A DNA stretch of 60,000 bases, from contig MU053881.1 in assembly GCA_013239625.1 (NCBI GenBank), positions 7,463,957-7,523,956 on the forward strand, in the 5' to 3' direction. The first letter of the stretch is position 1. Each line of letters opens with the position of its first letter. The notes under the pieces were generated by a model, which saw only the letters and a program-made list of their open reading frames with translations, was not told the origin of the DNA and made no database searches. Source of the DNA: Lama guanicoe (Eukaryota). The position numbers and the translations under genes were made by a program. Shown here piece after piece: positions 1 through 60,000 of this stretch.

Positions 1-249
1 AAGAAATCACCTTATTTTGGTTTTAAATTTCACCATTCTTATTCTCTTTTGAGTTATTCTTTGCTGGTGCTTCTTTTTAGTTTCTTTGTTGACTTTTTTT
101 TGTAGTCTTTTTCTGTATAAGGTATCTCTCAAGGCTCACAAGAAGTATCATTATTAAAAAGAATACTAGACGTGGGGTCAAAATTTCTGGATTAAAAAAA
201 GAAAATTACCTTGGCTTAACAATTATATCTGAAATACATTTAGAATTAA

Positions 250-1516
250 CATTTGTATTAGGTGGAGCTAGGGATCAAGATCAACTTTTCCCAATATGTT
301 ATGTAAATTGACTAAATGTTATTTTTCAAAAATTCTACCCTTCCCCCTGCATTTGTGATTCTTTTTAGTCACAAATCAGATGAGCAAATGTGTTTGTCTC
401 TGTTTATGGATTCTTTTTCTCGTCCTTTGAAATAGGTCTTTGTGTTTGCATTTGTATCACACTGAATTAATTATCATCTTTTAACAGGCCTCTATATCTG
501 TTAGTAAAAGTCCTCCATCTTTCTTCTTCTTCAAGATTTTCTTGGATATTTTTGGCTTTTTGCATTTCCACATACATTTTAAATCAACGCGTCATGTTCC
601 AAAAAAAAAAAAAAGCTTGCAAGGAGTTTTATTGAAATTGTGTTGAATCTTTAGAGCAATCTGAAGAGAAGTGATGTCTTTATTATGCTATATTCTGCCA
701 TTTATTTAGACCTTTATCTCCATGATGTTTTGAAGTTTGCAGTGTGACAGACGTCTTCTACATCTTTTTGTTGACTTTATCCCTAGGCATATGGTATAAT
801 TTATGCCATTATAAATAGTTGAATTTCAAATTTTTCACTTCTATTTGTTTTTACCTGGTATAAATTGGTTTTTAAAAATTGATTCAGTACTCAATTTTAC
901 TAGTTTATCTACAAAATGTTTTAGATTTTTCTACACATGCTGTAGTAGCATCTGCAAGTAATGACATTTAAAAACTTCTAACTTTAACATAATTTCAGAC
1001 TTACAAAAGTTTCAGTGTGTGTGTATATGCATGTGGATGTATGTTTTTGTGAATCACTTGAGAATAAAGTGCAGAACAAGACGCCCTTTTGCCTTGATAT
1101 ACATCACTGTGCATTTCTTAAAAATAAGGGCAGCACAATTATCAAATTCAGGAAAATAACACTGACAAAATACTATCAGCTAATCAAAGTTCTCATTCAA
1201 ATTTTGCCAGTTGTCCCCTTAATATTCTCTATGGCAAAAGAAAATTCCATGTGGCAAGCTGTATTCACTTGTTACATGTCTCTTTAGTTTCCTTTAATCA
1301 GGATCAATTCCTCCACTTATCTGCCATCCCTGATCTTGGCATTTTGAAGAGTACGGGCCAGATATTGAATAGAATACCCCTCATTAGGGTTTCAGAATGT
1401 TTCCTCATGATTAGATGCAAGGCATACTTTTTCTGGCAGGAATACCACATTCGTGACCTTATGTTTTCCTCACTGCTTTATATAAGAAGGCACATGCTAT
1501 AAATCTGTCTTCTTAC
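250..1516 (-). mobile_element. Old L1M fragments; the 3'-end piece resumes at about 6633-7120 after the ERV
   Basis: Antisense L1 ORF2-like and 3'UTR-like sequence; TCTTAC|TGGTGATGTTAACTTT continuity across the ERV. Confidence 0.6.
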
Positions 1517-2016
1517 TGTCATGGGTAAAACCCGCTGGAGTCCCTGGGAAAAATAAGATGGAATCTAGATAAGGGCTAATCTTAGTCTAGTTTCACTTGC
1601 CTACCAGGGGCAGTGTGCAGAGGCCTTGGACCGAACACATCGGTTTACAGTTCTCAGTGCAGAACCACTGTGCCCAACACTCCAACTTGGTGAGCCGTGC
1701 ACAGAGGCACTGAGAATGACAGCTCAAGCCAAGATAGTGCACCACGTGCAGAAATGCTACGCCCGGCACTTCAGTCTGACGTGAGCACCACGACTGTGCC
1801 CGACACACAAGAAGTTCCTCCCTCCCTCCACAATCAAGAACCGGCCAATGGCCTGTTGAGGAGAGTGTGTACCCTAGAGCTCACACCTCTCTATTCTTTG
1901 CTCACAAAACTGAACTTTCTTTTACTTCTAAACTGAACTTGGTCTCGTTCTATTGGTTCCAACGACACTAGGCAGGAGGATCCTTCATGGGGACCGACTC
2001 AGGAGGGTCGGTAACA
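1517..2016 (+). repeat. ERV 5' LTR (500 bp, CpG-depleted)
   Basis: Starts TGTCATGGGTAAAACCC and ends GGTAACA; alignable to 5884-6632 at both ends. Confidence 0.9.
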
Positions 2017-2021
2017 AGTTT

Positions 2022-2039
2022 TGGCACTGCAGGTGGGAT
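2022..2039 (+). promoter_or_regulatory. Primer-binding site, best recalled match tRNA-Arg(CCU)
   Basis: TGGCACTGCAGGTGGGAT 5 nt after the 5' LTR; about 15/18 to the complement of the tRNA-Arg 3' end as recalled (TGGCACCCCAGGTGGGAC). Confidence 0.65.
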
Positions 2040-2779
2040 GGACCATGACCTCTTCGCCTGTACCTGTCCACTAGGCTCCATTGGGAGGATGGCAGCCTTC
2101 GGCCGAATTCAGAGCAACTCTGCCCAAACCCGATACCCAGGTGTGGGGTGTGGTCTGTACACAGTGTAGCCCCCAGAGTCATCTGGACTGCACCTCGTTG
2201 ACAGGATCACACTGTGACATCGTTGGGGGTCGAGGACTGAAACTCATGCTTGTCTGCCCACTGCCTCTGGCTGGCCTGCCCACAGCACCGAACGCCAGGA
2301 CTGTGGGGACCTGTGGACGAGAGGGAGCCACGCCGTCTTGCCCACTGTCTCACCAGCAGTGCTGTCTTCTTGACCCCTGTAAAAGGCAGGAGAAGCTGTG
2401 CCAGGGCTTCCCTCCTCGACAACCTCTGGGCGTCAACAGTAGCACTCTCCACGTTCACTTTCATTTGGCAAAGGAAAGAGGCCAGCCCCACGAGCCAAGA
2501 GGCGAGACCAAGAGAAGGCCCAGGTAATAAGGACTGCCTGGCAACACAGAAACAGGATGCTCCATTGACCAGGGACGCCCAAGTGTGAAAGGGTCCCAAG
2601 GTAGGTACTCGACCTCCTCTGGTCAGCACTAATTTCTCTGAAGTGGGCTGGGGAGCCCTGTGAGCCGCTAGCAAGACCAGGAACCCCACCAGCAGGAAGT
2701 CCTGTGAGCTGCCGGCAAGAGCAGGAAACACACCACCCAATCTCTCCTCTGATCTCTTTTCCTTCTAATGCGGGAAAGC

Positions 2780-4410
2780 ACCAGAACAGGCATTCACAGA
2801 GCTGCTAGACAACCCAGTGGTTACTAGGAAAGCCTGTCACACTAGATCCTTCCCCCGTACTACCCACGGACACAGGGCTCTTGGAACATGACTGTATAGA
2901 AACAGTAGTCACAGTCTATTCCAGTCTTCCTGACCGACCTAGGAAGTGAGCCCCTCCCAGATGCAGAAAAGGACGGGAGTACTTTTATGAGGGAGAGAAA
3001 AAGGCTGGTGGGATATTTAGTAACTTCCCAGATACAAGTCACAGAAGCAAGGAGCCTACCCCTGGGACTTCTGCCCCAAAGGTGGAGCTGATAGCCCTCA
3101 CCGAGCCTTAGCGCTCAGGACGGGGAAGATCTTAAATGTTTACACAGATTGCCGGTAGATGTATGCCATCCTACATGCACACGGGGCTATTTGGAAGGAA
3201 AGAGGTATGCTTACTGCAGAGAATAAAAAGGTGAAATAAGACTTAAGCATATTGAAGCCCTTAGAAGCAGTATAGCTTCCAAAAAAAAAAAAAGTGGCAG
3301 TGATTCATTGTAGGCGTTACCAAAAGGGGGGTGCAGAGGTAATAAAGGGAAACAACAAGATGGACACAACAGCCAAAAGGGCAACCCTAGAACCAGTAAC
3401 TTGGCAACTTCCCCTCATGCCCCAAAGGCCAGATCCATTCAATTATTCCCCAAATTACACAAAGGACAAGTTAGACAAAGCCCGAAGATGGGGCTTCAAG
3501 AGACCTGGGAGGTCATGGGTGGCTAGATAATGCACATGAGCAATACATCTTTCCCCAGACTTCAGCTTGTCAAGCAATCAGAGAGACTCATCAAGGAACT
3601 CACTCCAGGAGGGAAACCCTACATAACTGGTTAGATGAGGTAATGGTAACTCCTGGCAAGAAAAGTATGATCAGTCAGATAGTTGAGATTTGCCCGGTCT
3701 GCTCAATGAACAATCTAACACCAGGTCCCCCAGAGGCCCCCAGATGAGGCCCACTCAGATCAGAGGGACTTATTCTAGAGAAGACTGGCAGTCTTCACTG
3801 TCATGCTGAGAGCGCCTGGCAATTTCATGTATCTCTTGGTGGTAGTAGACATATTTTCTGGGTGGATAGATGCAATCCCCACTTAAGCTGAAAAGCAGCT
3901 AAAGTGACTAAGGTGTTACTGACAGAAACAGTCCCCATGTTCGGGTTCCCAGGATACCTACAAAGGGATAATGGTCCAACATTTGTGTCTCAAATGACAA
4001 AGGGGATAACGAATGCCCTGGGCATAAAATGGACCTTGTACTCCACCTGGAGACCCCAGTCATCAGGGTAAGTAAAAGGACCCAATCAGACCTTGAAATA
4101 GGCCTTAGCCAATCTATGTCAGAAAACTCAGTAAAATTGGGGTAAGTTGCTTGCGATTTCCCCGCTCTGCACACAGTCAGCCCCAAGGGATAAGTTAAGT
4201 GCATTTGAAATCATGCTCTAGAGAAAGGGACACCTTAATTCTCTTACAAATGGAAATAACTCAAGTATGCCCTCCAGGTTGGAGACACCGGGAAAGCTCT
4301 CACGGAATATAGCAACCAGGTGCTGCCTGCATCCACGGACCTGGCCCCACACGCGTTTCAGCAAGAAGACTGGGCGTACTTAAAAACCTGGAGAACCAGC
4401 AGCCCACAAG
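2780..4410 (+). pseudogene. pol: ERV pol remnant: tether, RNase H and integrase, with frameshifts and stops
   Basis: Motifs HDC, DGS (2972), ELIAL, YTD, HAHGAIWKERG, VAVIHC, CPVC, YLLVVVDIFSGW, DNGPTF and PQSSG in shifting frames. Confidence 0.9.
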
Positions 4411-4549
4411 ACACCCTGGTAAGCACTGCCATTGTGCTGTCTCCCCCCTGACCCCAGCCCCTGCCCTCCAGGACACATTTACCCCAGTGCTTGCAAAACG
4501 AGGTCCCTATACTTCCAATTTATACTTCCCATCTAGGGAATTAAAATGT

Positions 4550-5720
4550 TCCTCACCACCATCACCCTGCGGTAAACATATTTCTTCTATAATGTAACCA
4601 GAGATATGCAGGAAGGATGGAACTTCACTGATTGTTGGATCTGTCATGCCCAACCTGAAACAGGAAGGGACCACCAGACATATTTAAGAGGAACTCCAAT
4701 AACTGAGGAGGAAGCACTAAATACCACCCTCCTTTCGGCAGGTGATAAACTGTAAACAAGCTGAAGTCCAGCTGGTCCCAGCTGTGACCAACAGCACCAA
4801 CAATACATGAAACAGGCTGTCCAACAAGGGAAAATACAGTTGAGTTTGATATCTGGGTGTCCCAACAGGACCCTAAATACACTCACAAGGAGAGAACATC
4901 AGAGCACTGACCCTTTGAGGGCTCTAGCCAATGGCACAGGGCAGATGTGCTTACAAAGAGGACACACGTTCTTGGGTAAACCCCCAAACACAACGAGGGG
5001 CTGGGCATCTCAATGCATAGAGAGCACCAAGGTGAGGGGCTATGTCACCATAAGAACTTGGGACAAGAAGCAAACTTAGAGATTACAATCGGACGGTTAC
5101 CCACAGGAAGAAGCCACGCCGCTCCAAAAGAGCCGCAGGACTATGAATCACAGGAGTCATTGCACTCATAGGGGTGCTAGTGATCCTGGCCGGGGGAGCG
5201 ATATACAACACTGTCACCATAGACAAGGTACAGCCACGGTGGCAACAATGGCCAGTGAGACTGGCCTCGACGTCAAACTATTAAAAAAAAAAAATTGACA
5301 TGTGAGGTAGGCCAAACCTTTAAACCTCGCACAAAAATCTGTTGACTCACTGGCCAGGAAGGTACTAGACAACCGAACTGCCCCAGATTATCTGTCAGCC
5401 GACCAGGGAAGGGGTCTGCGCACTGACCAATACATCATGTTGCTTTTACATCAGCGCAAGTAGCCTGATTGAAGAAAGTGCAGACGGGCTATTGGAAAAA
5501 GCAACTTGGCTAGCAGAAGCCAGCCAGCCTCATCTGGCAAAACAAATTCCGAGCGAGGTAAACAGGCTCTGCCCAGTCACTTGGTTTCTACCTTTCCCGG
5601 TCCCCTTAAAGACCATTACTCTCTTGCTAGTATTTGTGCCACGCGCCTTAAATTGGTGTCCTTTGTCTCCGAAAGATTATAATCTATAAAACTCCCAAAT
5701 GGTGGATGCACAGTCAGGAG
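4550..5720 (+). pseudogene. env: ERV env remnant (gamma-type SU/TM)
   Basis: DCWICH (~4630), furin site RRSKR (5117-5131), ISD-like DNRTAPDYLSA, CX6CC GVCALTNTSCCFYI (~5412-5452) and a hydrophobic TM segment; reading frame disrupted. Confidence 0.88.
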
Positions 5721-5883
5721 TTAGGCTGGTGACAATCAAACACATCTCAAGGTCGCTCGGGAGAACTTCTGCTCCTCTCAGAGGCTATGACGTCACCCAA
5801 ACTCAGCAGGAAGCACAGAAGACAGACGGTCACCCCTTAGCGCCCGGCAAGAATGAGGAGCAGGACGAAATATGAAAGGGATT

Positions 5884-6632
5884 TGTCACCGGCAAAGCCC
5901 ACTGGGGTCCCCAGGAAAAGTAAGATGGAATTGAGGTGATAAGGTCTACCCTATTCTTTAGGGCTTGGTCTAGTTTTACTTGCCTATAGTGGGCTGTGTG
6001 CGGAGTCCTTGCACCTGAAGGCCGAGTCGGAGTTTCCAGCGCAGAAGCGCTGTGCAGGACGCCGGGACCGGGCTTGGCGGGAGCCCCATGCAGAAGCCCT
6101 GTGCCCTGACACCCGGACCGGGCTGGGCGGGAGCCGCGTGCAGAAGCCCTGTGCACCGACGCCCGGACTGGGCTCGGCGAGCCGCGTGCAGAAGCCCTGT
6201 GCCGACGCCGGGACTGGGCTCGGCGGGAGCCCCATGCAGAAGCCCTGTGCCCTGACACCCGGACCGGGCTGGGCGGGAGCCGCGTGCAGAAGCCCTGTGC
6301 ACCGACGCCCGGGCTGGGCTCGGCGAGCCGCGTGCAGAAGCGCCGCGCACCCCTCCCCGAGTCAAGATGGCGGCGGCGCGCCCTGCCTCGCGCAGAGATG
6401 CTGCGGCCCGCGCGCACCGCTGTCTGGGGCGTCGTGAGCAGCGCGGCTGTGCCAGACGCAGGAACTCCGCCCCGCCCCCCGCAGAGGGGAGGCCCATGAA
6501 GCAGCCCCGCCCAGGGCCTTTCGGGAGAGCCTGTGCTCCTGACCTCCAGCTCTGAAGTTCCTTTGCTTCTGGCTCCAAGGACTCCAGGCAAAAGGGCCCT
6601 TGTTGGGGACTGACTTGGGAGCGTCGCTGACA
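5884..6632 (+). repeat. ERV 3' LTR (749 bp, CpG-rich, with internal minisatellite)
   Basis: Starts TGTCACCGGCAAAGCCC after GAAAGGGA and ends GCTGACA; homologous to the 5' LTR. Confidence 0.9.
6041..6345. repeat. GC-rich 48-50 bp minisatellite, 6 full units plus a partial
   Basis: Units start with GCAGAAG at 6041, 6090, 6140, 6188, 6236, 6286 and 6334. Confidence 0.95.
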
Positions 6633-7129
6633 TCACTGGTGATGTTAACTTTCATTTATCATTTGTTATTTATCATTCATTAGGGTGCTGTCTTAATTTT
6701 TTCATGTAGAGGTTACTAGTTTTTCCATGTAAAGGTTACTAGGTGTAATTATTACGTATTTGTGGAGAGATACTCTACGTAAATATTCTATAACTTATAC
6801 TTTTAGCCCACTGGTTCTAGCATCTATTGATTCTTTCCTGAATCACATGTTAAGTTACCAAAGATGTTTTAAATTCTATCAATCTTTCTTCATTTATTGA
6901 GATTCTACTATGAGAAAAAGCTTTGCCTTCATTATTTATTCATGCATGGATTTATTTATCTATTTCAAACAACATGGGCTCATGGTTTCTTATTTTACTC
7001 AATAGGCTATAATCCATTACTATTATTTATTTAGATGTTCAAATTGTCCAAGATTTGGACAGTGAGAGCCACTTCAAGCTGACTCCCATGTCATTTTGAC
7101 ACGTGCTCTTCCTTCTTTGAACATCTTGA

Positions 7130-7625
7130 TGAGGTATATTCCCTCTATAACTATACCCAGCTTTTTGAGTTTTTTTTTTTAATCATGAAAGGATGTTGAA
7201 TTTTGTCAAATGATTTTTCTGCATGTATCGAGATGATCATATAATTTTTATCCTTCAATTTGTAAGGTGGTATATCATGTTGACTGATTTGCAGATATTG
7301 AACCATACTTGCATCCCTGGAGTAAATCCCACTTAATCATTGTGTATGCTCCTTTTAATGTATTGAATTTGGTTTGCTAATATTTGTTGAGGATTTTTGC
7401 ACCTATGTTCATTAAGGATACTGGCCTGCCATTTTCATTTTTTATCAAATATACTTCCCCCCACCCCCTCCCCTTTCTGGGGATTCCTATTATGCACATG
7501 TTGCTGTGTTTGACAGTAGTGTCCAGTAGGTCTCTTAAGCTCTGTTCATTTTTCTTCATTCTTTTCTTTTTCTGTTCTTCAGTCTGAATAATCTCAATCG
7601 GCCAAATTTGTTGTTGCAAATTTTG
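7130..7625 (-). mobile_element. L1 fragments (ORF2 RT piece beside an ORF1 piece)
   Basis: Translations RPVSLMNIGAKILNK (ORF2) and KKNEQSLRDL...NMCIIGIP (ORF1). Confidence 0.8.
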
Positions 7626-8366
7626 CTGAACTACGGATGTTGTTTCATACCCTTATTCATTGAACAGCTATTTCTTCTAGCTGTAATGCTATTCTCTGCC
7701 TTAGGAAACCTCTGAAGCAATCTTAGCTTAGAAATAATGAAAATATAAAAAGCCCCCAGAGGCTGTTTCTTGTTTCCTCCTCTGTTCCTACAGCACTCTG
7801 TATATTCTATTACAACCTCTACCACTTCAATTTTTTCATCATTTACTAACACTTGTGACCTTGGACAAGTTACCACCTCTTTGAGACCTTGATTTCCTCA
7901 TCTGTAAAATGAGGATCTGTAAAGTATAACATATAGGTCACAGAGATGTGGTAATACATGAGGGCTTGGCACATTAGATTTATTCAAATGTTAGATATAA
8001 CTATTATTGCTAGTAATACCACACTACCACTACTCATCTATGTGGGTCTATTAAACAGTGAGCTCTGAAGTTTTATTTTTGCACCACTAGCACCTAATGC
8101 ATCATGAAAATTCAGTGTTGGAAGGAATTGACCTACATTCTATAATATGCAAGGAATATGGTCATTTGTTATCATTCCTCAGGTTAAAATTATTTGTTTT
8201 CTAGTGCCTTCAGCTACTTCTTTTTATTATTTAATATGAAATTTCTAATTTCCTTAGAACATGCTTTTTGTAGCAATTTAAACTTAAAAGTTTGTTATTT
8301 ATTTATAAGTGAGAGGCAATTTCCTTTTACTTAATATATTTCAATAGACTTATCTAAGTAAGCCAC

Positions 8367-8740
8367 TGTGATAGTTAAGTATATTATATGTCAACTTGAC
8401 TGAGCCACGAAGCCTAGATATGTGGTCTGACATCTTTCTAGATGCTTCTGTGAGTGTTTTTGGATGAGACTAACATTTAGATCTGTGGACTCTGAGTAAA
8501 GCAGATTTCCCTCCAGAGTGTGGGTGGGCCTATGCATGCAATTAGTTGAAGCCCTGGATAAAACAGAAGACTGAGAAGTTCCCTGAGCAATAGAAATCTC
8601 TGCAGCAGACAGCTTTTGGACTTGAACTGTGACATCATCTCTTCTTTGGGTCTATAGCCTGCCAGTCTACTCTGTAGACTCTGGACATGTCAGCCTCCAT
8701 ATTCATATAATGCAATTCCTTAAAATAAACTTCTCTTTTT
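8367..8740 (+). mobile_element. MLT2-type (ERVL) solo LTR
   Basis: TGTGATAGTTAA...TGTCAACTTGACTGAGCCAC start and TAAAGCAGATT...GTGGGTGGGCC core. Confidence 0.7.
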
Positions 8741-8826
8741 CTCACTCTCTCTAGAGTAATACACTCACTTAACATACACACAAAATTAAGTTATAGACCA
8801 GGCTATAATCATTTAAAGGAAATGTC

Positions 8827-9329
8827 TTTATTTGAAAAGTTTAGAATTGAAAATATATATTATATATGTGTGTGTATGTGTATATATACAAAAATTAGAT
8901 GTTCTAGGGAATTAAGAATCCCTAGAAAGTTTCTCTTATCTTCTTTTATTCCCTTTGATAACATCCTATCATCTATACAGAGTAAGAAAATAAAGGGGGG
9001 TAAATTATAGCAGTTTTATTTAAAATCTCAAAATTATTTTTTCATGTAATTGAGACATGAAATTTAAATCATGTATATGAACACAGAGATGAACATATGT
9101 GCTTTAAACACTGACAAAATCCAGTTATAATATATTTTTAAACCAAGTTTTCTATTTTTACAACACAGTGAAAAACTACGTTCATAAAAATGTATACTGG
9201 AAAATATAATAGTTAACGTGTTCTCTTTTCAAATATATGACTCTGACGGTAATGTGTTAATATCACTTTAAAAATCTATATACAAGGCAACAAATAGATT
9301 TATAATAATACTTGCCGTAGTAGTTTATT
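8827..9329 (-). terminator. SPDL1 polyadenylation signal cluster
   Basis: Minus-strand AATAAA at 9324-9329, 9015-9020, 8945-8950 and 8827-8832, all downstream of the stop codon. Confidence 0.6.
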
Positions 9330-9553
9330 CACGGTGATTCATAGAAACTCCATGAAGGGTCATCATGTAAGGAACTCTCCTGGTTAGAATCACAGATTTT
9401 GAATGTTTGATCAAAGGAACATGAAAATGCCAGTTCCTGGCACAATGAGTAGAAGGCAATAAGCTACAAGATGGCATACTTCAGATAAAGACAATTCAGT
9501 TCTGGAACAACCTTTTGGGCAAGTGATACCTTACTCTCATTAAAGATAGATCG

Positions 9554-9701
9554 TTACTGCTGAGGGCACTGGGTCTCTGGAGTTGATTTGGAAGACACGT
9601 ACAGAATAGGGTGTGATTTCTTACAGGTTTCTTTTTCCAATTTGCTTGTAGTTTCACTCCCTTCTTTAACTTCTGTTTGAAGCCTTGATTCAGCAGCTAA
9701 C
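9554..9701 (-). CDS. SPDL1: Spindly terminal coding exon 12 (LAAESRLQTEVKE...TPETQCPQQ*), farnesylation CAAX
   Basis: CTGTAG| acceptor, TAA at 9556-9554; CPQQ is the established Spindly farnesylation motif. Confidence 0.97.
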
Positions 9702-11941
9702 CTACAGGCATTAAAGCATCCACTCTGAATTCAAATGTGGTTAAGAAAAACTAAAGAAACAATCCTCTAGGATAATGGTCCTGTTGACGACACATGGTGA
9801 GTTTTTTCTTAGGTAACAAGGAAAATAATTACAGTTGACTCCAATACCATTAAAAAAACTAAGACACTGCCTCACCAAAAGAACCTTTTTATATCAATAG
9901 ACTTTAATTTTTTCAAATGTCAAAAGAAGTATCTTTAAGGTTGATGAACAGTCATGGAAAAGCCTAAATTAAAGAAAGTACACTGAGGGTGCCTTTTGTG
10001 ATAAGCACACCTAACAAAAAAATTTGAATGCTAGAGAACTGTTTTAATGTTAACATGACATACAAAAGGCAAATGCGGATAAAATTTAACAAAGAATCCT
10101 GGGCTGCATGAATAGATGTCTATTTGTCTCATAAAAAGAACTCAAATTGATTTTCAACTAGCAAAATAATAACAAGAAAAAATGAACAGTGAAGAGATAG
10201 TTTAAAGAGCCTATAAAAATGTTTTATAGCAAAAGCATAAATTAAGTTTATAAAGCATGCAATAGTGAAGTCCCAATAAAACCCGTATTTATTATTACAA
10301 TATTATCATGAGATTGTGTGTCTAAATTAATCATGCAGAGAGCAAAAGGTTGGAAAGTTAGCAGATGGACTCACACACACACAAAAACAAACATTTTGTG
10401 GTATTTTATTTGTTTTTGTTATCTAGCAAGACAAAAAAATTCCAATGTGCTACTTGAGTTAAACAAGTAGCTAAATACATTTAGTTGAGTAATTTTTATC
10501 AAGGAAAAAAACGGCAGAAAAAGAGATGAAGACAACACAGATAGCAAAGTTCGCACTGATCAATTCTGGAAATCCACCTCCAGAAATATACAATGGTCAA
10601 GCACACTTACACAATGGGTCACATATATACAAGCAAAACCTGCTGAATTCAATTCAGAACTATTTGAAAAGTGTGTGTGTGTGTGTGTAAGAGACAGAGA
10701 GAAGGAGAGAAAGATATTATTCATTTAAAGTTACTTTTTTCCTTGAGAATGTCAAGCTTTTACTTTATGTGACTTATAGGTTATAATGTTATATACAAAA
10801 ATTCAAGGGATGGAAAAATAATTGACTTCTGTTAATAACAGCTGTTAACATTGTTGAATACTACATTTAGTACCACTGAAGACTTGAAAAGAAATCACAT
10901 AAAACACACGAGAAAGCCCTTTTACATAAGGTGATTATGTCTTACTATTTCAATTAAAATGAAATAGTAGTAAAATGTCTTATTCTGTACCCTGCCATCT
11001 AAGACTGATGTAGCACCTTGAACATCTCCTTTCGTAGCAGACAATATAAGCTAACTATTTTCACATCAATATGCTTAATTTTTTCCATGTCTACTTATTT
11101 TAATTACATCTGTCATTCTGTTGCATAAAGATATCCTTCATCTTTTTTGTACCTTCTCCATTTTCCTCATTCACTTCTTTTTTGCTCACTCTTGGTCCTG
11201 CTATACACATCAAGAACTTGTTTCTAATTCCAACCTAACCTCAGCCACTGGACCTACTTTTCCCTTCCACTCACTTTCTCTTACCTTCTGGCCTCTATTA
11301 TTTTAATTTTTAAGGGATAAGGCCCTTATAACATTAATTCTTACAGACATACAGTCTGACACTTCCTCTTTCAGTCACAAACTTAAATATGCAGAAAACT
11401 AGAGGCTTTGAAGTTTGGGTATAAATGGAAAATGAATTACCTTTGATATTTAAAAATGTCAAAATAGATACTAAATCCCATTCTTGAAGGCTTAGGATAA
11501 ACAATTTCAAAGCCATAAAAAAAATCACACCTAACAAGTTTTCTGGAAGGCTGAAATTTCTTAGATTAATGTAAAGCCCTTTTAGGAGCTACGTTAACTT
11601 TCCTCTCAAGGCCCCTCCTGAACCAGGAAAAAAATAACGGTACATTTAATTCAAACCAACAAAACATTCAGAGATATTATAGACTGTGGTATTTCTGCCT
11701 CATGACACAGAAAAGTGTTCCTTTTAAAAATAATTCCCTTATTCAGGCATCCTTTCCCCTTGCAGTCATTTTAGTCTTTCTTAAAGTTTTAGAAAATCGG
11801 AAGGTAGGCATATGAAATTGGGGAATTATACTGCATGCAATACTGAGAAAATAGATACAGAAACAGATAGCACAGTTCATGCAGCGATAGAGAAGAGATG
11901 GAGAGGTCTGCTCGTTGCCTGGGAGGAAAGAGGACACTGAC

Positions 11942-12281
11942 CTGGGAGAGTTCGGGGTGTTTCCACTTCTTTCACTTAAGATTTCCAAGTCAGCTGGAAC
12001 TTCTATAAGTTTCACACATTTCTTTTCCTTCCTTGGCTGAATATCCACAGGCAGATTCTTGTGAGGAGAGAGAATGACTCCTGCTGTGTTTACAGAAACT
12101 GTCTTTTCTAACTGCAAGTTGTTATCTTCTAAATTGCTAGGACAGGAGTGTGCCTCCTCCTTCTGAGGTGGTAATCTATAAACTTCTCCAGTGGCACTGT
12201 TGGCACACGCATCGGTAGGGGTGGCTGTATCTACAGGCAGTACCTCACGCCTCTTTTTGAGTACAGGCACTTCAATTTTCT
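11942..12281 (-). CDS. SPDL1: Spindly exon 11 (KIEVPVLKKRREVLP...NTPNSP)
   Basis: TTCTCAG| acceptor, CAG|GTCAGT donor, 340 nt. Confidence 0.94.
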
Positions 12282-14393
12282 CTGAGAATAAAAACAATTA
12301 AAAATATATCTAGTAAATAAATCAAAGACATAACATAAGGTACAAGTAAATATATATTCTTCTTGCCTTTTTTCCATTTCCATTCCCTTAAAACCCACTC
12401 ATCTCCTTACTGAATTATATTGTCTTCAATCCTTCCTCTTTCATGGACTCTATTAATTAACTGTATCTTTTCCAGTCTATCTGGCTATAAAAATTTCTTT
12501 GGGAATTCAACATATTTGGCTCTAAGAATGAATACTTAAATGTTCTGTTCCAGTGCTTTATAAAGTTGCATGGGGCTTCATAAGATCTCAGCATGCAAAT
12601 GAGGAAGGATACAGTGGCTAAGAGTCAAGGATTCCAGGTACAAATCCTAGTGCTAATAACAAACACTCTGCAGCTGGGTGACCCTGGGAAAGTACTTAAC
12701 TTCTGAGTTTTGTTTTCTTTCTTTTTTTAAAATCTTGAATATTAATAGTCAGCATTTATTGAGCAACTACTAAGTGCAAAGCACTGTGTTAATTACTGTA
12801 TGCATTCACATTTAATCTAAGAATGAGCAAAGTATGAGCTTTGTTTTCTTATCTGTAAGATGGGGATTAAAAGCACCCATCTAGTGAAGACTCAATATTG
12901 TGGGCTATAAGGAGCAAATGAAAAGAGGCTGAATTTTCTGAATATGGTAATTTGTGCCTATTAGCCCCACCCACAAAATATATTCAAAATCTGAGTCCTT
13001 CTATCATGGATATCTCCCCAGTTCAAACCTATTACGTCTCACTGCAGACTGCTGCAGTAGACTTCTGTCCTCACTGCCTAACATAACATCATTCCACCCC
13101 CCCATGCAGGTCCACATACACAGTCACTGAATTAACCGTTCTAAAACCTTTCCCGAATCCCCATACCAATGTGTCTTTCATTTTCAAAATCAAAATATTA
13201 GTGAAGTTGGAGAAACCATGGCTGAATGTGGGACTGGTGTTCTTGCTCTACACTGCTGTTTTAAAATCATTATTTCCCGTCTCTTGCCCTGCTCCTTTGA
13301 AACCCACATCCTCCAGATTCACTGTACTTTCTCCTATTTGCTGTGTTCAGTTCAGCAGGCCTTTTAAATTCATAATGGATAATTCTTAATAGGACGGGCT
13401 ATTAATCAGGGAAGAGAAAAAGGATGAGGAAAAGAGAAGCCCTTTTAAACTATTAAAAAAAAAAAAACCTTATTATTGCTGACAACCTTCCCACTACTGT
13501 TGAAAATCACTCCAGAATCACTGAAGTAATAATGAAGAGAGAGAGAGGTGAACAGTGTAGGGGCAAAAACTGGCTGAAAATCTATAACCTAAAATATGTA
13601 ACATGTTTTTTTTTTTGTTCTAAGAATCATCAGATTCTTAAGTTCTTTTACTTCTGGCCTTTCATTTTTTAATTTACATACTGTAAAATCACTGTTTAAA
13701 AGTGTACATAGTATGCAGAGCCTGTATGGTTAGGCAATTCTCTTGGTGATTAGACTTGACAGCTATCCTCTAGTATCTGTCCTGCTGTTGCTTAATAATA
13801 GGACCCCAAAGACTTAATAGTTGAGAACATGGGCCCTGAGAATCAAGACTGAATTTCTCTGCTTTTCCTGTGGGCAGGAAAAGCCAAGTGACTAAATTCT
13901 GCTCAAGGAGATACAGGTTGATGAACACTGCAAAAGAAGCTTAGATCCTGACACTGACCAGTCCTAGAATGCCTCCTCCAGGCTTTTTTCAGGGGGAGAA
14001 ATAAATACCTATCTTGTTTAAGTCTCCATTATTTTTAGGTTTTCTACAAACATTAGTATTAACTAACATAGCTCCCAAACATTAGTTGCCTCAACAAAAC
14101 TGAACTCTTCGGTATACATAAGATGCTGCATGCTTCAGTGGAGAAGTCTCAAATGGCAAGGTTCTCCTATAGACATCCAAAGAGTACCCATTGTATTCAT
14201 GCACACCCAGGACGCAGTTCGCTTTGAATTTTCCTACACATTTTGTATCAATAAATTTGTTTTATTAAATATAGATACATAGCTGCAAATTAGTTTGTAA
14301 TGTGATCTGCATAAAGCTGAACAACAATTAACAAAAAAAGATCTCTTGGAGCTTCTCATGGTATAAAAGACAAAATACATGAGGCAGACATAC

Positions 14394-14581
14394 CTTCAGG
14401 CTCATACTTCAGTTTTAACTCATCTAGTTTAGCTCTCAATTTCATATTTTCACTTTGGGAAAGCTGGAGGCACCTTTCATTTGCAAAAAGTTTTCGCTCA
14501 ATATCCAGAGCCCGCTGGCTCTCAAATAATGCTTTCATTCTCTGGATGGACAATTCACCTTTAGTGCTTTCATTTTCTTTG
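14394..14581 (-). CDS. SPDL1: Spindly exon 10 (KENESTKGELSIQRMKALFESQR...KYEPE)
   Basis: ATATAG| acceptor, G|GTATGT donor, 188 nt; frame continues from exon 9. Confidence 0.96.
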
Positions 14582-15168
14582 CTATATTAATTTTTAAAAA
14601 AGGAATATTAAAATAATACATGAAATAAGTAAGTGTAGTTATTAGTGCACATTTTTTTATATTTGAACTCAGTAAAATACACTTCCTTGGAATTTTTAGT
14701 AATAAAGAAACACTAAACATAATAAGTTTTAACAATAGCAGTTTCAAATAAAAAATATCATGCACTCTTCAAAGGAAACTGACAAATGGAGGAAACATTC
14801 TTTCCACATTTATGCATGCATAAATAAATTCCTTTGAATTTTAAATTACATGTTATTTATTCTTGACAAACTTATTAGATTGTAAGAACATACTAAAGTT
14901 CTTTTCACTTACCAATGTAAAAAGCTAAACACAAAGAATTAAAACATTTAATTATTCACTGCAAGTATTTTTCTTCAATAACCAGCACTAATTATATCTT
15001 GAATAAAACTCATTTGCTGCACAGAGGTATTTTTGCTGCCTTCTATTCTACAATTTTCTTTTGGCAATTTTAAACCAAAATTTGGCAATTTTAAATTTGT
15101 AGTCACTACTACTACTTACTAGACGCAAGTCAAAAGAGCCTCCATCTTTCCAGGCACCTAACACTTAC

Positions 15169-15272
15169 TTTAAGTTGTCAAGCTTTATCTGAAGTAAATC
15201 TGTGTAATAGGTGTCATCTTCCAGAGCACCAGAGTTGGCTGAAGGCTTAGATTCCATACTTTCATATAAACT
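15169..15272 (-). CDS. SPDL1: Spindly exon 9 (SLYESMESKP...YYTDLLQIKLDNL)
   Basis: CTTTAG| acceptor, AA|GTAAGT donor, 104 nt. Confidence 0.95.
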
Positions 15273-16059
15273 CTAAAGAGAACAACAATTCTTATTAGTT
15301 AAAATAAATAACAAATTAGGTGAGTGTTAAGGTTTATTAATAATATCAGCTACCACTTACTGAATGCTTATCATCTAGCAGGCACTGTTCTAAGCCCTAG
15401 CCACTTAACTCATTTACCTTCTAAAGTAGGTACGAGAATAAGCATCCCTCTCTTACACAGGGGAACTGGCTCGAGGTGCTGCAGGCAAGTAAACTGAGAA
15501 GAGAGAATCTGAACGCAGATCTGTCTCCAAAGCCTATGCCTGTTACCACACCCAATCCCCTGGTTTCTCTCTCCTGGCTTTTAACATGGAAGAAATAAAT
15601 ACTCTGGGTTTAATTCTGGCCTTTATGACAAATCCATAAATTACAAAAATATGAAAAAGAGTGGAGATTCTTACAGTTATTTTTGGTGCCTACTCTTCTG
15701 AGATTCTGATGGAATCTCTATACAATTTCTCTAGGGGAAAAAAACGTAAATCTGCTTAGAAATGTGTAAACAATTTCAGAGGTTGCCATTCAAAGCCCCT
15801 AACTTAATGTCATAATTTTGAAAGTACAGTGCTGAGTCCACTGAGGAGCCAAATACACCTGCCAATTAATGCTTTACAAATTTAACCAAAACTGCAGTCT
15901 TTCCACAGTTCTTACAAGAGAAAGAAATAAAGTTACATAAACTTAAAATTTTATGATACATAAATGGCTACAATTTAGAATGCCTAAGAGGTTATTAACA
16001 TTTAAAAAATTTGTCATTTGTAAACTTTAATTGGTTCTTTAGTTAGTGGGAAGATATCT

Positions 16060-19000
16060 GTGTTCCCTAAGTTAATTTATAAATTTAATACAATCCTAAT
16101 AAAAATACCAACAAACTTTTTTGGAGCTAGACAAGATGTTCATAGGGAAAAACAAACATGCAAAAATAACCAGGAAAATTCTGAGAAAGAGAAGCTATGG
16201 TGATAGAATAGCCCTAATAGACAAAACATATGATAAAACCTCTAAAATGAAAAGTGTGGTACTGATGTGCAGATAAGCAGACCAACGGAATAGAATGAAA
16301 ATCCAGAAATAGACTCAGGTGTAATGGAAATTTGCTATATGATAAAGGTGTCATTTTAAAACACTGCAACCAAGATTGACTTTTTAATGTGATGCGGGGA
16401 CAACTGGCTAGTTATTTGGAAAAGATAAAATTAGATTTCTACCTCACACTACACACAAGAATAAACTTCAGTAGAGATCAGGTCTCTAAATGGAAAAAGT
16501 GAAACCATACAAATACTAGTAGAAAACATGGGTTAATTTCTCTCTACACACACACACACAAATAACTACACCTATGAAAACATGTTCAAACTCACTCATT
16601 ATTACAGAAATATAAATTAAAACTACACTGAGATACCATTTCTCATCTATCAGACAGGCAAAAATTGTCGGAGACAACACACTATTGGTGAGGCTAAGGA
16701 GAAACGAGCACTAGGACACGCTGCCGGTGGGAATGCAAATTGGGACAAGACGTGTGGAGGAGTTTGGGAACGCCTAAGAAGACTACATATGCATTTACTT
16801 ATAACCCAGCAACTGCACTGTAGGAATTATCCCTGATGATACCTCTACAACATAAGAAAATGCATATATATGCAAAATGAGCTTTGTAGCACTGTGTATA
16901 CTTGCAAAATACTGAAAATAATCTAAATACCCAGACACAGGACGAAGTATGAGAATGCACACGATGGAATTCCCTGTGCTGTTAATAAGTATTAGGACGA
17001 CCTCTCTAAACTGAGAGGAAGTGATTTCCAGGTTAAAGTTAAATGAAAAAAGGAAAATGTGAAAGAATATGTTATGCTTCATTTTGTCCAAAAAAAAAAA
17101 AAAGAGAGAGAAAATAAAGCTGCTCTTTTTGCAAAAAGAAACATGGCACAAGTAAACCAGAAAACAAGTGAAACTGGCTACTTAAAAAGGGAGGGGTGGA
17201 AACAGGGTAGAAGGGATGGGGGAGGCAGACACTTCTCTGAGTATACCTTCTTTATACTTCTGACTCTTAGCATCATGTTAATGTTTCACATGCTGAAAAT
17301 AAGTAAGTAAATTCAACAAGGATGGATGGAGGGTAACAAAATGAAACAGAAACAAACCTAACTGCATTTCAGACCAATAATATACTTGTACCAAAGAGGG
17401 TAAGGGAAGAGGGGTAAAAAAACCCCGAGTAACTTTAGAACACAGCATTTTGACTATACACTCTTAGGCTAAAAAAAAAAAAAGCAAACACCCTGAACTT
17501 TAGTGAACAGGATAATTCCAGAACTGTATGTATTCTAACACTGAGTAAATAAGTAAATATATTGAGGACGTTAAGAGCCACGTCTTTCACTGTTGGAAAA
17601 ATGGGGTAGGCAATGAACCCTGTGATATTAGACTCAAAGTGGAGTTATCAGTATGAGATCAAAGTATTTTTATGTTTATGTGTATGGTTATGTGAATAAA
17701 TATACTCACACAAACCTAAATACACACACAAAACACTCATAAGTATGTACACAACACATACATAAATATATTAAATATACACAGAAACACTCCTAGTTCC
17801 GTCTGCTGAGAGGGTCTAGAAGTGATGACGTTCCAGTAGAAATAAGCACATCTAGTGCCCAGGTCTTGGTTTCTAAGTGCCGTTCTCCACTTAAAGGAAC
17901 CTGTGCTCCTTGGAGAAATGCTGATTCCAGGGCTGGGGCAGGTGAGCCAGGAATATATTGTGCCAGAGTAAGGAAGCACTCCTACTGGCCAAATCTGGGA
18001 CAATCAGAGTAAATAAAGAAGTTATGGGCTATAATCCATAGGATAAAATAAGGATTCATGAGGCTGTACTTAAATAAATAAATGAATAAGTGGGAAGGAA
18101 AAGTTCTTCGTTTCAATCCCTTTATTATTCTTCTAAGAAATTACCATTTGGCAATCATCATAGTAATATCTGTTTCAGGCAAGAATCATCACTGGATGTT
18201 CACGTATAAGGAGAAATAGACATATACTTGGTCTAAGTACCTCCCCATAAGATACTAATTAATTACAAAAAGAAAAATCATAACTGTGCAGTGGAGAAAC
18301 CTGGGAGGCATAACCATAACCAAGCAATCGAGGTTAGTATCACCATTAATAGCACAAATGGATATCATGTGCCACTTGGTGTGACACACTGAGAATATAG
18401 TAATACTCCTATAGCATTCCTGTCAAAAATACTTAGTGTGAATCTCATCACATCACACACACCCAAAATGAGAGACAATCTACAAAGTAACTGGCTGTAC
18501 TCTTCAAAAATGTCAAGGTCATAAAAGATAAAGGCTGAGGAATTGTTCCAGAATAAGGGAGACTAAGACGACTTGACAATTAAATACAACATATGATCAC
18601 TGACTGGACCTGAGAAAGGAAAGCATTTGGGGTAGTTTTGCTTTGCAAAAAGGACATTGGTGGTGATTGTTTAGTAAAGTAAAAGAGAGCTTAGCTAATA
18701 CTATGTATCAGTGTTAATTTCTTGATTTTGATCATTGCACTGTGGTTACATAAAAAACTGAACTTCAACAGAGATACAACCTGAGGATAAAGGATATCTG
18801 GTTTGCAACTTATTCTGTTTAAGATAAAAATGTACACACGTGGCAGAGTGAGAGAAAATAATAAAGCAAATGTGAAGATGACAGTTGGGGAATCTGGATG
18901 AAGGACATACAGAAATAATTTTACAACTTTTCTGGGAGTTTGAATTTATTTTACAAAAATTTTAACTAGTTTATTAAACACTTCTATGAATCCCAGTTGC

Positions 19001-19370
19001 CGCACAACACTGAACAATGTGACAAAAATGTTACTGTGCATCCATTAAACAATGGAGGTGGAGAGCCCTGAAAAATAATCAACTACTTGTAACACACAAC
19101 AGAAGGAACAGATCTCATTGACGTAATGTTGAATGGAAGACAGAAACAAAAGAGTACATGTAATGAATGATTCCATTTATATAAAGTTCAAGAGTACTGT
19201 ACATGTAAAACTGATACAAAGTTTGAAGGTGGGAGTACTCACTTAAAAGGGACATGGCAGAGCTTTTCTGGAGTGCCAGAAGTACTCCGTATCTTGAGCT
19301 GGGTGGAAATTATGTATGTACAACTCACTGAGTTGTACACTAAAGATATGGGCACTCAGTTAAAATTTAC
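16060..19370 (+). mobile_element. Old L1M (L1MC/MD-like) 3' portion in SPDL1 intron 8, antisense to the gene
   Basis: Degenerate ORF2 C-terminal sequence followed by long L1M 3'UTR-like sequence. Confidence 0.7.
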
Positions 19371-19586
19371 AACGACAAATGTGGGGGGACCTATCTGTTA
19401 AAAAGAGCAACAGTCTAAAACACTGAAAAGCAGAAAGAAACTGGAAGAAAAAAATTAATTTAAATACTGGTAAATCTCAATGGAAACAATAAGTTAATTA
19501 GATAATAAAGAAACATATTCAAGTTAAAAGTATGAAGATATTCAAACCAAAATTTGGCCGCCTTTCTTCAAAGTGTTTACACATAC

Positions 19587-19727
19587 CTTAAATTTCTCCA
19601 GATTCCTAATTTCACCTAAAAGATGTTTAATTTCACCATTCTTCTGCTCCAACATGGCAAGCAACCGTTCCTGTTGTTCAAATTCAGTTTGAGACCCTTT
19701 CATTTGTAGTAGTGTGGCAATCTGTAA
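19587..19727 (-). CDS. SPDL1: Spindly exon 8 (LQIATLLQMKGSQ...LEKFK)
   Basis: T-tract-CTAG| acceptor, AAG|GTATGT donor, 141 nt. Confidence 0.96.
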
Positions 19728-21678
19728 CTAGAAAAAAAAAAATCCCTCCCCCAGAAAATTGAGTGGGGGAGAGGAAGATTCTGATAACCATATTTTTGAT
19801 ACAATTCATATTTCGTACTATATTACTTTGACCTCATTTTAGAAGCTAATTAGCTATTTCCAGTCTAATAATCTAATAATTTGAAAACATTTCTATCAAT
19901 AAATCTAGTTATAGACATAACTTTTTAGTACTTATTTTGACTAACTATGAGTGGTATCTGAAGTCCATAGCAATTACTTGTACTCCTGTGAAACATAACT
20001 GAACTGAGCTGCTGTGGTCTGGAAGCACATCACTTTCGTGGTAAAGAAACCACTAAATGAAATGGTCTGGCCGAATGCTGTACTTGACTCATCATGTGCA
20101 CTCTCATTAGGGGTCTGAGGGGGTTTCTCAAAAGGTAATTAACTCCATTAGTACTAAGTGGGGGAAATTATTAAGCTACTCACATTCACAAATATGAGAT
20201 TCACAAAGGACAAGGATGGAAAGCAAAAGTTAAAAAAGGCAATCTAAGAATACTGAGGCAAACATCAATGTAAGTATAAATTTATTTTTTAAGAATAGCA
20301 AACAACTTACCTAATTATAACTCCACCTAAACTTGGAGTTGCACAGCCATCAGCAGGAAATTAACTAAAATCTAAACCTTAGCATTCCTTTCTGCCCTTG
20401 GAAATTTCTGGAGTTCTGAAAACTGTCAATTAGCTTAAACACATTTTTGAGTAAAGCAAGCAATGACAGGAGGTTGCAGGTATGGTTACAAGGAAGAGAG
20501 AAAGGTGATTTTTAACACTTTGAAGATCCACTTTTTGTTCTTACTTCAAACTGGAGGCCAGACACATTCAGCCTAAGATTCAGAACACTACTTGCGTCTT
20601 AACGACAGTCTGGGATATCATGGGAACGTTGAGAGATTAGTAACAGTAGCCCAACAAATACAAAAAGAAAACAAAGAGCAAATGTGAGAACATTTACAAA
20701 GAAATCACTCCCAGACAGGGGAGAGCCTCAGTAAACCAGATAGCAGAGTCTAAATCCTTAGAAGTAAAAGCTACAGCTACTGTTGAGTAAGCTGGCACTT
20801 CCTTATTTGGCAGGCACCATGTAAACACTTCACTACTCTAAGAGGTAGGTTCTATCGTCTCTGTTTCCCAGATGAGGTGACTGATGCTCTGAAAAGTAAA
20901 AATACTTGTCCCAGGTCACACAGCTAAAAAGTCACAGAACTAGGGTTCAATCCCAAGTTCATCTAATGCCAAAGTTTAACCACTGACCCCTTCCTATTTC
21001 CTTGGGAAATCTCATCATCCTGAATAAGAGGCAGGAAGCCTTCCAGACTTCTAGTTACCATCGTAGGAGAGTTAGGCGTAACAGATCTGGCATCCGGATT
21101 CTATGGGCTGGTACAATACTGAAATCCTTCTAACTTGCAGATGCTTTCCTGTTACCAGCTGTTTGACTAAAATGATGCCCAACAAACCTTTAAAATTAAA
21201 AGGGCTTATATGCTCGACTAGAGGAACTGCAAGGAAAGGAAATCCAAATTCCACTCTATAAATGAGCCTCTGTGGGAGAACTGAAGAATGGTGAGACAGC
21301 TAGTTTTAGTTGAAGTGGAAACCTTAGGGATAGTCTTAGAAAGAAACCAGGCCAACAGCAGGAAACCAAAACTTTAAATTCTTGTTTCTTCCCACTCCAC
21401 AGAGAAAGATTTGTATCTCTCTGGCAAGGCTAGTAACAATTGAAAACTCAATCAATCAATGGATGCTAAGTACACTATTACTAAATTTATACAGAATTAA
21501 TTTTTTAAATAAAACACAAAGGGATCTTTTACTCAATTTAAAAATATATTTTTCTAAAATCACAGAGTTCTAGAAATAATTATTTAAGTATATTCCTTGA
21601 AGGAAAAGATGCTTTCTTTGATATGGAATGCTGATACAAAATAGGTTTAATAAATCTTTGATCATAATAATTCTATAC

Positions 21679-21789
21679 CTTCATTCTTTGCATCTGCTCC
21701 CTATTAAATGCATTTTGCTTCTTTAGTGACTGGTACTTGACTTTCATGCTGATAAGCTGACGTTCCATTGCTGCCCTTCGATCCTCCAC
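21679..21789 (-). CDS. SPDL1: Spindly exon 7 (VEDRRAAMERQLISMK...QRMK)
   Basis: TTTCTAG| acceptor after a 76-nt intron, AAG|GTATAG donor, 111 nt. Confidence 0.96.
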
Positions 21790-21865
21790 CTAGAAAATAT
21801 TAAATGTTTAATTATGCTTTTATTAAGCAAAATGCCAATTTAATCAATGGAATATTTGTAAGTAC

Positions 21866-21964
21866 CTCTGCAAACAAGGAGTTGCCTTTACTGTTAGGGT
21901 CCAAGGCTTGCTGAAGTGCCTGGTCTAACTGCACCTGAAGATCCTGATTTGCTACACGAGCTTT
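21866..21964 (-). CDS. SPDL1: Spindly exon 6 containing the Spindly motif (KARVANQDL...DPNSKGNSLFAE)
   Basis: ATTTAG| acceptor, GAG|GTACTT donor, 99 nt; the GNSLFAE(V) motif is diagnostic. Confidence 0.97.
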
Positions 21965-22063
21965 CTAAATTCATAAGAACACAATTTAGCTAACAGAAGT
22001 TAGATTAGCAACAAAATTACCTATTATAAATTAGAAAATACGATCTTACTGTAATCATAATAC

Positions 22064-22213
22064 CTCCAAGGCATTATAGTAAGAAACTGCTTCTTTCTCT
22101 CGCTCCTCTTTTTCTTCTTTAAGCCGGTCTACCTGGCGCATCAGATTAGTACTGAGAAGCTCTAGTTGTTCTTGTCTGTACTGTAGCTCATTCACTTCTT
22201 CTTGGAGGGTGGT
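22064..22213 (-). CDS. SPDL1: Spindly exon 5 (TTLQEEVNELQY...YYNALE)
   Basis: GAATAG| acceptor, GAG|GTATTA donor, 150 nt. Confidence 0.95.
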
Positions 22214-22804
22214 CTATTCAACAGGAAATGAAAAAGAAAAAACTCTCTTGATTAATCCTTCATTTAGCAGTTGCTCAGTTTATCCATCAGCAGTGGTTAT
22301 CACCCCAAACTAAACCTAAAGAATTAGTAAAAGGTTCGACGATACATAATAAAATAATAAAAATTACTAAATTTTCCAGCAGGGAATCAAATAAAAGGCT
22401 CTCGACACTGTCTTTCTTTTCTATGAATTTAAGGCTTTAGTTTTTAATTAACTTCAGCCTACACTGATAAAAACTACATTTATATATCAACTTCCATGGG
22501 ACCAACTTTTTATATTGGGCTTTTGTGATCCAACTAGGATCAGAATAAATGTCTCTAAATTCTTCCAGAGGTTTTATTAATCTAAAAGTAAAGTCTGCCT
22601 TACCTAATCATGTAATCTAAAGCCTTATTATATATGAAGTAATCCACCTCAAAACTCTGTAAAACATTTTCTAATTAGATCAAACTTAGGCTAAAAAATA
22701 TTTCAGACTTAAAATTAGCACATAAGGATTATTACAAAAATATGTAAAAAAAAATACGAGGGAAAAAAAAGGAAACCTGAGAACACACATGCCACAAAAA
22801 TTAC

Positions 22805-22999
22805 CTTCATACTTTCTACTTCAGTCAGCTCAATCTGAAGAGCGAGCATCTCTGAAGACATGCTTTCGTGTACACGTTCAGACATTATTCGCATTTCCTC
22901 CGATTTACAAGAGAGGAGTTCCTTTTGATGATCCACTTTGTGCTTCAGCTGCTTTTCACTAAGCCTAGCTTCATCTAATTCAGCTTTCAGTTTTTCTAA
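22805..22999 (-). CDS. SPDL1: Spindly exon 4 (LEKLKAELDEARL...ESMK)
   Basis: CTCTAG| acceptor, AAG|GTAATT donor, 195 nt. Confidence 0.96.
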
Positions 23000-24188
23000 C
23001 TAGAGTTAAAAAAAAAATCACAATCTCATAAATCAAAAGGTAACGAAGGTCATCAGAACACAGATACAGTACAAATTGTTCTGGTACCTGCAGGATAACT
23101 ATTTTGGAAGACAGTCAAGCTGAACAAAATTACTTAACTACTTTTCCTAAAATGTCATAGCTTCAAATCTTGGAAAACTAAGAATTGCATTATTAGGAAA
23201 AAACATAACCAGCTCAAACATAATTTCACTGATAACATTACTTAAAATGAGAGAACATTTAAAAAGAGAGTCAATTTAATGAGAAACTAATGAACAGTAC
23301 AGGTGGTACAGGTATGCAAAAATCTTAAAAACGATGCTACATGGAACAGTAAAAATTAAAAAACTTCTGAGACAACAGAAAAAAGTCAGGCAAGTTTTGG
23401 TAGAGAAGGGTCTGCAAAGTATGGACTCTTTACAAAGGGAAGCCATGATTAAAGTTCGGGATTCATTACAAGTAACCTGAAGGTGCTGGTTTGATGAGGG
23501 TGCCAAAAGGGAACAGACAATCACTGAACAAGTGTTTGTTTTGTATTTGTGCTTGAAATGGAGCCAGTAAAATGTGTCACTGGACTAAGTACTGTGACAC
23601 ACGCTTTGAAATCAGATAGCCTCAGTTCAAATTCTGAAATTTCTACTCTATAATCTAGTCCAACTTTACTCAATCTGTTTGAACATTGTTTCCTTCATCT
23701 GTTTATGGAGATACTAATGGTACCCCCCTGATGGAGTTGTGTAAGAACGGGATCATAGGTAGTGGCTTATCTTCAATAAACAAACTATAAAGTATCAATT
23801 CTAATGTACGTTAATGTACAAGAAACTATTGGTTTCTTTTATGGAATTACAAAGTGTACCACTAGTTGCAGTGAAGGCTAGGGAACTAGTCTTCCTGAAA
23901 AGGGACTGATATACTAAGCACTATCAGGAAGTCATGCTAGTCACCAAACTAAAACTCCTCAACAAATATTCAAGTACTAAAATTAAATAGTTCTACTTAA
24001 TTAGCAGAATGTTATTTATACAAGTCTCCTAGGTAAATTCTCGTTTCTCAGTGCTCCCACTCCCAACATTAAGATGATGAAGCCTTTGATCCCAGCTATT
24101 TTGCAAAGACAGTACTAAGAAAATCTTACTTTACGTAAAGTTCACAAGCATGAAATATTTCTGCTCTAAAATACACAGCTAGACAAAC

Positions 24189-24365
24189 CTTATTTTTCAG
24201 TTCATTCACTTCCTGTCCATGGCTTCTGCTCAGCTGTTCTTCTAATTTCTCCAGCTGCATTTTTTGTTGCTGTTTGATAGCTTCAAATTCAGAGCTCAGA
24301 CTTTCTAACATCCGACTCTTGAGCTCAACTTCTCTCTGAAGAGTATATTTTTCTTGTTCATAATT
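24189..24365 (-). CDS. SPDL1: Spindly exon 3 (NYEQEKYTLQREVELK...ELKNK)
   Basis: TTTTTAG| acceptor, AAG|GTTTGT donor, 177 nt, phase 0/0. Confidence 0.96.
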
Positions 24366-24739
24366 CTAAAAAGATTCAATTATAATTACATAAAAATAAT
24401 TTAGTCACTACACAGTTTTCACCTTCAACTGAATTATTCCTGTTTCACACATTTGCTGCTTTCTCATAACCACGTTAAATCTAGAATAACTGCATCCAGT
24501 TAATATCCGTTTTAGAAATATGCAATTAATATGAATCTTAAAAAAACCTTGAGGTGTATTTTGAGAGTACATTAAAGTTCAGGTTAGGGATATGGTAATT
24601 GCTCCTATGCCCTGCCAAGGAAGTAAAAAGTGCTCTATGGCTGTCAACGTGTCAAGTAATCTCTGCTGGGGGAAAAAAAATTATCTGCTACATTTACATT
24701 TTGAGATTAAAGTTTATATATGTTACTGAGCATTTACTA

Positions 24740-25560
24740 AATAAATCTGATTTATTCATTCTTTCAATAAATGTGCGCTAGATATCAGAGATACAGCAAT
24801 GAATTAAGACAGACAAAATTCTTCTCTCATGTCATGTCTCTCCACGACAGTGGGGAATGAAAAACTCAGGTGGAGGCAACAGCTCCTGTAAAGCCCATGA
24901 GGCAGGATGCGTATAGCTAAGAACAAGGGAAAGTAGCTTTGAGATGAGACCATGGGGATCAACAAGCCCAGGTAAGGAGCTCAGATTTTGTTGTAAATAT
25001 AATTGGAAGTTGCTTTATGCTCTCTGCAGGCTGTGACATCACCTTTTGTATATTCTTCAATGACCACATGGCTGATGTGTGAAGAATGAACAGTATGAAT
25101 GGCAGTGCAGGAAGCAGGCAACCTGGTCAGAAAGCTACAGCAGTGTAGTACTCTAAGGGAGAGATGACAGTGGTCTGAACTAGAGTGGTGGTAGCACAGA
25201 CGCATGTTTTGTAGGTTAAGTTCTTAGAGCTTAATGGATTAAAGGTGAGAAATAAGGGACAGAAAGATATTGAGAAAAGCTCCTAGATTTTTGGCTCAAG
25301 TAACTAGATGAATGTTACTACTTTTACTAAGGAAAAGAATTTTGCAAGAGCATGTTTGGTTACTGGACAGATGATCAGCTATTTTGTCTGTTTATGTTAA
25401 GTTTGAGATGTCCATTAGTGGGCAACTGAATACACAAGTCTAGACTTTAGGGGAGAACTAAGGACTTGGCATAGTGTCATGGGGCATCTTAGATGTTATT
25501 GAAAGCTACAAAACAAATTAGGTCATCAGATAAGAGTGCAGACAAAACAAAATCTAAAGT
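24740..25560 (-). mobile_element. L2 fragment in intron 2
   Basis: ATTCATTC 3' signature followed by purine-rich antisense L2 body. Confidence 0.6.
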
Positions 25561-25789
25561 CCAAGATGTGGTAAAGAAACTGATCATAACTTAATTTTTC
25601 AAACTCAGAACACATCAAGTCAGAAAGAATATTAGAAATTCATTTAGTTCATTTCCCTTTGATGGGGATGGGGTGGGAACTAAGCCTGAAATCTTCAGAA
25701 AAGAAAAATAATATTAATCACTGCTAGACAACGCAAATCCTCAACGGCTAAGCACATGCTTAGAAACAGAGAAGTCTACAGACCCCTAC

Positions 25790-25948
25790 CTCAGTCACGG
25801 TCATCATTTCATTACGGCATTTATCCAATTGATCCTGCAGTTCACTTTGGCTCTCCACTAGTTGTAAACCATACTGTGCAGCTTTTAGTCGCTCTTCTTC
25901 AACCTCTTTGAGCTTGCATCGAAGATCTGCTATTATATCTGCCTCCAT
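25790..25948 (-). CDS. SPDL1: Spindly coding exon 2 (MEADIIADLRC...MTVTE, CC1 box AAQYG)
   Basis: ATG at 25948, acceptor TTTACAG| upstream of 25964, donor GAG|GTAGGG; 159 coding nt. Confidence 0.97.
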
Positions 25949-26789
25949 GATTTTTTCCTATCTACTGTAAATAGAGGAAACCAAAGTACTTAAGCTTAAA
26001 CAAAAAACTCCGTATCAATAAAAGATGTGTGTGTGAATATACGTGTTATATTTATATATACACACACATATACATATATATATGTGTGTAAAACCAATAC
26101 CATATAAAAACATAGTATTAAAGATTTTCTTCCCTACTTTTAAACAGTCAAATTTGCATTCTTGTTCTAAGAGCAAGGTCTGACTATTTTGCTACCTGAT
26201 TTGAGACCAACTCAAACAGAGCAGAAAAGAATGAATACATTTAATTTTGCTTCTAAGTAATGCAGTATCAGGAAACTGTTCAGTTTTGTGTACTAAGCTT
26301 CCTTAAATGCTAAGGTAGGGTGGGTGGGTCTCATATCACTATATAGGTAACCAAGTTAAGAGAACTGCAGAAATCAAGAAACTTTATAGTAGCATAACTG
26401 CAACTTGAAACATAAAAAGGCAGCTTTGAATAAGATTCATAAGGACTAGCATGTCCACAATTTTTCACAACAGCGTTAACTTCCTGAACACATTAAATCT
26501 GCCACATTAAATGTGCTTTATTGAAAACAGACTCACTAGCATTTTCCTAGTTATCCATAAAAAGCCATGCAAAACAAACCGTGTTCAGAGTAATTAAAGA
26601 ACATTGGTTTCATTTTACATTTTTAAGTAAGGACTTAAACATTATATATAGAAACATTCCACTTTAATTCAACCTCACTCATCATCCTGTCCAAATTGGT
26701 TCCAGGTTCTTAGGCTAGACTTAAACTCAGCTTTGCCTTCAAAAAGCAACAAGCCATTATTAAGGTATTCTCCCATGTCTCCATTCAAT

Positions 26790-28020
26790 GCAGCCATTCA
26801 CTCAACAAATATTTCTTGAATGCCTTGTGTGCTGGGCCCTATTCTGGGCACTTCAGATACATCAGAGGTCAAATGGACCAAAAAAAAAAAAAAAGCTCTT
26901 CTTTCATGAAACTTATCTTCTGGGAGAAGATATGCAAGAATAATAATATAATAAATAAATGCATTAGGAAGTAGAAGTGGAAAAGTATATATATAATAGG
27001 ATAAGTGAACTTGGAAGAGGTGGGGGCATTGTTGAGTGAGGAGCCCCTAAGATACTTCAAAGCAAAGTCTTGCAGAGGATAAGAGAATTAGCCATGTACT
27101 ATTTAGGGAAAGAATGTTCCAGGCAGGGGGGTAGCCCTAAAGGTGGAAGGAAGCCCAAAGAATGGACAAACTACAGTATACAGATAAAAGAGGAGACTAG
27201 GGAAATCAGGCCATTGTAAATAAACTTTGGCTTCTAGTCTGGGTGAAACGCAGAGTCACTAAAAAGTTTGACGTAGGGATATGATACATTCAAAAGGATC
27301 ATATTGGCTGATACGCTGAACATTTTGGAGGAGAACAAGTTGGAAGCAGAAAGACCAGGTGGGATGATCACTCATGTCAGCGTGTCTGCACAGGAGGTGA
27401 TGAGAAACGGTCAGATTCTGCATATATTTTGAAAGTAAAAGCCAACATAATTTTCTGACAAATGCAATGTAGCATGTGTGAAAGAGAAGTAAAAAATTCA
27501 CAATTAGGAGAACACCCTAACAGCAGTTTTGGTGGGAAGATGGGGGCAAAAGCCTGATTAGAATGGGTTAGACAGAGAATGGTAGAACAGGAGACAGCAA
27601 GTATAGTTTTGTTGCGAAGAAGAGTAGATATAAATGGGGCAGTAGCTGGAGAGGAAGTAAGGTCAAGTTTTTGTTTGTTTAAGATGAACAAATTTTTAAG
27701 AAAAAATAACAGCATGTTTGTATGCTATGGGATAGATCCAGGAGAGAAGAAACACTAATGATACAGAAGACATGGAGAACTATTGGAGTGATGAATAAAA
27801 AGTATGGTATCTAAATGTGCAGGGGCTTTTTTGGACAGTAGCATGAATATTTCATATAAAGTAAGGGAAAGTAAAGCATACGGGTAAAGACACTGGTAAG
27901 TAGTTAGATACTGTATGTTGGAGTGCCCTTCTAATTGCTTCAATTTATCAGTAAATTAGGAAGCAAGGTCTTTAACTGAAAATGAAGATTAAGGAGGAAA
28001 TATAGGGGTTTAGAAGAGGA
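26790..28020 (-). mobile_element. L2 fragment in intron 1
   Basis: CATTCACTCAACAAATATTT...GAATGCC 3'-end signature and L2-like body. Confidence 0.65.
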
Positions 28021-28709
28021 AAAAAAAAAGAAAAAAGAAAAAAAATCCTTTTTACAGCCAGGACTGGCTGTCACTGCTCTAAAATGCCAGACCTTTCCAA
28101 AGCTTGTACATGATGGGGCCAGCCACTAATTTGTTGCACTGTTAATAATAATTTGTATTTGCTAAGGATTTGCCATTTGCCAGGCAGAGTGTTTCAAATG
28201 CACTGTTGCATTTAATTCCCTTGATGGGCCTAAGTTAAGTACTACTGTCATCAACATTTACCAAAGAAAGAAATGGAGCTAGCCTCAAGACATCCCAGCC
28301 AGCAATATCCATAGAAGCCAAAAACAGCTCTCATTCATTCAAGAGATTTGCTGGAATTTCTACTATGTCTCGGGTATTGTCTTATTGCTGTGGGCACAGT
28401 GGTGGCCCCCAAAACTAGACAATATCCCTGCCTTCTTGAATCTTACAGTCTATTAGTGCAAAGACATTAAATCAAATAACTGAAATGTAAAGTTACAAGT
28501 GTGATATGTGCAAAAGGGAGTGATGTGTGGTGCTATCTGAGCTTATAACACAAGGGAGTCATCTTAATCTACGTAGTGGTGTGGGTGGGGGCAGGGTAAA
28601 AGGGAATACAGACAGGAAAGATTTCCCTGAGGAAGTCACTTTTCAACAGGTATAATGGATGTGTAAGAGTTAACTTATCAATCTGTAGAGAAAGGTAGCT
28701 AGGGCTGAG

Positions 28710-28930
28710 TAACAACTACAGCTAATACGTGCCAGACTTTGTGTTTGGTGCTTTGCATACATCATCTTATTTAATCCTCTCAACAACCCTATGAAATAAA
28801 AGGTTTCTCCTCCACTTTACACATGTGCAAACTGAGGCAAGGAAAGGTTAAGTAACTTGCCCACGGTTGTCGGGGGCAAGTGAGACGGGAACCCATATCT
28901 AGTTTTCAAGTCCGGTGCTCCTAACCACTT
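28710..28930 (-). mobile_element. MIR SINE
   Basis: TTTAATCCTCTCAACAACCCTATG...AAACTGAGGC...GGTTAAGTAACTTGCCC core. Confidence 0.75.
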
Positions 28931-29182
28931 TTCTGTTCTGCCTCTCAGAAACGTACCACGTAAAAAGCATTTAGGAAACAGGGAGCTCAGGGACTCAGGC
29001 TGCCTGATTCTTACCCTACGTTTACTTCTCACTGGCTGCATCAACCTGGACAACTCATTCAATGTCTTGCTTTGTCATCCATAAAGTAAAGGCAATAGCA
29101 TCTACCTAATAGGGTTTTGGGGAAGATTAAACGAGCTAATGGGTGAAAAGTAATTAGGGTGGAATCCGAAACGTAACTGAGG

Positions 29183-29460
29183 CAGCGCTGTTGTCCAATA
29201 GAAACGCAATGCGAGCAAGATGTGATTTTTAAAATTTTCTAGGAGCCACATTTTTTTAAAAAACAGTAAATATTGGTGAATTTGACTGTTTAACCCAACA
29301 TATCCAAAATATCATCATTTCAACATGCACTCATTATAAAGATCATTAACGAGATCACTTTTTGGTGTGACTTCAAAATCCAGTGTATATTTTACATTCA
29401 CAGCGTTTCTCTATTCGGAAGGCCACAGGTGACCACTGGCTACGGTACAGGACAGCGCAG
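29183..29460. mobile_element. MER33-like hAT-Charlie DNA transposon next to the promoter
   Basis: CAGCGCTG..TCCAATAGAAA start and GGACAGCGCAG end. Confidence 0.65.
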
Positions 29461-30230
29461 ACCCAGCGTCCGGTATCTCCCGGAGGCCAAGGCAGCGGAC
29501 CCGGCTTTCTGTATTAATGCACCCTCCGCGGGGGTGTCCGGGCGGCCCACTGGATGACTGAGACCGGCTCGGAAGCTGGTTTATCGGAACCGAGTTCTGC
29601 TGAAGAAGCGGCTCCAGCTAAAAGCCCGGGCGGAGACTCAGAGCCCCAGTTCCCTTAGGCCCTGCTCTCCCCACCCTAGAAGTCCCCCCTACGCAGCTCC
29701 CCAGCGCCCCTCTTCCCACACGCACCTCCCTCCAGGCCCCTTGCCCTGACCTCTCTCCTTACCCTTTGCCCTGCCGCTGCAGCTCAGGAACCCAGGTCCG
29801 TGACGCTCACTCTGCCGCACAACACAGACGCCGGCCGCTGGCTCTCCGGTAAGCGCCAGGGCTGTTTGAATGCAGTTCCCGCGATAACTCGCATATCTCG
29901 CGAGACGTTCCGCCCAAGCGGAGCGCAGAGGGAAATCCCGTGCCACGCCCCATCTGCAGCGTCTGCGCAGGTGCAAGCGGAGAGAATCGGGCTTGGCGCA
30001 GATGTAGACGTGGTTCTCTGTCTCTTCAGCGTTACTCAGGGTTGGTTTTTCTGGGTGTTTTTTTTGGTTTTATTTCTTGGTTTGTCTTTGTTTTGTTTGT
30101 TTTGTTTTCTCCTAACGACCGTGCATTTTTGAGGAACAGTGTCACTAGGAGGTGAGGCGGTGGAGAGTTCCACGCGTGCTGGCCTAGCCGCGCATCGGCC
30201 GCTGTGCGTCCTGAAGGCTCTGCCCTGCGG
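29450..30230 (-). promoter_or_regulatory. SPDL1 CpG-island promoter
   Basis: High CpG density; TTTGAA (CHR) at 29865-29870, TTCCCGCG (E2F-like) at 29876-29883, TCTCGCGAGA (BANP palindrome) at 29896-29905, NRF1-like TGCGCAGGTGCA at 29964-29975. Confidence 0.85.
29763..29880 (-). other. SPDL1: Probable non-coding exon 1 (5' UTR); TSS approximate
   Basis: Lies in the CpG-rich region, ends at a strong donor AAGG|GTAAGG (GT at 29762-29761) and contains no ATG. Confidence 0.6.
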
Positions 30231-33090
30231 TGCCAGTCTTACGGTTCCAGGAGTTTAACTCAGTGTTGCAGTGCCCAAAAGCATCATAGACAGAATCACA
30301 GTTTCTTTCATAGTACAGAGTGACAGTTACTGTAATGGCCTTACATACTCGAGCCTTCACCATGTGCCGGTACAGTTTTAAATTTTACACGGATTGTCTC
30401 ACTTAAACTCGCCGACAGTCTTAGGAAGTAGGTATTACTATCTTTTTCTACAGAGGAAAACAGCCCTGAGAAGAAAAATACCTTGGCCGCATGGTAGAAG
30501 TAGAATTTGAACTAACGCAGTCGGCTGCTAAAGTCCAAGCACTTGCGTGTGTGTTTAAATAATTTATATTTTGTAAACCTAATGCCTATTCGTTAAGCAA
30601 ACAGAAATCATAATAGGCAACATTTGGTGGGCACTTATGAGTTCTAACAACTATTCTGTGGATCATGTTGTGCCAGCCCATCTTTTCTTGCCTACTTGAG
30701 GACTTGGCCATAGGTCCTCTCTTTTTCATTATGTTTTTTCTTCCCAGTTGGACTTTCCCTATCGACAAATAAACATTCTGTAATGACTTCCATCTCAGAA
30801 AATAATACTAACTTCCCTTGACCCCAGTCAGCTACCACCTTATTTATTTGCTTCCCTTGATAACAAAATTGCTGGGGGAGAAAAAGTTAAGACTTGGTAT
30901 CTTAATTTTCTTACTTTTTATTCTAACTTTTCCCCCCACTTCAGGTTTTGGTCCCAAAACTCCAGTGGAATGACTCTTCTCAACATCACCAGTGAGTTAT
31001 ATCTTGCAAAATCTTATTCAGTCCTCATTTCTCTCAACAATTGACAGAGTTGATTGCTCTCATTGAGTCTCCTTAGGTCTTGGGATGCCACACTCTCCCT
31101 CCTTTTCTCAAATCCCTTTGCAGACTTCTATTTCTGACTGAGCAAGGCAACGGATTGATGTGGGCTTGAAGACTGGCAACGATGATGTCTTCACGTTGCT
31201 CACAGTGTAGCCTGGTAGATGCTTTTGGGGCCTGGCTGAACAAATGCTCATTCGTCATCACTTCTTGAATAAATGAAATCCCATTTTCCTATCATTTAAT
31301 AAAGATTCCTTAATTCAGGAGTCAGGAAGACATTCTAGCTTAGACCAATCATGACTGGCTGAAATTAGGTAATCTATAAAGTATATGAACTTCATTTTTC
31401 TCATTTGTTAACATAAGAAAGTAGACCTCCACTTCAGTAATGTTTCTTTCAAATCTAATATTTTTAAAAAATATTTTAAACTGTTGGCTGAGTGTCCACA
31501 ATGTGCTAGGCATAGTGGAAGGAATTCAGAGATGTAATTGTCACTCCTCTCTGGAAGATGCTCACAATATAGTAGGGGATTAAATAAAAACAAATAAAAA
31601 TAACCACAGAGCTGTATATAAATATTTTGTGAATGGTGTATACCCTACACTAAAGGAGTTATGTGATGGGAGGGGTCAGTTTTGTCTTGGTGTTCTTTTA
31701 ACATTTCATAGTCCAGGTGGCACTTGAGCAGGGCCTTTAAGGATGGTTAAGCTAAGGAGGAGTATATTCAAAGGAAGGGGATAGCATTAGCAAAATCCAC
31801 ATCAAAATTGAAGTCAGTCATTAGGAATTGTCTGGATAGGCTGCTGCCTGTACCACCACTGGACACTAGATGTCACAAGAGAAATGAATTCTAGATGCTC
31901 CCTGCTTGTTCGGATAACTTGTTTAAGATTCACAATTCCAGATGCAGATCTGCATACCAGATGAGGTCCACATACCATGAGCTAAATGCCAAGGGTCAGG
32001 GTGAAAAAAATGCATCCCTCGTTTTCAGTTTACATAATAAGAGATGGGATTTTGCCTCCTCACACAGATTGATCAAGTGGATTCATCAAGCATAGGAAAG
32101 GAATTTAGATGTTGGGAATATAATTCCTAATGTTACTGCTATAATATTACTTCTAATAATAATAATAATAATAGCATTTCTGATTATATAATTCCTAATA
32201 CAATTCCTAGTATTGCAGCTGTTCAAAACTGGGATAGACTGCTGTGGTAAACTGGCCATCATTCCTTCACTATGACTATTCTAGTGGAAATGAAAGGACT
32301 GGTTTTCAAAAATGGTGTAGAAGGGAGTGTTGCACTGTACTGAAAGCAGTGTGTATTTTGACATGAACTTACTGAATGATTAAGTTTGTTTTGGTACCAC
32401 AATAGTCTCTGTCCTCAGGGAACTTAGAATTTAGTGGAAGGGGTATTTATCAAACAATAAACTGTTACTCAGAGTATGGCTTATTCTTTCTTACTCCTTC
32501 ATATTATTAAGAAAACTCCAAGCTAGTCTTTTTAGGGTCAAGGAAGAACAAGCCCAGGATTCTGAGACATGGAGTTTGCAAATAAGATCTGGATTAATTT
32601 ACAAAGTTCCATGATTCATAGGATGGACCAGGATATGAAGTTTTGGAAGTTACACTCAGGGTTGTGGTAATTAAAACCTGGAGCATGTCTGAGACCTGGT
32701 GAATCAAGAAGGCGGCTTAGAGAGCCTGAACGCACTAATTAACCTGCCAACTTCCCATTCCACATTTAGGAGTTGATGAGGCTAAAACTGTAAGTTGCTA
32801 ACTTCCAGAGATAGGATCCCATGATGGCTCTTTTGAGAAAAATGTCTTGATTGTACTAAAAGGAAGGTGTATCTTAAATGAAGGGGCCTATGTATATTGG
32901 AGAAAAATAAGGATTCAAACAGCTTGTGTGTAATCCTTTCTTGGCACCACTTCACATTACCATTACACCCCTGTTAAGCTTGCTTCTTCAGATGATTCTA
33001 GCACCTAAGCCAGTTAGAAGTAAGACGCAGTGTTTATATCAGTTATGGTTTTTACTTGCCAAGAATAGTACCCACTCAAGTTGGTTCTAG

Positions 33091-33126
<36 letters not shown>

Positions 33127-33799
33127 ATAATTCGAGAGTCCTGATTTTTGCAGCTGTTCACAAAACTGTAGTTGCTATTTGTGACTTCTATCTTCCAGTA
33201 TCCGTTACATATTCCTTTTACTTTATGACAGTACCTCAACTATTTGGGGCTCTTTATCCAGTACAGTAATCCTAATCTACAAAAGTTTGTTCTTTGCTGA
33301 ATAAAACGTATTCACTAGGTATACATATTACTCACTATGCCGATGGCTCAGATTTATTTGATCTGACTCAAAGTGGAATGGGATAAAAGTTAACATCCTG
33401 TACTTTTCTCTGAGAGCTTGAAACTGTGACACTACCTTTCTGTATGGAAAGAAGTGGAAACTGCCCTGATGTTGTAATGCTTAGTTTAATGTAACGTACT
33501 TCTAGGAAAAACAACTTGGGAATACATGCAAACTACATTGAATACACCTGTTCAGTCATACCCACCTGTAAGCTCTCTCCTGCCTGTTGCCACTAGGTGA
33601 CAGCCTTTGCAAATATTTTATCTGAAGGGAACATCTTTCTGTTACAGACATTAGAGTCTGTTGGTAGATATGGTTACCATGCTAGTTTCAGCCAGAAGAT
33701 GAGCCAAATGCTCATTATTTATTATAATCTACACTCTTAGTCATTTGAGATCATAGTTACTCCTCATCTGGCTCGCTCTCATCCTCTTAACTTAGTTTA

Positions 33800-34175
33800 T
33801 GCTATAGACTGAATTGTGTCCCCTGCAAATTCGTATGTTGAAGCCCTAACTTTCAATATGTCTGTATTTGGAGATAGGGCCTTTTGGAGATCATTATATG
33901 AAATGAGGTCAGAAAAGTGGGGTCCTAATCCCATAGAATTGGTGGCCTCTTATGAGAAGAGGAAGAGAAAGAGAGCTGCTGTCTGTCTCTCTCTGCGCCA
34001 GAGAAAAAAGGCCACGTGAGCACACAGTGAGAGGGCAGCATCGGCAGGCCAGGAAGAAAGCCCTCACCAGGAAATGGGTGGGCCAGCACCTTGATCTTGG
34101 ACTTTCCAGCCTCCGGAACTGTGAGAAATAAGTTCTCCATTGTTTAAGTATTTTGTTATTGCAGCCCAAGCAGGC
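33800..34175 (+). mobile_element. MLT1 (MaLR) solo LTR
   Basis: TGCTATAGACTGAATTGTGTCCCC start; GGACTTTCCAGCCTCCGGAACTGTGAGAAATAA near the end. Confidence 0.8.
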
Positions 34176-36529
34176 TGTTTATACTCCATCTCATCCTTTT
34201 CACTGGAGAGGCCCTATGACTAATGGTTAAGAATATAGTCTGAGTTCTGGAGTCAGCATCTGGGTTCAACTGCAGGCTTTGTTACCTCCTCTGGTTGCTT
34301 TAACAAACTGTTTAGCCTCCGTAAGCCTCAGTTTCCTGGATCACAAAATGGAATAATCAAAGTACCTAATTCAGTAGTTCATTGTATGGTTTAAGTGACC
34401 TAATACTTTTTAAACACTTAGCATAATGTCAGTAAATGGTAGCTGTTATTATTTCCAGCATGGTCTCAGCTCAAATGTCACTCCCTTGGGGACCCCTTTT
34501 CTGAATCTTTAGCTTAGGGCATGTCCTCTATGTACAGTTTATAGCAGCTTGTGCTTATGCTTTGAAACAATTATAATACTTTCTAGTAATTTGTCTAATT
34601 TATGTCTGCTTCCCTCACTAAAATGTTAGCTCTCCGAGGATAGAAAAGGCCTATATATGTTTTGCTCGCTATAGTTTCTCCCAGCAAGTGTCTAATGTTT
34701 GGGTTGTGCTGGATGCTAAAGTCAGGTTTGATGAGTGAATGAAAAATGCAATTCATCAATTCAAGTGGGGAATCTAGAAACCTTCTTTGAGAGATCAGAA
34801 CCGTCACTTGTAAAAAAGAAAAATTACTATTCTTAACCCTGAGTGAAAAATGCTAAAAGTTTACTGGTTTACATGAAACGAACTACACGTACCAGAGACA
34901 ATACACTAAATAGGTAGTTTAGGATACTTGATACCCTCTGAAATTTTTTATGGCTTTATTCACCTTTGACAATATGTACCCCTCACTCGAACCAATATGT
35001 CTTCATGCAGAATTTATGTATTGGTGTAATTTTTATAATTCAAGCATTTTGTATTGTACTGGGGAACTTGGCATATAAAATAACCCTATTGAAGAGGCCT
35101 GTAAAGCGAAGAATCCTTGGCTGAAGTAAATGTTCACTTTTGTGTAAATACAGACTTCCATGTATTAAGTTCTCTTAAAGGAAGAGATACCCTCAATGAA
35201 CTTAAAGATTTAAAACTCAAGTTTTGCTAATCTTTCACCATGTCTTGGACAGGTTTATCTATTTCCTGCAAAACAAATCTGGCACATGTCCTATTAATTT
35301 TCAAAAAAAATAGAACATATTTTAAAGAGTGTACAATTTTAGTAATCTTTAAAGTCCTTTGTTTATGTAATGGTCAAGTACGTGAGTAAGAAGACTCCAC
35401 AGCTCAGTAATGGGAAATGTTAGTTATTTGTATTTAAAAGATAATTTTATGTTTTCAGAGTTCTCTCAAAATATGAGATATGAAAAAGTGCTTTGCAGTT
35501 TCTTTATACTTTATACAGACAGTGAAAGTTCCCCTTTTTCCTATCATAGTGATAAAAAACTTTAGGCAGCCCTGATAGTAGATGTGATCCTTTCTTTGCA
35601 TTAATCATTATTTTACCATTTACTGGCCTCTCTATTATCAGGCCAGTTGCTCAGCCTCTGGCTCATCACAAATGAACCCCATCAACCTCCCCATGATGTG
35701 CTGTGTGTAGGCAGTATTTGGCTATTTTTGATAAATTGGTCAGTCTTGTGAAATACTTCCCTGAGCTCGAGTTCTGGAACTTGTCAGGTGTCCTCTCTGA
35801 CAGTCATGTCTTCCCTTGGCTCTCACATTACCCAACCAGCTGGGGTAAAGCCAGATCCTCCCACAAAGCATGCTTCTTTGGAATTCAGATCTATTGGCTT
35901 TTGGCACTAAAAAGCAATGCTCTTGCACTTTCTGTCAGATCAGGGCTGAATAATCTCTTGGGGGTGAGTAACCTTTTAAATGTTGGAAGACTAACAGTTT
36001 CAGGAATCAGTAGTGCGCTTAGCAATTTGTAACAAAGATCAGAGGACTACATTGTCCCTTATGACCATGTTTGAATTTAGCAAGACCCAAATTGTTTTTT
36101 CCTTCTTGCAAGTTAATCTGGAGGTTGGCATCACATTCTTCCCTCCCATGTCAGTCCATCAGTTTGTGCATAGAGCAGATCTCTATGTACAGAAGTATGG
36201 TTTCTGAATTACACTAGCACATAATCATTATTATGTGTGATTGAAGGCAGGGAGTTACCAAAGTATCTTGGATGACTGTCCTCCTCCCACCTATAAAACT
36301 CCTGGCAAAGGGATTAATAGGCATCCTATAAACAGGCAGAGTTAAGCTCCTGAAAACAGCATTCCATTCACAGGGTTTAAATCTCTCAACCAACATGGGA
36401 AAAATAAGTTGAAAAAGTAACATCTAATTTATTCTTAAATATGTTTGGAAGGTTTGATTTCATTCCTACTCGCACAAAAGTAATTAATGCTGCATCTATC
36501 CTAAGAAATAGAGGTATATACGTTTCAAT

Positions 36530-36710
36530 GAGTGGTCTCCAAACTTTGTTGTACATTAAAACACCTGAGCAGCGTTTATGACTCCTGATGCCCAGTCTGT
36601 GCCCAGCACTAATTGAACTGAAATGCCTCGGGGTGGCTGTCAGGCATCAGTGATTTTTAAACATCCCCGGGGAAGAATGCGATTTGCAGTAATGTTTGGG
36701 AACCTGGGTT
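36530..36710. mobile_element. MER5-like hAT MITE
   Basis: AGTGGTCTCCAAACTT...TTTGGGAACCTG termini. Confidence 0.55.
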
Positions 36711-37056
36711 GAAACAGTCACACTCCCTACCACACCAGCTTTCTTCATTGCTTCTTTAGCTCAGTGGCTCTCAGTCTGACTGCTCATTAGAATCATGCGG
36801 CATCTTAAAATATTCCATTCTGATCCATTTATCTAGGGCCGGGTAAATGCACCAAAAATGTTTAGCTGTTCCTCAAGTGACTTGTCATGTGCAGCCAGGG
36901 TGGAGACTCGCTGGGCTAGCTGATCATATGAAAAGGTAGGATATGGTGGGTCCTTTAGTCTTTTTCTTGCAGTTAAGAGCTTTCTACATTTTAAAATTCC
37001 TGTTCATTAGCTTTGTTGAATGACTTTTCTTACCGTTTTCCTGAATCCGTTGGTGG

Positions 37057-37240
37057 TAGATTACCCAATAAAATACAGGATAGCCAGTTAAAATTTTATT
37101 TCAGTGAAACAATGAATAATTTTTAGTACAAGTATGTTTATGCAATATTTTAGATGTATAATAAAAATGATATACTATTTTCTGAAATTCACATTTAACT
37201 GGTGTCCTGTATTTTTGTTTGCTATATCTAGCAGTGCTAA
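37057..37240. mobile_element. MER53-like palindromic MITE
   Basis: AAATACAGGATAGCCAGTTAAA ... TTTAACTGGTGTCCTGTATTT inverted arms. Confidence 0.65.
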
Positions 37241-39804
37241 TTGGTAGGAAAGCATGGCTTATTCTTGGGAAAATTAGCAGCTGAATTTGGGGAGAATTCC
37301 ATCCTTTTAATCTTCAGGGTTTATGGCCTTTTAGCTCTTATCCCCTCTAGCTGCATAAGTGGTAGATAAAAAGGCTTGAGCAATTTGGGAATTAAAAACC
37401 ACTTAAAATTCCCCAGTGAGCCAAGAAGACCCACATTGCCCTTTTACTTAGAGTGTCATTGGGTGACCAGTAGGGACAGGAGTATAGGAGAGGTGTGGCG
37501 TTATCCTGCAAGAAGGTAGAATATGGAAAGAGGTGAAGACCTGGATCTTGGGTGTATACTTTGGTTGCAGGAATCCTGGTTCTGCACGCTCAAAAGGATT
37601 GCCATTTTGAGCCTTTTCTATGATTTTGAAGTACTTCAGACTTGCTTTAAAAAAAATTTTTTTTGCAAGTTATTTCTTTCTAATCTATCTGAATATCAGC
37701 TGCTTGCAGCTTTGGCTGGACTTGAGATAGTTTCCAGGTGAAACTGTTCTCATAGCTTACTGAGTCTGAACTAATGGAAACTTCGGAAGTCCCTGGCAAT
37801 CCTGTAAGAACCCCCTAATGTCAAGAGGCTTCCCAAGCAGTTTGGATGTCTTTCAGCTTCATCCTCTAGGACTGTTCACCACTAGCTGATTCCTGAAATT
37901 TCCTTCCTCCCCACCGTCCCAAATAGGCCTTGAAGTGTAAATAAAAGTCATGGGCAAGTGTATTTCTTGGCCAGTAGCAGACTCTGTACAAAGTAAAAAG
38001 AAGTGAGATTCCATGATAATTCCCATAAAGCAGGTGTTACAATGACTTTACCAAACTTGAGCCTGACATTTTGATGAACAACTCTTGAGTGCCCCTCATA
38101 ATTTCCTCCGTGGAGGAGATAGGCCAATAGGTAGTATGTCAAATCTCCCTTTGTCTGTCCACGTTTACTAATGGAAGGAGGTGAAACAGGTGAAACACAT
38201 TAACTTTTAACCTGTTAACAATGATTGTTTTTTCCGCTAAGCATTAGATTAGTTTAAAAGGGAAATACATGCTGGCAGAGAGGAGACAAAGAGTGATAAA
38301 GAGTGATAGTGATAGGAGGGGGCTGAAAGCTGGCCTGCATCATGGAACATATTTGCAAGCCAGCTGGGCCCACTTTGCGCAGACGTTTTTATAGGAACGA
38401 GAGGGAGGGGCACATGTTCTAACGTTAGATACATTAGCACAGCACAGCACTGGAATATTTCTTTGCATGATGCCCCTTTCTCGTGGCTGGAGGTAGGGGT
38501 ATAGGGTGAGGTTCAGAGGCATCAGGGTAATTTTATTGTTCAAACTGAATTCAAGTATATTTCATACATTGATGATAAGGCTTTTTTCCAAGTTCATTTT
38601 AAAGGGGTTAATTTACATTTTATGATGCTAAGTCAGAAAACCAAAGAGATACACGTTTATACGCCTATGGATAAAACAATCTAATCATCTTCAGCATTTT
38701 ATTCATAGGTGAGAAAATGTGTAGTTGTTTGGAGGAAATATTTCCAAAATGGATCCCCTTGGGTTTAAATGTTGAGCTTCTTTTAGGGCAACGTAGATGA
38801 AGCCCCTCTTCCCCAGATGGTTGGCTTGGTCTTCCACTTTTTGCCTGAACATGTCAGTAGCACATCTGTGCAGCATGCATTCCAGAAAATGGAGGGAGTC
38901 GATTTTTCTCTGCAAGTTGGAGGTTTGCAAATTGGTGGCCCACAGTTGTGCTATTTGGCCTACACAGTACAGGGGGGGAAAACAAAAAGAAACTTTGAGC
39001 CAAAATTCTATACTCGGAAATTTGCACCACACACACTCACACACGTACGTCTGGATTGTCAGCTTCCTATGAAAAATCGGAAGATTTGGCTATGCTATGC
39101 TCACATTCCTCTTGCCAGCAATCTGGTAGATCTTTGTATTTTTCTGGGCATAACATTTTCCAGTTCACCACAGTCCTGTCTCTCTACCATTGGGTTTATT
39201 CATTCAGTTAAATGAGTCAGATATAAGGAGACATGTATATTACCTATTTGTGTGATTCCTATATGCATTTGAGTTTTCCATCCATGATATGAGGAAAGCC
39301 TACGTTGTTGCTCGTGTCCTCGAAGCTGATTCTGTTCTTCTTTTTTGTACAAGTGGAGTTCTTAATATTGTTATAGATGATCTAATACTTTGCTTGAGAA
39401 AAGAACCTGACTATATTGTAGCTCTAAAAAGATTATTTTTAGGTTAGAAAGATTAAAGGATCATTTATTCCTTTCCTATTTCAGTTTAGTCTACTTAAAA
39501 GTGTGAATGAATTTCTAACAGAATAACTCTTAAGTTGATTCTCTTCTTTGGCTGTGTTTTCATTAATGGAGAATTGAAGTGATCATTTAGATGAACTCAT
39601 CTATAAATGGAAAACAGAAACTAGTAATTTGAATATACAGATTTTACTGTACAGGTAAAATCTAGCAAAGAAATGCTCAGCTGTTGACTCTACTCATGTA
39701 GAGTCAGAAAAGTTTAACACAAGAAGGGACTTCAGGGATAAAATTTGACTCCTTCATTTTACAGATTAAAAACTGAATTTGAGAGAGGTAAAGCAACCTA
39801 TTCT

Positions 39805-42603
39805 GTCCAGTTTTCCCAGCACCACTTATTGAAGAGACTATCTTTTCTGTATTGTATATTCTTGCCTTCTTTTTTGTAGATTAATAGACCATAAGTATAT
39901 GGGTTCATTTCTGGGATTTCTATCCTGTTCCATTGTGTCTGTTTTGTGGCAATACCATACTGTTTTGATTGTTGTAGCTTTGTAGTATAGTCTGAAGTCA
40001 GGGAGCATGATTCCTCCAGCTCCATTCTTCTTTCTCAAGATTGTTTTGGCTATTTGGGGTCTTTTGTGTTTCCATACAAATTAAAAAATATTTTGTTCTA
40101 GTTCTAAGAAAAATGTTACTGGTAATTTGATAAGGATTGAAATGAATCTGTAGATTGCCTTGGGTAGTATGGTTATTTTGACAATATTGATTCTTCCCAT
40201 CAAAGAACACAGACACAGTATATCTTTCCATCTATTTGTGTCATCCTCAGTTTCTTTCATCAGGGTCTTATAGTTTATGGAGTACAGGTCTTTTGCCTCT
40301 TTAGGTAGATTTATTCCTAGGTATTTTATTCTTTTTGATGTGATGGTAAATGGGATTATTTCCTTAATTTCTCTTTCTGCTATTTCATTGTTAGTGTATA
40401 GAAATGCAACAGATTTCTGTATATTACTTTTGTATCCTGCAATTTTACAACAATTAATTGATGAGCTGTAGTAATTTTCTGGTGGTGTCTTTAGGATTTT
40501 TTATGTGTAATATCATGTCATTTGCAAACAGTGACAGTTTTATGTCTTTTCCTATTTGGATTCCTTTTATTTCTTTTTCTTCTCTGATTTCTGTGGCTAG
40601 GAATTCCAAAACTATGTTGAATAAAAATGATGACCGTAGGCATTCTTGTTCATGGTCTTAGAGGAGATGCTTTCAGCTTTTCACCATTAAGAATGATGTT
40701 AGCTGTGGGTTTGTCATATATGGCCTTTATTATGTTGAGGTATGTTCATTGTATGCCCACTTTCTAAAGAGTTTTTATCATAAATGGATGCTGAATTTTA
40801 TTAAAAGCTTTTTTTTACATTTATTGAGATGACCATATGATTTTTATTCTTCAATTTGTTAATGTGGTATATCACATTGATTGATTTGTGGATATTGAAA
40901 TATCCTTACATCCTTGGAATAAGTCCACCTTAATCATTGTGTATGATCCTTTTAATGTATTGTTGGAATCCATTTGCTAGATTTTGTTGAGGATTTTTGC
41001 ATCTATGTTCATAAGTGATATTGGCCCGTAATTTTCTTTTTTTGGTGATATTTTTGTCTGGTTTTGGTATCAGGGTGATGGTGGCCTCAGAATTAGTTTG
41101 GAAGTGTTCTTTCCTCTGCAATTTTTTGGAATAGTTTCAGAAGGATTAAGTGTTAACTCTTCTCTAAATGTTTGGTAGAATTCACATGTGAAGTCATCTG
41201 TTCCTAGACTTTTGTTTGCTGGGATTTTTAAAATTACTGATTCAATTTCAGTACTGGTAACTGGCCTATTCATATTTCCTATTTCTTCCTGTTTCAGTCT
41301 TAGAAGTTTGTATCTTTCTAAGAATTTGTCCATTTCTTCTAGGTTGTATATTTTATTGGTGTATAGTTGCTTGTAGTAGGCTCTTATGATCCTTTGTATC
41401 TCTGTGGTGGTGGTTGTAACTTCTCCTTTTTTATTTCTGATTTTATTGATTTGGGCCCTCCCTTTTTTCTTGATGAATCTGGCTAAAGGTTTATCAATTT
41501 TGTTTGTCTTTTCAAAGAACCAGCTCTTAGTTTCATTGATCTTTTCTATTGTACTTTTGATTTCTCCATCAAAGTTGAACAAGAGCCTTGCTGGGTAGAG
41601 TATTCTTGCTTGTAGGTATTCCTCCTTCATCACTCTAAGTATATTGTACTACTCCTTTCTGGCTTTCAGAGTTTCTGCTGAAAAGTCAGCTGATAGCCTT
41701 ATGAGTGTTCCCTTATATGTTATTTGTTGCTTTTCCCTTATTGCTTTTAATATTCTCTCTTTATCTTTAATTTTTATTGTCTTGATTATAACGTGTCTTG
41801 GGTGTGTTCCTCTTTGGGTTAATCCTGTATGGGAGTCACTGTGCTTCCTAGACTTGGGTAACTGTTTCCTTTCCCAGGTTGGGGAAGTTTTCAGCTATTA
41901 TCTCTTCAAATATTTTCTCAGGCCCTTTCTCTCTGTCTTCTCCTTCTGGGTTCCCTATAATGTGAATATTAGTGCACTTGAAGTTGTCCCAGAGGTCTCT
42001 TAAACTGTCTTCATTTCTTTTCATTCTTTTTTTCTTTTTCTGTTTGGTGGCAGAGATTTCCAGTACTCTAACGAGTTTTCTGATTAATTTTTCTGCCTCA
42101 TTTAGTCTGCTGTTGATTCTGTTGAGTGTATTTTTCATTTCAGTTATTGTGTTCTTCAATTCTGTTTGTTTGTTCTTTATATTTTCTAATTATTTGTTTG
42201 AAACTTCTGACTTCTCACTTTGTATGTTCATTCTCCTCCTAAGTTCTGGGATCATCTTTATGATCATTACTCTGAACTCTTTCTCAGGTAGATTGCCTAT
42301 CTCTGTGTCACTTAGTTATTCTTCTGGGATCTTTATCTTGTTCCTTCATCTGAAACATATTCCTCTGTCACCTCATTTTGTCTCAATTACTATTTGTATT
42401 TTTATGTTTGTGGTAGCTTAGTTACATTTCTTGACCTTGGAGAGGTGGCTGTCTGTGGGAGATGTCCTATGCATCCCAGCAGTGCACTCCTCTCTTGTCA
42501 CAGAAGGGCCAGGGCCAGCTGGTCCCAAATAGTGTCTGGCCTGTGCTTGTGGACTTGGTATGCAGGCTGCAGGACTGTAGTTTTCCTGGTCTTCCCCCTG
42601 GTC
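39805..42603 (-). mobile_element. L1 with 5' region, ORF1 and partial ORF2; internally deleted and 3'-truncated
   Basis: ORF1 peptides (MKNTLNRINSRL, EKIFEEIIAENFPNL) and ORF2 peptides ([34 protein letters not shown]); flanked by 16-bp near-identical repeats. Confidence 0.92.
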
Positions 42604-45600
42604 TAATGCAGCCTATTCTTAATCACACTATAGGTTTGTGTCAGAACTGAGACCCAAACCCATTTTTTTGTTACTTTAACCAAGGCCACTGTTATTTATA
42701 TTATTTTTAATTACCTCTAAAATTATATAGTCTCAGGTTTATTTTTCAGTTTTCATTGTTGCTTATTATTTATTGCAGTATTATTTGTAATAAAAATTAC
42801 AATAATTTCACCATAAATATATATTTATCAGAATTATGGATGATAAAATTATAACTCATTTCATAGGTACTTTTCTTGAAAATTTGAAGATGACCATCAA
42901 TAAAAAAAATTATAATTCTTATCTTAATAAAAAGTCTTCTAAAGAACAGGAAATGCTACAGGTAGTTGTCTTTGTATAACTTTAGATGACTTCCCCCTAC
43001 TTCTTTCCTTTCCTTATCTGTGTCCCGAATTTTCCATAATGAATCTCTGTCACTTTCATAATTGTTAGAATTTTTAAACAGTTACATAAAAGAAACAAAG
43101 GCAAATCCACTCTGACAAAGACATGAAGCATTTATGTGAAATTAAAATGTTCTCACACCTCATTCATTCCTGTGAGTGGAATGTAAAGACCATTTCCTGT
43201 GACTCAAATGTGCACACACAAAGAGAAAGGATTTGACACTTTCCCACAGTGAAAGAAAAATGTCTGGTGGCCATGACTGCAAGGGACATGTGCCGAGGGC
43301 TGAGACCTAGAGCACATTCTGGGCTGAATAACACTAACTTTAAAACTGAAAATCCAGCAGTTCCAACTCCCTCAATTACAGCTTCCTCACAGCATCTAAC
43401 TAGTTGACTTACGCCAGTCTTCTGGGATGGACTTTTATTTTCTCAGAGATTCTGAAAGCTGAGAAGAATTTGAATTTTGATTCACCTTTGTGTTAGGGAA
43501 CACCCTAGTGTTGAACACCCTAGTGTTAGGGAACTTAAAGAAAGGAAATCACCCGACCTCTCTCCCAAAGGCTACTTCAACAGCTGTGTGGTTACCAGGG
43601 GAAGAGTTTACTTGGATAGAGAAAGAAAATACTTCTTTATAAATAATCTGTTTTTACTACTCCTGTTTCTGGGAAACCTGATACATACAATGCACCTACG
43701 AGGACTGGAGGTCAAGTTCTGACTGTGTTTTTATTAAATATTTGACTGTTTTATGTGTTGTTGTAATTGACTGAGTTTGAGACCCAGGTGATTAAGGAGC
43801 TTGTCTAAAAGGAGCTAGCATCTCTGTCTCTCTTCTCTCTTTCTGCCCTCCTCTCTATTTTGAAAATAGTAAGTTTTGAAATATGGCTCACTATACTTTC
43901 TCATGCTCCTTAATTTCTTAAGAAGGTGAAGTATATTTTGATCTCTTAAGAAGGTGAAGCATCAGAGAACTTCTAATAGCTCATTGTTGATCCATCAGTT
44001 AATGTCCTCAGTCCTTTAACGTCCTCTCTGCAAAGCTGAGGACTTGGCAGGTGCTTGGGGGAATACTGTTGACAAGTAGATCGAATGTTTTGGGTCTGTG
44101 AGTAAGACACTATTTTACTTACTCTCCCATCATTGTGGAAGGGACACAGGCCTGTTTACAAAGAGATTATTTTAGGATCCCAGAGAAGTAGTTTTAATTT
44201 TGAATCTTAATAAAATATTCTGTCAACTTTTTCTATCAGCAGTTAACTCTTGGAGGGAATACTCCCTTTTTAAAATTTTGGTATGTTTTAAAATTTTGGT
44301 ATGTTTCTGCTTTTAATTTCTAAATCAGCATTAAAACACTCCCCACCCCCAACACACACACACACGCCGCTACCTCTCCCTTGTCCACACCGGTAAACTT
44401 CCCTGTTGTAGTTGGGATAGGGCACTGCTGCTGCTGGTAAGAGCTGAACTAGAGATTGTTTCAGGCAAAGTCAAGTGACACTTCACATGGTGTAGGCATG
44501 AAATCCCTCCCTCCTGTGTCCCCACTAAGTATTTAGGTCAGTTTTACTTTCTCACTTCCTCAGAGTCAGGAGTGACAAGCTGTGGCTTCAGGCTGAGTAG
44601 CTGAGTTTCTGACAGAGTCAGGAGGGTACGTAGTAGTGACAAAAAGCACCTCAGTCTAGAAAGAAGAGCAATTGAAAAATCCCAGGCTGCCCCGTGTACT
44701 TCTCAGGTCATTCCTGGAAACAGGCTTTCTCAGTCAGCACCTCCCCCCCAACTCATGAGTCTTCCTGCTTCTCGCCCTGCAGTGAAGCAGGTATAAACCG
44801 AAGGACATTTATAGCTGAGGAAGTTGGCAAGGAAGATTCCAAAGGGGAAGTTTACCACAAGCTTTGACTTCTTTTAGAAATCTTTGAAAATAACTTTTCA
44901 AATAGTTGTTGGTTTAAAATGCTAGTTCTGTTGGAGAGTGAGTGAACACTTCCTGTTATCTTATCATTGAAAGCACTTACAGGTACGTTATATTACTTAG
45001 TAGGAGAAATAGAAAATCCAGTGGAAAATGGGTGTGCAGTTTAGTCACACCCCTGATTGAGTATGGGTTATTAATTGTTCGGTACCATGTGCAAATTTTG
45101 AAGGGAGAAACTTGGACAAGCAGTGAACTGAAAGAACATGACTAGGGAAGTAGCCAGCTCTAAAAGTCCCAGCCCGCCACTGTGGAATGGGTAAACCCCA
45201 CAGCCGGAGACAGAGAAACCTTGATTCTAATCTCAGCTTTACTTCTTTGTGGGGGGCAGTCTGAGAGTGGAGGCTTTGGAGCCACACTTCTTAGATCCAC
45301 ATTCTGTTTTCACTACTTGTTCTGTGACCCTCGGCAACCTCTTGGTGTTTCTCTTCTCAGAATGGAGATGATAATACCACCTAGTGCATAGTGTTTGAGG
45401 ATTAAAGGGGATATGATGTGCAATGTGTTTGGAAAGGTGCTGCACGTTGTATGTCTTTAATAAATATTAGCTGTTATTACTAAAATGTGTCACCTTAGCA
45501 AAAGTCAGTCATGTTGCTGGTCCCTGTCTCAGTGTCCCCATATATGAGGGGAGAAGAGAATCATTATAAGGGTTAATTGAGAACATGTGTTTTGTTAATT

Positions 45601-45654
45601 TAATTTTAACCTTTTATTTGAAAAATGGCAAACACACACAAGTAGAGTCTAGAG

Positions 45655-46605
45655 TGACTTCAGTTTCCAGTTGCATATGTAAGGAGCTTAGAAGTCACAC
45701 TCCATTCTAACAGCAAATAAAAAGCCGAACAAACTAAAAATTCAGCAACTCTTCTTGGATCTGTAGGGAAGGGGAGGACACAGGGCAAACTGTTGCCCCC
45801 AAGATTGGAGAGACAGGTGAATGTAGGGAGGCACGGCTTCCTGAAACAGAGACTCACAAGTGGGTCTGTAACTAACCAATTGCTGGAGATTCCCCGCAGA
45901 CAAGTCTGAGAGTTAAAAACTTCAGGGAGACCCAGGCGGGCGCTGGGACACAATATTGTAAGATTTATTTCCAGGAGCTTGACCAGGTTCTCACAGCAAA
46001 TATTAGAGAAAAAGCTCCTCATGCTTCCAGCAGGGGAGGAGAAAGGAACCATTTTGAAATATGTCAGAGCACTGTTCTTTACCAAGGCTTGCCCTCAGGA
46101 GAAACTGGTTAACCAGAACCTAACCTGCTGGAGCATTATCAGAGCCTCACTCACCCTGGGATGGGAAATACTCTAGTCTACTCTAGCGGCTTTGTACCAC
46201 CTTGTGAGGTTCACAGTCCAGAGACACAGGCTCACTAAAAGGCTGAAACCTGGTGACAGGACGATAGAGCACCTCCCCTCCCCCACGCCTCACTGCCATG
46301 TTAGTAAAGGCCTATTTACATCGTGTCTGGTACATTGTGTCTGGCTATCAAGAAAAAAGTTACAAGTTACACCAAAAGCAAAAAATGAAAAAACCCCCAC
46401 AATTTGAAGAGACAGAGCATGCATTAGCACCAGACATGGCAGGGATGTTGGAATTATCAGACTGGGAATTTAAAACAACTATGATTAATATGCTAAGGAC
46501 TGTCATGGATAAAGTAGTTGGCATGCAAGCACAGATGGGCAATGTAAGCAGAGAGATGGAAATCCAAAGAGAGAACCAAAAAGAAATGCTAGAGAGAGTA
46601 ATGTA
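45655..46605 (+). mobile_element. Old L1M 5' region and ORF1 N-terminus
   Basis: FEETEHALAPDMAGMLELSDWEFKTTMINMLR is a typical L1 ORF1 N-terminal translation. Confidence 0.75.
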
Positions 46606-46609
46606 ATTA

Positions 46610-46825
46610 CAGTGGACCCTGAACAACACAGGTTTGCACTGCAAGGGTCCACTTACACATGGAAGTTTTTAAATGCATGCATGCTATAGTACTACATGAT
46701 CTGTGGTTGGTTGAATCCAAGGGTGTGGAACCGCAGGTATAGAGGGCTGGCTGTAAAGTTATACACAGATTTTTGACTGTACCAGGGGTTGGTGCCCTAA
46801 ACCCCCATTGTTCAAGGGTCAACTG
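46610..46825. mobile_element. MER8/Tigger2-type MITE
   Basis: TIRs CAGTGGACCCTGAACAAC / TTGTTCAAGGGTCAACTG with TA duplications at 46608-46609 and 46826-46827. Confidence 0.85.
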
Positions 46826-47607
46826 TAACCCCGCATGCCCATCCAAATTTTAACAATGATCATTTTTTGGCATTTTTGTTTCAACTATTGCCCCGTCAGT
46901 TTTTTTCCTGGGACTTTTTGAGCAAATTATAGATGTGCTATTATTTTAACCATAAATTCTTGAGCTTGCAGGTGCAATAGATTGTTTGCAAGATGGCTGC
47001 AGCGATTCTCCTGTGTGCCGCTTCTTTGTTATGTGACTTTGTGACTCCTCCCATTAGGAGGCCGAATCTGTTTCTGGTCTTGTGATGTACCTTGACTAAT
47101 GAATGTGGTAAAAGTGATGGTTGGGATTCCAAATCCATGCCTTGTAATTCCTAGATAGAATAATTGTTCAGCTGAATCCAGTCCAAGTGGCTGACTTTAC
47201 CAAATTGTAAGTAAATAGTGCTACTAAGTTTGAGGTAGTTTATTATGTAGCAAAAGATACCTAACACGAAGATGTGTATTTTAAAATGCCCGACACAGAT
47301 CTGCGTATATAACAAATATGTTTTAGTTTTACCATCCTTACCTGGCAACTGAACTTACAAGGCATGAGACGTTTTACAATTCCGAGGGAGAGTGTCAGTG
47401 TGTTAGGGTCAGTATGGAAACAGTGTTTCATGACGTTCTTTCTAACTACAAGCCTTTGGTGGCTGAACTGGATATTCCAGCCTATGGTCCAAAGAATGTT
47501 GATCCTTGATCCAAGCTTTATTGGATGATGGTCTCTTTTGAGAATCTGATAAAACCTATGGAGCTTCTTCATAGAAAAAAATTCCTGAGTACACAGAACC
47601 CCTTGCT

Positions 47608-47613
47608 GCGCGC

Positions 47614-47647
<34 letters not shown>
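47608..47647. repeat. (GC)n(CA)n microsatellite
   Basis: Read directly from the sequence. Confidence 0.9.
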
Positions 47648-47650
<3 letters not shown>

Positions 47651-49789
47651 TGCTTATCACATGGGGGCTCATGTACCAGTCAATGTATGGATATAGTTAA
47701 GAAACTCTGACCTTGGGTAAGCAGACCCTTACCATGTAGCCCGGGGCTACATGATCAACTCTGAAGAATCCGTGTGTGACTGTTTGTGTCTGTTTCCATT
47801 GCTATTGCTGCTGCAACTACTGATGAATGAGGAGGAACTGTTGGTTTGGGTTTCTGGCTAGGTTTCAGGTTTAGAGTGTGAAAGCTTCTTGACCAGTGCT
47901 TGGTTTAAGCAGGTTTATTTCAAGGCCTTTCAAAGCTTTCAGCTCATTCTTCCCACTCCCAGCCCAGACCTTCCTTTAGTCTGAGTTTGGGGTGATAGAA
48001 TGTTCTAGAACTGGGCAGCTCCTTAGCAAAACCTCAGCCACTGCACCTCACCATACTGCTGGCACTGTCCGATGTGCTGGATGCTTCCACGTGACTTGGC
48101 TGTGCTTTTCTGCAAGACTACTCAATAATTCATTTGGCTTGTGCTGACTGTAAATATTTGCCTTGGTTCTTATTTTATCACTGCTTGGTTGTTTTCTATG
48201 CTGTTTACCACACACTAGTTTGTTCCTTATCTTCTTGATAGAAATGGCAATCCTTTGGCCACTGAGTCCATCCTTTACTAATACCCCTTAGGGCCCAATA
48301 CTCTCCAGGAATGGGCAAGGATGAAAGGAAGCAAGGAGATGCTGAAGAACAGAGAGCCAGCACAGAAACTCAGGTGAACTGAGAAACTGGAATGCCTCTC
48401 AGATTGATATCAAAGTAACTTCACTGTCTATAAGAGAGATAAATGTAAGATATTTATTATTAATAAATACAAAGTGGTACCCACTCTAGACTTATTCTTT
48501 TTCTCCTCACTTTGTTTTATTTGTAATAAAACTTACCACATTGCCTAATAACACACATTTGTTTATTGTTTGCTTTCCTCCATTTTAATATGAACTCCAT
48601 TAGAACGCGGACTTAGCCATATCCCTGAAACAGTGGCTGGTACGTAATAGGTGCTCTGTAATTATTTAAATTACTTTTTAATTTAATGAATGGCTGAACA
48701 GTTGAATTAAGCAATGTTAATAACCTGGCATTTCCCAAAGTTTTTCCAACATTGGGGTCATAAGAATACCCTGGAGAGGGTCCTTAAAAGATTAAACTGG
48801 CCTATATCTTTAGAGACTCTCATCATTAGTATGAAAACTGAATTCCAGAATCAGGTATTTGAACTCTCCAAGTGATGCTGTGCTAAGTGGTCCAAGGAAA
48901 GGGCTTTGAAAAAGCTGTCTTATGTGACTTACATTCCCTCCAAAATCGTACACCAGGAACACTTAGCGGAACAGTAGAGTTCCATCCTTTGTCCCTGGCA
49001 ATTTGGGATAAATAAAAATATACTCAGAATGTTAAAAAATCAAATAGATACTTCATTCTCATTTAACATAATTTTCTTCCTGTTTTCATCCCCCATATTT
49101 TCATTATCCCTTTTTACAGGCTTTTCTGATATACACATCTCACAAAGACTGAAAATTTCTCTTGACTAGGTATTTCTTCCAACTGAGAAAAATTTAGTAG
49201 CATTCATTGACAATGTAAAAAGAAATGTTTGGAGAATTGTCAGACTCGCTTTTGCCATTGGAGTCTTTAATTTAAAGAGCATATAGGCCACCAACATCTA
49301 CAACAAAAAAATCAGTTAAGCCTTGAAGGATACAATCGAGTAATTTATTAAACAAGCATGCAAAAGCAACATAAATTGTTAAAAATATTTTTAAGTTTTA
49401 AACTTTTTTACTTATCAAAGAAACACAGATTTAAAGAACAGAGATTTTTCCTTGACCAGTTTGGCAAAAATTAACATCCAGTTTTGGAACTGGTATGGAA
49501 AAACAGAGAATATTGTATATAGAAACAAGTACTCTTAGATGGCCTGGAAAAACTTTTCTGAAGGGCAGCTTGGAAATAAGCGCCAAAATTTTAAATGTAG
49601 ATGTTATTTGGCTCAGCAGTTATCTTTTGTGGAATGTATCTTTAGAAAATTATTGGACATGTGTTGAAAGATATATTTAAAGGATATTCGTAGACAGGCC
49701 ATTTATAAAATTATATATTTTAGACAACATTTATATCAACCTATTTAGGATTAATGAAATTAATTAACATATTTCCATACAATAAAAAT

Positions 49790-50025
49790 AACTGACATTT
49801 ATGGAGCACTTACTATTTTCCTGACTCTGCTAAATTCATTATGCAGATTAGCTCATTTAATTTTCACAACAGCCCCCTGTGTATTATCATTTGATTTTAA
49901 AGATGTGGAGAGTGAGGCACAAAGAGGTTGAGGGTTGTGCAGGGTTATGCAGCTGATAAGTGGTAGGGTTGGGGGTGGCACCCAGGGAGTCTGGCCTGAC
50001 TGATTCTGCTCTTAACCACTACGTA
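49790..50025 (-). mobile_element. MIR SINE
   Basis: CTCATTTAATTTTCACAACAGCCC...GAGGCACAAAGAGGTTGAG...GCTCTTAACCACTA. Confidence 0.7.
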
Positions 50026-53000
50026 TGGAATATAACACAGCAACTATGTGGAAAGGGGACAAGGATATATTCAGTAGAGGAGAGTCGATTTCAGAGAAAG
50101 CTGGCATAGTTACAGAAGACTGGAGTGTGCAAGGACAAATATAGGTAGAAAGCTTAGAATGACATTTGAAAGGACATATACAAAATATATTGTATCAGAG
50201 GTTACTCTTAGGTGATTTTCACTTTCTCTTTTGTAATTCCTTAGAACCTAAGGTATTTTTTTAAAGTGGCCAACTTTTAGCCTCTGTGTGCTTTGATAAA
50301 TGTTGAGGCATTCCTCTTTGACTCCAATGGCACTTGGTTTTCCCCGCTAATGTTTTCTACAAGCCAGGGCTGTCCTAAATTTAAGTTGTTCAGTAGTTTA
50401 ATGTTTGTTCCATACCTGTATTTTAGTGCAACCCTTGATCTAACTATCCTGGAAGTTGTAATTAAGGAGATACATGGGGATATGGAGATGTAATACTGAA
50501 ATGATTGTAATAGACATGGTCACTGGGCTGACCCAAGAGCCACTGAAGGGATCTCCACTCGACAGGCTGGAGAAGCTGGATACTCGCTCTTGCAGGCCCT
50601 TTTGGACCTACAGTTGGCCGTGTGTGACACATGAGGCCAAAGGGGCTGGTTGCTGCACAAGCTTCTGTAAAATACCGTGTTTTCCTGGAAGAAAGACCAA
50701 ACCTAACTGGCACTGCTCCCCTCTCTCCTGAGTCATTCGGCAAGTTGTGAGGATAAGATTTTTGCACCCATCATGTAACCATGAGGGAAGATCGAGAGAT
50801 AGTCTGACCCTAACTTATAGTGTGGCTGAACCAAGTCCAGCTGAAGTCTGCCTCTAGACTTGTTTTTTGGGAGAAAGAAAACCTTATTTGTTTAAGCCAC
50901 CATCAACTCTTGTATTGGTTGCACCAAGCATATTCCCAATGGATACAGCACTCAGAATGCTCATATACTATTCTTTCTTGCGTTTAAAATATGTTTTGTA
51001 TCTTACCTTGCATAGAAATATTTTTGAATCATTTTTATGGACTACTAAAGACTGCAACTAGAACTGAAATTAGAATAATTCAAATTTGAGTTCGCCTGGT
51101 TAAATTTCTTCTTTTCACATAAACAAAAAATTAATATTTAGGGAGAGTAAATGATTAGCATACAGTTATGGGACTAGTGGTTAATTGTAAAAATCATTTT
51201 TAGAATTTTGCATGGCGTCACTTTCAGATGGCTGTTTCTGATGACTACGTATCCTAAGTCATAAGGTGTATGAAGTACAGGATGATAGACTATGAACATC
51301 CCACAGCATCTCAGTAGATACACTGCCTGACAAGAAATATGTCTGCTTTTTACCCTGAGCATGGGAACTGCTGGCTGATGGATTCACAGAGGATACAAAT
51401 GGAAGAATGCTTGTCCTGGTGTGTTGGTAGCTGTTCTTCATTATAGGCACTCAAAGAGTCATTTTGTTGGATGATTTTGGCCACTGATAGAGGCTGAGAT
51501 GTGCAAGCGTATGACAGCCAGTGCAGCAGTGAACTCATTATTTTTGTCTAAAAGGTCAGCGCAGCCTCTGCTGGAACATCTTTTTGGGATTTCTGTATCA
51601 CTCACAGCTAATGGGTCTGGACTTGCCACTTACATTTCCAAAGTGAATTCCAGCGATATAATATCATTTTAGAATGAAGCCTTAAAAAGGAAGAAGGTGG
51701 ATGCTGAGGTCATAATATGGAAACCTTTCCACAAGATGTTTATTCAAATAGCTGCATTTGAATGTGTACCAAGGAGGTCTTTTCCTCCTGGTTAAGCAGT
51801 AAGATGATGCAAAAAAAAAAAAAATCAGAAGACAGAGCTATATCCTAAACACTTGTGAGTTCAGCTCTCAGCTCAGAAGTCACCGCCAGTGGAGCGTTCC
51901 CTGATCCTTCAGTCGGAGGCAGCCCCACAGCCACTCTAAGGTATCACTCCATTCTGGTTTCTTCTAGGCAGTTGTCACCATCTGACCATTATTTTATTAA
52001 TTTTGTTCCTTTTTCAATGTCTCTCACCCCTTACTAACTAGCTAACTTACTAAGAGGCAGCGGGACCCACTCTGTCTTGTTCACCGTGGCACACCCAGCT
52101 AAGATGCCAGGTTCCAGAGTAGGAGTTCAATAAATATTTGTTGAATGAATTAAAGAATGACTATGATGCTCTCTCTAACGACTTTGGCTAATTAGTCAAG
52201 TCAATAAATTGTCTTTTATGGGTGAAATAGAAGATGGAGTCTCTCTTTTCAATTTTGAGGATGGTATTGATTTATGTATTAGCCAAGCACTCATGCATCT
52301 CAGTCCAAAGAGTTATAATGTAAATATATGGGAAAATATCAGAGCAATTAGAATTAGCACATGCCTTAGTCACAATAAAATGCATATTTGTCTGTGTGTG
52401 TGTGTGTACGCATATAGATCAGACTTATATAACTTGGTTTTGCCTGAGTGGCCAATGGGAGCAAGAGCCTGATACTGTGCCCATGAGAGAAGAACCTGGA
52501 GAGAGCCTTGAAGTGCCTCACCCACCCTCAAGATGGAAAGCGTGTGGGATGCGGTGTAGCAAGGGCATTATTCAGCTCCAAAGAGCAGCTAAGCCGCCAA
52601 CAAACTGAATTTTCAGAGTAAGGTGAACGTTAATTACTAATGTCAAGATTAGAGTTTGCTTTTTCTGCAGATTCCATGAGGTCTCTAAGCAACTTGATCT
52701 TTGAATTCCCAAGGTACTGAAAATCTGCAGAGGAGAGATTATTATCTTAATGTTGCAAGAATCTCTACCTTGAGTGCTGCCAAGTAAAAATCTAGCTTAA
52801 TGACACAGACCACAAGGAATATTTCTGGGGTTTTTTTTCAAAGAGCTAACATTTAATACATAGTTTAAGTTGATAATTGTAACTGTAAATGCTTCCAAAA
52901 TTCTATGAGTATACAAGGTGCCTTACCTGAGTTTAGAGAAACAACTGTGTAATCACCAAAATTGGATATTGATTTTAGAAAGCCTTTCCATGTGCTACTT

Positions 53001-55329
53001 TTTAAAAGTATTTGGCACTTTAAAAATGTTTGTCATTTTAACAGAGAAGCACTTCCCAGAAGAGGAATTTGGCTCCCGGAAGGCAAAAAGCTGAGTCCTC
53101 ATATTCAGTATTCATAAATATGAAGTCATCTCCTCTCTTGCCCCAGTCCATTAATACTGATTGCAGAGGATCCTTGGGAACGGAATCCAGATTGAATTAG
53201 CAGCATCCAAGGTTTGGAGTGAGTTACAAATGTCCAAGCAAAATCTGTTTGTTAGAGTGAAAATATTGTTTTTGGAATAGAGTCTCAGGCCACAGAAACA
53301 TAGGTGAAAAAAAAATGTAACACTTTTTATTTTTTTTTTAGCCTTTAACCCTCATCTCAGGGTTAAGTCCCCATTCTGTTGAGTGACATAAAACAAAAAG
53401 TCATTTGTGGGTAAGTCAGTCTTTCCAGGTTTCAGCTCAGTAAGTTGAGAGTTTTTCCATTCTTCTTTCTGGAGTGGCAGAAAGCATCCTGGCATCAGGG
53501 AGATGAGCCCTCAGCTGGGCAATTTACAGATCCCTCTGGAGCGCTGGAAATGATAAAGTTTGGCTGCTCTACTCTGCCTTGGGTAACGTGGCTGGCTGTC
53601 TCAAGCCCTCTTGGCCCTCAACACTCCACACAGCCCTCTTTACCTTATTCCTCCAGGCAAGGCTGCTACTGCCCAGGAATCCAGGTCAGAAGCGGAGCGC
53701 AGGTCCCCTCTGCTATCACATCTGAGTATTATTCTCTCTTTTGCAACAAACACCTGTTTGCTGAGAGCCCCTGATCAGCATCTCACTGTTTTGCTCTCCT
53801 TTCTGATTGTCTCTTTCTTCCCATCTCAAAAAGTGTGTTAATTTTGAAAACCTCAACCTTCAGGAAAGTTGTAAGACTAATATAATGAATATCTGTACAC
53901 CTTTTATCTAGACACACCATTAGCTAACTTTTTGTCTCATTTGCTCTATCTCTCTACACACACACACACACACACACACTTTCCCACCCCCACCCCCACC
54001 CCCCACGGATCAGTAAAGAGCTAGTTGCCTACATCATGTCATTTAACACTAAAATACCTCACCATGTGTCTCCCAAGAGCAAGGCATCTTCTACCTTATC
54101 ACATTTGGGAATTTAGTGTGGACAAAATGCCTTTATTAGTATTGCTAACATAGATCTATATACAGAAATTTCCAATCATCTCAGCCATGCCCATTATGGA
54201 TATTTTTCCCTTTCTAATCTGGGATCCACTTCAGAATCACTCACTGCATTTAGTCATCATGGAGCTTTACTCCCCTTTGATTAAGAATATCCGCCCAGAG
54301 GAATTGTTTTCTCGTTCGAGTGCATGGAGGGAGAGACGGTGAAAGCAGGGAGGGAAAAACTCACTCTGTTCTTCAGGCAGAGCCCTTAGTTTTTAAAGGT
54401 CAAAAACCAAGAGATCAATTCTTTTGTCACTATTTATAATTTTGCTCCTAGACGCCTATCCTGTGGGCCGTGAGTGCCAGCAAAGGAAGGCTGGAGGGAG
54501 GATAAACCGTGCTAATTAGTATTACACTTTACCTTATTATCTTGCCCCCGTGTTATTACAGAAAAATGGATTTTTGTCTCCCATTAAAGTGCATTTTCTC
54601 CTTGGGAATTTTTGGTAGTCCTCCAGTGTCATCTCGTTCTTCCTTGTGGAACTCAGTCTTGAAGAATGACGTTCTTCAGTCTCATTTCCCTCCATCTCTC
54701 TGTCTCTGTCGCTGTCTCTCAGACTCCTTCCTACTCGTGTGTTATTGCAGCTGATGCCTTAGAGCAAATGCTTCAGTTGGCTTCTTGGTGGGACATCTTG
54801 GACACTGACTGCGTTTAGAAAGACAATCATGTGGGTCAGTTACGAAGTCAGTGATGTCACAGATGAAAATTTGCAGGACCTTGTAACAAAGTGAGTCGCT
54901 TTCAGGCAGATTTCCTGAATAGCTAAAAGCATCAGTAGCAGCTCACATTTAATGAAGCAAGTTAAGACTGTCTTTGCTTCCCGGTAGTCTCTGAAACTCT
55001 GAGCTCAGTTTATTCATTAGAGCTGATAACTTGCGAAGTTTAAATCAGTTGCAGATTTTCAGTATGACAACCTTGCTACTTTTGAAAAGCTTACATCATA
55101 AAACCAACAACTTTATGACAATGAACTAAGGGCCTTTTGTGCTGTTCTAGGCAGTATTTTATTTGACATCAGGGAGATGTTATGTAAATACTTCACTGAT
55201 AGAAATGCAAAAGAGTAATCACTCTTGTTCAGATAATGGCATAAACAGTTGAGCTCAGATTCTGGGATTTATTCAACTAACTCTCAAAATATGCTTTGCT
55301 GCTGCTGGGATGTGCAGAAAAATAAAAAG

Positions 55330-56200
55330 AAAAAAACTATCTTTGAAAAACAAGTCACAGACTGGGAAAACATATTCACTATACACCTACATAATAAAGG
55401 AGTTGTATCAGAATATGTAAAGAACTCTTACAGTTCAATAGTAAGAAGGGAAACGGTCCCATTAAAAATAGACAAAAGGTGCAGACAGACACTTTGGTTA
55501 ATAAGCAGACAAAAAGGTTGTCAATAACATGTCACTGGCAACATGTAAACTCTAATGAGATCCCACTTCAAAACCACTAGAATGAATAAAGTTAAAGAGA
55601 CTACTCAGACCAAGTATTAGCAATGTGTCTATCACTATGTGAATATATTCGTATGTCTGTACAGTGGGATACTGCTCTGAAAAACAATAAACAGAAATGA
55701 GGCAAACACCTGGACACATCTCAGAATACTTACACTGAGTGAAAAAAAGCCAGGCAAAGAAGAGTATACATACTGTATGATTCCTTTCACGTGAAATTCT
55801 AGGAAATGCAAAGTTATCTGTAGAGACAGAAATCATACCAGTAGGTGCCTGGAGATGGGGGGGGAGGGTGAGGCAGGGTGGGCTCCCCAGGGGCATGAAG
55901 GAACTTTGGAGGAAGGTGCATGTTTTAGTATCTTGGTTGTGGTGATGGTTCCACAGGTGGATAGCTGTGTCAGAACTCATCAAATTGTACACATTACATT
56001 TGTACAGTTCATTGTATGTCAGTTATCCCTCTATAAAGCTGTTTTATAAAAAAAAAGCATGGATTGGAAGAAAACGTTTGCAATACGTAAGACTAAAGAA
56101 GGACTAATATCTAGAATACTAAAAATAAAAAAAGTTTCCACAGATCAATAAGAAAAAAAGGCAACTCAATAGGAAAAATGGGCAAATACCTCTAATGGGA
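55330..56200 (+). mobile_element. Old L1M 3' fragments (nested)
   Basis: TDWENIF-like ORF2 tail and L1M 3'UTR (ATACTGTATGATTCC...AACTCATCAAATTGTACAC). Confidence 0.7.
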
Positions 56201-58084
56201 TTATATATTTGACCACAGTAGCACAGGAGTAAGAAGGCAGGATAAAAGTAAATGGATTTACGGTGTTTCTAACACCCTTGAGTTTCTTAGGTATTGACCA
56301 AAGTACTCATTTATATTAGATTTAAATACACTAAGAGTGAATTTCGTAGTTTCTAAGAAAACCACTATAATGTAAAAACACATGATGAACAAGAAATGAA
56401 AAATGGGAACATAATAAACCCCTTTTTTAAGCTTCCCACCCCAGGAGCTCTGACTTTAAATCTTCCCTATACCTCTCCACCCTCGGTTCACTGTTCCAAA
56501 CAGGACCAATGTGTGGATTGTTCAGATTTCTTACTTTTTGTTTTTTCTTCTTTCCAGTTTGGGGTAAGCATTGTGTGTGCATATGTATATATAATTTTGT
56601 TTTTTTATTTTTGCTGCTGCTGTTAATTACTATTGTTGTTGTTATTTCCTATGACTAATTATTTGCCCCATGCGAGAAGGAAAATTTAATCTGCTAATTA
56701 CCCAAAATGCAGGTAAAATACGCAGCTGAGAAGGAATTTGAAACTCATACTTCAAATGCATGATGCGTCTAGTTTTTATCTGTACTGACACAGTGTCGTT
56801 TTCTAGCAAACAGGTAACTGAGAGTTGCTGTGCTTTGCTTTCAGATTTATTGCCGGGTCAAAGGTAGGGTGCCTTCCCACTTAGGTGCTTTAGCCGCTTA
56901 ACGCAGGCTCCTGCCCTGAAGCCCGCGCTCATTGGCTCCCCTAGTTCTTTTCCTGCTCAGTCAGTACTGGCGGATGCCAGAGAGCCAGGTGAGAGGCTGT
57001 AAGTTTACAGCCTTGAATCTACAGTATCTCCACCAAATATTTATGACTTTTATAAATATTTATTTACTTTTTGTAATTTATTGCAAAATCATTACTACTA
57101 TTTTATCAAGTTGATCAAATATATATAATATATGTTTTTACTCGCGTATTTACTTTTGTTATTCATTACTTCCTAGTTCCTTGTGCTTCAGTCTGGCATC
57201 ATTTTCCTTCCACGTGAGTAACTTTATGATTTCTTTTATGGTGAATCTGCTGCTGACAAATTACCTCAGTATTTATTTGTATGAAAATGTCTTTATTTTT
57301 GCCTTCATTTCTAAAGGATATTTTTGTTGGGCATTGAAGTATAAATCGACAGTTATTTTCTTTCAGTGTTTTCCAGATATGCTTCCATTGTGCTCTGACT
57401 TCCATCATTTATGTTGTCAGTATCATTTTTGTCTCATTGGTTAGTAATGCATCTTTTTTTCTTTGTCGACTTTTTATTTTGAAAAAATTCAAAACAACAG
57501 AAAATCTGAAAAAGTAATACTAATATAGACCAATTTTTTTTAACATTTTCCACATTTGCCTTCTCTCTCTGCCCGCTTATATATATATATATATGGAGAG
57601 AGAGAGAGGGAGGGAGAGATAAAATACTAATACACACATACATGTGTGTATCAGTGCCTGTATGTGCACGGGAGTGTGTGTTAGATCTTTAGGAATATAT
57701 TACAGATGATTTCATTGCTGAATTCAGGTCTGTAGGTTGGGTTTCCTGGAAAGCTGACTCCGAGGACTCAGAGAGAATTTGTTATGCAAGATGTTTATTA
57801 AAGTGTTCCCTTGTAATCAGGGTCTGTGAAAGAGAGGGGAAGAAGCAGGAGCAGGAAGAACGATGTCCTTAAACTCACTATTTTGCCAATATTGGAAGTG
57901 CAAGTCAAGTATTTTTGAGGGTAGGAATTCTATCTTAACTGTGGGGAGGGAGTCTTTATTTTCCAGTGTCCCTTGCCTTACAGTTACGAGGTTGCCTAGG
58001 GAAGCAAAAATCATCATAGAATTAAAATATTCACTATGATGTTCAGTAATGAGCTATTTATAATATTTGTCCTCACTCAAAAAT

Positions 58085-58630
58085 CCAATCCTCGTAACAG
58101 TAGAATCTGTGTATCCTAATCCATCGCACCAACCAGTCTGTCGAGTTGTTTTGCTTCAGACATTCTCATGCTAGGCAGGATCCCTACCATGGGTTAGTCT
58201 GAAATTACAGTGTTAGCGAGGCTGTGATCTCATCTGAGGCTTGGAGTTTTCTTTCAAACTCAGTAGTTGGTGGGATTCAGTTTCTTGTGATTATAGGACT
58301 ATAATCTCCATTTATATAGTAGATTATATAGGATAGTCACTGTTTCTTGCTCGTTGCCAGCAGGGACAGCTCTCAGCTCCTAGAGGCTACCCTCAGGTCT
58401 TTGCCACATGTCCCCTTCCATGCCAGTTCACATGGGGCTGTTTGCTTCTTTAAGGCCAACTCACTCCAGTCTGCTATGACAGAGTCTCATATAACACAAC
58501 ATAATTGCAGGAATAACTAACCCATCATAGTTACAGTCCCCACCCACGCTCATAAGGAGAGAATTACCCAGCACATACACACCAGCAGGCAGGAATCCTG
58601 GGGGCTGCCTTAGAACTCTGTCTGCTGCAG
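58085..58630 (-). mobile_element. MLT1-type (MaLR) LTR
   Basis: GGCTGTGATCTCATCTGAGGCTTGG and CAGCTCCTAGAGGCTACCCTCAGGTCTTTGCCACATG signatures. Confidence 0.6.
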
Positions 58631-59689
58631 CAAGGTTTAATGACATTGATGAAAATGACGTTTGGAGAACTGCTTGATTCCTACCTAGATCACTGATCAG
58701 TGAGTAGACCAGTTAACAAAAGAAAACAAAACAAGACAGACCCCAAAATGAACAAAAATGGTGATATTTCAAAAGGGAATGATTTGGCTATCAGGGGATT
58801 AAGAGATGCCTTTAGAAAAAATTGTTAAATACCCTAGTTTTTACAAAAAACTGTTCAGATAATCAGCTTTGAAATAAAGGATATTGTATTAGGCTCTCGT
58901 AAAATTGTTAGAGAAATTTTGTGTCTCTAAACATAATAAAAAGGTGATTCATTCTTTGTCCTAATGATTAGAAGATAGTTACAATTTAAATTTTCTATGT
59001 TATAAAAATAAAAATGGAAGCAATTTTGTTTTTAAAATTTCATTTTTTAGGGTAAATCCCCAATCACATTTATCTATTACAATTTATTGTGAAATTTTGG
59101 TCCCATTTTGAGTTGATTTAATTTTTGTGGCCTTTATCTGGGCTCAGTTTCCCTTGGGTAATGAAGGTCTGCACTTGAAAAATATATCACGTTTGGGGAG
59201 ATGATCAGGTTTGATATATGACACTCAGGGACCATTTCTGTCTAATGATTAGCTATTATTCAAGGATACTGTGTAGTTAAGAGGACTAAATTATCATTTT
59301 TAGTATCTATAGATATTAGCTCAGCTGGTTAGACTGCCCATGAAACTATTCATTGAGCCATAATCTCAGTTTTTCCCCGGGGCCTGATATTCAAAACTAT
59401 TTACAAACAAGAAGCATGGGCGGTGACCAGTCAGAATGAATGCTTGCCATAAACAAATGGTAGGGCCATACTGGGGCATGTCAGGCAACTAAGCAAATGC
59501 CACCCTGTTTGGGATATTTCATTTCACTCTGGGCCAGTTGTCATACTGCATTTCAATCCCCAGCTTTCTTTATAAATGATTATGCTGATACCACACTAGC
59601 CAAAGGAAAAGGGTGAATTCCCTGTTAAACCATTTGAGAGTCTGCAGCTTAGTACTTAAGCATTTAAAATGGGAACTGTATTCAATATC

Positions 59690-59865
59690 TTATATAAACT
59701 ATAATGGAAAAAATTTTTTTTAAGAATATAGAAAAAAAATTTTAAAGAAAAAAGAATACAGATACACACACATATACACATCTGGATCACTTTGCTGTAC
59801 ACCTGAAACTAGCACAGTATTGTAAATCAACTGTTTACAAATCAACTTCAGTACAAAATTAAAAT
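59690..59865 (+). mobile_element. Short L1 3' end of cetartiodactyl type
   Basis: ATCACTTTGCTGTACACCTGAAACTAGCACAGTATTGTAAATCAACT followed by an A-rich tail. Confidence 0.7.
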
Positions 59866-60000
59866 GAAAGTGGAATTTTTAAAAAGACTCATGAAAACTC
59901 CCTCTTTCTCTCTCCTCTCAAACAACTCCATTTTTAATTTTTTTTGTCAAGAGGACATTCCCAAAGGGAAGAGTGAATAGCTAGGAAGAAGGGTGGGACT

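Follow-up and report, generated by a model that had tools for sequence, protein, structure and literature searches.

In the 60,000-nucleotide window of Lama guanicoe DNA analysed here (GenBank assembly GCA_013239625.1, contig MU053881.1), the 3' LTR of an old provirus is far richer in GC and CpG than its 5' twin. The two LTRs derive from one insertion, their GC and CpG asymmetry includes non-CpG sites, and the 3' LTR carries a tandem amplification and is bordered by a CpG shore within the provirus. The asymmetric, GC- and CpG-rich 3' LTR is a real feature that shows known processes at work, and the asymmetry most likely came about through recombination-driven GC bias rather than proven promoter use. 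Our preferred reading, to which we assign a probability of roughly 45%, is that germline hypomethylation and GC-biased gene conversion (gBGC) combined at the 3' LTR core. No published description of the locus was found in the open literature searched. As twin LTRs start out identical, the pair offers a natural control on the retention and growth of a CpG island within neutral DNA, and, compared across two or three orthologues, the locus could separate the effects of hypomethylation, gBGC, and selection and indicate whether a promoter follows as a by-product. It also warns against taking a perfect YY1 motif as evidence of exaptation when the motif lies in a CpG-rich LTR.

Provirus anatomy and comparison of the LTRs

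The provirus spans positions 1517-6632 on the + strand and is an old, decayed class I element (Table 1). Both LTRs run from TG to CA, are colinear, and are accompanied by a short target-site duplication, which is the anatomy of a single insertion. The stretch directly 3' of the 5' LTR is one that we take to be primer-binding-site-like, given the usual retroviral layout. The integrase remnants matched two Pfam families with scores short of the curated cut-offs, Integrase_H2C2 (E = 3e-4) and rve (E = 1.6e-3), as well as integrases in the PDB (E = 6e-5); the env transmembrane (TM) remnant was nearest to Syncytin-2 (E = 9.8e-5), with further matches to Syncytin-1 (E = 0.27) and Pfam TLV_coat (E = 0.06). 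The element was therefore assigned to class I, and the order of integrase remnant followed by gamma-type env TM remnant is that expected of a class I (ERV1) provirus. No gag, protease, or RT remnants were recognised in the open reading frame (ORF) list from 2017 to about 2900, none of 84 candidates in a homology search with the env remnant was a match, and Rfam returned no matches across 1450-6900.

The long leader (2017-2950) runs almost straight into the pol 3' part, an arrangement that would fit an element that is deleted or non-autonomous, and A-runs of about 12-13 bases at 3283-3293 and 5281-5294, within the pol and env remnants, are probably slippage expansions. The flanks of the provirus presumably belong to one continuous old L1-type repeat, and a long - strand remnant at 39800-42600, which over 275 bp shows 80% likeness to the piece at 7177-7443, is likewise taken to be L1 on the strength of its likeness. 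Non-CpG K2P between the LTRs was 0.25 before the tandem array and 0.30 after it. A phylogenetic rate near 2e-9 per year would make the provirus about 60 My old. At 5e-9 per year, the rate implied by the available text of PMC8605555, the insertion age is about 25 My.

Table 1. Positions of the provirus, its LTR features, and neighbouring host features in the window
Feature	Position	Strand	Details
Left target-site duplication TTAC	1513..1516	+	3/4 bases match right copy
5' LTR	1517..2016	+	TG...CA; single copy of the array unit (1659-1700), decayed homologue of the YY1 site (1730), CCAAT (1845)
Primer-binding-site-like stretch	2022..2039	+	begins TGG, directly 3' of 5' LTR; from sequence and position
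Integrase remnants, broken	3475..4068	+	differing frames; Pfam, PDB, ORF list
CpG shore, env TM / 3' untranslated part	5001..5883	.	o/e 0.54 at GC 0.49, no GC rise
Env transmembrane remnant, class I (gamma-type) kind	5369..5686	+	Syncytin-2, Syncytin-1, Pfam TLV_coat matches
3' LTR	5884..6632	+	TG...CA, 749 bp
CpG-island core	6020..6520	.	501 bp, GC 0.75, 61 CpG, o/e 0.86
Minisatellite, ~49-bp unit x 6.2	6041..6341	+	arranged ABC-ABC
Exact YY1 12-mer CAAGATGGCGGC	6363..6374	+	homologous to 5' LTR site at 1730
Double GC box CCGCCCCGCCC	6467..6477	+	aligned to CCTCCC repeats of 5' LTR
GC box CCCCGCCC	6505..6512	+	at position of 5' LTR CCAAT
Right target-site duplication TCAC	6633..6636	+	4-bp duplication, one mismatch
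SPDL1 last coding exon	9554..9712	-	host gene, convergent on LTR; poly(A) words at 8945, 9015
SPDL1 own 5' CpG island	29440..30420	.	comparison; 981 bp, GC 0.57, o/e 0.81

A preliminary description of this DNA called the two LTRs alignable yet very different, and they aligned over 447 columns at 74% identity, with a GC content of 0.51 in the 5' LTR (500 bp, 15 CpG, o/e 0.46) vs 0.68 in the 3' LTR (66 CpG, o/e 0.76, counted on 5884-6631). The local alignment of the segment after the array scored 153 vs 28 ± 5 in 200 shuffles; the LTRs are truly homologous and come from one insertion. The same description termed the 5' LTR CpG-poor, which is correct relative to the 3' LTR but not relative to the genome, where host DNA has an o/e of about 0.20, and the 3' LTR densely CpG-rich, which fits its core but not its ends, whose o/e values of 0.38 and 0.24 are ordinary. 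The 5' stretch homologous to the core, at 1659-1860, has a GC content of 0.56 and an o/e of 0.51. Indels of 9, 11, 12, 21, and 25 nt separate the LTRs, and the 3' copy is without 46 nt of the R-like region that in the 5' copy holds its only poly(A)-like word; neither AATAAA nor ATTAAA occurs in the 3' LTR. A second AAGATGG word lies near the start of both LTRs (1555, 5922), inside an 11-base stretch that is identical in the two copies.

Island core, substitution asymmetry, and simulated histories

Under a sequence definition of at least 500 bp, GC of at least 0.55, and CpG o/e of at least 0.65, the stretch at 6020-6520 is a CpG island. More than half of the CpGs of the 3' LTR (37/66) fall in the tandem array at 6041-6341, which the preliminary description did not mention. 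Its higher-order repeat measures 146 bp, with a 96% match and 91 bp exact, and its units A-C are 81-85% alike; the 5' LTR carries a single copy of the unit. When the 3' LTR was reduced to one array unit, 504 bp remained with a GC content of 0.65 and an o/e of 0.74, and 6286-6520 on its own had values of 0.76 and 0.91; the array doubled the island and did not create it. By hand count, 5 of 12 unit-to-unit differences were of the CpG/TpG type, against an expected share of 0.23-0.27 (p = 0.11-0.19), which may lean slightly towards methylation. The array showed no folding excess indicative of a hairpin (z = 0.37), and neither LTR contained a canonical G3 quadruplex, only weaker G2-type runs and two G-rich patches on the - strand.

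Upstream of the island, CpG o/e was 0.54 in 5001-5883 vs 0.22 in 2901-5000 (binomial p = 0.001, scan-corrected p = 0.016), and none of 56 host windows of comparable size reached 0.53. Raised CpG without a GC rise fits reduced deamination, and this shore of about 0.9 kb looks like its product; an original viral feature could also explain it.

Differences between the LTRs were counted unpolarised, and we infer their direction. Among the CpGs 3' of the array, 5 were common to both LTRs, 8 faced TG/CA in the 5' LTR, 7 (of the 20 in this part of the 3' LTR) faced neither CG nor TG/CA, and 3 occurred in the 5' LTR only; of the core CpGs of the 5' LTR, 5/6 were kept in the 3' LTR and 1/6 was missing. 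At non-CpG sites after the array, A or T in the 5' LTR faced G or C in the 3' LTR 29 times, vs 7 times for the reverse. Away from gaps, the ratio was 25:6 (p = 0.0009) in four of five scoring schemes and 37:10 in the fifth, and for non-CpG transversions alone it was 6:0 (p = 0.03); before the array it was 13:10, a contrast between core and end that is suggestive only (Fisher p = 0.06-0.08). Counted over all sites in bins of 50 columns, the bias ran 7:3, 2:5, 8:3, 14:2, 9:2, 8:0, 9:0, 6:1, and 4:4, a bell shape that peaks at the array, where identity reaches its minimum (0.64), and fades towards both LTR ends. The GC and CpG asymmetry is thus not CpG decay alone; it extends to non-CpG sites. 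Paralogous LTRs gave 0 matches in viral contigs and 0 in a first metagenome scan, and in a second metagenome scan 0/107 matches extended past the search pattern when aligned to either LTR; an integrase scan of viral contigs for a control provirus confirmed 0/26 candidates.

The simulations took random ancestors as starting points and let LTR pairs evolve at neutral rates assumed for mammals. For the segment after the array, 125 of 12,500 runs were accepted, the largest share being unmethylated gBGC (62), followed by methylated gBGC (42), constraint (17), and absence of methylation only (4). When core and ends were considered jointly, 240 of 24,000 runs were accepted, again mostly unmethylated gBGC (120), with 53 for methylated gBGC, 36 for a constrained core, 28 for a short branch of the whole LTR, and 3 for absence of methylation only; the gBGC models together held 173/240 and the short-branch models 64/240, but all models under-predicted S/S differences and these shares are a guide, not probabilities. 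Symmetric neutral decay was ruled out (0/125 and 0/240).

If escape from germline methylation were the only departure from neutrality, it would explain why the core and the env shore retained CpGs, but it predicts symmetric non-CpG differences (23:22 simulated vs 29:7 observed). The observed gap was attained in 0 of 1121 composition-matched runs, and the simulations rejected plain escape at 4/125 and 3/240 accepted; we regard it as very improbable. The preliminary description had proposed escape from methylation and/or GC-biased conversion, which is supported with the weight on GC-biased change, given the 25:6 and 6:0 ratios and the few accepted runs of escape by itself. It also stated that the 3' LTR had become a CpG-island-like candidate promoter, where 'had become' is overstated: the best runs of every model began from a GC- and CpG-rich core (GC 0.66-0.72, o/e 0.73-0.85), and a homologue of the YY1 site survives, decayed, in the 5' LTR. 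Inheritance is the probable origin of both this site and the GC-rich core, and the island was probably kept and amplified rather than newly made.

Under hypomethylation combined with gBGC, a class I provirus would have inserted with two identical LTRs, their U3 core already rich in GC and CpG and equipped with a YY1 site, after which the 5' LTR would have decayed AT-ward in the usual way. The observed asymmetry indicates that the 3' LTR core entered a different substitution regime, the presumed causes being germline hypomethylation, which would have slowed CpG loss in the core, and repeated meiotic recombination at an open, promoter-like patch, through which gBGC would have held or raised G+C at non-CpG sites. 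The CpG-rich unit of about 49 bp was amplified to 6.2 copies, the last step being the recent 146-bp duplication seen in the array, which doubled the island. The outcome would be an intergenic CpG island that may yield by-product transcripts.

The same sequence could in principle belong to a methylated, silent island in which recombination-driven GC bias and minisatellite amplification keep replacing lost CpGs. BGC islands are a described class, according to the available portions of PMC4121359 and PMC4417305; the methylated gBGC model accounts for the 53/240 and 42/125 accepted simulations given above, the CpG/TpG-type differences among array units point the same way, and the 37/66 CpGs that are array copies would be too young for decay. 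We nevertheless consider it rather unlikely, as CpG is raised in the env shore while GC is not, and the core retains five of the six CpGs still present in the 5' LTR.

The core of the 3' LTR, or the whole LTR, could have been overwritten if an LTR of another subfamily, younger or richer in GC, had served as donor in non-allelic gene conversion. This would fit the short-branch model of the whole LTR (28/240) and the several mid-size indels between the LTRs, LTR subfamilies being known to differ by such indels. A burst of LTR-element activity took place in Vicugna pacos 1-4 Mya, and short ERV1 elements form large clusters there, by the account in the available text of PMC8605555, so a donor is possible. 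Replacement seems improbable to us, however, in that a single insertion accounts for both junctions and for the 4-bp duplication, only one colinear copy with no nested LTR ends is present, the ends of the 3' LTR look old by their CpG o/e, it contains neither poly(A) hexamer, and the bias tapers off gradually and shows no abrupt tract boundary. Hypomethylation with gBGC remains our preferred reading.

Motifs and the promoter question

The motifs quoted in the preliminary description were all located where it had placed them: CAAGATAGTGC at 1730, CCTCCCTCCCTCC at 1817, CAAGATGGCGGC at 6363, CCGCCCCGCCC at 6467, and CCCCGCCC at 6505, so that its perfect YY1 consensus and its GC boxes are indeed there. 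The exact YY1 12-mer arose in 0/2000 dinucleotide shuffles and its 9-mer core in 0.3%; the 12-mer is the consensus used in PMC13017510, in the text available. A 62-codon frame opened by the ATG of the 12-mer had no homologue. Only one CpG-type transition, one other transition, and an adjacent indel separate the YY1 sites of the two LTRs, and the site was therefore probably inherited. Two matches to CCCCGCCC were unusual in shuffles (P = 0.005-0.008), and the CCGCCC hexamer count was not significant against shuffles (P = 0.07-0.08). The CCAAT word of the 5' LTR faces two A/T-to-G/C transversions in the 3' LTR (6512, 6514), and the CCTCCC repeats of the 5' LTR are unlike a deaminated GC box, which would be expected to read CTGCCC or CCACCC.

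The preliminary description suggested an exapted, lineage-specific promoter. Such exaptation under selection, in which constraint would have held the core near its original state, would place the YY1 site just downstream of a start site near 6330-6360 and send + strand RNA towards the SPDL1 3' end, or fire bidirectionally. The exactness of the YY1 12-mer is in its favour, as are the 36/240 accepted runs of the constrained-core model, and the 46 nt with the only poly(A)-like word are gone, so a transcript could enter the flank. The orientation of the site is also the one in which, by the available text of PMC13017510, YY1 activates from just downstream of a start site, but the GC boxes are found 100-140 bp downstream of it, at a distance at which that same text reports SP1 sites to repress. 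YY1 sites are known as enhancer or silencer elements of LTRs as well, and in LTRs YY1 can also recruit silencing, as set out in the portions available of PMC10968565. Conservation is no higher in the core than in the ends (non-CpG K2P 0.25 before the array vs 0.30 after it), and since the twin LTR contains a homologue of the YY1 site, selection is not needed for the site to arise. No consensus splice donor occurs on the + strand in 6041-6900, and SPDL1, which is oriented towards the LTR, has a 5' island of its own. Bearing on coding models only, an exact look-up in a protein collection found 0/5 LTR frames and two homology searches were blank: for the antisense 273-codon frame, 0/6932 candidates matched among lengths of 150-478, and for the sense 99-codon frame there were 0 matches in 1.84 billion representatives. 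On this balance, we doubt that the LTR is a promoter maintained by selection. Among 18 sequencing runs listed, 12 contain part of 5884-6900: four of unknown kind, all from one study, share 0.78-0.87 of 99 words with it, and eight RNA or possibly-RNA runs share 0.04-0.12, the remaining six being raw-read sets outside the index; these shares speak neither for nor against expression.

A GC-type splice-donor-like word, TAG|GCAAGT, lies at 5976-5989 on the - strand, where an antisense transcript from the island could use it, and a similar word occurs in the 5' LTR. As the preliminary description had it, the 3' LTR lies about 2.3 kb from the SPDL1 3' end, judging by the poly(A) words of that gene. 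The peptide of the SPDL1 exon at 11941-12279 is identical to Vicugna pacos at 113/113 residues and to Camelus at 111/113. In the SPDL1 isoform X1 records (620 aa), the penultimate exon reads into the intron (11746-11940, - strand) and the last exon is skipped; the read-on frame is intact here and matches V. pacos at 179/179. The next gene away from SPDL1 is presumably DOCK2, going by synteny with human.

Recombination and promoter activity might also have reinforced one another. An inherited YY1/GC-box core would keep the LTR open in the germline, this openness would attract PRDM9-independent recombination, and gBGC together with minisatellite amplification would turn a viral promoter of the TATA/CCAAT type into a TATA-less one with YY1 downstream, driving a camelid RNA that converges on the SPDL1 3' end or runs the opposite way towards the next gene. 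This sequence of events we hold to be unlikely.

Comparison with known systems

GC-rich minisatellites are found near recombination hotspots in human, MS32 and CEB1 among them. The guanaco array resembles these in its GC-rich unit of tens of bases, its interspersed variant units, and its higher-order duplication; unlike them, it has 6.2 copies only, lacks a canonical G3 quadruplex motif, and shows no folding excess (z = 0.37). With LTR promoters and enhancers that carry YY1 and Sp1 sites, HERV-K LTR5Hs for one, as presented in the available parts of PMC10968565 and PMC7778262, the 3' LTR shares YY1 and GC-box motifs in the U3 part, but those are characterised by measured binding and activity, with YY1 activating or silencing, whereas the present element is known by its motifs, in an LTR whose divergence from its twin is about 26%.

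In 39 of 52 mammals, gBGC arises at hypomethylated hotspots of PRDM9-independent recombination, including species with an intact PRDM9, and camel, alpaca, and Vicugna go unmentioned in the main text of that source as available (PMC11161765). Unlike those hotspots, this locus is known from unpolarised sequence comparison; like them, it shows a local bias from weak to strong bases at its non-CpG sites, with the centre at a CpG-rich patch that resembles a promoter. Further parallels are the hypodeaminated and BGC classes of CpG island of Cohen et al., as described in the available portions of PMC4121359 and PMC4417305, in which, as in our reading, an island results from a substitution regime of reduced deamination and/or GC-biased conversion and selection is not needed. 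The guanaco island differs from those classes in that over half of its CpGs come from tandem amplification and in that it occupies one LTR of a provirus, where the twin LTR serves as a built-in control.
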